Below are positions 1 through 64,000 of a stretch of DNA of 64,000 nt, in pieces. Position 1 is the stretch's first letter, and each line of letters begins with the position of its first letter. The translations under genes were made by a program, and so were the position numbers. Below the pieces are notes generated by a model. The model was not told the DNA's origin. It made no database searches and worked only from the letters and a program-made list of their open reading frames with translations. Source of the DNA: an uncultured cyanobacterium (GTDB lineage: Bacteria; Cyanobacteriota; Cyanobacteriia; Cyanobacteriales; Nostocaceae). The stretch is from contig OY970166.1 in the NCBI GenBank assembly GCA_963706595.1, forward strand, positions 2,528,001 to 2,592,000. The letters are read 5' to 3'.

Positions 1-1895
1 TTGGCTAGTTCAGCTAATCGAATCGGGGTAACTAAATCAAATACTTTTTCCAGATAAGGACTTAAGCCCAAGGCCACAATACTCCAAGCTAAACCAGATA
101 AAGCAAATAATCCTGAGCTTTGAAGTACGAAATACCAACCGCCGCCAAATGCTGCACCTGTGAGGAGGTTCATGATCAGGTATACACCACCCTGAGTTAC
201 AGCGATCGCTACACCTAATAATGCTAATTCTTCACGCGATCGCAATTTTTGCGCCATGCTACTACCCAATATTCCCGCCGCCCCACCAGCCAAAAGCGAA
301 ATTATGCTGATTTCCACAGTCATGGGTAGAATTAGCAGCAGCAGTCCCACAACAGTCACACCTAAAACAGGTGCATAGAAGCTACCCAACAATAAACCAA
401 CGGCGCTCCAAGTGGTATACGGTAAGCCCAAGGCTAGCACTCCTGGGGTACTTAGGGTCAGTAGCAGTACTAACAGGTAATCGCGCTGGCGCAATTTGCA
501 CGACCTTTGTCTTCCAACTACAACAAAAACGCCAATAGCTACAGTCACAATGCCGGCTAATTTTGCCAATTGTAGCCAGTTATTCTCCCGGCGAATTAAT
601 TGATAATGTTCTAGGACATCAAAGTGCCATTTAGTAATCTCCTCACCCTTGGTGACAATCAGATGTCCTTGCTGCACCTCCACCATCACAGGTGATACAC
701 CATCTGAAGCTTGCTGTATTTGTTGTTTCGTTTGTTCTTCATCATTCTTGAGATTGGGTTGCAGCACAGCTAACAACAATTTGCTTACCAATGGTTCAGC
801 ATTTTTTGGCACCAATTCCTGTACGTTGAGCTTCACCGCATTCTGGAGAATACTTGAGGGTAATCCTGGGGGAATTCCTTGAGCCAAAATCCTATCTGCA
901 CTCTGGCGAATTCCTGTTTGTGCTTGGACCCATTCGTTATCTGATAATTTCAGGAGCGCAGTTTCGCTGTAAACTCTCTTAGAATTGGCTTTCTCTGGCT
1001 GTAAAAGTTGGATTTTTGCTTGGGTGTATGCTTGGCGTACTTGCGAGGTTTGGACTATAAGTGAATCTAAATTTTGCTCTGAAGTGGAGGCGCGATAAGC
1101 TTTGAGTTCCGCTACTGCTTGAGTAAACTCAGTATTTTGGGAAATATTAACGGGTTTTTCCTCTAAAGGAGACAGAAACAGAGGGAGACTACCTGAATTG
1201 AGGAGATGAGACAGTGATTGGTGTTCTGAAATCTGTGAACCCGTAGATGATGGAAATAAAGGCAGATATTGGGAAGTGGGAAGTTTTTGAGCTATGCTGC
1301 TTGGCTGTCTATTTCCCACATTAGTACTGTTTTGGCCCATTAACAAGCCTGATTTCTGTTGGCTAGTATTTTGTAAAGTTATTAGTAGCGTTTTCCATTC
1401 CGAGGCAGAACAAGAGCGAAGATAATGCTGGGTAGGAATAGATAAAACTGATGTATCAAAAAAAGGAAAAATTCCGGCAGTGGTGCGAATTTTACTTCCT
1501 TCATCCAGAAGTTGCTGTAAATTTTTGTTGATTCTTTCGGTTCTTTGGACATCGACCATCAACACTGGGATGGAACTTCTACTAGCGGCTTGGCGTTGGG
1601 CTTCTGTTTCTTCTTTATCCTCAATGCTAGCAGTATAGGGTGCTTTCATCGTTTCGGGTGCAGGAGTACCAACTGCCAACTGGGGTTGATTGTATAGTTT
1701 ATGCCCCATAACCCCTGTAAGAGATACTACAGCGATCGCTAAAACAACAGAAGAACGCTTAGAATGCACCCAGCTTAGACATACTGCATCAATTCCCCGT
1801 CGAATCCTGACCGTTTTTGCCATTGCTCTGTGTGCTATTTCTGGTTTCTGGTGTTCGCTGTGGTCAAAAAATTGAAAAAATTGCTGCTTTTTCAT
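1..1895 (-). CDS. 7TM-HD (HDIG) family membrane phosphohydrolase, N-terminal part; runs off the window start
   Basis: Read manually from ATG at 1895 (MKKQQFFQFFD...VVLAIAVVSLTGVMGHKLYNQPQLAVGTPAPETMKAP). One N-terminal TM segment, a large soluble domain, then several TM helices near 1-600. The HD domain would lie outside the window. Confidence 0.7.
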   Translation of the reverse strand, partial: MKKQQFFQFFDHSEHQKPEIAHRAMAKTVRIRRGIDAVCLSWVHSKRSSVVLAIAVVSLTGVMGHKLYNQPQLAVGTPAPETMKAPYTASIEDKEETEAQRQAASRSSIPVLMVDVQRTERINKNLQQLLDEGSKIRTTAGIFPFFDTSVLSIPTQHYLRSCSASEWKTLLITLQNTSQQKSGLLMGQNSTNVGNRQPSSIAQKLPTSQYLPLFPSSTGSQISEHQSLSHLLNSGSLPLFLSPLEEKPVNISQNTEFTQAVAELKAYRASTSEQNLDSLIVQTSQVRQAYTQAKIQLLQPEKANSKRVYSETALLKLSDNEWVQAQTGIRQSADRILAQGIPPGLPSSILQNAVKLNVQELVPKNAEPLVSKLLLAVLQPNLKNDEEQTKQQIQQASDGVSPVMVEVQQGHLIVTKGEEITKWHFDVLEHYQLIRRENNWLQLAKLAGIVTVAIGVFVVVGRQRSCKLRQRDYLLVLLLTLSTPGVLALGLPYTTWSAVGLLLGSFYAPVLGVTVVGLLLLILPMTVEISIISLLAGGAAGILGSSMAQKLRSREELALLGVAIAVTQGGVYLIMNLLTGAAFGGGWYFVLQSSGLFALSGLAWSIVALGLSPYLEKVFDLVTPIRLAELA

Positions 1896-2120
1896 ATTAT
1901 CTGGAGCCGCCTTACTTTGATCACTCAAAACAAGACAATCTTCAAAATAGTCCCAGTTGTACTGGACGCGATGAGAACATCGGTGATGGGATCTGGTTGC
2001 AGGCGATCGCACACAATAGCTACCTACAGACTAAGGTTATACTTGAAGAGTAGAATACTACTAAATTTTCGATTTATGATCTGGTATTTTGTGCCTACAC
2101 CTTGAACAGTGACTGTAACA

Positions 2121-3083
2121 TTAACGCGACTGGATAATGCGAGGAGATGCAAAGACGCAAAGTTGAGCCTGTTCTTCATATCTGACAAATCCCTCCTCTG
2201 AATACTCCTTTAAATTTAAGGCGGGATCATACACTCCTGACCATACAGCAACCAGTGCGTCAGCTAATTCTAACACCTGGGAAAAATTTGTTAGTTCCCA
2301 ATTGGCTAAATTAGTGGGACATAACAAAACCCGCCATTTTACGGGAATACCCGCAATACTGTTGTAAGCTCCTGATAAAGCCCCTGTAATTGTGGTAATG
2401 GTTTGGGAATCTAAATTTCCAGTTTCTTCTCGCCAAATATTCTCCTGGTGAGTAGCCCGTAAAACCGCTAGACGTAGGTCTTCCAAGGTGCTGAGAAAGC
2501 AGTAAAATGCCATAGCAATCAGATTACTCGGCTCTTCTTGTCTGCTGAATTCCGCTTGTGCCGATTCTAACCCAACTCCTTGAGCTAATAAATCATTAAG
2601 TTTTAGTAACTTTTTTGGTAAAAGTGTCGATGTTTCTCCAATAAAGGCGATGATTTCCGGTATCAGGGTTAGAGGATCAAGCTTTTCCGTGAAACATTGA
2701 GCGATCGCATATCCTACGGCTAGTGTGCCATCCCTGACAATTGGATCATCTTCCCATATTGGCAACAGATGCAGCAGGTTTTGTCGCAGGTTGGCCGGAT
2801 TTTCATGAAAAAAAAGTGCCACTGGTAATGTGGCAATCATAGCTTTTGGTAAAACACCATCAGTTATATCTAAATGAGGAGATTTTGTTTGATGACGCTT
2901 TAGCCAATTATCTATATCTAATTTGCCTAACTCGATTAAGCTTTGAGCGCTCAGAACTGCTATGGTGCTGACATCAGAGGCCAAAAAATCCGGCTCTTTA
3001 GCATCTTTGGCTAAAACTTCACCCAGTAATGCCCCTAATAAAGTACCTTTAAAGCGATTAATTAGTGGATAGCGCATATTCAC
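2121..3083 (-). CDS. ADP-ribosylglycohydrolase family protein (degenerate catalytic motifs)
   Basis: N-terminal RFKGTLLGALLGE and C-terminal ITGALSGAYNSIAGIPVKW are typical of the DraG/ARH fold. Confidence 0.75.
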   Translation of the reverse strand: MNMRYPLINRFKGTLLGALLGEVLAKDAKEPDFLASDVSTIAVLSAQSLIELGKLDIDNWLKRHQTKSPHLDITDGVLPKAMIATLPVALFFHENPANLRQNLLHLLPIWEDDPIVRDGTLAVGYAIAQCFTEKLDPLTLIPEIIAFIGETSTLLPKKLLKLNDLLAQGVGLESAQAEFSRQEEPSNLIAMAFYCFLSTLEDLRLAVLRATHQENIWREETGNLDSQTITTITGALSGAYNSIAGIPVKWRVLLCPTNLANWELTNFSQVLELADALVAVWSGVYDPALNLKEYSEEGFVRYEEQAQLCVFASPRIIQSR

Positions 3084-3100
3084 AAAAAATAAATCTTAAC

Positions 3101-3559
3101 TTATTTATTTTGTAAATGATGCACTAGAGCCTGTAAGCCCAGCAAGTAACTTTGCACACCAAAACCACTTATTTGGCCGATGGCGACGGGAGCGATAAAA
3201 GAATGGTGGCGGAAGTCTTCCCGGCGATAAATATTGCTCAGATGAACTTCAACTGTAGGTAGGTTAACACCAGCGATCGCGTCCCGTAAAGCCACACTAG
3301 TATGGGTGTAAGCCCCGGCATTAATCAAAATTCCCTGATGTTTTCCTAAAGCCCCATGAATAGTATCTACCAAAACCCCCTCATGATTTGACTGCACAGG
3401 AATTACCTTCGCCTGAAACTTCAAAGCTTCTTCTTTTAACAAGCGATTAATTTCAGCCAGCCCCAAGGAACCATAAATTCCTGGTTCTCGCTGTCCTAGT
3501 AAATTTAGATTTGGCCCGTGCAGCACTAAAATGCTGATCAATGGTGAAGATGAGTTCAA
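3101..3559 (-). CDS. aroQ: Type II 3-dehydroquinate dehydratase
   Basis: [56 protein letters not shown] motifs. Confidence 0.97.
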
Positions 3560-3573
3560 TTTCTTTGGGCTGC

Positions 3574-3711
3574 TTAACGGCGACGTGTGCGCTCATGTAC
3601 AGGAATCGGAATTAGTTCCGGTTCCGGCTCGCATTCTGGCCCTAATAAGCCATCAATCAGCTTGCGTGCCAACGCCTTCAATTTTTCTAGCACTTTATCT
3701 ATATAGTCCAT
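3574..3711 (-). CDS. atpT: 45-aa small protein, probable ATP synthase inhibitor AtpTheta (Norf1)
   Basis: Manual translation [45 protein letters not shown], with AGGAG upstream of the ATG. Amphipathic N-terminal helix, acidic Pro-rich middle, basic tail. The name is assigned from memory of the family. Confidence 0.65.
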
Positions 3712-4070
3712 TGAACTTATCGCTCCTGAGATACTACCTCAATATTTTGACTAACAGCTACGCAGAACTCGCGTACTTTTGCACCTGCTATATAAAAACT
3801 AGACAAAACTAGACTTTATTTCTGACTTCATCGGGAGCATGGGAGCAGCTATCCCTCAGTAAGCTTTGACGCTGTAGCCCAACGCGATCAATTAATTCTG
3901 GAAGTGAGCTACCTCTAGAATTGAGAGTTGTGATTCACCCTACTTTTTAGATTATCACATTACAAACCTACATAATGGCATTTCACTAATGATGGATGTT
4001 CCCCATTGAGAGCCAAAAGTCCAGAGTTAGTAAGTTTTCACCACTACGGACTTTTGATTCTTGACCCTAA

Positions 4071-6722
4071 CTAACCTTCAGCATCATTTTTTTTAGCGCT
4101 CGTCTGAGATGATTTAGCAGTTGACTTAGCTCGTGAAGTTGTTGATTTACTCGTTTTGCGAGTAGTTTTTTTGGTAGATGCTTTGCTTGCTAATAATTCT
4201 AGCGCTGTAGATAATGTCACATCTTCTACCGATTGGCCTTCTGGGATGCTCACATTAACTTTGCCGTGCTTGATATAAGGTCCATAGGGTCCATCATAAA
4301 TATTCACAGGCGTACCTTCTTCAGGGTGCATACCCAATTCGCGTAAAGCTGCCTTAGACTTGCTACTGCTAGAGCCACGTCCCTTTTTCGGTTCGGATAA
4401 TAATTCCAACGCTCGTTCCAGGGAAACTGTCAGCACATTATCAGCAGCTTTGAGAGAACGATAGTCTTTGCCTTCCTTGCCTTGGTCGTGAACGACGTAA
4501 GGGCCAAAACGCCCCAAACTGGCTTGAATTTTCTTACCTGTGTCTGGATGTAATCCCAATGTCCGGGGTAGAGCCAAGAGACCCACAGCCATGTCTAAGG
4601 TGACATTTTCGGGAGTGACACCTTTAGGTAGAGAAGTTTGTTTGGGTTTAGGATTTTCGTCGGTTTTATCACCCAACTGTACATAAGGACCGTAAGTACC
4701 AATTTTCAGATAAATTGGTTCACCAGTTTCAGGATGCCGACCTACTTGGTCAGGCCCCACGGTTTTTTGCCGCAGTAACACTTCTACCTGTTTCGGGTCG
4801 AGGTCAGAGGGTGTCAGGTCTTTGGGAATTGATGCAGTAACCACAGTGCCATTATTGTCAACTTCGATGTAGGGTCCATATTTGCCAATGCGGACTTTAG
4901 CATCTAAATTTTCCAGTAATACCGTTCTGGCTTGAGTGGCATCGATTTGACTTTCCTGTTCTCTGACTAAAGTTTCTAAACCTTTGTCTCCCAGATAAAA
5001 TTCCCGCAAATATGGCAACCACTTAGCTTCGCCTGTGGCAATATCATCCAGGGTTTGTTCCATCTTGGAAGTGAAACTGGGGTCTACAACATCCGGGAAA
5101 TACTTTTCTAAGAGGTTAGTGACGGCGAAAGCTGTAAAAGTAGGAATCAAGGCGTTACTCACCAATTGGGCGTAACCCTTATCGATGATTGTGCCGATGA
5201 TACTGGCGTAGGTACTAGGGCGACCAATGCCTTCACTTTCTAAGGTTTTTACTAGAGTAGCTTCGGTATATCTGGCTGGTGGTTGGGTTTCGTGACCCAC
5301 AGCTTCTAAATCAGTACAATCTGGATGATCACCCACTTTTAAACTGGGTAAAATGACTTCCTGATCTTCTAAAGCTGCATCTGGATCATCTGAACCTTCC
5401 ACATAAGCGCGCAAGAATCCCGGAAAATCAATGCGCTTACCAGAAGAACGAAAGCCAGCATCTTCAACTTGCAACTGGACGCTAATTTGGGTTTGCCGAC
5501 AGTCAGCCATTTGACTGGCAACAGTGCGCTTCCAAATCAAGTCATAAACCGCAAGTTCCCGACCACCTAAACCAGTTTCTTGGGGAGTACGGAAAGTACT
5601 ACCCGCCGGACGAATGGCTTCGTGGGCTTCTTGTGCGCCTTTCGATTTGGTGGTGTATTGCCGAGGTTCGGGACTGAGGTAGTTTTTACCATAAAGTTGT
5701 TCTACACAGCTACGAGCAGCCGTCAGCGCCTGATCAGATAAATGCACGGAATCTGTACGCATATAGGTGATATAACCTTGCTCATACAAATTCTGGGCAG
5801 TTCGCATTGTGTCTCTAGCTGAGAGGCGCAGTTTGCGGTTGGATTCTTGTTGCAGTGTCGAAGTAGTAAACGGTGGCGCAGGTTTACGCGTTACCGGGCG
5901 TTCGTCGATGCTGTTAACATTCCAGGTTTTCCCGGTCAAGCGTTCCTGGAGAGCGATCGCTTCCTCTTCGTTGAGCAACAAGACATTGCGCCCGGCGGTA
6001 ATTTGTCCTGTGGCGGCATCAAAATCGCTACCAGTGGCTACTTTGGTTCCTCCCAGGCTGGTCAATTGGGCAGCAAAGGCAGTTTTATCCTGCACCAAGC
6101 TAGCTTTTAAATCCCAATATGTCCCTTCATGGAAAGCGCGGCGTTGGCGTTCCTTTTTGACTAAAAGTCGCACAGCTACAGATTGCACTCGCCCAGCAGA
6201 TAATCCCCAGGCGATTTTTTTCCACAGCAAAGGCGACAAGGTATAACCAACCAATCGATCCAAAATGCGCCGTGTTTCTTGGGCGCGAACTAACTGCTCA
6301 TCAATATCACGGCAGTTATTCAAAGCTTTTTTGATAGCTTCTTGGGTAATTTCGTGAAACACCATTCGCTTGGTGGGAACTTTGGGTTTCAGCAGTTGGT
6401 ATAAATGCCAACTGATGCTTTCACCTTCCCGGTCTTCGTCAGTTGCCAGAATCAGTTCATCAACACCTTTGAGGGCATCTTTGAGCTGGGTAACAACTTT
6501 CTTTTTGTCTTTGGGGACAACATACACCGGTTCAAAGTCTGCGTCTACATTTACCCCCAGCTGCGCCCACCGTTCTGCTTTCACAGAGGCGGGAATTTCA
6601 CTAGCCGATTGGGGTAGGTCACGGACATGACCCATAGACGCTTCCACCCGATAGTCTTTTGGCAGGTAGTTGCGAATGGTACGAGCTTTGGTCGGAGATT
6701 CAACGATGACGAGAGTTGACAT
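4071..6722 (-). CDS. topA: DNA topoisomerase I
   Basis: Toprim [26 protein letters not shown], catalytic [11 protein letters not shown]-terminal Topo_C repeats (GPYGPY). Confidence 0.98.
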
Positions 6723-7134
6723 GGAAATTTCAAGAAAAAGAGTAGCTTTGAAGCTAAAAAGTCGAGTTGAGTTAATTTCGGTGCAATGTCAAGATAAAAC
6801 GTCACGCTTAGAGATGTGATTTTATCCTTACACAAACTGCCCAAAAGGGGTAGAATTCTCTCAACTTCAGTTGTTGTAGTTCTTTTGATAATGGGAGAAG
6901 CAACCTTTGAAAGTCAATCGCCAGTTATTTCCATCTTTAACTTATCTGAGGCACAATTGGCGAATACAGTTTCAACGATACCCGTAATTATTGCCAGGTG
7001 GTATTCATGGCTAAAAAGTTCTGGTGACTGGGAACTGGGTTTTTAAAGGAAAAATTATCGTAGGCACTTTGACGATTACCTGACCGCCGAAAGGTTTCGC
7101 AGGCGATCGCTAATATCTACATCCCGTTGAAAAA

Positions 7135-7296
7135 GAGGCAAGGGAGCAGGGAACACCGGAGCAAGGGGGAGTAAGAAATTATTTTAAACTTCCGGTTACT
7201 TAGCAACCATTCTTCTTCTCCCCTGCTCCCTGCCCCCTGCACCCGTTCCTCTTCTCCCCTGCCCCCTGCACCCGTTCCTCTTCTCCCCACTCCCCA
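7135..7296. repeat. Composite short-tandem-repeat element: purine-rich heptamer arm, core, pyrimidine-rich heptamer arm
   Basis: AGGGAGC-like units, then TTTAAACTTCCGGTTACTTA (7183-7202), then CCCCTG(C)-like units. The same core is at 53874-53893. Confidence 0.8.
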
Positions 7297-7383
7297 AAAA
7301 TATAAATGCAACTTTGGTGAAGAACAATAGATAGAATAAACTCAGCTAGCCTTAATGTCTAATCGTCAAAACCTATATATCTC

Positions 7384-8946
7384 ATGGATTTTGCTAATCT
7401 TACATCCCAGTTGAATGCTGGAACGATTTTGCCAGAGGGGATTGTAATTGTCACCCTCTTAGGGGTTTTGATTGTTGATTTGATTTTGGGACGTACATCT
7501 TCACGCTGGATTGGATATCTGGCGATCGCAGGTTTAGTCGCTGCGGTGGGCGCACTCTATCTTCAATGGGATGCGACTAATCCCATCTCCTTTACCGGGA
7601 GCTTTATTGGTGATGACCTCAGTATTGTCTTTCGCGGTATTATCGCGTTGTCTGCTGCTGTCACTATCTTGATGTCAATTCGCTACATTGAGCAGAGTGG
7701 TACTGCTTTAGCCGAATTCATCGCCATTTTGCTAACTGCAACTCTGGGAGGAATGTTTTTATCCGGTGCTAGTGAGTTAGTGATGATTTTCATCTCACTA
7801 GAAACTCTCAGTATTTCCTCTTACTTGCTCACGGGTTATACCAAGCGTGACCCCCGCTCTAACGAAGCTGCGCTGAAATACCTGTTGATTGGAGCTTCCA
7901 GTACGGCAATATTTTTATACGGCGTTTCGCTGCTGTATGGTTTATCCGGTGGAGAAACAGAATTAGGTGCGATCGCCAATGGTATAGCCGCAGCTAATAT
8001 TGGTCAATCTTTAGGTTTGGTAATTGCACTCATTTTCGTGATTGCAGGTATCGGCTTTAAAATTTCCGCCGCACCCTTTCACCAATGGACACCAGACGTT
8101 TACGAAGGCGCTCCCACCCCAGTGATTGCCTTTTTATCTGTGGGTTCCAAAGCTGCTGGATTTGCCCTAGCCATTCGCTTACTGACAACAGTCTTCCCCC
8201 TCGTTGCAGACGAATGGAGATTTATTTTCACCGCCCTTGCAGTTCTGAGTATGGTGTTGGGTAACGTCGTCGCCCTCGCCCAAACCAGCATGAAACGGAT
8301 GTTAGCTTATTCATCCATTGCTCAAGCTGGATTTGTGATGATTGGCATGATTGCCGGTACTGAAGCCGGATATGCCAGTATGGTATTTTACCTGATGGTT
8401 TACCTGTTCATGAACCTGTGCGGGTTTACCTGCATCATTCTCTTCTCCCTACGCACAGGAACCGACCAAATTGCCGAATACTCTGGCTTGTATCAAAAAG
8501 ACCCACTTTTGACATTGGCTTTGAGTATCTCCCTACTTTCTTTAGGTGGTATTCCGCCATTAGCTGGGTTTTTCGGGAAAATCTACTTATTTTGGGCAGG
8601 TTGGCAAGCTGGACTTTACTGGTTAGTTTTACTTGGTTTAGTTACCAGCGTTGTCTCCATCTACTACTACATTCGCGTAGTCAAAATGATGGTAGTCAAA
8701 GAACCTCAAGAAATGTCCGAAGTAGTCAAGAATTATCCCGAAATTAAGTGGAATTTGCCCGGATTTAGACCTTTGCAAGTGGGACTGATAGTAACTTTAA
8801 TCGCTACCACCATTGCTGGGGTTTTGTCCAATCCACTATTTACACTGGCGAACAATTCTATCTCTCACACTGCAATGCTACAAGCAACAATTTTTGAGAG
8901 AACTCAAATAAGTGCAATCTCCACACAGGAACCAGAGGAGTTGTAG
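7384..8946 (+). CDS. ndhB: NAD(P)H-quinone oxidoreductase subunit 2 (NdhB/NuoN)
   Basis: Polytopic protein with [46 protein letters not shown]. Confidence 0.97.
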
Positions 8947-8977
8947 ATTGTTCTCTTGTTAACTCATGGCTGAAACT

Positions 8978-9005
8978 GTTGGGGCGGAACTTATTGCGCC
9001 CCAAC
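8978..9005. terminator. Hairpin downstream of ndhB
   Basis: GTTGGGGCG...CGCCCCAAC 9-bp inverted repeat between convergent genes. Confidence 0.5.
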
Positions 9006-9040
9006 TTAGATTTAAATTTTTAAATAAATATATTTGTCAT

Positions 9041-9315
9041 CTAATCAATAGGAATAGTGATCACGAATTCAGAACCTTTTCCTGGTGCGGAATTCACTTC
9101 CAGACTTCCCTGGTGCTTCTCTACAATAATTTGACGCGCAATTGATAATCCTAAACCAGTACCCTGTCCTACAGGTTTAGTTGTAAATAAATATTCAAAT
9201 ATTTTCTGCTGAACATCATCTGACATTCCCACTCCATTATCTTTGAGATGATTTCTAAATTGGTATTTGTATCATCGACAATTAAAATTAAATCTTTTTT
9301 TGGGAGATTAGACAT
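9041..9315 (-). pseudogene. Internally deleted hybrid response regulator/histidine kinase remnant
   Basis: ATG at 9315 gives MSNLPKKDLILIVDDTNTNLEII (start of a REC domain). This joins out of frame to KDNGVGMSDDVQQKIFEYLFTTKPVGQGTGLGLS...GSEFVITIPID* (end of an HATPase_c domain). Confidence 0.85.
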
Positions 9316-10425
9316 TTTTATTTTTTAGTTTTGATAAATCTTATAATTATTTTTTTGTTTAATTATGCTGAAATGCCGTTGTATTATCTTCTGAGATTTT
9401 TTGAGTCAGTCCGTATTGTTAGAGTACAGAGTCAGAGATATGAGCCAATATTCCTTCTCTGCTTTTCTTCAGAGAGAGTAATCAGGAGGCTAGAACCGGC
9501 TGTGCGATCGCGCTACCCCTTGTTCATTAGCTTTCCCAAAAAGGTGTTGATTCTTACTATTGATATGGAATAACCATACCCAACAGATGGCTTCCACAGG
9601 ATATCTTTGCTCATTTGCATGATCGTCTGGCAATCAGTCATTCAGTTGCGCGACAGACATATACGTTATTTTTTTTAGTTTGTCATCACCTATTTGAATG
9701 ATATTTGCTGTTTATTTAAGTGTTATATGAAAATTATACTAATTTTATTGCTTGTCATTAGATGTATTTATAGGTATAAATAAAGATTTTGCGTGAGAAA
9801 ATTTTGATCTTTTTAAGTTGTAAGTAATGCTAGTAAAAATTATACCTTTGAGAGAGAAGAATAAATTAGTCCTTGAGGTCTAATTAAGAATATTTATAGA
9901 TAAATTTAAGGTTGAATTTAACTGAGAGATATGATGCAAGTAGTAATTTATATGTATTATTACTTAATTAATAAAAACAAAAGGATTTGTGATTTTTTAA
10001 ATATATCGAGGAAACTTCCATAAAATTACTGTTATCATTTTTAAGAAAAAATCAAACAATAGTCATATAAATTCAAATTTAAACCGTAATTTATAGCTTC
10101 AAATGTAGTTACCAGAAGTGCAAAGATAATTTGCGAACAGTATACTTTTCTGGCAAAGTAATCAAACAAATCTAGTGAATCAGAGTTATTTATAGCTCAG
10201 GCTAGAACTCAGCCGTAACTCAATTTTTCAAAAATGAGTTAATAGATGAATTTGTAGTAATTATTCATTCTAATAGACACAAATTCATTGCGTTTGCGTA
10301 GCTAAATAAATCAATTTATTAGGGAATAGGGATATTCATGCAAGAGCGATAGAAATAATTTGCTGATTTATGGTGCAACAGTTAATTTGTCATAACGTAA
10401 ATTATTGAATTAGGGAGATTTAACA

Positions 10426-11139
10426 ATGAGAGAATTACTCGTATTTATTGAAGAAAAAAAACAGGAATTTGCGAGTTTACCATTATTTGAATTCATGAGA
10501 GATCAAAGTATTGATCCCAAAGAAAGGCTTGCTTGGGCATCATACGCGGCTCCTTTTATTATGAGTTTTGGAGACTTAAACAAATATGTTTTTAGAGACG
10601 AACAAAGTAGCGATCCAATTCAGGTAATCATCAACAAACATACTTATGAAGATGATCATCACTGGTTATGGTTTTTAGAGGACTGTCAACTTTTACAAAT
10701 TAACCAAGGAATGCATTCTATCGATGCATTTAAATTTATTTGGGGTCAAGAAACAGAAATGTCTCGCCAGTTAGTGTATAAACTTTGTAGATATAGTTTC
10801 CAAGCTACTTTGATCCAGAAATTGGTATTAATTGAAGTCATCGAAGCAACTGGAAATGTCATGTTTGTAGTTGCATCTACAGTTGGTAAGCAATTTCAGG
10901 AAACTACCCAAACAAAACTTCTTTACTTTGCTGATTTTCATTTAAATGTAGAGACTGGGCATACAACTGGCTCACCTGAAGTAGAAGAATTTATGCAAAA
11001 TATTCAATTGTCAGAAGAAAATCTACAGGAAGCTTATGAACTGGTTGAAAAAGTGTTTGATCTTTTTACAAGCTTTACCAACTATCTTTTAATTCATGCT
11101 CAAGAATCTACAAAGCGCCAAGTTGCAAAAGCTAATTAA
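10426..11139 (+). CDS. Heme-oxygenase-like diiron oxidase (HDO), AetD nitrile-synthase-like
   Basis: 237 aa, helical pattern. Motifs HTYEDDHHW (H72/E75/D76/H79), IEVIE (E140) and FHLNVETGH (H172/E176/H179) match the recalled AetD sequence and ligand spacing. AGGGAG RBS upstream. Confidence 0.85.
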   Translation: MRELLVFIEEKKQEFASLPLFEFMRDQSIDPKERLAWASYAAPFIMSFGDLNKYVFRDEQSSDPIQVIINKHTYEDDHHWLWFLEDCQLLQINQGMHSIDAFKFIWGQETEMSRQLVYKLCRYSFQATLIQKLVLIEVIEATGNVMFVVASTVGKQFQETTQTKLLYFADFHLNVETGHTTGSPEVEEFMQNIQLSEENLQEAYELVEKVFDLFTSFTNYLLIHAQESTKRQVAKAN

Positions 11140-11190
11140 AAAATACTGGCATTCGTCAAAACTCAAGTATAAATTTGAAGAGGAAAAGTC

Positions 11191-12786
11191 ATGAATGTAG
11201 TCACAAACATCGAATACTTAATTATTGGTGCGGGTCCGGCGGGTTTACAGTTGGGTTATTTTCTGGAAAAATCTAATTCTAATTATCTGATATTAGAAGG
11301 ATCTGATATTCCTGGTAATTACTTTACAAATTTCCCTAGGCATAAGAAATTAATTTCAATTAACAAGGTGTATACGGGCTACGATGACCCAGAAATTAAC
11401 CTCAGATGGGATTGGAATTCACTCTTGAGTGATAGTGAAGAAATGAAATTTAAGCACTATAGCAGGCAGTATTTCCCCCACACAGATGATTTGGTTAAAT
11501 ACCTCGGCGATTTTGCCAATCATTTTGAAATTAAGATTAAATACAATTGCCAAGTTGTCAAAATTGCTAAAAATGACAAGTTTATGGTGATAGACAGCAA
11601 TGGGAATATTTATTCGGCAGACCGTCTGATTATAGCGACTGGTTTTTCTAAACCATATATACCAGCAATTCCTGGAATCGAGTTAACAGAAAAATACACT
11701 GATATCTCGATAAATCCAGAAGATTTTGCTAATCAAAAAGTATTAATTATTGGTAAAGGAAACTCTGGATTTGAAACTGCTGACCATTTAGTCGGAACTA
11801 CTGCACTGATTCATATCACTAGCCCATCACCGGTCTCTTTATCGTGGAAAACTAAATACGTAGGACATCTGCGAGCAATCAATAATAATCTCATAGATTC
11901 ATATCAACTCAAATCTCAAAATGTAATTTTAGATGCTATAGTCAATAAAATTGATTATCAGAACGGTCAATACATTGTGACCTTTACTTATGGACATGCA
12001 GATGGAGAAGTTGAGGATTTAATCTATGATCGCGTAATTTTGTGTACTGGATTTTGCTTTGATACTTCTATATTTGACGAGTCATCTGTGCCTGATCTAG
12101 CTATCAACAATCGCTTTCCCAATCAAACTAGTGAATGGGAATCAACTAACATTAAGGACTTGTATTTTATTGGAGTGCTAATGCACATGCGGGATTACAA
12201 GAAGAAGCAATCAGGCTTTATTCATGGGTTCCGTTATAATATTCGTTCCCTTTATCACATTTTAAATCGTAAGTACCATAATCAAGAGTTACCATGTCAA
12301 GAAATTAAACTTACTCCTGAATACTTGGCTAAAGCTATTCTCAAACGGGCAAATCAAAGTTCAGGTTTATGGCAGCAAACAGGCTTTCTTTGCGACCTAA
12401 TTATCGTCCTCAAAGATAGTAACACAGTCAAGTACTACGAAGATATCCCAACAGATTATGTACATGAAAGCGACTTAGGTGAGGAGGAACACTACTATAC
12501 TCTGACTTTGGAATTTGGACTAGATATTATTTTTGCCAGCCCAGATCCTCTTGCTGTTGAGCGCATCCACAAAGATGACATTGATCGAGCCGCACTCAGT
12601 TCTGGTATCCACCCCATCGTTCGCCATTATTGCAAGCATACTCTGATTGCAGAGCATCATGTTATTGAAGATATAGCTAGCGAATGGTTAGAGGATGTAC
12701 ATATTCACCCACTGCTGAAATTCTTGCAATATCAACTATCAAGCAAGGTATCTCTGCCGACATTAGCTTCATCAATCCCCCAATAA
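11191..12786 (+). CDS. FAD/NAD(P)-dependent oxidoreductase, FOXRED2-like
   Basis: GAGPAG FAD motif, PRHKKLISINK, RWDWNSLL, second Rossmann GKGNSGFETA, SGFIHGFRY. Confidence 0.8.
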   Translation: MNVVTNIEYLIIGAGPAGLQLGYFLEKSNSNYLILEGSDIPGNYFTNFPRHKKLISINKVYTGYDDPEINLRWDWNSLLSDSEEMKFKHYSRQYFPHTDDLVKYLGDFANHFEIKIKYNCQVVKIAKNDKFMVIDSNGNIYSADRLIIATGFSKPYIPAIPGIELTEKYTDISINPEDFANQKVLIIGKGNSGFETADHLVGTTALIHITSPSPVSLSWKTKYVGHLRAINNNLIDSYQLKSQNVILDAIVNKIDYQNGQYIVTFTYGHADGEVEDLIYDRVILCTGFCFDTSIFDESSVPDLAINNRFPNQTSEWESTNIKDLYFIGVLMHMRDYKKKQSGFIHGFRYNIRSLYHILNRKYHNQELPCQEIKLTPEYLAKAILKRANQSSGLWQQTGFLCDLIIVLKDSNTVKYYEDIPTDYVHESDLGEEEHYYTLTLEFGLDIIFASPDPLAVERIHKDDIDRAALSSGIHPIVRHYCKHTLIAEHHVIEDIASEWLEDVHIHPLLKFLQYQLSSKVSLPTLASSIPQ

Positions 12787-12787
12787 A

Positions 12788-14329
12788 ATGAATTCAAAAA
12801 TTCAGCATATTTGCATTATTGGTGCGGGCATTAGTGGTCTAGTGGCAGCTAAAACATTTATGGAAGAAAGCTACGAAGTCACTGTGTTTGAGAAGCAGAA
12901 GGGACTTGGTGGTGTGTGGGAAAGTTCTCGGACTTATGTAGGACTAACCACCCAGAATCCTCGTGATACCTATGCGTTCACAGATTATCCTATGCCTGCA
13001 TTTTATCCAGAGTGGCCTACTGCTGAACAGATGCAGAATTACTTGAAGTCTTATGCACAGCACTTCGGAATTGTTGAAAAAATTCGATTTCAAACGGAAG
13101 TTATTCAGATTGAAAGAAAAACTGGAGTACAGCCAGGATGGATAGTTAGCATTAAGTCGAATGATCAGAACACACAGAATAAATACGAGTTTGATTTTGT
13201 TCTCGTGTGTAACGGTATTTTTAATATCCCTAAAATGCCATTCTTCCCTGGGCAGAAAGAGTTTGTAGCATCTGGAGGTCAGGTGCTACATTCTACCGAA
13301 TTAAATGATATTTGCCAGGTTGAGGGTAAGCGGATCATCATTGTGGGCTTTGGCCGGTCTGCAACTGATATAGCTACTCAAATTGTTTCTCAAGCCAAAG
13401 AATGTACTTTGCTGTTTCGACATTCTTTGTGGAAGATGCCGAAATATTTCCTAGGTCTATTCAATATCAAGTATGTTCTGTTAACTCGTTTTGCAGAAGC
13501 TTGGTTTCCTTACCGACACCTGCAAGGGATAGAGTGGGCGCTACATACTATAGGAAAGCCCATCGTATGGGCTTTCTGGAAATTGAAGGAGATTCTCGTG
13601 CGCTTACAGTTCGGTCTTGATAGTTGTGGAATGTTACCTGACAAACCTCTATATGAATCAGTGAACTGTTCGAGTGCGATCGCGCCCACAAATTTTTACA
13701 AGTATTTAGCCTCTGGCAAACTCAAGGCGAAAAAGACAGCGATCGCTCGGTTTAATAGTGATGGAGTAGAACTAGAGAATGGTGAACAGTTACACGCAGA
13801 TGTCGTCATCTTTGGGACAGGATTTCGCCAAGATGTCCCCTTTCTCGAAAACAAGTATCGTCAGATGCTGATTGATGACCAAAGCTATTTCCACTTATAC
13901 CGCAATCTCATCCACCCTAATATTCCTCAACTAGGCTTTGTCGGCTACAACTCCAGTTTCTTTAGCCAACTAACGTCTGAGGTTGGATCATGGTGGTTAG
14001 CTGAGTATGTTAAAGGCAATTTGCTATTACCCTCAAACGCCGAAATGATTCAGGATATGGAAGCAGAAATTTACTGGAGACAAACTAAGTGGCCCGCAGG
14101 TGGAGGTAATGGGGGATGTACATCCCCGTTTAACTTTCATCACCTCGAACAACTGATACAAGATATGAGAGTGAAAAGTCATACTTCTGGCTGGCAGCGC
14201 ATTGCAGAAGTGATGATGCCCGTAAATCCATCCACCTATCAATACATCCGCAAAGAATTACGCGGAAAAAGGCTTTCATCGGCAAATAATTCCGAGATAG
14301 CTGAAAGTTCAGCTATAGAAGTGGGTTAA
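12788..14329 (+). CDS. Flavin-containing monooxygenase (class B, FMO family)
   Basis: GAGISG, GGVW, FMO-like GGQVLHS motif, GFGRSATD NADPH motif, FGTGF. Starts 1 nt after the upstream stop. Confidence 0.9.
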   Translation: MNSKIQHICIIGAGISGLVAAKTFMEESYEVTVFEKQKGLGGVWESSRTYVGLTTQNPRDTYAFTDYPMPAFYPEWPTAEQMQNYLKSYAQHFGIVEKIRFQTEVIQIERKTGVQPGWIVSIKSNDQNTQNKYEFDFVLVCNGIFNIPKMPFFPGQKEFVASGGQVLHSTELNDICQVEGKRIIIVGFGRSATDIATQIVSQAKECTLLFRHSLWKMPKYFLGLFNIKYVLLTRFAEAWFPYRHLQGIEWALHTIGKPIVWAFWKLKEILVRLQFGLDSCGMLPDKPLYESVNCSSAIAPTNFYKYLASGKLKAKKTAIARFNSDGVELENGEQLHADVVIFGTGFRQDVPFLENKYRQMLIDDQSYFHLYRNLIHPNIPQLGFVGYNSSFFSQLTSEVGSWWLAEYVKGNLLLPSNAEMIQDMEAEIYWRQTKWPAGGGNGGCTSPFNFHHLEQLIQDMRVKSHTSGWQRIAEVMMPVNPSTYQYIRKELRGKRLSSANNSEIAESSAIEVG

Positions 14330-14418
14330 TACCGCACTTTGCAAATAAATGAAGTACACATTTTAACTTGACACCTATGGCATCTTGCCCGCCCTTGTCT
14401 ACCTCTCTCAGATGAAAT

Positions 14419-14463
14419 GTGATGAAGTAAGCAATGGCTAAACGCCGTTGCTTACTTCATCAC
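14419..14463. terminator. Long hairpin, probable bidirectional terminator
   Basis: GTGATGAAGTAAGCAATGGC-taaac-GCCGTTGCTTACTTCATCAC: 20-bp arms with one T/G pair, between convergent genes. Confidence 0.7.
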
Positions 14464-17400
14464 TATCCTATGGGTATTTCAATTACAAACTCAGTACCCT
14501 GTCCCAGTTCAGAATTACAGGTTAACTTACCCTGATGTTTATCCACAACAATCTGATAACTGATTGACAAACCCAACCCTGTACCACTACCTACTGGTTT
14601 CGTAGTAAAAAATGGGTCAAATATTTTTTGCCGCACAGATGCTGTCATACCAAAGGCGTTATCAGCAAACCTAATCTTGAGCATATTAGACTTTGTTAGT
14701 TCAGTGCAAATACGAATTGTGGGACTGCTAATGGTTTGCTCTTTAACTTGTGTCTCTTGCAAGGCATCAATTGCATTGCTAAGAATATTCATAAATACTT
14801 GATTAAGTTGACTAGGGTAACAAGTAATAATCGGTATATCTCCGTATTCTTTGATGATTTTAATTTCACTACAAGTTTGATCTCCAAGTCGTTTTACGTT
14901 TGTAGTATTTTGCTTAAATCGATGCTGCAAAATCATTAAAGTGTTATCCAGCCCCTCATGAATATCAACAGGTTTCATTTCAGATTCATCCAGGCGGGAG
15001 AAATTACGTAAGCCTAAAACGATATTTCGGATACGCGAACTTCCAACTTTCATAGAATCTATAGTTTTAGGTAAGTCTTCTACTAGAAAATCTAGATCAA
15101 TTTCTTCAGCTTTTTCGACAACTTTAGATGCTGGATAGGGATATTCACGTTGATAGACAGCAAACAAGTCTAATAAATCTTCGACATAATCACTAGTATG
15201 AACAAGATTGCCATGAATAAAGTTGATAGGATTGTTAATTTCATGGGCAATTCCTGCTACCATTTGCCCCAAGGAAGACATTTTTTCACTTTGAATTAAT
15301 TGGCTCTGAGTGCGTTGCAATTCCTGTAAAGTTTGCTGCAAATTTTTATTTTTCTCTTTAATTTCTAATGTTCTTTCGGCTACTTTTTCCTCTAAAGTGT
15401 GGTTGTATACCTCCAATCGCTCATTAGCTTGAGCTAAATTTTTGTAAAGCATGGCATTCTCTAGAGAGATTGCTGCTTGGCTAGTCAAAAGTTTGAGAAC
15501 TTCTAAGCGATCGCGTGTAAATGCCCCTGTGGTCAAATTATTTTCTAGGTAAACAATGCCCAGCAATTTACTTTGATTAATCATTGGGATACACAACAAA
15601 CTTTTTGCTTCCTGATGAATAATGTAGATATCTGCCGCTAAGGTAGCTTGAGCTTTTACATCATCAACAACGAATATTTCGCGTGTACGTTTTACATAAT
15701 TAATTAAAGAAATAGGAACATCGGTACTAGATTCTAGAGCAGTTGCTATAAAATTTATGTTAGTATCAATAGAATTTGAACTGTAACTAACGGCAGTAAC
15801 TGTTAAGGTTAATTCATCACTTTCACTCAAAATTAAAACACATTTCGATGCTCCCGCGTTTTCCATGACAACTTCCATTAAAGTCGAAAGAAGTTCCTGT
15901 AATTCAATTTCCCCAGAAAGTGCTTGAGACGCTTTAATGACAGTTGCTAAGTCCAGCATATCTGACATACTAGTATTAGAACTAACCATAGCTTCATTAG
16001 TAATTAAGATAGATTTATTACTAGGGTTAGATTGAGTTATGCTACTTTCAGAGGTACTTATTTCACTAGAATGTAGGTTCAGCTTTTCTGCTTGAATAAT
16101 AGACTTCAGTAATTGAGAATAGCGTTTTTCTAAGTCGTTTACTTTTGCTAATGCACCCCACCGAACATAGCTATAGTAAGCATCAGTTAGGTAAGTTTGG
16201 GCAATCTTCTGCTTACCCCATTCTAAATAAAACTTACTGGCAAGTTCTTGAGCCAGAGCTTCTTCATGGATATATTCATGTTCATGAGCCAGGGAGATGG
16301 CACGGTCATAATATTCCATTGCCTCCAAATATTGAGCCAAAATACGATATTTTTCAGCCTCTATCAAATAAAATTTATGTAAATGATTTATCGGCACATG
16401 ATCTGCCCATTTACGTATCTTTTGTTGATTAGCTAGTACTTTAGCCAAGATTTGTTCTTGTTGAGATGGCTCGGCATCATCATATATAGCCAGCAATGCT
16501 AGAGAACTATAAAAATATAATTGCGGAACCACAAACTGTCCAATTCCACTAGGTAAATACTGCTCTGCTATGACAGCATTTTTAACTGCTTCAGGGTAAT
16601 TGCCAAATAGATAACACAAATAAAGTTTACATAGATAAACATACAAAAGTGCAATTCCATCATTAGCTTTTATCTGAACTGGCAGGATTTTTGTCTCATC
16701 ATAAGCTTCACCAATCAAATGGCAGGGATTTTCAACAGCACCCATTAAATTTAATACTGTCTGTCGATAAATTTGAATCCAGTAAAAAACGCCATCCTGC
16801 TTAATTTGGCAGGCGGCATAACTGTAGTTTGCCATTTCCCGCTCAAGTTGGGTCAGTTCCTGACCGCTAAAATAGGAAATGTAGCAGTATGAATATAAAG
16901 AATAAGCAGCGAATTCTAAATCTCCTGTTTCTAATCCAACAGCATAAGCTTCTAAAAGAGGCTGTAAAACTTCCTTAATCGGTTCCTTCCAATGCCTGAC
17001 ATGAGCATTAAATGTTTGGATAATTTTAGATTTAATTTCTTTAAGATTAAAGCGTGATGATAGACTTATAGCTAATTTGCCAAACTGATAACCAAGTTCA
17101 ATATCTTCCAAAGGACCACACAGCATTAAACCATAGGCAACATATGCAAAGGCCGATAAGGGAGAATTACCATATTTAAGCGATAAATTAACTTGTTTCA
17201 AGCAAATCAGAGGCATCAGTTCAGGAACAGACTGATAAGCCAGAGCAATTGCACTGGACAAAATACGCATGATTGCCAATGGTTCTGCTTGCTTCATCTC
17301 TGGTAAATCAATTAATTCTTCTATGTTGCGATTAACCAGAATTGAAGTTGTTATTTCCATTTCTTTCTGAACATCAGTCTGGCTAGGATGCTCTGGAAAT

Positions 17401-20110
17401 TGCACTCCCAACAATGTCAAAAAGGCTAGTGCAGTTTTGACAGCTTTTATTGCTTTACCCTGCGCCCCATAAGCCTGGATTGTGACTTCATAAACTTTTA
17501 CCTTCTCCAATAATGTATTAGCTTTTGCTAACACAACCTGAACCAGTTGCTCTGTCTGCTCAAATTCGCCATTCAAATATGCCGCCTCTGCCGCAGCCTC
17601 ATATAAAGCTAGGGTTAGCTCATATTTAATATCCCAACTATCACCCGCCAGCAGTTTAATTCCAGTCGTTAAATACTTAATCGCAGCTGAGTAAGCTGTG
17701 GATGCTAAAGCTTTACGTCCAGCAATCAGGTTCATTTCAGATAGCTCATCGCGCTTAGTTTGCTCTGTGATGAATTCAATTGCAATGTTAAGCTGATTAA
17801 CCAAAATAAAAATATTTTCTTCCCTCTGCTCAATAGGGATGTCATTAAATAGCAATAGCCCTATTTTTAGGTGAATTATTTTTTTTTGTTCAATAGGAAT
17901 TAAGGAATAAGCAGCTTGTTGCACCCGGTCATGTACAAAGCTATATTTGGGTAATTTATTATTATTATTAGTTATTAATTTGTGTGATTCTTCTCTATTA
18001 GAAACTTCTGGCTGTTTATACTCATCTTCTGACAAAGAATTGTATACTTCATTTTGAGGCAAAACTAAACCATCAAGCAAGGCTGGCCATAAATCATTTG
18101 CTGTATCTACTATAGATTTTTCATGAATAGTGGCAAGGGTTTTTAAGTCGAATTCATTACCAATACAAGCCGCGGATATCAACAAGTCATGAGTAATTTT
18201 GGGCAGTTTTTTGATTTGAATTGCCATGAATTCTACTACATCGTCTGTAAGAGTTAATGCTTGAATTCTTGTAATATCATACTGCCAGTGACCAAGATCC
18301 AAATTCAATGTAATTAGTCCATCATCATGTAAAGACTTCAGGAATTGAGTCACAAAGAAGGGATTTCCTTTTGTTTTAGCAAATACAATTTGTGTCAAAG
18401 GAACAGCAACTACTTCTTGACAATGCAATGTATCAACAATCAAATCATTTAAATCTGATTGATTGAGGGGTGAAAGAGTTATGCTATTAATAGTTGCTCC
18501 TGTTTTAGCAATTTCTTGTAATGTCAAATTTAATGGATGTGCATTTGAGACTTCATTATCACGGTATGCACCAATCACTAATAAACTCCCATTATCCTTC
18601 ATTATCCTGTGCATTTTGTCTGTAACAATAGAAGCTGTAGCTTCACTCATTAATAATTGGATAAAATTCAAAGAATCTTTATCTGCCCATTGCAAGTCAT
18701 CCAGAAAAATTACTAAAGGATGCTCTTTAGTATTAAAAATTTGTATGAATCTCTGGAACAATAAGTTAAACCGATTTTGGGCAGCACTACCAGAAATATC
18801 TGTAGCTGGAGGTTGTTTACCAATAATCATTTCTAGTTCAGGAATTACATCAGTAATTACCTGACCATGCGTACCCAATACTGATAAAATTTTCTCCTTC
18901 CACTGTTGAATTTGAATATCAGTTTCCGAAATTAGTTGGTCAATTAAATCCCTAAAAGCTTGTACTAATCCTGACAAAGGGGTATCATGTTGAGATTGAT
19001 CAAATTTACCCTTTATAAAGTAGCTACGCTGTCTGACAATCGGCTTATGAATTTCGTTGACTATAGCAGTTTTACCAATCCCGGAAAAACCCGTGACTAA
19101 TATCATTTCTGTTGTCCCGTGTGTCACGCGGTTAAAACTGGCGAGTAGAGTTTTAAGTTCACGTTGACGGCCATAAAGTTTTTCGGGAATAATAAAACAG
19201 TTAGAAATATCTCGACTTCCTAATTCAAAATTTGCAATATCTTCTTTTTCTTGCCACTGCTTGCGGCATATTTCTAAGTCATGCTTGAGTCCATATGCAC
19301 TTTGATAACGGTCTTCGGCATTTTTTGCCATTAGCTTGCTGATTATCTCAGACAAGATGGGGGAATATTAGGGTTAATCTGGCTAGCTTTTGGCGGTTCT
19401 TTTGCAATGTGCGAGTATACTAACTCTATTGGGTCAGTGCTGCTGAAGGGTAACTGTCCCGTGAGGAGTTCAAAGAAGGTAACACCTAAAGAATAAAAAT
19501 CAGTGCGGTAGTCAATACCTCGATTCATACGTCCCGTTTGTTCGGGAGAAATATAAGCTAGTGTGCCTTCTAAAACGTTAGGATTTGTAATAACTTGAAT
19601 TTGTTTCGGTAAGAGACTCGCAAGACTAAAATCGATGATTTTAATCTCATTAGTCTTGGGTTTAATGAGAATGTTAGCGGGTTTGATATCCTTGTGAATG
19701 ATGCGATGGTGGTGTAGTCCTTCCAGTGCGGAAGAAACTTCAATAGCAATATGGAAAAACGCAGTTAAAGAAACCGGATTTTTCTCCATGTCCGGCTTTT
19801 TTTGTTGCCAATCTTTAAGAGATATACCGCCAAAGTCTTCCATGACTAGGATATAGCCGTTGCCGTAGTTTTCCAAACTATGGGGTTTGACAACTCCGGG
19901 TATATCCAGGTTTTGGGTAATACTGTATTGATTACGGAACTGAGCGATTTCAGCAAAAGTAGGATATTCATTCCGCATCAGTTTGAGGATCACAGGTTTT
20001 TGATCTTGTTCTCTGATGCCCCGATAAACTAGGGTTTTGCTACCTGAATAGATTGGCTCAGTAATCCGATAGCCAATTATAGGGTATACAGTATCTAATC
20101 CTACTAACAT
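14463..20110 (-). CDS. Multidomain Ser/Thr kinase - AAA ATPase - GAF - histidine kinase (HstK-like), split by a frameshift at about 19360
   Basis: ORF 19343-20110 has IHKDIKPAN, DFS, GTLAYISPEQTGR. ORF 14463-19355 has Walker A GFSGIGKT, FLDDLQWAD, GAF, H-box AHEINNP, G-box GTGLGLS. One extra base in the G5 run at 19359-19363 restores NIPPILSEIISKLMAK. Confidence 0.88.
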
Positions 20111-20332
20111 TCTAGGTTATGCTCATACTTAGGTTGCTCTGTTTTATTATTCCCATAATATAAATATAAATAACGTTAAAAAAATTAAAACTCAGGTTAA
20201 AATATTTTTTTTAGTTATGCAATATAAATAAAAATATGAGAAACATTTATCTAATTAAAACCCAACATATAGGATTTCCCACTTTAATAAGTACTTGAAC
20301 CCCACCCGCAACCCCCTCCGGTGCAAGCGAGG

Positions 20333-20547
20333 CTACTGGCGTGGCAAGCTTAAAATAGTGCATTAGGTAAAAGCAGACAACATTGATTTATCTCAATTTT
20401 CTCAAAAATCTATTGCAACATTTTAGCCTTGCCACGCCAGTAGGTTGGGTTGACGTAAGGAAACCCAACATCATTGGTCCCGTTGGTTTGCGCTGCGCTT
20501 AACCCAACCTACGTCTAATGCACTATTTTAAGCTTGTCAGTCCACTA
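20333..20547. mobile_element. Nested MITE-like element with terminal inverted repeats
   Basis: CAAGCTTAAAATAGTGCATTAG near 20345 is inverted at about 20516-20540. An internal end ATTTTAGCCTTGCCACGCCAGTAG complements the left end. A GTAGGTTGGGTT...AACCCAACCTAC palindromic unit lies inside. Confidence 0.7.
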
Positions 20548-20832
20548 CTGGCTACGTTTTTTTGTCTTACTAATTAGGGTGCAGTTATTTTAGTAAGATG
20601 TAATAATAGCGATAATCTTTTAATTTATTGGGTATTCAGAGTTTTAACTAATTCGCATTCTTCGCATAAGCAAGTCAAAAATACAATCATTTGATGAGCA
20701 AAGGCTTGAAAATTTTATGCTTTCAAAGAGCGATAGTATTTTCTAATTTTTCGATGCTTCTGTAGAGCTATCCTAAGTTGACAATTAAATAGACATACTT
20801 ATACACTTATAGACAAAGCTATAAGTGTATTT

Positions 20833-20973
20833 ATGTTTAAACCACATGAATTTGCCGAAAAAATGGAAGTTTCTGTGAAAACGTTGCAGAGATGGGACAA
20901 TTCTGGGAAATTATTTGCCAAAAGAACACCATCGGGACATCGATTTTATACTGAAAACGACTTGCTCAAGTAA
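20833..20973 (+). pseudogene. tnpA: IS607 TnpA N-terminal MerR-like HTH stub (46 aa)
   Basis: MFKPHEFAEKMEVSVKTLQRWDNSGKLFAKRTPSGHRFYTENDLLK*; the serine-recombinase catalytic domain is missing. Confidence 0.85.
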
Positions 20974-21209
20974 TTGCTGATTGCGGATTTCATGAATTTA
21001 AGCGCCAGCTAGAATATAAAGCTCAAAAGTTTGGTTGTGAAATAATTATTGCTGACCGTTGGTTTCCATCAACTAAAACCTGTTCTAATTGCGGACATAT
21101 TCAAGATATGCCGCTTTCAGAAAGAGTTTACAATTGCCACAATTGTGGGCATGCGATGGATAGAGATTTAAACGCAGCAATAGTTTTATCAAGGTTGGCT
21201 AAACCTTGA
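20964..21209 (+). pseudogene. tnpB: TnpB C-terminal fragment (RuvC-II, zinc finger, RuvC-III)
   Basis: AQVIADCGFHEFKRQLEYKAQKFG...DRWFPSTKTCSNCG...YNCHNCGHAMDRDLNAA...KP*; no start codon. Confidence 0.9.
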
Positions 21210-21311
21210 AAGCTTGCTGAGGGATAACCGCTCCCATGCTCCCTTTGACGCAAGAAGTAAATATCTAGCTTGGTCTAATATTTATATAGCAGCAGTTAAG
21301 CTTTTATTGTC

Positions 21312-21345
21312 AAGAACAAGTAGTACATAAATACTACTTGTTCTT
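21312..21345. terminator. Intrinsic terminator-like hairpin
   Basis: AAGAACAAGTAGTA-cataaa-TACTACTTGTTCTT, 14-bp arms, running into T residues on the + strand. Confidence 0.65.
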
Positions 21346-21444
21346 TTTAGGTTTTGAACCAAATATTTTTACTTACATTCACTCAAGAATTTGTGTTTGA
21401 GGCTACGCATTAAGAAAGGCACAGAAGGACTGTAAATACAAATA

Positions 21445-22077
21445 CTACTTGATTTTTTGTTTAATAAAAGTCACCACCTGAGCTAGCTGTTTCTTTAAGC
21501 CGTCGATTTCTGCTTGCATTTTGATAACTTTTTCATTTAGCGCATTTATTTCTGCTGAGTTAGCTGAGTGATTATCCGAAGGCACTACTATCGTATTTGC
21601 GATACTAGAAGCGGCTACGGGAATCTTCTTGGTGTCAACAGTGGCTACCGGAATATTTTTAGTAGCCACACCAGCTACTGGAATGATTTCTGGGCGAGGC
21701 TTTTTGGCTTTGGCCATCGCTGACTTAATCGCAGTAATGAGTTGCTTTTGGTCAAAAGGTTTTCCCAGAAATTCAAAGTATTCAAAAGGTTCTGTAAATT
21801 TTTCTGTCACCTCTTCCTTACGACCAGACATGATCACCAAGGGAATCTTCCTTAACTCCGGCTGTGCTTGAACTTGCTGAAAAACTTCCCAACCACTCAT
21901 TTTAGGTAGGAGAAAGTCCAACATGATCAAGCTGAGTTTTTCCTGACGGATGAAATTCAATCCTTCCAAGCCGTCTTTTGCTTCTAAGACCTCGAAATTA
22001 CCCGGAGGCAACATCTGTCGTACTTTTAACCTGACAACGGTAGTGTCATCGATAACTAAGATTTTGTTGCTTGCCAC
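21445..22077 (-). CDS. Response regulator (REC domain, low-complexity linker, C-terminal coiled coil)
   Basis: ILVIDD, LIMLDFLLPKMSG, KPF motifs; no DNA-binding domain evident. Confidence 0.85.
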   Translation of the reverse strand: MASNKILVIDDTTVVRLKVRQMLPPGNFEVLEAKDGLEGLNFIRQEKLSLIMLDFLLPKMSGWEVFQQVQAQPELRKIPLVIMSGRKEEVTEKFTEPFEYFEFLGKPFDQKQLITAIKSAMAKAKKPRPEIIPVAGVATKNIPVATVDTKKIPVAASSIANTIVVPSDNHSANSAEINALNEKVIKMQAEIDGLKKQLAQVVTFIKQKIK

Positions 22078-22345
22078 GACTTATTGCTCTAACAGATTAA
22101 ATGTAAATAGCGATTTTGCTGATTGACATTACTCAGCACTTTTGATTTTGAGAGTGTTCCCACTATATACAAATTTTTTGTTCATTGGGGGATAGTATAT
22201 TTCGCTATAAATGGCAAAAACGGAAGTACTTTAAAAAACTAGTGCTTATATTTGGGGAAATTTGTGTCATGGTGATATTTAGGGGCTTAAACCTTGCTCA
22301 AGTGCAGAGGAAATTTGCCCTACAGTACTTTTAGATATTGCTTGG

Positions 22346-23257
22346 ATGTCTATGACTTCGCTACAGCCAGCCCAATTTAAGTCGGAAATTACGGCAATAC
22401 CTAGCTGGTTACGTCGCCCAATTGGCAAAGCTAGTGAGCTTTCTACTGTACAACGCATTATTAAGCAGCGCCAAATTCACACCATTTGCGAAGAAGGACG
22501 ATGCCCCAATAGAGGGGAGTGCTATGCTCAAAAAACTGCAACTTTCTTGCTATTAGGTTCAGTCTGCACACGCTCTTGTGCTTTTTGTCAAGTAGATAAA
22601 GGTCATGCACCAATGCCTATTGACTCAGAGGAACCGCGAAAAGTAGCAGAAGCAGTGCAGCTTTTGGGATTGCGTTATGTGGTGCTAACTTCCGTCGCTC
22701 GTGATGATTTGCCAGATCAGGGAGCGGGGCAGTTTGTGAAGACAATTGATACTATTCGCCTGTTAAATCCAGAGACTCAAGTTGAAGTGCTGACTCCAGA
22801 TTTTTGGGGTGGTGCGGGTGCTGGGGAATTAGGCCAATGGCAAAGGATAGCCACTATTGTGACAGCCAAGCCAGCTTGTTTTAATCACAATGTGGAGACT
22901 GTGCGGCGGTTAACAGGCCCTGTGCGTCGGGGAGCCAAGTATGATCGCTCGCTGCGAGTGCTGGCGGTAGTTAAAGAAATTGATTCGACTATTCCTACCA
23001 AATCAGGTTTGATGCTGGGACACGGCGAAACGAGGGCGGAAGTAATCGAAACTATGGCGGATTTGAGGGACGTGGGGTGCGATCGCCTGACTATCGGCCA
23101 GTATATGCGTCCTTCCTTAGAACATTTACCCGTTCAAAAATACTGGACTCCAGAAGAATTTGATGAACTGGGGAGCATAGCATGGAAAATGGGATTCAAC
23201 CACGTCCGTTCAGGACCTTTGGTTCGTAGTTCCTACCATGCGGGTGAGGAGGAGTAA
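22346..23257 (+). CDS. lipA: Lipoyl synthase
   Basis: [12 protein letters not shown], radical-[12 protein letters not shown]-terminal [10 protein letters not shown]. Confidence 0.97.
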
Positions 23258-23385
23258 GAGGCAGGGGGGCAGGGAGCAGGGAGCAGGGGGAGTAAGAGGC
23301 AGGGGGGCAGGGAGCAGGGAGCAGGGGGGAGAAGACGGTAACTTCCCAATGACTAATGACCAATGACTAATGACAAATGACCAAA
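23258..23385. repeat. STRR heptamer array (AGGGAGC/GGGGGGC then AATGACT/AATGACC)
   Basis: Visible tandem heptamers. An inverted relative lies at 55045-55163 and shares AACTTCCCAATGACTAATGAC. Confidence 0.85.
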
Positions 23386-23469
23386 GACACAAATATTTCT
23401 AAAGAATTTGGATTTTTGGTACACCTGTTTGGTATTTCTGAGAAAGTCAACAAAGAAGGAGAACGACTT

Positions 23470-23604
23470 ATGGCTAAAGTTCAAAATTCGCCGGTTCCAT
23501 CCACAGGAGCTAAACCCCCGTACACTTTTCGCGCTGGTTGGGCATTACTGTTATTAGCTGTTAACTTCTTGGTTGCAGCTTATTACTTCCACATCATTGA
23601 GTAG
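23470..23604 (+). CDS. psaX: Photosystem I subunit PsaX
   Basis: MAKVQNSPVPSTGAKPPYTFRAGWALLLLAVNFLVAAYYFHIIE; AAGGAG RBS before ATG 23470. Confidence 0.93.
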   Translation: MAKVQNSPVPSTGAKPPYTFRAGWALLLLAVNFLVAAYYFHIIE

Positions 23605-23625
23605 TTAGAAGTGGAGTGGTGCTGC

Positions 23626-24492
23626 TCAAATCGTGCCTTTGAATAAACCTTTGGGGCGAATGAGCAGCACCAAAATCATAATTAACAGCGCTATACCTTG
23701 TTTATACTGTGAACCTATCCACAGGGTGCTGAGTTCTTGGGTAACACCAATAATTAAAGCGGCGGCGATCGCACCGTAGGGATTACCAATACCTCCTAAA
23801 ATTACGGAAGCGAATAAGGGCAAAATCAAAAACCACCCCATATTCGGGCGTACGGCTGTAATCAATCCATACATACTGCCACCCAAAGAGGTGAATGTAC
23901 CGGCAATAATCCAAGTCCAAAGGATGACTTGCTCGACATTGATCCCAGAAACTCTCGCTAAATCTAGATCGTCAGCCACGGCTCGCATCGCTTTACCAAT
24001 TTTGGTGTTTTGCAGGAGATAGTGCAGTGCCAAAATTGCAATCACTGCTAACCCCAATACCAATAATTGATTTTGCGCTACTCGGATGCCAAAAATATTC
24101 AACGCCGTGGTCACGGGTAAATCGTAATTTTGGTTCTGGCCGCCCCAAAGGAAGATAATGCCATTGCGGAGGAATAAGGCCAGTCCAATAGAGATAATAA
24201 TCAGTGTCGTGGAAGTGGCACGAATTGAGCGCATTCTGGACCACAACAATTTTTCTGCCAGTAGCATTGCGGCTACTGTTCCCATTGCTGCCAAAATCAT
24301 CGATAGCCAAATATTGATGCCACCGGCATTTACTAACAGGGTCAAATAGGCTCCCATAGTTAAAAAATCACCGTGAGCAAAATTAGATAACCGTAAAATG
24401 CCGTAAGTAAGGGTAAGTCCGACTGCTGCTAGTGCAATAATGCTTCCTACTGCAATGCCATTGACGATTAGTTGAGCAATTTGTGTATCCAT
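23626..24492 (-). CDS. natD: Neutral/branched-chain amino acid ABC transporter permease (LivH family)
   Basis: ALAAVGLTLTYGILRLSNFAHGD, GKAMRAVADD, LGGIGNPYGA, RPKGLF. Confidence 0.85.
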   Translation of the reverse strand: MDTQIAQLIVNGIAVGSIIALAAVGLTLTYGILRLSNFAHGDFLTMGAYLTLLVNAGGINIWLSMILAAMGTVAAMLLAEKLLWSRMRSIRATSTTLIIISIGLALFLRNGIIFLWGGQNQNYDLPVTTALNIFGIRVAQNQLLVLGLAVIAILALHYLLQNTKIGKAMRAVADDLDLARVSGINVEQVILWTWIIAGTFTSLGGSMYGLITAVRPNMGWFLILPLFASVILGGIGNPYGAIAAALIIGVTQELSTLWIGSQYKQGIALLIMILVLLIRPKGLFKGTI

Positions 24493-24691
24493 CAGTTTTT
24501 TCTAAAAAGTTACTATCTAAAGCTCCTCAGAATTTGAGGAGGTTTAAGTTTATACAATATTTTCTTGTTACTAGTGACAATGTACAGGACAAGTTATAGT
24601 TTATATACAAGAGGCAATTGTGAGTTAATATACATAAAATCTTGTTAACCTTTTTGTGCCAAGCCAAACTTGTTTAACGGTCTACTTGACC

Positions 24692-26522
24692 ATGCAGCAA
24701 TATTCAAGCTTACCAGAACAAAACTCAACAGTAGATGGAACGCCAAAACTTTTGACAACAATGCAGCAACTTCGTGCCGAGTTGTGGCTGGAACGCAGCT
24801 TGAACCAGTTGCAAAGTCGCCTTAACGATTGCCTACTTTCTGTTTGTAGTCATGTCTCCCAGTCTAAAAACACAGAAGCGGAAATTTTCCAAACTGTGGT
24901 GAACGAGATCGCCATTGCTTTGAATAGTATTACGGTAGCGATCGCTTTATTTCAGCCGCGAGAAAAAATCGCTCAGGTTTGTTATGTTTCTTGTTCTGAC
25001 TCGCCATGTCCACAACTGATATTTCTAGATCAGAAAGATAAAAAACTGCAATTGAAATTGCAAGAAGTCATAGCAGTCCAAGATTTACAGCAGCTGGAGA
25101 CACAACAACCAAATCATGTCTGGCGTTTAACTGATGATGCTAGGGCTGTTATTGGTTGGTTAATGATCTCGAAAACGCCCCTCAAGTCTGAGGATAAATC
25201 ACTCATAGCATCCCAATCTCAACTGAGATCACAATTCCTGACCCGATCGATTAAGCAGTGTGTGGGGACACTGATACAACTCAAAAAAATCCAATCTTTA
25301 CAGCAACGCTCCCAACAGCTAGGTAGTTCTAACGAAAAACTAGAGCGCACCAATGAACTTAAAAACCAGTTTCTGGCTAACACCAGTCATGAAATCCGCA
25401 CACCGTTAAGTTCAATCATCGGTTTCAGCCAACTACTCTTAGCCCAAGGCTACGATCCAACTAGGCAACACCACCAAGAGTATTTAAAGATCATTCAGTC
25501 AAGTGGTAAGCACTTACTAACGCTCATCAACGATATTTTAGACCTCTCTAAAATTGAAGCCAACCAGCTGGAAGTGGAATGGGAAAAGGTCAATGTACCA
25601 GAAATATGTCGTAATGTTTTAGCACTTGTAAAAGAGAAAGCCGCTAATAAGGGTTTGAAACTGCGTCTCAAACTAGATCCCAATGTCACAACTTTAGTTG
25701 CTGATCCTCTGCGCCTGAAGCAAATGCTGTTGAATTTGCTGTTTAATGCCCTGAAGTTTACCAGTACAGGAACTGTGGGTTTAGAAGTTTTGCGCAAAGG
25801 TGAGTTTATACATTTTATAGTTTGGGATACTGGGATTGGCATTTCCCCAGAAAACCAAGCGCAACTATTTCAACCCTATTTTCAAATTGCCAATACTGTA
25901 GTTAGTCGCAGTGAAGGTACTGGTTTGGGGTTAACGGTGACTCGGAAGTTGGTGGAAATTCATGGTGGTTGGCTGGAAGTGGAATCGGAAGTCGATCACG
26001 GCTCGCGTTTTACAATCATTCTCCCGATGCAGCCTGTGGAAGAACTGGGGAAAGATGAAGTAGATGTAGAGGCGATAGAGGTTTCTCCCAGGGTGGGAGA
26101 TCAAGAGAATGGAACAATCACCACCGCCACTGATTAATTCTAGTTCTGGTCTAGAGATTTTGTTGGTGGAAAATGATTTCCCCAACGCTGAGTTAATCAG
26201 GATTTATCTGAGTACATTGGGATATCAGGTGACTTGGGTCAAGAATGCTGCCCAAATGTGGTCGGCGCTGGCACAGTTAAAGCCAATGGTGATTTTAATG
26301 GATGTTTCTCTGCCAGATGGAAATGGTTTAAAGCTGGCGCAGCAGCTGCGAGCAGAAGAGCAGTATCAGATGATTCCGGTAATTGTTCAAACAGCAATGG
26401 CGATGAAAGGCGATCGCGAAACTTGTTTAGCGGCTGGAGTCAATGATTATATTTCTAAACCGATTGATTTACCTCTGTTAGGCGATGTTAGTATCAAAGA
26501 TATATTAAATTACCAAAATTAG
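24692..26522 (+). CDS. hrmK: Hybrid histidine kinase/receiver, HrmK-like; kinase and REC parts are in different frames
   Basis: Likely ATG 24692 (MQQYSSLPEQ...LRAELWLERSLNQLQ); FLANTSHEIRTPL, GTGLGL. The REC ORF 26109-26522 overlaps in the +1 frame. Gene name from recalled N-terminus. Confidence 0.65.
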
Positions 26523-26603
26523 GAGTATTATGGCAAAATAATTCGGTTCAAGTCTAAGATAGGATTAATTGGGTGCTATGGGTTTGACCCAGATTAGGAA
26601 ATC

Positions 26604-27431
26604 ATGTTGACAAAAAAACTTGAGCAATTAAAAGTTTTATTTAGAGAAATGGAGCAGGCATTAATTGCCTACTCTGGAGGGATTGATAGCACTTTGGTTG
26701 CCAAGATTGCTTATGATGTGTTAGGCGATCGCGCTTTGGCTGTTACAGCTGTTTCGCCTTCGCTATTGCCAGAAGAATTAGAAGATGCGAAAATTCAAGC
26801 CGCAACAATGGGAATTCCCCATAAAATAGTCCAAACTCACGAAATGGACAATCCTAATTACACTTCTAACCCGGTCAATCGTTGTTATTTTTGCAAAAGT
26901 GAGTTGCATGATACTCTCAAACCCTTAGCTTTACAGCTAGGTTATCCCTATGTAGTGGATGGCGTGAATGCTGATGATTTACACGATTATCGCCCAGGAA
27001 TTCAAGCTGCTCAAGAAAGAGGGGCGCGATCGCCTTTAGCAGAAGTTGGGGTGACTAAAGCTGAAGTCCGTCAACTTTCACAACAACTCGGTTTACCTTG
27101 GTGGGATAAACCCGCTCAACCTTGTCTAAGTTCTCGCTTTCCTTACGGTGAAGAGATTACTGTCGCCAAGTTGCAAAGAGTGGGTAGGGCAGAAATTTAT
27201 CTGCGAAAGCTGGGTTGGCAGAATTTGCGTGTGCGTTCGGAAGGAGATACAGCCCGGATTGAATTGTTACCAGCACAGATTAAAGATTTTGTCTTAACTA
27301 CAGATTTACAGGCAGTAGTCTCTGCATTTCAGGATTTGGGATTTATCTACGTCACACTGGATTTAGAAGGTTATCGTAGTGGTAAGTTGAATCAAGTTCT
27401 CAAGTTTCCATCAATGATTCCAAGTGCATAA
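26604..27431 (+). CDS. larE: ATP-dependent sacrificial sulfur transferase LarE family
   Basis: PP-loop AYSGGIDS, RCYFCK, DYRPG, PCLSSRFPYG. Confidence 0.9.
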   Translation: MLTKKLEQLKVLFREMEQALIAYSGGIDSTLVAKIAYDVLGDRALAVTAVSPSLLPEELEDAKIQAATMGIPHKIVQTHEMDNPNYTSNPVNRCYFCKSELHDTLKPLALQLGYPYVVDGVNADDLHDYRPGIQAAQERGARSPLAEVGVTKAEVRQLSQQLGLPWWDKPAQPCLSSRFPYGEEITVAKLQRVGRAEIYLRKLGWQNLRVRSEGDTARIELLPAQIKDFVLTTDLQAVVSAFQDLGFIYVTLDLEGYRSGKLNQVLKFPSMIPSA

Positions 27432-27438
27432 AGGTCAT

Positions 27439-28401
27439 TTAACTACCGGATTGAGTAAATTCTAGTTGTTGTAGTGCCAAACGCCAAATATCATAGCCAT
27501 CTTGAGACAAATGTAAACCATCTGTAGTTAACTCTGGGCGCAGATTGCCTTGAAAATCTGTAAACCAATGATAAATATTGAGATAATCAACTTTTTCTTC
27601 TTGAGCAATCGCAGCCAGCTGTGTATTAATCTGAATAATCCGGCTATTAGGAATTGCCGGTAGGCGAGTAGGCAAAATTGATTGGACGATAATTTGACTT
27701 GTGGGGTGAGACCGCCGCAAGCTACGGATAATCCGCCGATGATTACGCAAAATTTCTTGGTTACTATCCCCTTGGCGTAAGTCGTTAATCCCAGCCATGA
27801 TGTAAATTACATTCGGTCGTGTGGTCGAAAATGCCCGCAATCTTCTGACCACACCACCGGAAGTATCCCCAGATATGCCCTGATTGAGCCACAATTTACC
27901 AGTAGGCAGTTTTTCTTTAGGAAACCACATACTCAAGGAATCACCAACCAAGATACCTAAATAACTTGCACCTTGTCCTTGACTGATGGCTTTGGCTTCT
28001 AAAGCTAATAAATTTTTCCAGTCTTCATAAGTGAGTTGACGTTTCCGGCTGGAATCCCCGAATACTTGCGAAGAATTACTATCTAACCGTGTATAAATTT
28101 TACCTGTTTTCAGGGCTGCCAATCTTTGGTCGTAAAGTTGATTACCAGATGTTAATGGCAAGTGATTTGTTTGGGAACTGGGATTAAATAAAGACTCTGG
28201 TAATTGTTGATTGCTGAACTCTGGTAAGGATATATCAGGATTAGCGATGTTTTTTTTATTCGCTGTTATTTGGGAATTCTGTGGAGAATTCAACAATAAT
28301 TGCGAAGTTTCTGGCATAACTCTCGACATCTGTGGAAGAGCAGATGCTGGTATTACTAATCCTGTTAACAAGCCTGCTGCTAACAGATAAGGTTCCCTCA
28401 T
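27439..28401 (-). CDS. SGNH/GDSL hydrolase with N-terminal signal sequence
   Basis: GDSL, NQGISGDT, MAGINDL, DGLH blocks; alternative start at 28419. Confidence 0.88.
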   Translation of the reverse strand: MREPYLLAAGLLTGLVIPASALPQMSRVMPETSQLLLNSPQNSQITANKKNIANPDISLPEFSNQQLPESLFNPSSQTNHLPLTSGNQLYDQRLAALKTGKIYTRLDSNSSQVFGDSSRKRQLTYEDWKNLLALEAKAISQGQGASYLGILVGDSLSMWFPKEKLPTGKLWLNQGISGDTSGGVVRRLRAFSTTRPNVIYIMAGINDLRQGDSNQEILRNHRRIIRSLRRSHPTSQIIVQSILPTRLPAIPNSRIIQINTQLAAIAQEEKVDYLNIYHWFTDFQGNLRPELTTDGLHLSQDGYDIWRLALQQLEFTQSGS

Positions 28402-28688
28402 CGCTTTGTCTTTCCTCATATTTACTGCTTTTTCCTATGACGGTATTAATCACCTGGATTCAGGAAAATTTTACTTAGATTTAGTTATTATTGTTATTTA
28501 CACCGGATTGTATAGTTCTGTAAAGCAGCTTCACAAGATTATATTTAAGAATTCACCATTTCTTCAAGATATAATTTCTTATTCCTCAGCCAGTCTTATT
28601 TAACAAGAATTTTTTCGGGAATATATAGTTAAAGATTCAGAGAAGTGCTAAGATTTAGGCGAAGTAATTAATGTTTCTTTGTTATTCT

Positions 28689-28883
28689 GTGGCTAGAGCT
28701 AGTACCGCAATTGGTGTCAGTCCAATTATTAAGGAGAGTGTGCAAAAACAGGCACATTCGACACGTTTGACCCTAAAAGAGGTTATTCTTATGGGAATGT
28801 TAGCTATTGACAAGCTAGATGATCAAAGCCGTCAAGAGTTAGCCAATCAAGTTCATCAAATGCAGGTGAATGGCGAGATTTGA
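28689..28883 (+). CDS. Small hypothetical protein, possibly ribbon-helix-helix-like
   Basis: GTG start gives MARASTAIGVSPIIKESVQKQAHSTRLTLKEVILMGMLAIDKL...; protein-like composition; alternative ATG at 28671. Confidence 0.55.
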   Translation: MARASTAIGVSPIIKESVQKQAHSTRLTLKEVILMGMLAIDKLDDQSRQELANQVHQMQVNGEI

Positions 28884-28935
28884 GCGATTAGTTATCAACT
28901 TTAACTTTTCCATCTCACTCTTAAATTCGCACTGA

Positions 28936-29841
28936 CTATTGATCAAATCGATAACGACTTCCCATCAGATAATCTTCATTAATTTCAAAGGAAATCCATC
29001 GACGTTGCCAAGTTTCGGCGACAAATCCGGTTGTATTGGAACCTGCAAATGGGTCTAACACTATATCACCTTCATCAGTTAAAAATTTGATGAAAAATTC
29101 CGCGAACCCTCTGGGAAACCGGGCTGGGTGAGGTTTAATCCCCTCGGCTTTACAGCGCCGTAAATAAGCGCTATTAGATTCAGTATTGGCAATTTCTAGC
29201 AAATTTGGCGGAATTGCCCCCTGATTATCTTTTTGGAATTTGTCAGAAATATCATGTCCACTGGGACGGATTTTAGCTTTATAGCCATTTTTCAGCAGTT
29301 GTTTCATACTCTGGCTATATGGCTTTAAGACTTTCCTGTTGTCGGCTTTAGGATTTGGTGTTTTCGACAACCACCAAACTACATTGACTGAATCTTTCAC
29401 CCGAATGCGTCTAATTGTCACCCACTCAGCCGGGGTAGGTAATCGAGCCGGATTGTAGTGATAAAATTCTTGAGCTAGAAAAAAGCCGACTTCTTTACAC
29501 AATCTCACTAAAAGTTCGTATTGGTAGATACTCCGCACAGGATTACCAGGAAGATAAGCACCGCCTAAATCCAGAATAAATGAGCCATTCTCGGTGAGAA
29601 CTCTTTTAAACTCGGTGGCGAAAGGTAGAAACCATTCAATATATTTTTCCGCGCTTTGATTACCATATTCTTTTTGACGCGTGAGAGCAAATGGTGGTGA
29701 AGTAAGGATGAGATTAATACTATTTTGCTCAATGGATTTAATCAGTTTGAGGCTATCACCCAAATATGCTTTTCCTAAATTTTGGGTGTAATAGGGATGG
29801 AAAATTATATCTTCTGATGATTTTATTGTTTCTTGTTGCAA
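28936..29841 (-). CDS. Beta-class N4-cytosine DNA methyltransferase, M.PvuII-like
   Basis: Motif IV TSPPF near the N-terminus, motif I LDPFAGSNTTG near the C-terminus, HPARFP, RPSGHDI, IPPNLL. Confidence 0.9.
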   Translation of the reverse strand: MQQETIKSSEDIIFHPYYTQNLGKAYLGDSLKLIKSIEQNSINLILTSPPFALTRQKEYGNQSAEKYIEWFLPFATEFKRVLTENGSFILDLGGAYLPGNPVRSIYQYELLVRLCKEVGFFLAQEFYHYNPARLPTPAEWVTIRRIRVKDSVNVVWWLSKTPNPKADNRKVLKPYSQSMKQLLKNGYKAKIRPSGHDISDKFQKDNQGAIPPNLLEIANTESNSAYLRRCKAEGIKPHPARFPRGFAEFFIKFLTDEGDIVLDPFAGSNTTGFVAETWQRRWISFEINEDYLMGSRYRFDQ

Positions 29842-29956
29842 GAGTTTTAATTGGTTGAAAATTGTTTCAAGTGTATACAGTGGTTGGCATTTTTAGTAGG
29901 TCACAAATTAGGAAATAAAGGATGAGTAAAATCCCATCCTACGCATCAATGAAAGT

Positions 29957-30397
29957 TTACCACTTTTTGTAGGGGAGAAACTTACCAGACATAATAACTT
30001 TAACGCGATCGCCTTTGGGGTCTGATTCTTTCTCTACATCTAAAGTAAAGTCAATGGCGCTCATAATACCGTCGCCGAATTTATCATGAATCACGGCTTT
30101 AATGGGCATTCCGTACACCTGCATAATCTCATAGAAACGATAAATCAGTGGATCAGTGGGTACAACAGGACCTAATCCTTTGAGCGGACATTCAGTTAAC
30201 TGTTGAATATAGATCGGACTTAATCCCAATGTTTGCACCAGTAACTGAGCTTCTTCTGGGGAAGCGCTGGCTTGTCGGTAGAACACAGCCGCAATCCATA
30301 CTTCGTCACGTCCGAGAATTTTTTCTAAATCGGCAAAACTCAATTGTTTCTCTTGTTTTGCTGCTAAAAGCTGTTGAGTAATTTCGGGAATAGACAT
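29957..30397 (-). CDS. cynS: Cyanase
   Basis: [28 protein letters not shown]. Confidence 0.97.
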
Positions 30398-30781
30398 CGA
30401 AAAACCGCTCCAAGTCTGTCAGGCTAATTTTAGGCGATCGCTCGTTGCCAGGGAGCAATTAGTTTTAAATTATACTATTACTTCTATAATACTTTTTCTA
30501 TTTTAATCATGGGGTTTCTCAAATTTGGGGAAAGCGATCGCCGGACATAGCTGTGCTGACTTCAGATGGTGTGCATTACACTCAGCGTCACCTAGTAATC
30601 GCATCCTACTTAAGGCTGATTTATGGAGATATTTTAAACAACAATAGTTCACTAATTATTTCTGTAAACTATTTGCCAAAATGCCGGAATTTGATGAATT
30701 TTAAATAGTATCCTGTTCTGTATTCGTACAACAAGAAGTTAGAGTATAGGTCTAACAATTACACATATCACGCAACTGTCC

Positions 30782-31330
30782 ATGTTCCGACAACCTGCTT
30801 TTGGCATCGCTTTAAGTACGCTTGTCCTTGCGAGTGGATTAATGAATTCTCCCATAACAGGTAAAACCTCTACAGAACAAACCACTCGTAATCAACCGTT
30901 ATTAATTCCTTCAAGTCAGGCTGCAACATTAACTACTAACTTTGACACTAATGCCCTAGAAAAATCAGTTTTTGACGACATTAATCGATATCGAGTTACT
31001 CATAATCTGCCAAAGTTGACCCTAAATGCAAATATCACTCAACAGGCAAGGATACATAGCCAAAATATGGCTAATAATAAAGTCCCTTTTAGCCACGAAG
31101 GGTTTGAACAGCGAATCACAGCTATTCCCCTGCGCTACAACGATGCGTCAGAGAATGTCGCAGTCAATCGGGGATATAGCAATCCTGCTAGTCAAGCTGT
31201 TACAGGTTGGTTGGAAAGTCCCGGACATTTGAAGAATATTCAAGGCAATTTCAACCTGACAGGGATTGGTGTGGCGACAAATCCAAAAGGCGAAGTTTAC
31301 CTTACCCAAATTTTCATTCGCACTAGATAG
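30782..31330 (+). CDS. Secreted CAP (SCP/PR-1) domain protein
   Basis: Signal peptide; INRYR, HSQNM, ENVA, WLESPGHLKNI. Confidence 0.9.
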   Translation: MFRQPAFGIALSTLVLASGLMNSPITGKTSTEQTTRNQPLLIPSSQAATLTTNFDTNALEKSVFDDINRYRVTHNLPKLTLNANITQQARIHSQNMANNKVPFSHEGFEQRITAIPLRYNDASENVAVNRGYSNPASQAVTGWLESPGHLKNIQGNFNLTGIGVATNPKGEVYLTQIFIRTR

Positions 31331-31417
31331 ATTTATTTACTGGGTTTTTGCACAATAATAATGTAGTGTCTGATAGTATTTTTATCTCCAAGACACTGCA
31401 TTTATTATTGAGGATTC

Positions 31418-32047
31418 ATGACATTACAAGATTTTCAAGTAGGCGATCGCGATTTAAGTGACGCGGTTCTGGCTGAGTATTTAGAATCCGACGCGATCGC
31501 TATCGACACCGAAACCATGGGATTATTACCGCAGCGCGATCGCTTGTGTCTGATTCAGCTATGCAATGGGGAGGGTAAAGTCACCGCCATTCGCATCGCC
31601 AAAGGACAAACCGCAGCCCCAAATTTAAAAACACTCTTTGAAGCAGAGAATATCCTGAAAGTGTTTCACTTCGCTCGTTTCGATGTTGCGACTTTGCGCC
31701 ATAACCTGGGGATTCAAGTACAGCCGGTTTTTTGTACCAAAATTGCCAGTAAACTGGCTCGGACATACACCAATCGTCACGGACTCAAAGAAGTAGTACT
31801 AGAGTTAGAACACATAGAATTAGATAAAAGCGCTCAAAGTTCCGATTGGGGGAACGCTGATAATTTATCTGATATTCAACTCAATTATGCTGCCAATGAT
31901 GTCCGTTACTTACTCGGCGTACAGCAGAAACTCATGGAAATGCTCAAACGAGAAGAACGTTGGGAAATTGCTCAGGAATGCTTTCAAGTTTTGCCAACTT
32001 TAGTTACCTTAGATTTGATGCAATTTAAGGATATATTTGAACATTAA
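31418..32047 (+). CDS. rnd: Ribonuclease D / DEDDy 3'-5' exonuclease
   Basis: AIDTET, KVFHFARFD, SSDW, YAANDV. Confidence 0.88.
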   Translation: MTLQDFQVGDRDLSDAVLAEYLESDAIAIDTETMGLLPQRDRLCLIQLCNGEGKVTAIRIAKGQTAAPNLKTLFEAENILKVFHFARFDVATLRHNLGIQVQPVFCTKIASKLARTYTNRHGLKEVVLELEHIELDKSAQSSDWGNADNLSDIQLNYAANDVRYLLGVQQKLMEMLKREERWEIAQECFQVLPTLVTLDLMQFKDIFEH

Positions 32048-32052
32048 GTAAA

Positions 32053-32082
32053 CAGTCAATAGTTGCTAGTAACTATTGACTG
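32053..32082. terminator. Hairpin between convergent genes
   Basis: CAGTCAATAGTT-gctagt-AACTATTGACTG. Confidence 0.65.
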
Positions 32083-32087
32083 AAAAA

Positions 32088-32543
32088 CTAGACATCTTTG
32101 TTGAGATTTTCCAAATGATCTTGCATTCGAGATACCACATTTAGATCATCTGCACCTGCGGGAGTTTTGGATTCAATAATACCTTCTGTCGGACCGCCGA
32201 TTTCTTTCCAGGCAGCTAAACCACCTTTGAGTTCAGAGACATGATTAAATTTAGCATTACGGAGCATTCTAGCGGCTTGGGCAGCTTGTTGATCATTCTC
32301 TCCGTAGACATAAATATCACGATTTTTATCTAAAGATGACGAGCTTCGATCAACCAACTCATCCATTGGCATCGGCATCGCCCCCATAATATGACCCTGA
32401 TTGTAGGTGAGGCGATCGCGCACATCTAAAATTGTAAAAGCTGGTTCGCCCCATTCCAAACGAGACTTAACAGCATAAACGTCAGACTGTGTTTTTACTG
32501 GTGGTTGTGAGGGAATAATAGCATCTAGTGGATTAGTATCCAT
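32088..32543 (-). CDS. Rhodanese-like domain protein (no catalytic Cys)
   Basis: ILDVR, GHIMGA, LKGGLAAW; the active-site loop reads YVYG. Confidence 0.88.
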   Translation of the reverse strand: MDTNPLDAIIPSQPPVKTQSDVYAVKSRLEWGEPAFTILDVRDRLTYNQGHIMGAMPMPMDELVDRSSSSLDKNRDIYVYGENDQQAAQAARMLRNAKFNHVSELKGGLAAWKEIGGPTEGIIESKTPAGADDLNVVSRMQDHLENLNKDV

Positions 32544-32976
32544 AACTTTTTGTGACTATTTTCATTAACATTAATTTAGCAAAATATATACATTCTTCTT
32601 CTCTTTCGCAGGTATGAATATTTGCAACTTCTCTCTACAGATAGATTAGCTTATTGATTTTTTATTATTCAATATCATCTCTACTGAATTGCTGCTGAAA
32701 CCCGTAATCCCACATTGCCAAAACTAGACTTTATCTCTTTATCCCGTCAACATCAGGTCTACAGACCTCTCTATGCAGGATGTAAAATGTAGTTTGATGT
32801 TTTTGGGTGAGATGTCAGGCTGACCGCAGATTACGTTAAGATGAGGGTAATGCTTTCCTGATTGGGTACAGCCCTTCACCGAGGTTAAGTGTTATCCCAG
32901 CTGATCCGGTTTACCGAAGAGTAGCTACCGTAACAAAGATGAATTGCCAGATAAAAAAATAGGCTAAAACGTTATA

Positions 32977-33693
32977 GTGATGCTTCCTGCTACAAATCCT
33001 AAAATTCTGGTTGTAGATGACGATCTTGGTATCCGCAATCTGATACATCGCTTTTTAAGTCGTAAATATCAAATAGAGTTGGCCGCAGATGGCAAAGCAG
33101 CACTGTCCTTGTTTGATCAATTCGACCCGGATTTAGTAATTTTGGATTGGAATTTACCGGATACTAGTGGCTATCAACTGTGTCAAGAAATGCAGAGTCG
33201 CACTAATGTTTTAGTGATGATACTGACTAGCAGGACATCTGAAGCTGATAAAATCAAAATTCTCTCCGTTGGTGCTGATGACTTTTTAACTAAACCGTTT
33301 AGCCTAGCAGAAATTGAACTGAGAGTAGAAGCCCTGTTAAGACGAATTCGCTCTGTTAACTCTTCGCCAACACAACGCCTCGTTTTTCACCAGTTAGCTA
33401 TTAACCCCGATGGGCGGGTGGTAACACTTAAAGATCAACCTCTAAACTTAACAGCACTGGAGTTTAATATTTTACATTTTTTAGCCAGTCATCCTGGTCA
33501 AGCTTGGAGTCGTACCCAGCTAATTCAAAAAATCTGGGGTTGCGAATATGTAGGCGATGGACGAGTGGTTGATGTGCATATAGGACAACTGCGTAAAAAG
33601 TTGGAAATTGATACTACTGTTCCTGAGTTTATTAAAACTGTGCGCGGTTACGGTTACAAGTTTGAATTACCGGAATCTACTGTGATTGGTTGA
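32977..33693 (+). CDS. OmpR-family response regulator
   Basis: REC (VVDDD, LVILDWNLP, KPF) plus winged helix (VDVHIGQLRKKL, TVRGYGY). Confidence 0.93.
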   Translation: MMLPATNPKILVVDDDLGIRNLIHRFLSRKYQIELAADGKAALSLFDQFDPDLVILDWNLPDTSGYQLCQEMQSRTNVLVMILTSRTSEADKIKILSVGADDFLTKPFSLAEIELRVEALLRRIRSVNSSPTQRLVFHQLAINPDGRVVTLKDQPLNLTALEFNILHFLASHPGQAWSRTQLIQKIWGCEYVGDGRVVDVHIGQLRKKLEIDTTVPEFIKTVRGYGYKFELPESTVIG

Positions 33694-33746
33694 GTAGATA
33701 ATTTAGTGTTAAGCTTGGGTTTTTATACCAAACACACTAAAGTACT

Positions 33747-33944
33747 TTGTGTCTCATCAAGCCTCAGAAGAAAACTTCATTTGCTGATTTATCGTTGCAA
33801 AAGTTTTCCCACGGTGAAGATATAGCGAGTTTAGCTGATATTTCTCCCATAGGTGAAATTTGGGACAAACACCGAACCAATGCGGAGAAAATTGCCTACT
33901 ATTACGCTACATCTGGGGAAAATTCCTTCTTGGAGTATGCTTAA
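33747..33944 (+). pseudogene. Possible N-terminal remnant of a rolling-circle plasmid Rep protein
   Basis: LADISPIGEIWDKHRTNAEKIAYYYA resembles the recalled L-x-x-x-S-x(5)-WDKHR-x-N-A segment of cyanobacterial small-plasmid Rep proteins; stops early. Confidence 0.45.
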
Positions 33945-33970
33945 AATCAGAAAATAGCTTCGATATGAGT

Positions 33971-35104
33971 TTATATATTCACTGATTTTTCGGTAGATAT
34001 AATATGTAAATCTATGTGTTTATCTCTAATTAAATCTATGAGTTGTTGAGTAAAAGACTTTTTGAAAATTTTTTCCCATCGGGGCTGCTGGCTTTCACCA
34101 ATAATAATTTGTGTAACGTGATGACCTGCTGCCACTTGAGCAATTTCTTTAGCAACACTTTGGCTTTTAACATATAAAAATTCACCGCCAAACTCTCGGC
34201 ACAATCTCTCACAAGTATCGATATGTAAACTTTCTTCTTTAGTGAGGAATTGTTCGGGATTGGCTACAAATACAGCATACAATCGCCCATTCATATAATT
34301 AGCAATGCGTGCGCCTCGACGTAACAACTGCACTGAATCAGGATAAGTAGATACACATACTAGAACTCTTTCGTGAATGTTACAATTTTGTCCGACTAAG
34401 TTAGAAGTGTTTGCTGTTTCCTCAACTGTATCTGCAACTTCTCTTAAAGCTAGTTCTCTTAACGCGATGAGATTACGACGCTGAAAAAAGTTTTTTAGGG
34501 ATTGTTCGATTTTATCAGGGGAATAAATTTTGCCTTCTTTTAGGCGTTCTTCTAAAGTTTCAGGAGTGACATCAATCACAACAACAGCATCAGCTTCATC
34601 TAATAGGTAATCAGGAATGCGCTCTCGTACCACCACACCTGTAATTCTTGCTACTAGGTCGTTTAAACTTTCTAAATGTTGAATATTCATAGTGGAATAA
34701 ACATCAATTCCGGCTGCTAAAATTACCTCTACATCTTGATAGCGTTTTGCTCGTGGAGAACCAGGAACGTTAGTATGTGCAAGTTCATCCACTAACACCA
34801 GTTGGGGGAAACGTTGCACAATTGCGTCTGTATCCATTTCTTGCAGAGTAACGTTTTGATGGATAATGGCTTTGCGCTTAACTACCTCTAATCCATCAGC
34901 TTTCATGGCCGTTTCTTTGCGCCCATGAGTTTCTAACATCCCGATAACTACATCAATGCCATCTTGTTTGAGTTGATGTGCTTCTTCCAGCATTTTATAA
35001 GTTTTGCCGACACCGGGAGCCATACCAATAAAAATTTTATGTTTCCCGCGTCGGTGAGGACGAATATAGGAACTGTCGGGGGAGGGGGTATGGGAATGAA
35101 TCAT
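33971..35104 (-). CDS. kdpD: Truncated cyanobacterial KdpD (KdpD N-terminal domain plus USP, no kinase)
   Basis: GMAPGVGKTY, ETHGR, VDELAHTN, NIQHLESLND, LRELALR. Confidence 0.93.
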   Translation of the reverse strand: MIHSHTPSPDSSYIRPHRRGKHKIFIGMAPGVGKTYKMLEEAHQLKQDGIDVVIGMLETHGRKETAMKADGLEVVKRKAIIHQNVTLQEMDTDAIVQRFPQLVLVDELAHTNVPGSPRAKRYQDVEVILAAGIDVYSTMNIQHLESLNDLVARITGVVVRERIPDYLLDEADAVVVIDVTPETLEERLKEGKIYSPDKIEQSLKNFFQRRNLIALRELALREVADTVEETANTSNLVGQNCNIHERVLVCVSTYPDSVQLLRRGARIANYMNGRLYAVFVANPEQFLTKEESLHIDTCERLCREFGGEFLYVKSQSVAKEIAQVAAGHHVTQIIIGESQQPRWEKIFKKSFTQQLIDLIRDKHIDLHIISTEKSVNI

Positions 35105-35670
35105 AAACTATCCAAAGCTAGATTTAGCTTGAGAAGATTAACTCCAGGTTCACCGAATATACCCAGAAATCTACCTTCGGTGTTTCGAGATATCAGGTTT
35201 TGAATTTGTTGGGTATCCACATTGCGGACAGCAGCAATCCGCGATAATTGTGCTTGGGCGGATTCAGGGCTGATGTGTGGGTCTAAACCAGAGCCAGAGC
35301 TATAAACTAGGTCAGCAGTGGGTTGAATATCAGCTTGTTTCAACCGTGTGACTTCTGCTTGAATGCGTTCGAGAAGTTCGGGGTTACTGGGTGCTAGGTT
35401 GCTTGCTCCTGATTCACCTGTGGTAGCCACTTCTGGGCTGGTACTGTAGTCAATAACACTAGGGCGGCTCCAAAAATAGCGATCGCTTGCAAAGGGTTGA
35501 CCAATTAAGGCTGAACCGATTACTGTACCTTGATTGTTGGTGATTAAGCTACCATTGGCATGGAAGGGAAAGGCTATCTGTCCACAAATCAGCATGAATA
35601 AGGGATAAAGGAAGGCTGTTAATATCCACAACGCTAAGGTGGAACGAATGGCTTTAGTAATTTGGTTCAT
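35101..35670 (-). CDS. kdpC: K+-transporting ATPase subunit C
   Basis: GSALIGQPF, YFWSRPS, SGASNLAPSN, SGSGLDPHIS. Confidence 0.96.
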   Translation of the reverse strand: MNQITKAIRSTLALWILTAFLYPLFMLICGQIAFPFHANGSLITNNQGTVIGSALIGQPFASDRYFWSRPSVIDYSTSPEVATTGESGASNLAPSNPELLERIQAEVTRLKQADIQPTADLVYSSGSGLDPHISPESAQAQLSRIAAVRNVDTQQIQNLISRNTEGRFLGIFGEPGVNLLKLNLALDSL

Positions 35671-35858
35671 TAGAATTTCTCCGGTTGAAAAATGACAAGG
35701 AATAAATAAGTGCTGACGGCTAAAGTGGCGATTCCTAAAAGTCCAATGGCGTAGGATGCAGCGCGTGATATTTCGTCAGGGGTAGCTGCGTATACGGCTT
35801 GTGCTAGGAATACGTTGAGGGAAAGAGTGAGGAAGAGAAAGAGAGATAATTTTTTCAT
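35670..35858 (-). CDS. kdpG: Small Kdp subunit (KdpG / extended KdpF-like)
   Basis: 62 aa, two hydrophobic segments, KdpF-like end YLFLVIFQPEKF; located between kdpB and kdpC. Confidence 0.75.
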   Translation of the reverse strand: MKKLSLFLFLTLSLNVFLAQAVYAATPDEISRAASYAIGLLGIATLAVSTYLFLVIFQPEKF

Positions 35859-35890
35859 GATTTAAACGCAAAGGGGCGCGGAGATGTCTA

Positions 35891-37958
35891 TTAGGCTAGT
35901 CCTATGGTTGTGATGAAAAGGTCTATGATTTTGATGGCTATGAAGGGAGCTATTACGCCGCCAAATCCGTAGATGAAAATGTTCCGTTGTAGGAGTTGGT
36001 CGGCGGTTAATGGTCGAAATTTTACGCCAGTTAGTGCTAGGGGGATGAGTGCGGGAATGATTAAGGCGTTATAAATTAAAGCTGATAAAACTGCTGATTG
36101 GGTACTTGCTAAACCCATTATATTGAGAGCGCTAACGCCAATTCCTGAGAAGATGGCGGGGAGAATGGCGAAGTATTTGGCGATATCGTTGGCTATGGAA
36201 AATGTGGTAAGTGCGCCACGGGTAATGAGTAGTTGTTTACCAATGGTGACGATATCAATTAACTTCGTGGGGTCGGAATCTAGGTCTACCATGTTAGCAG
36301 CTTCTTTGGCGGCTTGAGTACCTGTATTCATTGCCACACCTACGTTTGCTTGAGCTAGGGCTGGGGCATCGTTAGTCCCATCTCCTGTCATAGCTACGAG
36401 TTTTCCTTGGGCTTGTTCAGTTTTAATGACTTCGATTTTGTCTTCAGGTGTGGCTTCGGCGATAAAGTCATCAACTCCGGCTTCTGCGGCAATTACAGAT
36501 GCTGTAATCCGGTTATCTCCGGTGAGCATGATGGTTTTAATTCCCATGCGGCGCATTTGGTCAAACCGTTCCCGAATCCCGGGTTTAATAATATCTTTGA
36601 GATAAATTACACCGTAGATATCATCATTTTGGCAGAGTGCTAAGGGAGTACCACCTAAGCGAGAAATTCGCTCAAAAGCGGTATCAAGTTCCGGTGTTAA
36701 TTTTCCCTGGCGAGAACGAACAAAGCCTTTAATGGCATCTACTGCACCTTTACGAATTTCTACCCCATTGGATAAGTCAGTACCACTCATGCGGGTTTTG
36801 GCAGAAAATTCAATACCTTCGGCTTGCTTGGTATCAAAATCTAATTTTGCCCCTAGTTTCTCTGCGAGTTTGACAATTGATTTGCCCTCTGGGGTTTCAT
36901 CAAATACACTCGATGCCAGGGCAACTTGCGCGAACATCTGCTATTGCATGACCGTTGATGGGAATAAATTCTTCTGCCAAGCGGTTTCCCAAGGTAATTG
37001 TACCTGTTTTATCTAAAATGAGGGTGTTGATATCTCCGCAGGCTTCTACCGCCCTTCCAGAGGTGGCAATGACATTAAATTGGGCGACTCTATCCATGCC
37101 TGCAATGCCAATAGCGCTTAATAATCCGCCGATGGTGGTGGGAATTAGGGCTACTAGTAAGGCGATGAGTACGGCAATACTTATGGGTGAGTTGACGTAG
37201 ACTGACACTGTAGGTAGTGTGGCAATTACAACCAAAAATACCTGCGTGAGAACTGCCAGCAATACTGTCAGGGCAATTTCATTGGGTGTTTTGCTGCGGG
37301 AAGCACCTTCTACTAAACCAATCATCCGGTCAAGAAAGCCTTCTCCTGGGTCATTTGTCACCCGAATTATGAGTTCGTCGGAGGTGATACGCGTTCCTCC
37401 GGTGACTGAACTGGCAATGTCTGAACCTGGTTCTTTTAATACTGGTGCTGATTCTCCTGTAATTGCTGATTCATCCACGGAAGCTACACCTTTCATTACT
37501 TCACCGTCGGCGGGGATGACATCACCAGCAGTTACTTTGATTGTGTCACCGCGCCGTAAGGCTGTGGAATTTACTTCTTGGAGGGAACCATCGGGGAGAA
37601 TTTTTTTGGCTTTGGCATCGGATTTTGCCGAGCGCAACGCATCTGCTTGAGCTTTCCCTCTTCCTTCGGCTACGGCTTCGGCAAAGTTGGCAAAGACAAG
37701 GGTTGAGAATAATATTAGGGTGATCAGTCCGTTGAATAATCGCGGATTTTCTCCTGGTGTGGGGCCAAATATGTTCGGTGCGATCGTCATCAATGCTGTG
37801 ACGATTGTACCTAGCCAAACTACGAACATGACTGGATTTTTGATCATGTTACCTGGGGACAGCTTGGCAAATGCTTGTTGAAATGCTCGTGTGTAGAGTC
37901 CGCTTGGTTTGGTTTGGGGTTTATGTTTGCGTTGTTTTCGGGGTTTTGTTGTTTCCAT
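35891..37958 (-). CDS. kdpB: K+-transporting P-type ATPase subunit B, frameshifted at about 36933
   Basis: TGES and DKTGT in the 5' ORF; MLTGDN and [11 protein letters not shown] in the 3' ORF. Removing one base in GATGTTCGCGCAA restores ...[11 protein letters not shown]. Confidence 0.93.
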
Positions 37959-38049
37959 TTTGGGGTGAATAAATTAAATTTTTTTCGGGCTTACGCCCCA
38001 CTGCGCTAACACGCAAAGGCGCAAAGGCGCAAAGAAGGAAGAAAGATTT

Positions 38050-39735
38050 TTATCCTCCTGCGGCTAGTTGGAATGCTTCTGCTATGGGGCCTAAGACTAA
38101 GGCGGGGAGGAAAGTAAGTGCGCCCAGGATTAAAATTACTCCGCTTGTCACTCCTGTAAAGAGTCTTGTGTCTGTTCTTAAAGTACCTGTGGTCATAGGA
38201 ACAGGTTGTTTACGAGACATACTATCTGCCAAAAGTAGCAGTGCAATAATTGGTATATAACGCCCCGCCAAAATACTGGCTGTGGCGCTGAGGTTCCACC
38301 AAAGTGTGTCATCACCTAATCCTTCAAATCCTGAACCGTTGTTGGCGGCGGCGGATGCGTATTCGTAAACTACTTGGGAAACTCCATGAAATCCTGGGTT
38401 GCTAATACCTGAGAGGGTGTCAGGAAAGGCGAAGACTATGGCCCAGGGAATCAGGATGGCGAAAGGGTGGACTAATAAGACGACGCTGGCGAGGACGATT
38501 TCTTTTTTCTCGATTTTGCGTCCTAAAAATTCCGGTGTTCTTCCTACCATTAAGCCTGTGAGGAATACTGCCAAAATTAAGTAGATGTATAGAAAAGCTG
38601 TGCCGGTTCCTTGTCCTCCCCAAATGATTTGCAAGAACATATTAAAGAGTGTGGCAAATCCGCCGGTCGGCATTAAGGAATCGTGCATTCCGTTGACAGC
38701 ACCGCACATTGTAGCTGTGGTCATGACTGCCCAAAGTGCTGTTTGCGCCCAACCAAATCTCACTTCTTTTCCTTCTAAGTTGGGTTGCTGTTCTCCTAAG
38801 AGGGGATTAACTAGGGGATTTCCTTGAAATTCGCCTACTGCGGTAATTCCTACTAAGAAAACAAAAATGATAAATACCATCCAAAATACTAACCATGCTT
38901 GCTTACGGTTATTACTAAATACGCCGTAGGTATAAATTAGGGATGCGGGGATGGCAACCATGATGCAGGTTTCTAATAAGTTAGAAAAGCCATTGGGATT
39001 TTCAAAGGGATGGGCTGAGTTAATTCCAAAGAAACCACCACCGTTTTCTCCCAGTTCTTTGATAATTTCAAAATGGGCGACTGGGCCACGGGCAATTACT
39101 TGAGTTGCGCCTTCTAAGGTGGTTACTGTTGCTGGACCGGCTAGGGTTTCTGGTACACCTGCTAATAGTAAAAGCAATCCGCCAACTATTGATATTGGTA
39201 ATAATATCCGGGTGATTGATTGGGTTAGGTCGGTGTAAAAGTTACCTAATGGTCTGCCAGTTAAACCCCGAATAAAAGCTATGGCTACTGCTAAACCCGT
39301 TGCAGCCGAAGTGAACATAAAGAAACCGAGGGCAAATACTTGGCTACCATAGCTATAGGTTGTTTCACCTGAGTAATGCTGTTGGTTGGTGTTGGTGAGA
39401 AAGGAAATGGTGGTGTGCAGTCCTAAATCCCAACTTGGTGCATCTAATCCTGTGGGATTTAATGGCAACCATCCCTGAAACATCAGAATGAAGTAGGCAA
39501 AAATCCCCATGATGAGATTGCTAAACAGCAATTCTTTGGCATATTGCCGACCTGTTAAATTTTCTTGGGGACGTACTCCACTAATGGCAAATATTACTCT
39601 TTCCAAGGGATTAATTATGGGGTCAAGTAGTGTTTTTTCTCCCATGAACACCCGCGCCATGTACCTTCCCAGTAAGGGAGTTGTGGCTATGACTATTAGT
39701 AAGGTTAAAGTAATTTGTATCCATCCTTGTAACAT
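38050..39735 (-). CDS. kdpA: K+-transporting ATPase subunit A
   Basis: [43 protein letters not shown]. Confidence 0.97.
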
Positions 39736-39738
39736 GAA

Positions 39739-40068
39739 TTAAGAAAGCTCCCGATAAGTTATTTTTAGATTTTTAATTGGACATTCTTGGGATGAGTAGT
39801 GAACCGGATGTGTTTTATTTAGGGTAAATTTTAGCTCTGGAACTGAGGCTGCATTTAGAGCAACAGCCAAGATGTAATCTTCACACCAAATTGTTGGTTC
39901 GGCACTTGCTAGGATGATTTGGTTATCTCTAATAATCCCCAAAGCAAAGCATTTTTTTGGTAATTTTAAGCTGGTTAAGGCAATGCCACAATGACAGCTA
40001 TTATTCGTGATTTTTGTACTTGTTAAACCTAATGCCATGTCAGCATTTATCTGATTTATAGAGAACAT
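39739..40068 (-). CDS. Stand-alone TrkA-C (RCK_C)-like protein
   Basis: GIALTSLKLPKKCFALGIIRDNQII...D pattern typical of RCK_C; lies directly upstream of kdpA. Confidence 0.65.
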   Translation of the reverse strand: MFSINQINADMALGLTSTKITNNSCHCGIALTSLKLPKKCFALGIIRDNQIILASAEPTIWCEDYILAVALNAASVPELKFTLNKTHPVHYSSQECPIKNLKITYRELS

Positions 40069-40368
40069 GATCTTGGTTCTCTTGATTTGTAACAATTTTC
40101 ATCATCAATTAATTTCTCTATTAAAGCAAGTATTAGAAGGGTATAAAATGGAGTTTATTTTTCTATATGTAGTGTTTATTTAAAGTATATGTCAGCGTTT
40201 ATGATGTTTAGAGAAGTGTTTATTTTTAGCTAAACGCCCTAAAAAAATCCATTAATAGGTCAAATATAATAAAATAAATAGAATAGAGATGCTATCTGAT
40301 TTTCAGCATCATCGCACTCAGGGAAAACTAAAAATTGGACATTTAATTAGTAATACTTAATTTATTGA

Positions 40369-41494
40369 ATGAGACATCTTATAACTAAACGTTTTAATCA
40401 AGAATCGCGTTTGGGCAAATATTTATTCATTGCTGGTTTATATATATTTGTGATGGTTCTGGAGTTCTCTACGCCCATTCCTTACGTTTTCGGGTATCTC
40501 TACACAGGGCCGATTTTATTGACAAATGCTTGGTTGGGAAGGCGTGCAACTTTTCAAGCTACTCTTGCGGCTGTGTTTTTAACTATGTTAAATCTTGTAT
40601 TGCCAGGAGGTGAAGTGATGAAGGCTTCGACAATTGCTAGTAGAGCAATCGCCTCACTGGCGTTGATTGTCACAGGTATTCTCAGTGATGCCTATGGTGG
40701 GTTGCGTCAGCGTGTCCGGCGTTCTGAGGAGGCGATCGCCTTAACTCGTGCCAAACTAGAAGCACAAGAGGAATTAGTCAGAGTCCGAGAAGATTTTGCT
40801 TCTACACTCACCCACGACCTCAAAACGCCTTTATTAGGAGCAATTGAAACTCTCAAAGCCTTTGAAGCGGAAAAATTTGGCCCCGTATTGCCAGGCACAG
40901 CAAAAAGTTTTAGCGACAATGGCGCGTAGTCATCACACTTCACTACAACTGCTAGAAACTTTATTAGATATCTATCGTAATGATACTGAAGGTTTAGAAC
41001 TTAAGTTAGCACCTGTAGATTTAGCTATGCTGACAGAAGAAGCAGCTAGCACTCTGACTGAGTTAGCAGCAAATCGGCGTGTATATCTCTGTGTTAATTA
41101 TGGTGAATCCGATTGGCGACAATCTTTGTGGGTGAAAGGTGATGCTTTACAACTGCAACGAGTCATCATCAATCTCTTAGTCAATGCCATCAACCATACG
41201 CCCCGCAATGGCCGTGTGGAAGTCGTGTTAGAATCGCAATCTGCCTATCAAGTTGTGAAAATTTTGGATACAGGTGCGGGTATGCAGCCCGAAGAGTTTT
41301 CCCATTTATTTGAACGATTTTATCAAGGACATAGCCAACGCCAAACCAAAGGTTCAGGATTAGGACTTTATCTATCTCGCCAAATTATTACAGCCCACGG
41401 CGGTATAATCTGGGCAGAGAACATATTACCCGTTGGAGCTATGTTTGCTTTTAAGCTTCCTGTCTACCCCTTTCAGTCCTCTCTAACTGCGTGA
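40369..41494 (+). CDS. Membrane sensor histidine kinase, frameshifted at about 40894
   Basis: N-terminal TM helices and H-box THDLKTPL in ORF1; NLLVNA, DTGAG, GSGLGL in ORF2. Removing one G in CCAGGCACAG restores VLPAQQKVL. Confidence 0.88.
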
Positions 41495-41495
41495 G

Positions 41496-42173
41496 ATGCT
41501 GTCTACCCCCATCAAAATTCTCCTGGTTGAGGATGATGAATTATTTCGCTTAGGCTTGCGCGTGCGATTGCAGGAAGAAATTGGACTAGAGATTGTGGCT
41601 GAGGCTGAGGATGGTGAAACCGCGATTGAGTTAGTCAGTCAACACACTTTGGATGTGGTGTTGCTAGATGTGGGATTACCAGGAATTGGCGGGATTGAGG
41701 CTTGTAAACAAATCAAGCAGCAAAATCCTCTTTTACCAATCTTAGTTTTAACTTCTCATTCTCAAAAAACCCTGATTTCGCAGTTGATTGCAGCTGGCGC
41801 TCAAGGTTATTGCCTTAAAGGAATTGCTGCGGAAAAATTAGTATTAGCACTGCGTTCTGTGGCTGTGGGTGCATCTTGGTGGGATGAAACCGCAACAAAT
41901 CAAATTCGTTCTACTTTTAGCTCTGAGTTGTATTCGGAGAATGTATCTAAAACTGTCAATCCTTTGACTCAGCGTGAACAAGAAATTTTGTCATTTTTGG
42001 CAGCCGGAAAAACTAACCAAGAAATTGCCTTGGCATTATATATTACTACTGGAACTGTGAGAGTTCATGTTCATGCTATTTTACATAAATTAGAAGTAAG
42101 CGATCGCTCTCAAGCTGTAATTGTGGCTATGCAAAAACACTTAATTAAAAGTAACTTAATCATCCAAGAATAA
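41496..42173 (+). CDS. NarL/LuxR-family response regulator
   Basis: REC plus LTQREQEIL...TVRVHVHAILHKL HTH. Confidence 0.93.
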   Translation: MLSTPIKILLVEDDELFRLGLRVRLQEEIGLEIVAEAEDGETAIELVSQHTLDVVLLDVGLPGIGGIEACKQIKQQNPLLPILVLTSHSQKTLISQLIAAGAQGYCLKGIAAEKLVLALRSVAVGASWWDETATNQIRSTFSSELYSENVSKTVNPLTQREQEILSFLAAGKTNQEIALALYITTGTVRVHVHAILHKLEVSDRSQAVIVAMQKHLIKSNLIIQE

Positions 42174-42228
42174 ATGTTGTGGGGCGGTCATCCTCCCCGC
42201 CCTTATGACATGAATCAGAACAACAATT

Positions 42229-43542
42229 TTATCGATAATCCTGCCTTTGAATATCACCTAAACGGGCAGCATTACGAATATTATAATCAGTACGAGTAAA
42301 GCGATTTAACTGCGCCTCATAAAAGTCTCTATTGGCTTGTAAATGCTCAGGATCAGGGTCATCTAAAGGATGATGTAATGCTGTACGTAATGCTTGAATT
42401 ACCGCAGATGTAACATTGTACATTGACCGTTGAAAAGTAATTCCCAACTGAATCAACATATCATCTTCGCCTCGGCAATGTTTTTTGTAATCTTCAATTA
42501 GATATTCTGGCAAAAAATGCAGCATATCTTGCATCAATAATGTTGGGGGAATACCTGCTGTCCCCACCGGAAATACATCAGCATAGAGAATACCATAGTG
42601 GAAATCTTCTTGCTTATTTGGTACTTGACCCGCTTGAGCATTATAAGATTTTGTTCCCCTAAAAGGTGCTGTGCGATAAAAAACAGCTTCTACATAAGGT
42701 AACGCAGCTTCATACAACCAAACAAAACCTTCAGATTTGGGAACGATTTCGTAGCATTCACCACGGATATAAACATGATGGTAAATAGGACGACTTGCTA
42801 CGGCAAAAATCCCATTTACCAGAAAATCCATAGCTTCTGGGACACTGGTAATTTTCCCTTCGTCATATAAATCTGACATTTCAAAAAATACCGGAGCCAT
42901 AACTTCCCAGAATAGCCCCAAATTAGAATAGTAAGACATTTGGCGGCACTGTTCTAAAAACATATCTGGGAACAGTTTATAAAGCCCCAACATTACCGGG
43001 TTTCCTTGGAAATAAGCTTTGATAGCTCTATCAGCGTTGGCTTTATATTCTGGACTATCTAAATAAGGGTCAAATTTCCCACCCATTCCCCTGTGCCACA
43101 ACATTGCACGCATACAAGCTTCAGCAAATTCCATATTGATGCGGTCATGGAATAAGTGATGTAATAACTTAGGCATTTTCAAGGTTTCACCCTTTTCCAT
43201 AAATGCCAAAAGTTCAGGATGTGCAGTTGCTTCACCGCGCCAAACTCTCAATTCAGCATCATCACCAGCATAATGATTATGCAATTCTAAATACTCTTTC
43301 GGCAAGAAGTATTTGAAAAAGGGCAACGGATTTAAAAATACACGTTCAGCAATATAAAGCAAGTCACGCCAGTAGAAATCCATCGGTACGGCGTAAGCTT
43401 TATAAATGCCGATAATTTGTTTTAAATTTTCAGGTGTATCTGGCAACATCGAACCACCTGCTTCTAGCCGATGAATGATATCAGCAAATTCATGTTGAGA
43501 AGGAGGTAATTTACTAGTAGATTTTTCTGGAGTTTGTACCAT
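42229..43542 (-). CDS. cupA: CO2 hydration protein CupA (ChpY)
   Basis: DRINMEFAEACM, GTAGIPPTLLMQDM; third gene of the ndhF3-ndhD3 operon. Confidence 0.93.
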   Translation of the reverse strand: MVQTPEKSTSKLPPSQHEFADIIHRLEAGGSMLPDTPENLKQIIGIYKAYAVPMDFYWRDLLYIAERVFLNPLPFFKYFLPKEYLELHNHYAGDDAELRVWRGEATAHPELLAFMEKGETLKMPKLLHHLFHDRINMEFAEACMRAMLWHRGMGGKFDPYLDSPEYKANADRAIKAYFQGNPVMLGLYKLFPDMFLEQCRQMSYYSNLGLFWEVMAPVFFEMSDLYDEGKITSVPEAMDFLVNGIFAVASRPIYHHVYIRGECYEIVPKSEGFVWLYEAALPYVEAVFYRTAPFRGTKSYNAQAGQVPNKQEDFHYGILYADVFPVGTAGIPPTLLMQDMLHFLPEYLIEDYKKHCRGEDDMLIQLGITFQRSMYNVTSAVIQALRTALHHPLDDPDPEHLQANRDFYEAQLNRFTRTDYNIRNAARLGDIQRQDYR

Positions 43543-43633
43543 TGCTATTGCCTCTAAACTTTGATTTTAAAATTAATTTCTCCCTTGGCGTTCTTGGCGG
43601 CTTGGCGGTTCGCTCATTTTCATATTCTGTTAC

Positions 43634-45136
43634 TTACTTCACAACAAATTGAGCAACCACAGTTTTTTCCATAGGGGGAATTGTAGCCACCATAGCTGTA
43701 GTCGTGGTTTCACTCCAACGCACTAACCAAGTGGGTTGTATACCCAAAAAGATAATTAGAACTGCCAAAACTATAGCCGGAATTTTTTCCGCCCAGACAA
43801 CCTTGGGGAAGTAAGCTAAATTATTATCCAGCTTGCCAAAACAGGTGCGGTTGAGGAGAATAACGAAATACACTGCTGTTAAGCCGCTAGATGCTACACA
43901 TAAAAGTGTGGGTAAAGGAAAAGCTGAAAAACTACCTTGAAATACAATAAATTCTGCTACAAATCCTGTTAAACCGGGAATTCCCGCACTAGCCATACCA
44001 CTGAGAACCAGTAGGGCGCTAATTAAAGGTAAACCGCGAATAGGACTCATTAAGCCGTTGAGTTTTTCTAATTCACGCGTACCAACTTTGGCTTCTATTA
44101 CCCCGACTAGGTGGAAGAGAATTGCCAGAATTAAACCGTGGCTGAACATTTGAGCCACTGCACCCACCAGTGCTAAAGGTGTGCTAGAGGCGCTGGCTAG
44201 CAATACATAACCCATGTGACCGATAGAACTGTATGCTACCATGCGCTTGATGTCTGTTTGCGCGATCGCAATTACCGCCCCATAAATCGCACTAACAGCC
44301 CCCCAAATTGCTAAAGTTGGTGCAACCACAGTCCAAGCTTGGGGAAACATTCCCATTCCAAAGCGTAACAGTCCATAGGTTCCCAACTTCGCCAACACGC
44401 CACCTAATAAAATCGCAATGGGTGCAGAAGCTTCAACATAAGCATCAGGTAGCCAAGTATGGAAGGGAACGAGAGGAATTTTAATTCCAAAGCCGATAAT
44501 AATTCCTATCAGGAGGATTAATTGCAAACCTGCCGAAATATTTTGGGTAGATACAGCATCGAAGGCAAAACTGTTAGCACCAGTTAGGAATACCATACCT
44601 AAGAAGGTAGCTAAAATGAAAGCACCGGAAACAGCAGTATAAATTAAGAACTTAATGCCAGCATAAGCCCGTTTTTCTCCTCCCCAAATCGAAATTAATA
44701 AGTAGAAGGGGATTAATTCTAGTTCGTAGAATAAGAAGAATAACAACAAGTTTTCTGCTAAAAATGCCCCAGCAACGCCACCACTAATAAATAAAATTAG
44801 GGCGTAAAAAAGTCGTGGACGTTCAGTTTCTTGGTTACTGCTGTAAATCGCAATCCAGGTGAGTAAACTATTGAGTACCAACATCAGAATAGATAACCCA
44901 TCAACCCCTAGTTGATAAGTTAAACCCAAGGTTTCATTCCAAGGGCGATATTCTTCAAATTGCATCCCTGGGGTGCTGATATCGAATTTCAGCAAAATAA
45001 ACAAGTTCCAGCATAAAACTATGCCTGCTACGATTAAAGATACTAAGCGAATGCGACTAGCTGGAACGAGTTTACTAGGTAAAAACCCGATAATTACAGC
45101 GCTGAGAATTGGTATCCAAATCAGAAAACTCAACAT
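43634..45136 (-). CDS. ndhD3: NDH-1 subunit NdhD3
   Basis: NuoM motifs KIPLVPFHTWLPDAY, KLGTYG, MVAYSSIGHMG; operon context. Confidence 0.9.
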   Translation of the reverse strand: MLSFLIWIPILSAVIIGFLPSKLVPASRIRLVSLIVAGIVLCWNLFILLKFDISTPGMQFEEYRPWNETLGLTYQLGVDGLSILMLVLNSLLTWIAIYSSNQETERPRLFYALILFISGGVAGAFLAENLLLFFLFYELELIPFYLLISIWGGEKRAYAGIKFLIYTAVSGAFILATFLGMVFLTGANSFAFDAVSTQNISAGLQLILLIGIIIGFGIKIPLVPFHTWLPDAYVEASAPIAILLGGVLAKLGTYGLLRFGMGMFPQAWTVVAPTLAIWGAVSAIYGAVIAIAQTDIKRMVAYSSIGHMGYVLLASASSTPLALVGAVAQMFSHGLILAILFHLVGVIEAKVGTRELEKLNGLMSPIRGLPLISALLVLSGMASAGIPGLTGFVAEFIVFQGSFSAFPLPTLLCVASSGLTAVYFVILLNRTCFGKLDNNLAYFPKVVWAEKIPAIVLAVLIIFLGIQPTWLVRWSETTTTAMVATIPPMEKTVVAQFVVK

Positions 45137-45242
45137 ATTCTAGAATTTACCTATCTATGTATTTATCTGCGTTTATCTGTGTTTATCTGCGTTCAATTAT
45201 TCTTCCATCCACCTCACTTACCAGCATCAAATGAGTCCAGGG

Positions 45243-47102
45243 TTAAAACATCAAATCTAAAAACTGTATTTTCCAGAATGGCCAAGTTATCCAGGCACAT
45301 AAAACGCCTACTCCTAAAAGTACGGTGAAGGCATAAGTTTGGGTTTGTCCAGTGGTACTGTATTTTAAACCTTCGCCACCTAACAGAGAAAATAACCCGA
45401 CTAAATTCACAATGCCATCAACTATAAACCGGTCAACCATATCAGCAAACTTGGAAAGTTGGGCAACGCCGAAAATGATGGTGACGCGATAGAGTTTGGG
45501 TGTGTAAAAATCGTAAGCAAATAAATCTTGTAAAGGTTTCCAAGGGAGGCGAATTGGTTTGGGAATATTGCCTAAATAAATGACAGCACTAATGCTACAA
45601 CCAAAAATACTTGACCAAATGAGTAATAGCACGACATCTTTATTCAAACTTGCCCAATCAGGTAATATTGATAAGCTTTGTAACACTAAAGGCAAATGCA
45701 GCACAAAGCCAAATAAAATCATCATGGGCATGATCATCGGCCAATGAACTTCAGGCGATCGCTCACTCATTTCTTTAGCTTTACCACCGAAAATTAAGCC
45801 AAATTCTCTGGTTAAACTGAAAGCTGTTAAAGCGTTGACTAGAATAATCACTCCCACTAACCAAGGGGAAGTTTCCCAAAGTCCATCAGCTAGTTTTACC
45901 AAAGCCCAAAAGCTACCTAACGGGGGAACAGCAATTAATCCTAATATACCCACCATGAAAGCTAACCCAGAAATCGGGCGACGTGTCCACAAGCCTCCAA
46001 GTTGAGTGACATCTTGGGTGATGCTATTCCAAACAATACCGCCGGTACTCATGACCAATAATGCTGAAGCTAAAGCATGAGTAAGTACTAACAATAGTGC
46101 TGTTTCTTCTTGTTGTGTGCCTACAGCAATAAACACTAAGCCCATGTAAGCACTAACAGAATAAGATAAGCAGCGTTTCATGTCAATTTGAGCGATCGCA
46201 ATTAAGGATGCACCCACAGCCGTAACTACACCAATGGCGATAATAAACGATGAAACCACAGGTGATAAAGTTAATACAGGTTGCAGTTTAATTAATACCC
46301 ACGCACCACTCGCAACTACTACCGAGTTCCGCAAAATTGTACTGGGAACAGGGCCTTCCATCGCTTCATCTAACCACAAATGCAAAGGAAATTGAGCGCA
46401 TTTACCCATTGGTCCGGCAACTAATGCTAAACCTACTAATGTCATCACCGTGGGGTCTACTTCAGTATTACTAGCCCATACTGCTAATTCTGTATAATCC
46501 CAAGTACCTGATAAAGTCCATAAACCCAAGACTCCCATTAGTAAGAATAAGTCGCCTACCCGCTTGGTTAAGAAAGCATCTCTAGCACCAGTGACTACCA
46601 AAGGCTGACTAAACCATAAGCCGACTAATAGATAGGTTCCTAATGTTAGGACTTCCAAAATTACATAGCTGAAAAACAGGTTATTGCACAAACATAAGGC
46701 ACATAATCCTGCTTCAAATAATCCCAATAAAGAATAGAAGCGTCCCCAACCCCAATCCATTTCCATGTAACCCAAGGCGAAAATTTGGGCTAAGAAATTC
46801 AAGCCAGTTACTATCACCATTGCGCCCACACTTACCGCAGAAATTTCTATGGCAATGGTGAGGTTTAAACCTGCTGTAGATAGCCAAGGAATAAATATTT
46901 CTTGGGGTGGTTGATTCCAGGTAAATTGTAAAGCTAAAACACTATGAACTAATGCCAAAAAGGTCATGATTAAATTGACATAACCTGCTGGTCTTGAGCC
47001 TGTTTTGCGAATGATTCCCGGCGACCAGGGAATTGCCAAAAGTCCACCTGTTAAGGCATAGAAAGGAACTAGCCAAACAGTCTCCAGGAGAAACTGAGCC
47101 AT
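45243..47102 (-). CDS. ndhF3: NDH-1 subunit NdhF3
   Basis: Likely start MAQFLLETVWLVP at 47102; GKCAQFPLHLWLDEAMEGP; context with cupA. Confidence 0.9.
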   Translation of the reverse strand: MAQFLLETVWLVPFYALTGGLLAIPWSPGIIRKTGSRPAGYVNLIMTFLALVHSVLALQFTWNQPPQEIFIPWLSTAGLNLTIAIEISAVSVGAMVIVTGLNFLAQIFALGYMEMDWGWGRFYSLLGLFEAGLCALCLCNNLFFSYVILEVLTLGTYLLVGLWFSQPLVVTGARDAFLTKRVGDLFLLMGVLGLWTLSGTWDYTELAVWASNTEVDPTVMTLVGLALVAGPMGKCAQFPLHLWLDEAMEGPVPSTILRNSVVVASGAWVLIKLQPVLTLSPVVSSFIIAIGVVTAVGASLIAIAQIDMKRCLSYSVSAYMGLVFIAVGTQQEETALLLVLTHALASALLVMSTGGIVWNSITQDVTQLGGLWTRRPISGLAFMVGILGLIAVPPLGSFWALVKLADGLWETSPWLVGVIILVNALTAFSLTREFGLIFGGKAKEMSERSPEVHWPMIMPMMILFGFVLHLPLVLQSLSILPDWASLNKDVVLLLIWSSIFGCSISAVIYLGNIPKPIRLPWKPLQDLFAYDFYTPKLYRVTIIFGVAQLSKFADMVDRFIVDGIVNLVGLFSLLGGEGLKYSTTGQTQTYAFTVLLGVGVLCAWITWPFWKIQFLDLMF

Positions 47103-47319
47103 AAAATCAACCTCTGTATTGATAGCAGAAATTAGCCATTCTGGGAGCAAATTTCACCTCGCTCTCAGTCAGCAATTGATTGTAAATAAAGGAAATTTAT
47201 TTTTGCTTAATATTATTTTTATCTTACCGTTATATTTACCAAAAAGGAATTATCTAACAAAATAAATCGATGATGTCTACTGTAATTAATTCTTATATAA
47301 ACATTTTTTGGGTTTAATC

Positions 47320-47399
47320 ATAGATTATACTCTATGGATTAGTCTTGAGTTTAATTAAGACATTCAGTTTCTTGATGTTAACCATAGATTATAGTCTAG
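47320..47399. promoter_or_regulatory. NdhR/CcmR (LysR-type) boxes upstream of ndhF3
   Basis: ATAG-attatact-CTAT at 47320-47335 and near match ATAG-attatagt-CTAG at 47384-47399. Confidence 0.65.
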
Positions 47400-47579
47400 G
47401 AACTATGATTGAGTTTAACTGATACAGCAAAATCAGTTAACAGTTATCACACCGATTTAGTTAAGTATTTTTACTCAACTATGTCTCACGCAGAGGCGCA
47501 CCAGGCGCACCAGAGGAATCAAAAGTGTGGTCTAAACACATGAAAACTGCTGTCACTGTTAACTGATAACTGATAACTG

Positions 47580-49313
47580 TTAATAATGGCTACCTGATTT
47601 GCGATGTTCAACGGCAGTCACGCCATCGTGTTCTAATACTTCGCCTTGCTCGACTATGGCATAAATTAAGCATCTATCACCACATTCAAGTAGGTTGGTG
47701 ACGGTACACTCTAGATAAGCTAATGCTTCAGTTAAGACTAAACAACCATTATCAGCAGTTTTTGTCTCCAGATTGGTAAAGGGATTTTCTCCTAATGTGC
47801 TTTGACGGAAAAAATAACGTCGTAAATTTCTACCTTCTTTGAGGATATTCAGCACAAATCTATCCCCAGGTTGACGCATTAAGTCTGCATTCTGTTCTTT
47901 AGCAACAGCAATCATAAGTCCTGGTGGATTAAATGTGGCTTGAGATACCCATGAAGTTAAAATACCTTTATGGCTTTCTAAATCACGGGTTGTGACTACA
48001 CACAAAGAACCAATAATTCTGCCTACTGCTTGTTCGGTACGGTCGATTTTGGCTTCTGGAACGACTTGGCGGGGAGTCCGCAGTTTCTTGGTTTTCTTTA
48101 AAGTTTGGGCAAAAGTCGCACCTGCGTCTTGACATTGTGCGAGAATTTCTTGTGTAGGACTAAAGCGGACCCGAATGGTTTCAAAGCCTAAACGGTAGTT
48201 AGCATCTTTGAGTTTACCTTCAATTAAATCTATGGCTTCGCCACTCCAACCGTAGGAACCAAACACCCCAGCTAACTTTGTTTTCGCCGCCGTTGAGAGG
48301 ACTATACCTAAAGCTGTTTGAATTTGGGTTGGTGCATGACCGCCTAAAGTGGGAGAACCGATAATAAATCCATCACTAGCGTCGATTATGCGGGTAATAT
48401 CTGCGGGGTCTGCGAGTTCGCAGTTGATAGATTCGACATTGACACCATTTTCAATCAAACCTTGAGCGATCGCATGAGCTAAAATTGCTGTACTACCATA
48501 AGCAGAAGTATAAAGCAAAGCGACGCTTAAATCTTGAGATTTTTGTGCTTGACACCATTGACGGTAATCATAGGTAAAACGACTCAGACTATAACGCACT
48601 ACTGGACCATGACCAGGAGCATAACATCTAGCTGGCAAGAGCGCCAATTTATCTAAAGTTGCTTCAACTTGTTTGGCTTGGGGTGCATGGAGACAGTCGA
48701 AGTAATAATGGCGTTCCGCGTCTAATGTTTTCCAGTCTTCATCAAATAAGGTATCTTCGCAAATATGCGCGCCAAAAAATTTGTCTGTGTACAAAATCTT
48801 GGTTGTAGGGTCGTAGGTACAAAGACCATCAGGCCAACGAGGAGTAGGAACTGTGATAAATGTCAAGTGATGTCCTTGTCCTAAATCCAAACTATCCTCA
48901 AAACGCACAGCTTGAATGCGTGATTCCCACTCAGGAAAATCGGTTTTCAAAGCATTCGCAGCCGGACGGGAGCAAATTAAGGTAGCTTGGGGTGCTAGGG
49001 AAAGCAACTTTTCCAGGGTAACTCGACGGTTGGGGTTGACGTGACCGAGAATAATGTAATCAAGAGTAATGAAATCAAGACGTTGTGCTAGTTCTTCTAA
49101 GTAAATAGCTGTGAAAGATTCCCCAGGAGGGTCAATTAAAGCTGTTTTGTCAGCTTGAATCAGATAAGAATTGGCTGTAGTCCCCTTTTGACGGGAATAC
49201 TCAATTTCAAATTTTAGACGATCCCAAGTGCGCGATCGCAACATTAGCGTTTGTTCACCAATATTTGCCACTTGTACATCTCTGGGGCGACTAAATGTAG
49301 CAACAGTCATCAT
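47580..49313 (-). CDS. flv2: Flavodiiron protein Flv2
   Basis: Beta-lactamase-like, flavodoxin and flavin-reductase domains; non-canonical metal motif GHVNPNR; last gene of the flv4-x-flv2 operon. Confidence 0.88.
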   Translation of the reverse strand: MMTVATFSRPRDVQVANIGEQTLMLRSRTWDRLKFEIEYSRQKGTTANSYLIQADKTALIDPPGESFTAIYLEELAQRLDFITLDYIILGHVNPNRRVTLEKLLSLAPQATLICSRPAANALKTDFPEWESRIQAVRFEDSLDLGQGHHLTFITVPTPRWPDGLCTYDPTTKILYTDKFFGAHICEDTLFDEDWKTLDAERHYYFDCLHAPQAKQVEATLDKLALLPARCYAPGHGPVVRYSLSRFTYDYRQWCQAQKSQDLSVALLYTSAYGSTAILAHAIAQGLIENGVNVESINCELADPADITRIIDASDGFIIGSPTLGGHAPTQIQTALGIVLSTAAKTKLAGVFGSYGWSGEAIDLIEGKLKDANYRLGFETIRVRFSPTQEILAQCQDAGATFAQTLKKTKKLRTPRQVVPEAKIDRTEQAVGRIIGSLCVVTTRDLESHKGILTSWVSQATFNPPGLMIAVAKEQNADLMRQPGDRFVLNILKEGRNLRRYFFRQSTLGENPFTNLETKTADNGCLVLTEALAYLECTVTNLLECGDRCLIYAIVEQGEVLEHDGVTAVEHRKSGSHY

Positions 49314-49453
49314 ATTCTCCTCTCAGTTGGGTACTAGGAATTAATCAGCTAAAAACATCTAGTTTGCATCTTTAAATTGGATGAAAATCTTGTGGGGAGG
49401 GCAAATATCCCCGCCCATGTCATGCAAGTTAAATGTGGAACAGCTTACTCTCT

Positions 49454-49951
49454 TCAGTATTCTTCTTTATGGCGCTTTCGATAGTGTTGGGATATTTTTT
49501 GTTCTGGGTCAATACCATCAAATGTAGGGGGTAGCCAAACTCGCAGAATTAACAGGATTCCTAACACTAATAAAAAGGCACAAGTTGCTAAAACTTGACT
49601 CCAATTGGTTTCTAGTACGCCTTTAACAATCACTTCTCTTAATGCGGAAACAATGGAGACTTCCACAGCTACGCCAATAGATATGCGTTGTTCTTGGAGG
49701 TAAATTATTAGCAGCCGAAACAACTCAACTAAAATGAGCAAAAACAAGATATCGGCAGTAACTACATGGAAATCTAAAGGAGGAAGCAGGGAAAGAAACA
49801 TATCCCAGACTTCAATAGCCATGAAGCTAAATAAACCAATACATAAGGAAATCACAATCACATCTTGGATAAATTCTAAGGTGCGGACGATGCGACCCCG
49901 ATTAATTTCGTAACCAGAAACTTTGCCATTCTCTGAAACAGGTTTGTACAT
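49454..49951 (-). CDS. Sll0218-like membrane protein (PsiE family)
   Basis: Four hydrophobic segments, ILVELFR and SALREVI motifs; lies between flv4 and flv2. Confidence 0.85.
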   Translation of the reverse strand: MYKPVSENGKVSGYEINRGRIVRTLEFIQDVIVISLCIGLFSFMAIEVWDMFLSLLPPLDFHVVTADILFLLILVELFRLLIIYLQEQRISIGVAVEVSIVSALREVIVKGVLETNWSQVLATCAFLLVLGILLILRVWLPPTFDGIDPEQKISQHYRKRHKEEY

Positions 49952-50084
49952 ATAGCCGTCCTATTTGATTTATGAATTTATCTAACCGCCAAGTCGCCAA
50001 GGTCGCCAAGTGAAGAAGTTCAGAAATAATTTAGGACTGCTATATCATTGGGGATTGGGAATGGGGTTTCAATCTAAAATTGAT

Positions 50085-51836
50085 TTAATAATGATTGCCG
50101 ATTTTGCGATGATGAACGGTTGTCAGGGCGTTGACATCGGCAACTCGACCGATTTTGACATTGCTGTAAATCACCCAATGGTCGCCACAATCCATGCGGC
50201 TGGTGATTTCACATTCCATATAGGCTAAAGCGTCTGCGAGGATGGGGGAATTATTAATTGCTGGATAAGTTTTTACTCCTTCAAAACGGTCTGCACCAGG
50301 AGCAAAACGCTTGAGAAAATGTTTCGTTAATCCTTGATAATTATCTTCTCCGAGGACATTTAAAACGAAGTGATCGCCTCGTCGCATTAAGGATTCAATT
50401 GCGCGTTCTTTAGACACTGCAATGGCTACTCCTAAAGGATTTAAACTGGCTTGGATCACCCAAGAAGCCAACATTGCACTTTGAAGTTCACCTTTTTTGG
50501 TGGTGATAATATATAATCCAGTGCTAATTCTTCCTAAAGCTTTTTCTAACTCGGTGTTGATGGATTTAGTTTTTTTGATAGTGCGATCGCCTCCGGCGCG
50601 GCTTTGCCGATCGCGGGTCAACCATTGACCCATATCTGTACCTGCTTCTTCACACAATTGTTCTGTGCTTTCTGTCGGAGTTTCTTTAATTAAAATGGGG
50701 GGAAATGCTTCAATTAATCCTAACTCTTGAAACTTATTCCGTAAGGGATAAACAGGTTCATCTTCTCCGCCACCAGACTCTAACAAACCTATTGTCTGCT
50801 TCTGATGTACAGCCGCTAAGATAGTATTTAAAGCAGCTTGAGCCGTAACTGAATATTGAGATGGCATGGCAATCATTATACCGGAAGCTTGAGATACTAA
50901 TTCTCTAACTTCTTGTGGTTCAGCACTATTGATGTCTATAAATTCTACAGCCACACCTGTTTTGGTACATCCATTCCCTAGACTATAGGCTAAATGTTCG
51001 CTATAGCCGTAATCTTCAGCATAAAACAAAGCAACTAATATCTCTGTTTTAGCTTGCTCTAAACTCCAGGTTAAATACTTGTTTAACCATTGGGGAATAT
51101 GATATTGTAATAAAGGACCGTGACCTGTAGCAACTGTCTTGATTTCTAAGTTAGCAATACGTTTTAAAGCTGCTAAAACAGACCGCGCATTCGGTCCCAT
51201 GAGACAATCGTAGTAATATTTAAAATCATCTTCGATGATGGAGAAATTTTCATCATAAGTATGGTCATCACAATAGTGCATTCCGAACACATCGCAGGTG
51301 TAGAGAATACCTGTTTGGTGATCATAAGTTAAAATTGTATCCGGCCAGTGTAAGTTAGGTGCAGATATAAATTCTAAGTTGTGACCATTACCTAAGTCTA
51401 AACGCTCTCCACTCTTTACCAGCAGCGATTTAAATGGCTGATGAACCATATTTTCTAGAAACTGAATGGCTACCTTAGAACCAACAACGGTAATCTCAGG
51501 AGCTAACTGTAAAATATTCTTAACTAAACCACTATGGTCTGGTTCCGTGTGGCTAATAATCAAATAATCTATCTTATTTGGATCAATTAAACCTGTAACT
51601 ATCTCAAGATATAGTTCCTCAAATTTGCGATGTGAGGTGTCAACTAAAGCAGTTTTTTCACCTGCAATTAAAAATGAGTTATATGTGGTTCCGTTTCGTA
51701 AAACAAATTCCACATCAAAACGTTCCCGATCCCAATCGAGACAACGAATAGCAGTAGTTTGATCAGCAATTTCTACCGTTTGAACTGTCAAACGTCCGAC
51801 ATTAATAGCTTGAGTCTTATCTGTCAGGATGACCAT
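50085..51836 (-). CDS. flv4: Flavodiiron protein Flv4
   Basis: Canonical SHTEPDHSG, LHWPD, TGHGP; first gene of the operon. Confidence 0.88.
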   Translation of the reverse strand: MVILTDKTQAINVGRLTVQTVEIADQTTAIRCLDWDRERFDVEFVLRNGTTYNSFLIAGEKTALVDTSHRKFEELYLEIVTGLIDPNKIDYLIISHTEPDHSGLVKNILQLAPEITVVGSKVAIQFLENMVHQPFKSLLVKSGERLDLGNGHNLEFISAPNLHWPDTILTYDHQTGILYTCDVFGMHYCDDHTYDENFSIIEDDFKYYYDCLMGPNARSVLAALKRIANLEIKTVATGHGPLLQYHIPQWLNKYLTWSLEQAKTEILVALFYAEDYGYSEHLAYSLGNGCTKTGVAVEFIDINSAEPQEVRELVSQASGIMIAMPSQYSVTAQAALNTILAAVHQKQTIGLLESGGGEDEPVYPLRNKFQELGLIEAFPPILIKETPTESTEQLCEEAGTDMGQWLTRDRQSRAGGDRTIKKTKSINTELEKALGRISTGLYIITTKKGELQSAMLASWVIQASLNPLGVAIAVSKERAIESLMRRGDHFVLNVLGEDNYQGLTKHFLKRFAPGADRFEGVKTYPAINNSPILADALAYMECEITSRMDCGDHWVIYSNVKIGRVADVNALTTVHHRKIGNHY

Positions 51837-52047
51837 TGATTTTCACCTACAAAAATCTAGAAACTTCAATATTCTTTTATATTGAACTAGAAACTCCAAT
51901 TAGTAAAATGCCAATTTCTCAAGTTACTCATTAGTAATATTTATGGTTTATTCACATTAAAGCAGCATTGAGTTTCATCAATACTAATCATTAGTTTGAT
52001 GCTGGATTATAAATTTAGGCGTTGCTCAAACAAAGTATGAATTTAAA

Positions 52048-52077
52048 TGTAGAGACGTTCCATGGAACGTCTCTACA
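52048..52077. repeat. Perfect 30-bp palindrome, REP-like
   Basis: TGTAGAGACGTTCCA/TGGAACGTCTCTACA; a related GTAGAGACG...CGTCTC unit lies at about 57762-57790. Confidence 0.85.
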
Positions 52078-52279
52078 GGGGTTTAGTCTGTGTCCTCTGC
52101 GCCTCTGCGGTTAAATCAATCAGTTTTGAGACACAGCCTAGCCCTGGCGATTAGAATATTGCTAACGCAACGCCAAGGGCGAACGCGGCTATACAAAGGT
52201 CGTCTCGCCTGCGCGGACTAACGACAAATCAAGGGTTTTAACCCGCGTAGGTGGTCACTGAGCTTGTCGAAGTGCGGGT

Positions 52280-53392
52280 TTAGTCTGTGTAGCTGTGACT
52301 TCCAGTCGCCTGGTGCTTACTACCAACCCTCAGCCTTTGACAAACTAACTCAGCCGCCAACTCTATAGCTGCTTTCATACTGGTAGCATCAGCAATTCCC
52401 TGACCGGCAATATCAAATGCTGTACCATGATCTGGAGAAGTCCGCACAAAGGGTAAACCAATGGAAGTATTCACGGCACGGTCAAAAGCCATCAATTTCA
52501 CTGGAATTAAGCCTTGGTCGTGATACAGTGCCAAATACGCATCGGCGGGATTTTGAATAGAAGCATTACCATACCAAGCAAGACCAGGTTTAACCCACAT
52601 TGTATCTGGTGGTATTGGTCCATCTAGCTGAAAATTGGGGCGTTTTTGCCGTTCTTGTTCTAACCAGGGAATTAACCAATCTTGTTCTTCTGTTCCCAGT
52701 TGTCCCTGTTCGCCACTGTGGGGATTTAACCCTGCGATCGCAATTCTCCCATCTTCTATGCCAAAGTCTGCTGCTAAACATTCCACCAACAAATCTAATT
52801 TTCTCGTTAACAACTCCGGTGTTAATGTAGCGGCTACTTGACAAAGAGGAATATGTGTGGTTGCAAGTAAAGTCCGGAGTGTCCAACCAGTATAAGGCGA
52901 TCGCGCTACAAATAACATCCCGAAGCGGTCAACACCGGATTTTTCAGCTAAAAGTTCCGTTTGTCCTGGATAATTGTAACCTGCCAACTTCCAAGCAGAT
53001 TTAGCAATGGGGCCTGTGACAATACCATCAAACTTACCGGATAGCGTGCAGGCGATCGCAGATTCCATATAGGCAAAACTCGCCGCACCACTAGCAGCAT
53101 TACCATTACCTATAATAATATTGTTGGCAACTTCACTATCTAATGGCACATCCATAATTTTTAACTCCTCTGGATTTGCTAAATCTGTGGCATTCAGCCT
53201 TTCATAAACCTGAATCAGCAAATCCCTACTACCTACCACAGTCACGTCGCAGTTTTGACAAATGGCTGAATCTGCCAAAGCCTTTAAAATGACTTCAGAG
53301 CCAATTCCCCCCGGATCTCCAAGGGTCAGCGCCAAACGTGGGCGATTGACTTTTGATAAATTTACTGTTTTATCTTGATTGCTTTGATACAT
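52280..53392 (-). CDS. pdxA: 4-hydroxythreonine-4-phosphate dehydrogenase
   Basis: [45 protein letters not shown]. Confidence 0.96.
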
Positions 53393-53708
53393 AATATTAC
53401 TTAACAATCTGGTAATTAAACGACTGCCATCAGCCAAAATTAGAGATTGATCATCAAACTGGTTTAGAATTATTTACACAGGTCTAATTAAACAGTAGCC
53501 TTTGTAGAGCTTTTGGTAGAGCTAGTTTACCTAAAACTAAATCAGGCAATTGGTAGACATAAAATTAAAATGCTTACACTTCTGGGTTTAAGCAAGAAAA
53601 AAATGTGAGCATTTGTGATCATTTTTGAAACAGTCCCAAAACAGGAAATCTCAGGGAAAACCTGAAGATTGACTGCTCATCAACCATTCGTAAAGGAGTA
53701 TCACACCA

Positions 53709-53813
53709 ATGGGCGGCGAAATTCTCAATGCAGCGCTATTGTCTTTCGGCTTAATCTTCGTGGGTTGGGCTTTAGGTGCTTTGTTACTGAAAATTCAGGG
53801 CGCAGAGGAATAA
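53709..53813 (+). CDS. petM: Cytochrome b6f subunit VII
   Basis: Manual translation [43 protein letters not shown]; below the ORF-track cutoff. Confidence 0.93.
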
Positions 53814-53821
53814 TCCTCATA

Positions 53822-53946
53822 GAAGAGGCAGGGGAGCAGGGAGCAGGGAGCAGGGGGGAGTGAGAAATCCGGGTTTAAACTTCCGGTTACTTAACAAACG
53901 TTCCTCTTCTTCCCCACTCCCCACTCCCCACTCCCCCCTCCCCCCT
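53822..53946. repeat. Composite STRR element, same family as 7135-7296
   Basis: AGGGAGC arm, core TTTAAACTTCCGGTTACTTA, CCCCACT arm. Confidence 0.8.
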
Positions 53947-54036
53947 CATGTTTATTAAAATAACGTAAACTTTTGTTTAGAGAGCTAATTCTGTTAAGAT
54001 TCATTTCATAAAAGTTAAAAATTTAAAACTACCCTC

Positions 54037-55041
54037 ATGACTTTATTAATCGTCGGTGCCACTGGCACCTTAGGAAGACAAGTGGCTCGTCGTGCTATCG
54101 ATGAGGGGCATAAAGTACGCTGTCTGGTGCGGAGTCCTAAAAGAGCTGCATTTCTCAAAGAATGGGGTGCGGAATTAGTGCGGGGAGATTTGTGTAACCC
54201 CGAAAGCCTCACAGCAGCGCTGTCAGGTGTAACAGCAGTCATTGATGCGGCAACATCTCGTGCTACAGATTCACTGACTATTAAACAAGTCGATTGGGAT
54301 GGACAGGTAGCATTAATTCAAGCTGCCAAAGCTGCGGGTGTAGAACGTTTTATATTCTTTTCTATTCTTGATGCCGAGAAGTATCCTGAAGTGCCACTGA
54401 TGGAAATTAAGCGGTGTACAGAAGTATTTTTAGCTGAATCTGGTATAAATTACACAATTTTACGGTTAGCTGGCTTTATGCAAGGCTTAATCGGTCAATA
54501 TGGTATTCCGATTTTGGAAAATCAACCGGTTTGGGTAACTGGTAATTCTTCGCCCGTGGCTTATATGGACACTTTGGACATTGCTAAATTTGCAATTCGC
54601 AGTTTGAGTGTGCCAGAAACCCAGAATAAAGCTTTCCCTGTAGTGGGTACTCGCCCTTGGAGTGCTGAAGAAATCATTGGTTTGTGTGAGCGTTTGTCGG
54701 GTAAAGATGCCAGAATCACCCGAATGCCAATTAACCTGCTGCGTACCATCCGCCGCATCATCCGCTTCTTTCAGTGGGGCTGGAACGTTGCAGACAGATT
54801 GGAGTTTACAGAAGTCTTAGCCAGTGGTAGACCGTTAAATGCGCCAATGGATGAGGTATACCAAGTTTTTGGCTTAGACCAAGGACAAACCACAACTCTG
54901 GAAAGCTACCTGCAAGAGTATTTCAGTCGCATTATGAAGAAGCTCAAAGAGTTAGACTACGAGAAAACTAAATCGAGAAACAAAAAACAGAAGCCGAAAA
55001 AAACTCCCTTTAAACAATCTTCCAAAGCTAATAGTCAATAA
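54037..55041 (+). CDS. ycf39: Ycf39-like atypical SDR (photosystem II assembly factor)
   Basis: GATGTLG, FLKEWGAELV, VPLMEIK, WNVADRL. Confidence 0.88.
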   Translation: MTLLIVGATGTLGRQVARRAIDEGHKVRCLVRSPKRAAFLKEWGAELVRGDLCNPESLTAALSGVTAVIDAATSRATDSLTIKQVDWDGQVALIQAAKAAGVERFIFFSILDAEKYPEVPLMEIKRCTEVFLAESGINYTILRLAGFMQGLIGQYGIPILENQPVWVTGNSSPVAYMDTLDIAKFAIRSLSVPETQNKAFPVVGTRPWSAEEIIGLCERLSGKDARITRMPINLLRTIRRIIRFFQWGWNVADRLEFTEVLASGRPLNAPMDEVYQVFGLDQGQTTTLESYLQEYFSRIMKKLKELDYEKTKSRNKKQKPKKTPFKQSSKANSQ

Positions 55042-55044
55042 AAT

Positions 55045-55163
55045 TATTAGTCATTAGTCATTGGTCATTGGTCATTAGTCATTAGTCATTGGGAAGTTTA
55101 TTCTCCCCTGCCCCCTGCCCCCTGCCCCCGTTCCTCTTCTCCCCCCTGCCCCCCTGCCTCTTC
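55045..55163. repeat. STRR heptamer array (CATTAGT/CATTGGT then CCCCTGC)
   Basis: Visible tandem heptamers; inverted relative of 23258-23385. Confidence 0.85.
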
Positions 55164-55264
55164 AGGGGTTTGAGCTAATTTTTTTCGAGACTAATGACTA
55201 CATTGCCCAAAATATGTCACGATGACAGAAGTAAAAAGCATCTTTTAATCTTGGATATTTGAGT

Positions 55265-56182
55265 GTGCCGAAAGCAGGCATTATTTACAATGACGTTAAA
55301 CCGATAGCGGCTCGCATCGCTATCGAACTGAAAGACAGTCTCACCGCAGCCGGTTGGGATGTAGTTGTCACCAGAAGTATTGGTGGTATATTGGGCTACT
55401 CTAACCCAGAGAGTCCTGTGTGCCACACGCCCATTGAAGGACTGACTCCTCCTGGTTTTGACTCAGAAATGAAGTTTGCTGTGGTCTTAGGGGGAGATGG
55501 CACTGTTTTAGCAGCTTCGCGTCTAGTCGCTCCGGCTGGTATTCCCCTGTTAACGGTGAATACTGGTCACATGGGATTTTTGACGGAAACTTACATAAAT
55601 CAACTGCCGCAAGCCATAGAGATGGCAATGGCGGGTGATTTTGAAATCGAAGAACAATCCATGCTCACCGTGAAGGTGTTTCGCGGTGAGTCTGTGTTGT
55701 GGGAAGCTTTGTGCTTAAACGAAATGGTTTTGCATCGAGAACCATTAACTTCGATGTGCCATTTTGAAATTGCGGTAGGGCGACACGCACCAGTGGATAT
55801 TGCTGCCGATGGTGTGATAGTTTCTACCCCCACAGGTTCCACAGCTTATTCATTAAGCGCTGGTGGTCCGGTGATCACTCCGGGTGTACCTGTGTTGCAG
55901 TTAGTCCCCATTTGTCCCCACTCCCTAGCTTCCAGGGCGTTGGTATTTCCAGATACGGAAATAGTCAACATTTACGCAGTTAATATTCCTCGACTGGTGA
56001 TGGTAGTAGATGGGAATGGGGGATGTTATATTTTCCCAGAAGATCGGGTAAATTTAGAGCGATCGCACTACAAAGTCCGATTCATTCGCCTACAACCTCC
56101 GGAATTCTTCCGCATTTTGCGAGAAAAGCTCGGTTGGGGTCTACCACATATCGCCAAACCAACATCAGTAGAGTTACCCTAG
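55265..56182 (+). CDS. nadK: NAD(+) kinase
   Basis: [34 protein letters not shown] start. Confidence 0.95.
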
Positions 56183-56383
56183 TACCGCAGGGCTACCGTA
56201 GGACGGAAGTCAAAAGTCAAACAATTTTAGATTTTAGATTTTAGATTTTAGATTTTAGATTGACACCACAGATAAATCTGGGGGCTTGTACCATTAAGGA
56301 ACTATTGGTCAAAAGTCAAAAGTCTTGATTTTGGGATTTGGAAATTTTTGAACTGGTATACCTATATACGCCTTGCGGTAATA
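56180..56383. mobile_element. MITE-like element with internal heptamer repeats
   Basis: Imperfect TIRs TAGTACCGCAGGGC / GCCTTGCGGTAATA enclosing GTCAAAA and TTTTAGA tandem repeats. Confidence 0.65.
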
Positions 56384-56631
56384 GTACAAATAAATCAGCT
56401 TCGTTAAATATAGCGATCGCGCTATAAGTCCACAATCAAATTCTCAAACACCATCAGGAATTAGGAATCAGGGATAAAAATTGCATCTGATAACTCAATG
56501 GCTGATACTTAACTGTGTTAAAACACTCAGCATTACCATCAGAAAAAGCCGCAATTAAATATCTAGCTGATTTATGGACTTTCTTCTGAAGGTCTAGACA
56601 ATCTCAAATCCCCAATCCAAGATTCCAAATT

Positions 56632-57321
56632 ATGATGACAATTGCTCACAGTCCCTGTGTTCTGGTGATTGAAACCGATGAAAGTTTAGCAAATCAGTTG
56701 TCCTTTGATTTGCGAGAAGCCGGTTATGAAGCGATTTTGGCTAATGATGCAGCTAGCGGTTTACAATACTGTCGCGATCGCCAACCTGCTTTAATTGTTG
56801 TAGACCGGATGCTCTCAGGAGAATCAGGACTCTCGCTGTGTAGAAATCTCAGAACTGCTGGGATGTGCGCCCCTGTTTTGGTACTCATGGCCAGAGATAC
56901 AGTAGATGACCGGGTAGCTTGTTTAGAAGCTGGGGCTGATGATTACGTCCTCAAGCCTTATCGCCCAGAAGACTTTTTGAAGTTGATTCGCCTCTATTTA
57001 AAACCTGAAGTTGATACCAGCGAACAGTTACGCTTTGGGGATTTAATTTTAGATGTCGCCACCCGTCGCGCCATACATAACGGGCGGACAATTGACTTAA
57101 CCATGAAAGAATTTGAACTCTTAAAATTCTTAATGGAACACCCCCGCGAAGTATTAACCCGCGAACAAATTTTGGAAAATGTTTGGGGTTACGACTTTAT
57201 GGGTGAGTCGAATGTCATAGAAGTTTACATCCGCTATTTACGCCTCAAAATTGAAGATGAAAGTCACAAGCGTCTGATTCAAACAGTGCGCGGTGTGGGC
57301 TATGTTTTACGTGAGTCTTAA
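56632..57321 (+). CDS. nblR: OmpR-family response regulator NblR
   Basis: Atypical REC (VIETDE, LMARD) plus wHTH SNVIEVYIRYLRLK; next to NAD kinase. Confidence 0.85.
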   Translation: MMTIAHSPCVLVIETDESLANQLSFDLREAGYEAILANDAASGLQYCRDRQPALIVVDRMLSGESGLSLCRNLRTAGMCAPVLVLMARDTVDDRVACLEAGADDYVLKPYRPEDFLKLIRLYLKPEVDTSEQLRFGDLILDVATRRAIHNGRTIDLTMKEFELLKFLMEHPREVLTREQILENVWGYDFMGESNVIEVYIRYLRLKIEDESHKRLIQTVRGVGYVLRES

Positions 57322-57360
57322 AGTTAAGATTAAAATTACCGCAAAAATTAGGAATTAAAT

Positions 57361-57726
57361 ATGGCAGATGCAAAAAACGTACTAGGGACAGACCTGGAGA
57401 GTTGCTGTACATCTCCCATGACTGGCTATTACCGCGACGGGTTTTGTACTACAGGTGGTCAAGATTTTGGGATGCACGTTGTTTGCGCCCAAGTCACAGC
57501 AGAATTTTTAGAATATACCAAATTGCAGGGGAATGACCTCAGCACACCAGTTCCCCAATTTAATTTTCCCGGATTACGGCCAGGCGATCGCTGGTGTTTA
57601 TGTGCAGCACGTTGGCAAGAAGCCTTAGAAGCTGGGGTTGCGCCTCCAGTTGTCCTTGCAGCCACCCATGCTAGAGCCATAGAAGCCTGTTCTCTAGAAG
57701 ATTTACAAAAACACGCCGTAAACTAA
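57361..57726 (+). CDS. DUF2237 family protein
   Basis: NVLG, TGYYRDGFC, GNDLSTP, PGDRWCLCAARW. Confidence 0.9.
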   Translation: MADAKNVLGTDLESCCTSPMTGYYRDGFCTTGGQDFGMHVVCAQVTAEFLEYTKLQGNDLSTPVPQFNFPGLRPGDRWCLCAARWQEALEAGVAPPVVLAATHARAIEACSLEDLQKHAVN

Positions 57727-57832
57727 TATTTTGTCAAAAAATAATTGACGGATATATTTTCTGTAGAGACGGCGATTTATCGCGTCTCTCCAACCGTCAA
57801 AATAGTTTTGATAGACTACTAGGCATCGGGTA

Positions 57833-59230
57833 TCAATCAGGTAAGTTACGCGGCGGTACAGTTCTCCCCTCGTAAAATTGCTTCTCAAGTTTAGTCAGTC
57901 CTAACCATGCGGCTCCAAGGACCAGGGGTGTGATAGTCTCAAGGGCAACGGCTAAAACTGACGTAGTATCAAAATATAGTCCCAATATGGGAATACTTGC
58001 TAAAGCCAATACGGCGATAATTCCACACCAAAATCTTAGGCGTTTAATCTGTGCGATCGCACCTCGACAACTGGCACAATGGACAGTATGAGAATGATAC
58101 CTCTCTAACAAATCTTCTTTAAATATTGCTGGCGGGAAACTTTCACCCGGAAAAGGTTCAGCCTTGTATTGGTTCACCCACTGACGCAACTCAAACACAA
58201 AACTATCAGCTTTAGTAGCTAGATAAAACGCCTTAGTAAAATTAGCGCTACCCCCCTTCGCTGCTAAATAACGTTCTTGATAGTGCAGAAAAATTTGGTC
58301 ATCTTCCAAAACACCATTTTGTCCAATATGAACGTACCAGCGTGGTCTCAGCTTAATCAATAACCCCGGTAGTTTCGAGGGAAACTTAAAGGGAAAACGA
58401 GCAAATAAACGACACTCGCCCTTACGGATAGGTGTAGCATAAACACTTGTGATAACTCTGCCACGATCCGAGTTAATATCATGCCACATCAAAGCCGGGG
58501 CGACAAAGGTTGTCGATAACTTTCCCGTTTGATTAGGTTTTAAACCTTGCTTCCAAATGCCCTTAAATCCTTGTTTTCCCGATTCCACTACCTCCAAACC
58601 CAAAGGTGCTGCATTCTTCCTATTGCCCACCGTTTCATGATGTGTGAAAGATATATGACTGGGGTCGAGGATATTTTCCAGCAATGTCAGGGCATCATAA
58701 GGGACATCTCTAAAAGTGTTAATTACTACCCAACCCTCAGAAGATTCTTGCAGGGGTTCAATCACAGGGACTTTGGTGTTTGTCGCATTTTCAGGTTTAC
58801 CGGCGAACACAAATAATAGTCCTTGGCGTTCCGTGGTGGGTAAAGATGTCGCACAAGCACGTTTAGAAATCTCTGCTGTTCCACCTGCGACTTGTTGGGG
58901 AATGCGTTGACAATGACCATCTCCAGAGAAAGACCAACCGTGGTAAGGACACTCTAACAGCCCATCTTCGTTAATTCTACCTTCAGAAAGCGGTGCTAAA
59001 CGGTGAGGACATTGGTCTACAAAAGCTTGCCAAGATTGAGTTTTTCTATCCCACCAAATGACAATATCTTTACCCAGTAAAGTAAACGGTGTAGGTTTGG
59101 ATTTCTCTAAATCTTCCAGGTAGTGGACAGGATACCATGCTTCTTGCCAATCAAAGCAATCAGGATCATCACCACCGGGAAAGATTTCTTCTACAGAATT
59201 ATTGCCTAAATTAGGCTTGATCTCCAGCAT
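57833..59230 (-). CDS. Rieske non-heme oxygenase, pheophorbide a oxygenase (PaO/Tic55) family
   Basis: CPHR...CPYHGW Rieske motif, ENILDPSHISFTH iron site, CASC, two C-terminal TM helices. Confidence 0.9.
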   Translation of the reverse strand: MLEIKPNLGNNSVEEIFPGGDDPDCFDWQEAWYPVHYLEDLEKSKPTPFTLLGKDIVIWWDRKTQSWQAFVDQCPHRLAPLSEGRINEDGLLECPYHGWSFSGDGHCQRIPQQVAGGTAEISKRACATSLPTTERQGLLFVFAGKPENATNTKVPVIEPLQESSEGWVVINTFRDVPYDALTLLENILDPSHISFTHHETVGNRKNAAPLGLEVVESGKQGFKGIWKQGLKPNQTGKLSTTFVAPALMWHDINSDRGRVITSVYATPIRKGECRLFARFPFKFPSKLPGLLIKLRPRWYVHIGQNGVLEDDQIFLHYQERYLAAKGGSANFTKAFYLATKADSFVFELRQWVNQYKAEPFPGESFPPAIFKEDLLERYHSHTVHCASCRGAIAQIKRLRFWCGIIAVLALASIPILGLYFDTTSVLAVALETITPLVLGAAWLGLTKLEKQFYEGRTVPPRNLPD

Positions 59231-59394
59231 TTTCTTAAATTAGAAATTTTAATTAAAAGTGATAATAAAATGTATTTTTGGTGTTGGCTTTCCTTCCATT
59301 GCTCCGCAACGCTAAAGCTAACAACCCAACCAACTTTAATTATACAGCTATTTTTAAGTAAATAGACCACGCGGTAGGGGCGCAAGATGTAAAT

Positions 59395-59513
59395 TACAGC
59401 AATTTTCATGTAATTAGACCACGCGCTGATATCTGTATTTCTTTCTTCCTTTGCGCCTTTGCGCCTTTGCGTGAGATATAAAGATGTAGTTCATTTAGCT
59501 GAAAATCGCTGTA
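59395..59513. mobile_element. Small MITE-like element; inverted relative at about 47445-47553
   Basis: TACAGCAATTTTCA...TGAAAATCGCTGTA ends with internal CTTTGCGC repeats; the 47.5 kb copy shares TTTTCATGT..TTAGACCAC and TGCGTGAGA. Confidence 0.6.
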
Positions 59514-59538
59514 ATTCTTCTCCAACCTCAAAAGTCAA

Positions 59539-59997
59539 TTAACGTCGCGCCTTCTTCTCAAAATACTGCTGATGTTCTGCTGTGGCTAAATAGTATTCAC
59601 TAGCAGGTTTAATTTGGGTGACAATATTTTGCTCAAATTTGCCAGACATCTGAAGTTTTGCCTTTGACTGCTGCGCCATTTCCGACTGCTGCGCGTTGTG
59701 GCAAAATATCACAGACCTATATTGTTCTCCTTTATCTGCACCTTGGCGGTTGAGAGTCGTCGGGTCATGGATACCCCAAAAAACCGCTAGCAAATCATCA
59801 TAACTTACAGATTTAGGGTCATACTCCACCTGCACAACTTCCGCATGACCTGTAATTCTCGATAACACATCCAAATAACACGGGTTAGGAAAATGCCCAC
59901 CCATGTAACCAACTGAGGTTGATTTTACCCCTTCCACCTTGCGAAATGCTGCCTCCACTCCCCAAAAACAGCCAGCACCAAAGGTCGCTTTTTCCAT
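59539..59997 (-). CDS. msrA: Peptide methionine sulfoxide reductase A
   Basis: GAGCFWGVE, TGHAEVV, HDPTTLNRQG, QYRS. Confidence 0.96.
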   Translation of the reverse strand: MEKATFGAGCFWGVEAAFRKVEGVKSTSVGYMGGHFPNPCYLDVLSRITGHAEVVQVEYDPKSVSYDDLLAVFWGIHDPTTLNRQGADKGEQYRSVIFCHNAQQSEMAQQSKAKLQMSGKFEQNIVTQIKPASEYYLATAEHQQYFEKKARR

Positions 59998-60185
59998 AAC
60001 AGTTTGCAATTTGAATTCTTTGAAAATACTAACGTGCTGGCTGAGGATGTTTTAAACAAGCATAGGGACTTACTCGAAATAAAGATGCATAAAAAGAACC
60101 CCTCCCTAACCCTCCCCGCAAGCGAGGAGGGAACCGGATTTTTGTGGTGTAGTGAATTTTAAAACATCCTCTGAAAATCAAATCT

Positions 60186-61721
60186 TCAAGTTTGCTTCTG
60201 ATATACAGGTGCAAGCCCATCAATCGCCGGGCCATTGATTACCTTACCCTTAGCACCAAACCGTGAACCATGACAAGGACAATCCCAAGTTTGTTCGGAA
60301 GAATTCCAAGCAACGATACATTTCAAATGGCTACAGACTGCGGAATGCTCATGTAAAGTGCCGTTTTCGTCTCGGTAGGCGGCGATTTTAGTTAAACCCT
60401 GACGCACCACTGCACCTGTCCCGGCGGGAATCTTTTCTACAGAATCAACTTCCCCTGGTGTTATCCAATCTAAATACTGAGCAGCAATGTTAATATTCTC
60501 AGAGACAAAATCACCTGTTGCGCCAATTCTGGTTCTTAATGGGTCGTAAACTTCAGCCCAGGTATTTCTTCGCCCCAAAATCAGATCATTGAGCAGCATT
60601 CCGGCAATTGTGCCGTGGGTCATGCCTAAACCTGTATCACCAGTGGCGATGTAAATATTATCCTCATCTAGGGGGTTTTTGCCAATGTAGGCAATGCCAT
60701 CATCAGCGTTCATCACTTGACCCGACCAGCGAAATAACCTCTCTGTCGCCATTGGGAAACGTTCTCTTGTCCACACTTCTAGTCTGGCATATCGGGCATC
60801 AGCATCATTAGCTTGTCCGGTTTTGTGGTCTTCGCCACCCACAATCAAAACATCATATTGTTCATCGAGATTTTGCAGGCGGATGTAGTGATAGGGGTCG
60901 AGAGTATCCCAATAAAGGGCTTTGGTAATGGAATCGCGAGGAACTTTGATCCCAATCACAAATGTCATGTAAGCCGCCTGCTTGAAGTGCATGGTAGCTA
61001 AGTTACTAATTGGGGAATTGGTGGCTACAACTACAGCATCAGCTGTAACTACTTGACCATTGCTGGTTTCTACACGGGCAGTTACACCACCTGAAATTTT
61101 TTGTACGTGTGTTCCTGTATAAATTCTCCCGCCACGGCGTTGAATTGCTTGGGCTAATCCGGCTAAGTATTTCAGGGGGTCAAATTGTCCTTGGTGGGGA
61201 AAGCGCAGACACATTCCTGTATCAAAGCCATTTACTGGTGCTTGGGGGACGAGTTCCACACTCGTTAATCCGGCGCGATGTGCTGCGGCTAATTCTTGCT
61301 GCATCTCATCCACAGATTCCAGGTCAGGAGAAAAGAGATAACCGTTGAGTCGCTCAAAGTCACAGTCGATTTGTTCACGAGATGCGATCGCCTGTATAGT
61401 ATCAATTGCTTTGGTATGACTTTCGGCAATCTGTCTTGTCCGCTCTTGCCCGTGAATATCCTCAAGTTCAAAGTAACGATGATACAAGACATTAGAAAGG
61501 TGTGCCGTTGTTCGGCAAGTTTGACCCCCACCAATCGGTCCGTCATCTAGCACTACGACTGATTTACCTTCACGACTTAGCATATAAGCCGTGGACATCC
61601 CCGCCATCCCTGCACCGACGACGCACACATCAGCATGAATGTTTTGGGCTAGTACAGATTGATCTGGTACATCTGCTGTGGTCATCCAAATAGAAGTTGT
61701 TTTCCCAGAGTCGTTTTGCAT
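60186..61721 (-). CDS. FAD-dependent oxidoreductase with C-terminal Rieske domain (YhfW-like)
   Basis: GAGMAG, DAO-like body, CSHLKC...WDCPCHGSRF. Confidence 0.9.
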   Translation of the reverse strand: MQNDSGKTTSIWMTTADVPDQSVLAQNIHADVCVVGAGMAGMSTAYMLSREGKSVVVLDDGPIGGGQTCRTTAHLSNVLYHRYFELEDIHGQERTRQIAESHTKAIDTIQAIASREQIDCDFERLNGYLFSPDLESVDEMQQELAAAHRAGLTSVELVPQAPVNGFDTGMCLRFPHQGQFDPLKYLAGLAQAIQRRGGRIYTGTHVQKISGGVTARVETSNGQVVTADAVVVATNSPISNLATMHFKQAAYMTFVIGIKVPRDSITKALYWDTLDPYHYIRLQNLDEQYDVLIVGGEDHKTGQANDADARYARLEVWTRERFPMATERLFRWSGQVMNADDGIAYIGKNPLDEDNIYIATGDTGLGMTHGTIAGMLLNDLILGRRNTWAEVYDPLRTRIGATGDFVSENINIAAQYLDWITPGEVDSVEKIPAGTGAVVRQGLTKIAAYRDENGTLHEHSAVCSHLKCIVAWNSSEQTWDCPCHGSRFGAKGKVINGPAIDGLAPVYQKQT

Positions 61722-62210
61722 ATTTTTGTAGTTTTTCAAGTCTAAATTATCTGCTGATAGCAGGTTATTGAAATCATAAATTCTGTACGATTCTAAATCT
61801 AATTTCTTAGTGATATATCTGCTGAATGATAGACTTTGATAATCTACTTTTTTGGTGAATAAATTTTTAAACTTTAATTATATATGATTCCTATTTTAGG
61901 TCTAAGAAAACAGTGAATATCTATCCTTGATTTTATGTCTATTGTTATATATAGACAAGCAAGTATAGCTGCCCCACGGAAGATATTCGCGATTAAATAA
62001 TTTGAACATTCACACAATAATATTCCTTTAGATATATATTTATATAGTAATCATGAAAATTCCCATAAATGTTAATATTTGGCTGTAATATAATTCCAGT
62101 CAATAGCATTTATCAAAAAATATTAATTTTAATTAAAATTATTTTATTTTTATAGTTTAAAACTGCTGAATTACCCAGCCTGAAAGCCAAAATTTAGAGA
62201 AGTTATATAT

Positions 62211-64000
62211 ATGCCACAGTATTTCGGAAAATTACCAGTAACTCACCAACCGTGGACAACTATTGGGACGGTGCAAACTGTCAGAACAAGCGATCGCACT
62301 CTCAGTTTTGTCTGTGGTGATGCACTGCTTACAATCAGCGTACTTGCTGCTAATTTAATCCGTGTACGATTTGCACCAACGGGAAAATTTATACCCCGCC
62401 GTTCTTGGGCGATCGCATTAGATGATTCAGAATGGGCCACAGTACCTTTTGAGGTGAAGGAAACAGAAACAACGGTAGAAATTATTACCGTCCAAATTCG
62501 GGTGTGTGTCCACAAGCAAAACTGCCAGATTACTTGCTTTGACAAAGCTAATCGTCCCTTTGCCCAAGATGCAGAAATGAGTATGAGTTGGCGCATGGGT
62601 GCTGTTGCAGGATGGAAAAAAATTGCCCCCAATGAACATTTTTATGGCTTTGGTGAACGCACAGGTTTTCTGGATAAACTCAGCGAAGTTAAAACTAACT
62701 GGACGGTGGATGCTTTAGATTATGATGCCCTCACTGATGCCATGTACCAAGCTATCCCGTTTTTTATGGCTTTGCGTCCTGATGTGGGTTACGGTATCTT
62801 TTTAAATTCCACTTTCTGGAGTCAGTTCGATATTGGTGTAGAACAACCTGATATCTGGAAGATGGAAACTCATGGCAATGAATTAGATTATTACATTATT
62901 TATGGTCCCGAACCTGCTCAAATTTTGCGTACATACACGCACTTAACTGGGCGGATGTCGCTACCGCCAAAATGGTCTTTAGGCTATCATCAATGTCGTT
63001 GGAGTTACGACTCCGAAAACGTAGTCCGGGAACTGGCGCGAGAATTTCGCCAACGCCGCATTCCTTGCGATGTCATTCACCTCGATATTGATTATATGCA
63101 GGGTTATCGGGTGTTTACTTGGAGTCCTAAACGCTTCTCTAACCCAGAAAAAATGATTGCTGATTTGGCTGGAGATGGTTTTAAAACAGTCACAATTATC
63201 GATCCAGGTGTGAAGTATGAACCAGAAGCTAATTATCATGTTTTCGACCAAGGAATAGATAACGATTATTTTGTGCGTAAAGCTGATGGTGTCTTGTTTC
63301 ACGGCTATGTTTGGCCGGATAAAGCTGTGTTTCCTGACTTTTTGCGGTCTGATGTGAGTAACTGGTGGGGTGATTTACACAAAAGTTTAACTGATATCGG
63401 TGTGGCGGGAATTTGGAACGATATGAATGAACCTGCTATAGATGATCGTCCTTTTGGGGATGGTGGTCAAAAAATCTGCTTTCCTTTGGATGCACCGCAG
63501 GGAGGAAATACAAATAACTTTCAATCTAAAATCCAAAATCCAAAATCTAAAATTGATGCAACTCATGGGGAGGTGCATAATTTATATGGTTTGATGATGG
63601 CGAAATCATCTCATCAAGGCTTGAAACGTCATCGTCCTACAGAGCGATCGCTTGTGTTGACGCGTTCAGGTTATGCTGGTGTGCAGCGCTGGTCTGCGGT
63701 GTGGATGGGAGATAACCAATCTTTATGGGAGCATTTGGAAATGTCTTTGCCCATGCTGTGTAATATGGGACTTTCGGGTGTGGCTTTTGTGGGTTGTGAT
63801 ATTGGTGGATTTGCAGGTAACGCTACACCGGAATTATTCGCCCGTTGGATGCAGGTAGGAATGCTTTATCCTTTAATGCGTGGTCACTCAGCTTTATCTA
63901 CAGCTCGTCATGAACCTTGGGTATTTGGAGACTTGGTTGAAAATATCTGTAGAGAGTATATTAATCTGCGTTACCAATTATTACCATACATTTACAATCT
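62211..64000 (+). CDS. Glycoside hydrolase family 31 (alpha-glucosidase), runs off the window end
   Basis: Manual reading from ATG 62211 (MPQYFGKLP...): FYGFGER, GYHQCRWSY, HLDIDYM, catalytic WNDMNEP, WMGDN, GCDIGGF. Confidence 0.93.
   Translation, partial: MPQYFGKLPVTHQPWTTIGTVQTVRTSDRTLSFVCGDALLTISVLAANLIRVRFAPTGKFIPRRSWAIALDDSEWATVPFEVKETETTVEIITVQIRVCVHKQNCQITCFDKANRPFAQDAEMSMSWRMGAVAGWKKIAPNEHFYGFGERTGFLDKLSEVKTNWTVDALDYDALTDAMYQAIPFFMALRPDVGYGIFLNSTFWSQFDIGVEQPDIWKMETHGNELDYYIIYGPEPAQILRTYTHLTGRMSLPPKWSLGYHQCRWSYDSENVVRELAREFRQRRIPCDVIHLDIDYMQGYRVFTWSPKRFSNPEKMIADLAGDGFKTVTIIDPGVKYEPEANYHVFDQGIDNDYFVRKADGVLFHGYVWPDKAVFPDFLRSDVSNWWGDLHKSLTDIGVAGIWNDMNEPAIDDRPFGDGGQKICFPLDAPQGGNTNNFQSKIQNPKSKIDATHGEVHNLYGLMMAKSSHQGLKRHRPTERSLVLTRSGYAGVQRWSAVWMGDNQSLWEHLEMSLPMLCNMGLSGVAFVGCDIGGFAGNATPELFARWMQVGMLYPLMRGHSALSTARHEPWVFGDLVENICREYINLRYQLLPYIYN

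Follow-up and report, generated by a model that had tools for sequence, protein, structure and literature searches.

A three-gene operon in the DNA analyzed here, a stretch of 64,000 nucleotides from an uncultured cyanobacterium of the Nostocaceae (“the window”), is in our judgment, by slightly better than even chances, an skt-type tryptophan-to-haloskatole operon in which an unrelated enzyme, the product of gene 2, stands in for the usual halogenase. In the skt cluster of Nostoc punctiforme NIES-2108, SktA is a skatole synthase, SktB a tryptophan 5-brominase, and SktC a flavin monooxygenase (FMO) (PMC11869266, Adak 2025); the ORFs of one locus in our collection, L021, are identical to the skt sequences in the supplement of that paper. 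The present operon likewise has three genes in the same order and with the same spacing, with counterparts of SktA and SktC in genes 1 and 3, but the place of SktB is taken by a non-homologous protein of the ERFAD/FOXRED2 family.

The preliminary description of this DNA had proposed a new nitrile pathway and knew of no described cluster with such a trio. The first proposal falls because the core pathway is already known, and the remaining novelty is the natural swap in the middle slot. As for the second, the trio maps in part to a known cluster, with genes 1 and 3 close enough to sktA and sktC to count as orthologues; only the middle gene is undescribed, rather than the pathway as a whole. A literature search, with most subscription papers outside its range, found no account of this trio, nor of any ERFAD-type halogenase from bacteria, and neither this variant nor the accompanying kinase is mentioned in the text or supplement text of PMC11869266.

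By analogy with the sponge enzyme OroF, which acts on pyrroles, gene 2 would need no separate reductase: with FAD, NAD(P)H, O2, and a halide (most likely bromide), it would halogenate free tryptophan on the indole ring. Gene 1 would then cleave the bond between C-alpha and C-beta, releasing cyanide and CO2 and leaving (halo)skatole, a step that has been shown for SktA. Finally, gene 3 would oxygenate indole C2-C3 to a 3-hydroxy-3-methyl-oxindole such as bromoanaindolone, as SktC itself may do. The product may act as a diffusible signal sensed by the adjacent GAF-bearing kinase, as their linkage suggests.

Operon layout and neighboring genes

Three co-oriented genes with gaps of 51 and 1 nt had been described, and the ORFs and their spacing are as claimed (span 10426-14329; Table 1), gene 3 starting 1 nt past the gene 2 stop. 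Judged by their arrangement, the three genes probably form an operon. RBS-like sites had been claimed as well; purine-rich sites do lie before genes 1 and 2, but there is none before gene 3.

Table 1. Features of the operon and its surroundings (positions within the window)
Feature	Position	Strand	Size or remark
AT-rich non-coding leader, presumed promoter region	9245..10425	+	conserved in L001
Gene 1, SktA-like heme-oxygenase-like diiron oxidase, probable skatole synthase	10426..11139	+	237 aa
Gene 2, ERFAD/FOXRED2-family FAD/NAD(P)H flavoprotein, SktB slot, candidate single-component halogenase	11191..12786	+	531 aa
Gene 3, SktC-like class B flavin monooxygenase	12788..14329	+	513 aa
Hairpin, 20-pair stem, between operon and convergent kinase gene	14419..14463	.	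function putative
AAA-GAF-histidine kinase part of sensor	14463..19355	-	Pfam AAA_16, GAF, HisKA, HATPase_c
Ser/Thr kinase part of same sensor	19343..20110	-	Pkinase

The long leader and the strong terminal hairpin of the earlier account also hold up. About 1.18 kb of non-coding DNA lies 5' of gene 1 and is 86% identical over 1180 nt in locus L001; its promoter-like sites number 20, compared with 22.8 in shuffles, so there is no excess, and no promoter was identified in it. The hairpin folds at -38.4 kcal/mol (z -10.2 on the plus strand and -7.2 on the minus strand), and none of 200 shuffles matched it. It lacks a U tail, does not appear in the terminator scan results, and lies directly against the stop of the kinase gene that converges on the operon; it is probably a shared terminator or an RNA-stabilizing stem.

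The two kinase ORFs correspond, in different frames, to residues 5-267 and 262-1872 of a single intact homologue; the frameshift between them falls in a short run of one nucleotide and may be a real break or an assembly error. A sensor of this Ser/Thr kinase-AAA-GAF-histidine kinase type is present in 56 of the 81 diiron-oxidase loci that we compared, and the same kind of convergent kinase follows skt itself (L021). The source genome has 3 such kinases, with one beside each of its two diiron-oxidase genes. Farther along the window, a cyanase gene (29957-30397) and a rhodanese-domain gene (32088-32543) were considered as pathway parts and set aside as unlinked, since a cyanase occurs in the flanks of none of 80 loci.

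The middle gene and its slot

The description of gene 2 as FOXRED2-like is borne out by a Pyr_redox_3 domain and by a whole-length alignment with a protein of that name. It is 36% identical to fish FOXRED2 over 585 columns (E 2e-112, residues 8-520) and 34-35% identical to two further proteins named FOXRED2-like, and the homology to ERFAD/FOXRED2 covers both the FAD/NAD(P) domains and the C-terminal domain (atlas score 0.98). The cyanobacterial proteins form their own clade, separate from the animal ones. No N-terminal ER signal peptide is found in gene 2, whose Rossmann strand starts at residue 7; this is expected for a bacterial member. At 50% identity and E values up to 1e-30, the bacterial ERFAD-type family comprises 587 clusters, and a Myxococcota-centered search met it in 1 of 301 genomes, which does not suffice for counting its contexts.

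Gene 2 has no similarity to SktB, and it contains neither a Trp_halogenase (PF04820) match nor WxWxI, the classical flavin-dependent halogenase motif (PMC13519999). The PF04820 match is absent from the whole genome (94% complete). Only one ERFAD-family enzyme with an assay was found in the literature, namely OroF, a sponge ERFAD-like pyrrole brominase that mono- and dibrominates with or without added reductase and is 43% identical to human ERFAD (PMC12833800). Its authors describe it as a surprising class of halogenase with kinship to ERFAD, a protein of no known reaction, and consider that halogenation arose via duplication within sponges (PMC12833800). Gene 2 is likened to OroF through fish FOXRED2, not by direct alignment, and it differs in being bacterial, in lacking a signal peptide, in its separate clade, and in its indole rather than pyrrole context.

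What links such a protein to halogenation is the company it keeps. Across the 81 oxidase loci, the middle slot holds an SktB-type protein in 36, a CmlS-like protein in 2, and the gene 2 protein in 21, and at none does the gene 2 protein occur together with a classical halogenase. SktB-type proteins and the FMO are found together in 33 loci (the FMO is second in L007), the CmlS-like proteins sit in a full oxidase-X-FMO layout (L192 and L193), and a neighborhood search returned oxidase, gene 2 protein, and FMO together in 8. As a conserved trio, these genes support the earlier idea of a small NRPS-independent pathway acting on a free amino acid. On the oxidase tree, which is a quick tree, the slot changes state at least 7 times (for instance, L058 is sister to L061); an independent-pairs test of exclusivity gave about 3 pairs for and 0 against, which is not significant (p 0.25). 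SktB- or CmlS-like genes were seen in the flanks of none of 85 loci of the wider gene 2 family. In addition, a prenyltransferase adjoins the oxidase in L045, L068, and L073, which suggests that the slot installs a ring substituent. Halogenation by gene 2 is thus supported by a slot that otherwise holds halogenases, never both, and by the bromination activity of OroF. The preliminary description had remarked in passing that such flavoenzymes may halogenate, and we have taken this up as the best reading of gene 2.

An alternative that we regard as unlikely keeps the same skatole core and makes gene 2 an oxygenase that hydroxylates the indole ring or nitrogen, a methyltransferase, where present, then making a methoxy product. 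A fold search placed class B flavin monooxygenases closest to gene 2 (3d1c and 4a9w, Z 23.5). An O-methyltransferase follows the gene 2 protein in 3 of its 21 loci (L006, L064, and L069) versus 0 of the 36 SktB loci, and other methyltransferases follow it in L066 and L089; however, L050 has an O-methyltransferase after the oxidase with no gene 2 protein at all. In L116, a distant homologue has a class III aminotransferase and a MetRS-like gene as neighbors, a setting associated with amine N-hydroxylases. An oxygenase would nevertheless leave the strict exclusion of halogenases without a reason, and the sole assayed family member found is a brominase (PMC12833800). A role as a PsmG-like tryptophan hydroxylase, after the physostigmine cluster, was considered and dropped; PMC8403405 says that the hydroxylase of that cluster was not identified, and no literature was found linking gene 2 to PsmG.

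We think it quite improbable that gene 2 is a reductase that brings the oxidase's diiron center back to Fe(II), with the operon making plain skatole and oxindole. The protein is missing from 60 of the 81 oxidase loci, and most of its distant homologues have no diiron neighbor; it has no CxxC of the kind found in thioredoxin-reductase-type disulfide reductases, and it stands in a halogenase's place. Even so, 26 of 28 long homologues of the oxidase are fusions to the gene 2 protein, which accounts for every long fusion to a flavoprotein, and none is a fusion to a classical halogenase; this fits a redox partner too. The SktA assay contained ascorbate and Fe(II) (PMC11869266), and Bdr/YpdA and thioredoxin-reductase folds are among the leading results of the fold searches with gene 2.

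To return to gene 2 as a candidate halogenase, it resembles the single-component enzymes AetF and Bmp5 (PMC10306068) in being a group B flavoprotein with FAD and NAD(P)H domains, extra C-terminal structure, and a conserved lysine inside an insertion in the NADP domain. This residue, K241, which may correspond to the catalytic lysine of AetF, K258, is present in 47 of 48 diverse homologues, although the predicted loop 217-243 has a pLDDT under 50. By sequence, none of these enzymes is among the 60 best PDB matches of gene 2 in the profile search, and AetF is also absent from the 30 Foldseek and 50 VIA-align matches listed; these are lists only and not a test. Folded alone (pLDDT 93), the C-terminal domain clearly resembled no known structure (the top Z was 4.5 and the top Foldseek E 0.22).

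The wider family offers some further context. In favor of halogenation, two distant homologues adjoin one nitroreductase-family gene, the tested one being iodotyrosine-deiodinase-like. An antiporter adjoins 15 of the 85 family loci and is fused in P0256, a weak hint of halide chemistry; actinobacterial homologues occur in a cluster of oxidase, P450, and antiporter. As a marker of such chemistry the antiporter was rejected: a halogenase is present at 0 of 15 close cyanobacterial antiporter loci used as a control (7.8-17 kb each) and at 2 of 4 plasmid loci, and a literature search on this point found nothing.

The flanking genes and their product

Gene 1 had been called AetD-like, and it does match AetD in the PDB (E 3e-51), with the same six diiron ligands (D76, H79, E140, H172, E176, and H179), the three His and three carboxylates expected of an SktA-like oxidase, and the same substrate contacts, F48 and Y167 (PMC11611611). 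It is nonetheless closer to SktA, at 58% identity over 236 aa versus about 40% to AetD (a hand count on the PDB-match alignment), and its second-sphere residues are I139, T142, and F214. According to PMC13108848, these positions are T139, T142, and F214 in SktA and M139, A142, and S214 in the AetD pocket. Gene 1 thus lacks the AetD pocket and is SktA-type at T142 and F214; it has Ile rather than the Thr of SktA at position 139, which is T, I, or L among sktB-linked SktA orthologues. Unlike the aet pathway (PMC11611611), the operon has only three genes, with no P450 or tryptophanase alongside. A nitrile is less likely as the product because gene 1 is nearer SktA than AetD and carries T142 and F214, and skatole is the likelier core product on these residues and identities.

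The FMO assignment of gene 3 is confirmed by an FMO-like profile match (E 2e-51) and by 54% identity over 511 aa to SktC, which is insoluble; proteins of the present FMO clade may be soluble. Its top PDB matches are an ancestral FMO2 and then DiatB, a nitrile-forming FMO that acts on prenyl-tryptophan. A nitrile route of the DiatB kind is reported in PMC3617294.

Production of a nitrile or oxime by the trio, whether gene 1 performs an AetD-like rearrangement or gene 3 hydroxylates the nitrogen of tryptophan, seems to us quite improbable: this reading can draw on the AetD and DiatB matches and on the 5 of 14 close FMO homologues that lie apart from any oxidase and so do not require skatole made next door, but DiatB scores no better against gene 3 than mammalian FMO2 does, gene 1 is SktA-like, and AetD clustered with no other sequence in the analysis of Adak et al. 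(PMC11869266).

What the exchange would mean

With a bacterial ERFAD member in the slot of a proven tryptophan brominase, the substrate can be guessed, and the candidate bacterial ERFAD-type halogenase is a valuable lead. We put at even chances the broader proposition that bacterial ERFAD/FOXRED2 homologues are unrecognized and widespread single-component halogenases, acting here on tryptophan, that this activity is ancestral rather than invented in sponges, and that skt cassettes are modular. If it is true, halogenation would be old in the ERFAD/FOXRED2 family, and a new reductase-free halogenase family, missed by the classical halogenase motifs, would be available for biocatalysis and genome mining. 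Hundreds of bacterial clusters labeled “thioredoxin reductase” or “NAD(P)-binding protein” would then be halogenation clusters. Such a result would also tell something about the chemistry of human FOXRED2, a protein with no known reaction, for which the small soluble gene 2 protein would be a model.

The modularity of skt cassettes and their tie to a sensor kinase are additions of the present analysis. Modular cassettes would give differently substituted skatoles, possibly signals for a dedicated kinase, with c-di-GMP control in some lineages.

An operon related to the skt cluster

The preliminary description listed three open reading frames with gaps of 51 and 1 nt, and the sequence agrees in both coordinates and gaps. 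The strong terminal hairpin that it reported was borne out (z -10.2, far above chance); it lies right up against the stop codon of the kinase gene that converges on the operon. The co-occurrence of the trio in other genomes held as well: the same three genes are found in 8 loci in all, including a further copy at L169. The window's genome is a single 5.57-Mb contig, 94% complete, and its closest named relatives at the operon locus are Nodularia-like Nostocales.

Coordinates of the operon, its surroundings, and features of related loci
Feature	Location	Strand	Remarks
Histidine kinase remnant	9041-9232		63 aa; intact 435-aa gene at the same place in L001
Gene 1, SktA/AetD-like diiron oxidase	10426-11139	+	
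Gene 2, ERFAD/FOXRED2-family flavoprotein	11191-12786	+	
Gene 3, SktC-like FMO	12788-14329	+	
Sensor kinase frameshift	19343-19355		one base, in a short homopolymer run
Cyanase	29957-30397		
Rhodanese-domain gene	32088-32543		
Second oxidase and kinase, window's genome	L167:6466-12958 (G000:C1:1586465-1592957)		oxidase 46% to gene 1
Oxidase-flavoprotein fusion	L200:2484-4829		781 aa; non-cyanobacterial
Gene with MshE-type C-terminal motif	L046:1272-2489		
Iodotyrosine-deiodinase-like gene	L114:1837-2562		convergent with a gene-2 homologue, as in L117

The skt cluster was described from Nostoc punctiforme NIES-2108 (Adak et al. 2025, PMC11869266), our locus L021. In that cluster SktB brominates tryptophan at position 5, and SktA splits (bromo)tryptophan into (bromo)skatole, cyanide, and bicarbonate. 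The third protein, SktC, is an FMO, insoluble and without an assay. Identity is 58% between gene 1 and SktA and 54% between gene 3 and SktC, so the earlier idea of an undescribed pathway does not stand for these two genes, but gene 2 is a new element relative to the skt cluster. The operon is a new variant of an already known cluster.

Because L001 retains the intact histidine kinase gene, we conclude that about 1 kb was lost upstream of the operon in the window's genome. The cyanase and rhodanese-domain genes lie 15-18 kb downstream of this probable cyanide-releasing operon; no cyanase was found in the flanks of 80 related loci.

Occupancy of the middle slot

Neighbours were classed at 81 loci, the window plus the best 80 of 85 confirmed oxidase loci. 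An SktB-type halogenase is present at 36 of these 81, a CmlS-like halogenase at 2, and gene 2 at 21 (2 of the 21 cut by contig ends, 4 more short or with a flank under 300 bases on one side); two of the three never share a locus (0/81). The FMO occurs in 43 of the 81: 33 times with SktB, 7 with gene 2, and 3 alone. On a quick oxidase tree the gene-2/halogenase state changed at least seven times, and an independent-pairs test ran in the expected direction (2.8 for versus 0 against) without reaching significance (p 0.25). Among 401 sampled cyanobacterial genomes, the oxidase is found in 47, the FMO clade (≥53% identity) in 14 (9 of them beside the oxidase), and gene 2 in 5, with all four copies at 67-100% identity adjoining the oxidase.

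Other occupants occur. The further regions L192 and L193 have the order oxidase, CmlS-like halogenase, FMO, and together with L201, L025, and L043 represent a further skt variant whose middle slot is filled by a CmlS-like halogenase. At L045, L068, and L073 a prenyltransferase takes the place of halogenase or gene 2; the partner of the skt-like oxidase there is an aromatic prenyltransferase or tryptophan DMATS, two of the loci also carry a P450, and all three are candidate prenyl-skatole pathways.

Gene 2 and its wider family

Gene 2 and SktB show no similarity. Over its whole length gene 2 can be aligned with a fish protein that carries the name FOXRED2 (36% identity, E 2e-112), and it matches two further FOXRED2-like animal proteins at 34-35%; we take ERFAD and FOXRED2 to be one protein under two names. 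In the predicted model (pLDDT 81) the core resembles group B monooxygenases and Bdr (best Z 23.5), and structure searches gave no clear PDB match for the C-terminal domain. CxxC and WxWxI are both absent.

Bromination has been shown for OroF, an ERFAD-like sponge enzyme (Kim et al. 2026, PMC12833800); the available text of that paper names no bacterial member of the class. The slot argument and the OroF family argument are independent lines, since the halogenase idea came first from gene context. In the same text the origin of halogenation is placed within sponges, and cyanobacterial gene-2 proteins group in a separate clade (support 99), which together count against a simple transfer of OroF function. 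We consider it somewhat likelier than not that gene 2 halogenates tryptophan. A homologue 73% identical (P0135) is encoded by Aetokthonos hydrillicola, the aetokthonotoxin producer.

Across the wider family, 587 clusters at 50% identity match with E up to 1e-30. At 85 wider-family loci, many of them short, the genes met most often next to it encode an FMN-dependent alpha-hydroxy-acid oxidase (17), P450 (15), and cation/H+ antiporter (15), followed by AMP-binding enzyme (11) and sulfotransferase (6); SktB- or CmlS-like genes were found at none of the 85. In cyanobacteria the antiporter control gave no support for a link to halide: a halogenase was present at 0 of 15 antiporter loci there, and at 2 of 4 on plasmids. 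Fusion partners (FAAL-ACP, IDO, antiporter, MFS transporter) are varied, which suggests that the family tailors varied substrates. Of 28 long oxidase homologues, 26 are fused to a gene-2 protein, these being related sequences and not independent events. The oxidase-flavoprotein fusion in L200 comes from a Silvanigrellales genome that also holds L062. A recurring high-GC cluster (L087, L095, L148-L151, L155, L162, L165) contains an aromatic amino acid lyase or AMP-ligase, gene-2 homologue, alpha-hydroxy-acid oxidase, P450, and cation/H+ antiporter.

Predicted chemistry and signalling

Gene 1 was correctly described as AetD-like (E 3e-51; identity about 40%, an approximate count from the printed alignment), and the six residues given as binding iron in AetD (PMC11611611) are all retained. 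Of the three residues said to separate SktA from AetD in PMC13108848, gene 1 is SktA-like at two, T142 and F214, with Ile at position 139. Gene 1 very probably makes skatole, and the nitrile or oxime product proposed previously is improbable. Four Microcoleus homologues (L076, L077, L079, L080) lack D76, H79, and H172 and are probably metal-free or non-catalytic.

Whether gene 3 makes oxindole is an even call, and the best explanation does not require it. That explanation, a skt-type pathway with gene 2 as replacement halogenase, we hold as a whole to be slightly better than an even bet. Among the rivals, a hydroxylase role for gene 2 is unlikely and a reductase role slightly less likely again. 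Homology, residues, gene order, and exclusivity come from this analysis; SktA chemistry and OroF bromination come from other work.

A Ser/Thr kinase-AAA-GAF-His kinase gene is present in at least 56 of the 81 loci (window plus best 80 of 85), among which related loci are not independent cases. Three kinases of this kind are encoded in the window's genome, and each of its two oxidase genes faces one of them tail to tail; the second oxidase, AetD/SktA-like and without tailoring genes, adjoins an intact kinase. The window's own copy is split by the frameshift, either a real pseudogene or an assembly error; in its homologues the gene is one unbroken ORF, about 1,880 aa long. This linkage suggests a signal synthase with its own sensor. 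Predicted c-di-GMP-binding MshE-type motifs at the C-termini of several oxidases and fusions (3 of 3 tested above the cut-off) may point to second-messenger control of the pathway. Such motifs occur on oxidases, gene-2 homologues, and one O-methyltransferase (L046, L050, L055, L061, L075; P0399, P0413).

Our literature search, with most subscription journals outside its scope, found no paper describing either this trio or an ERFAD-type halogenase from bacteria. The worth of the finding is that it offers a cheap, decisive test of a candidate new halogenase family.
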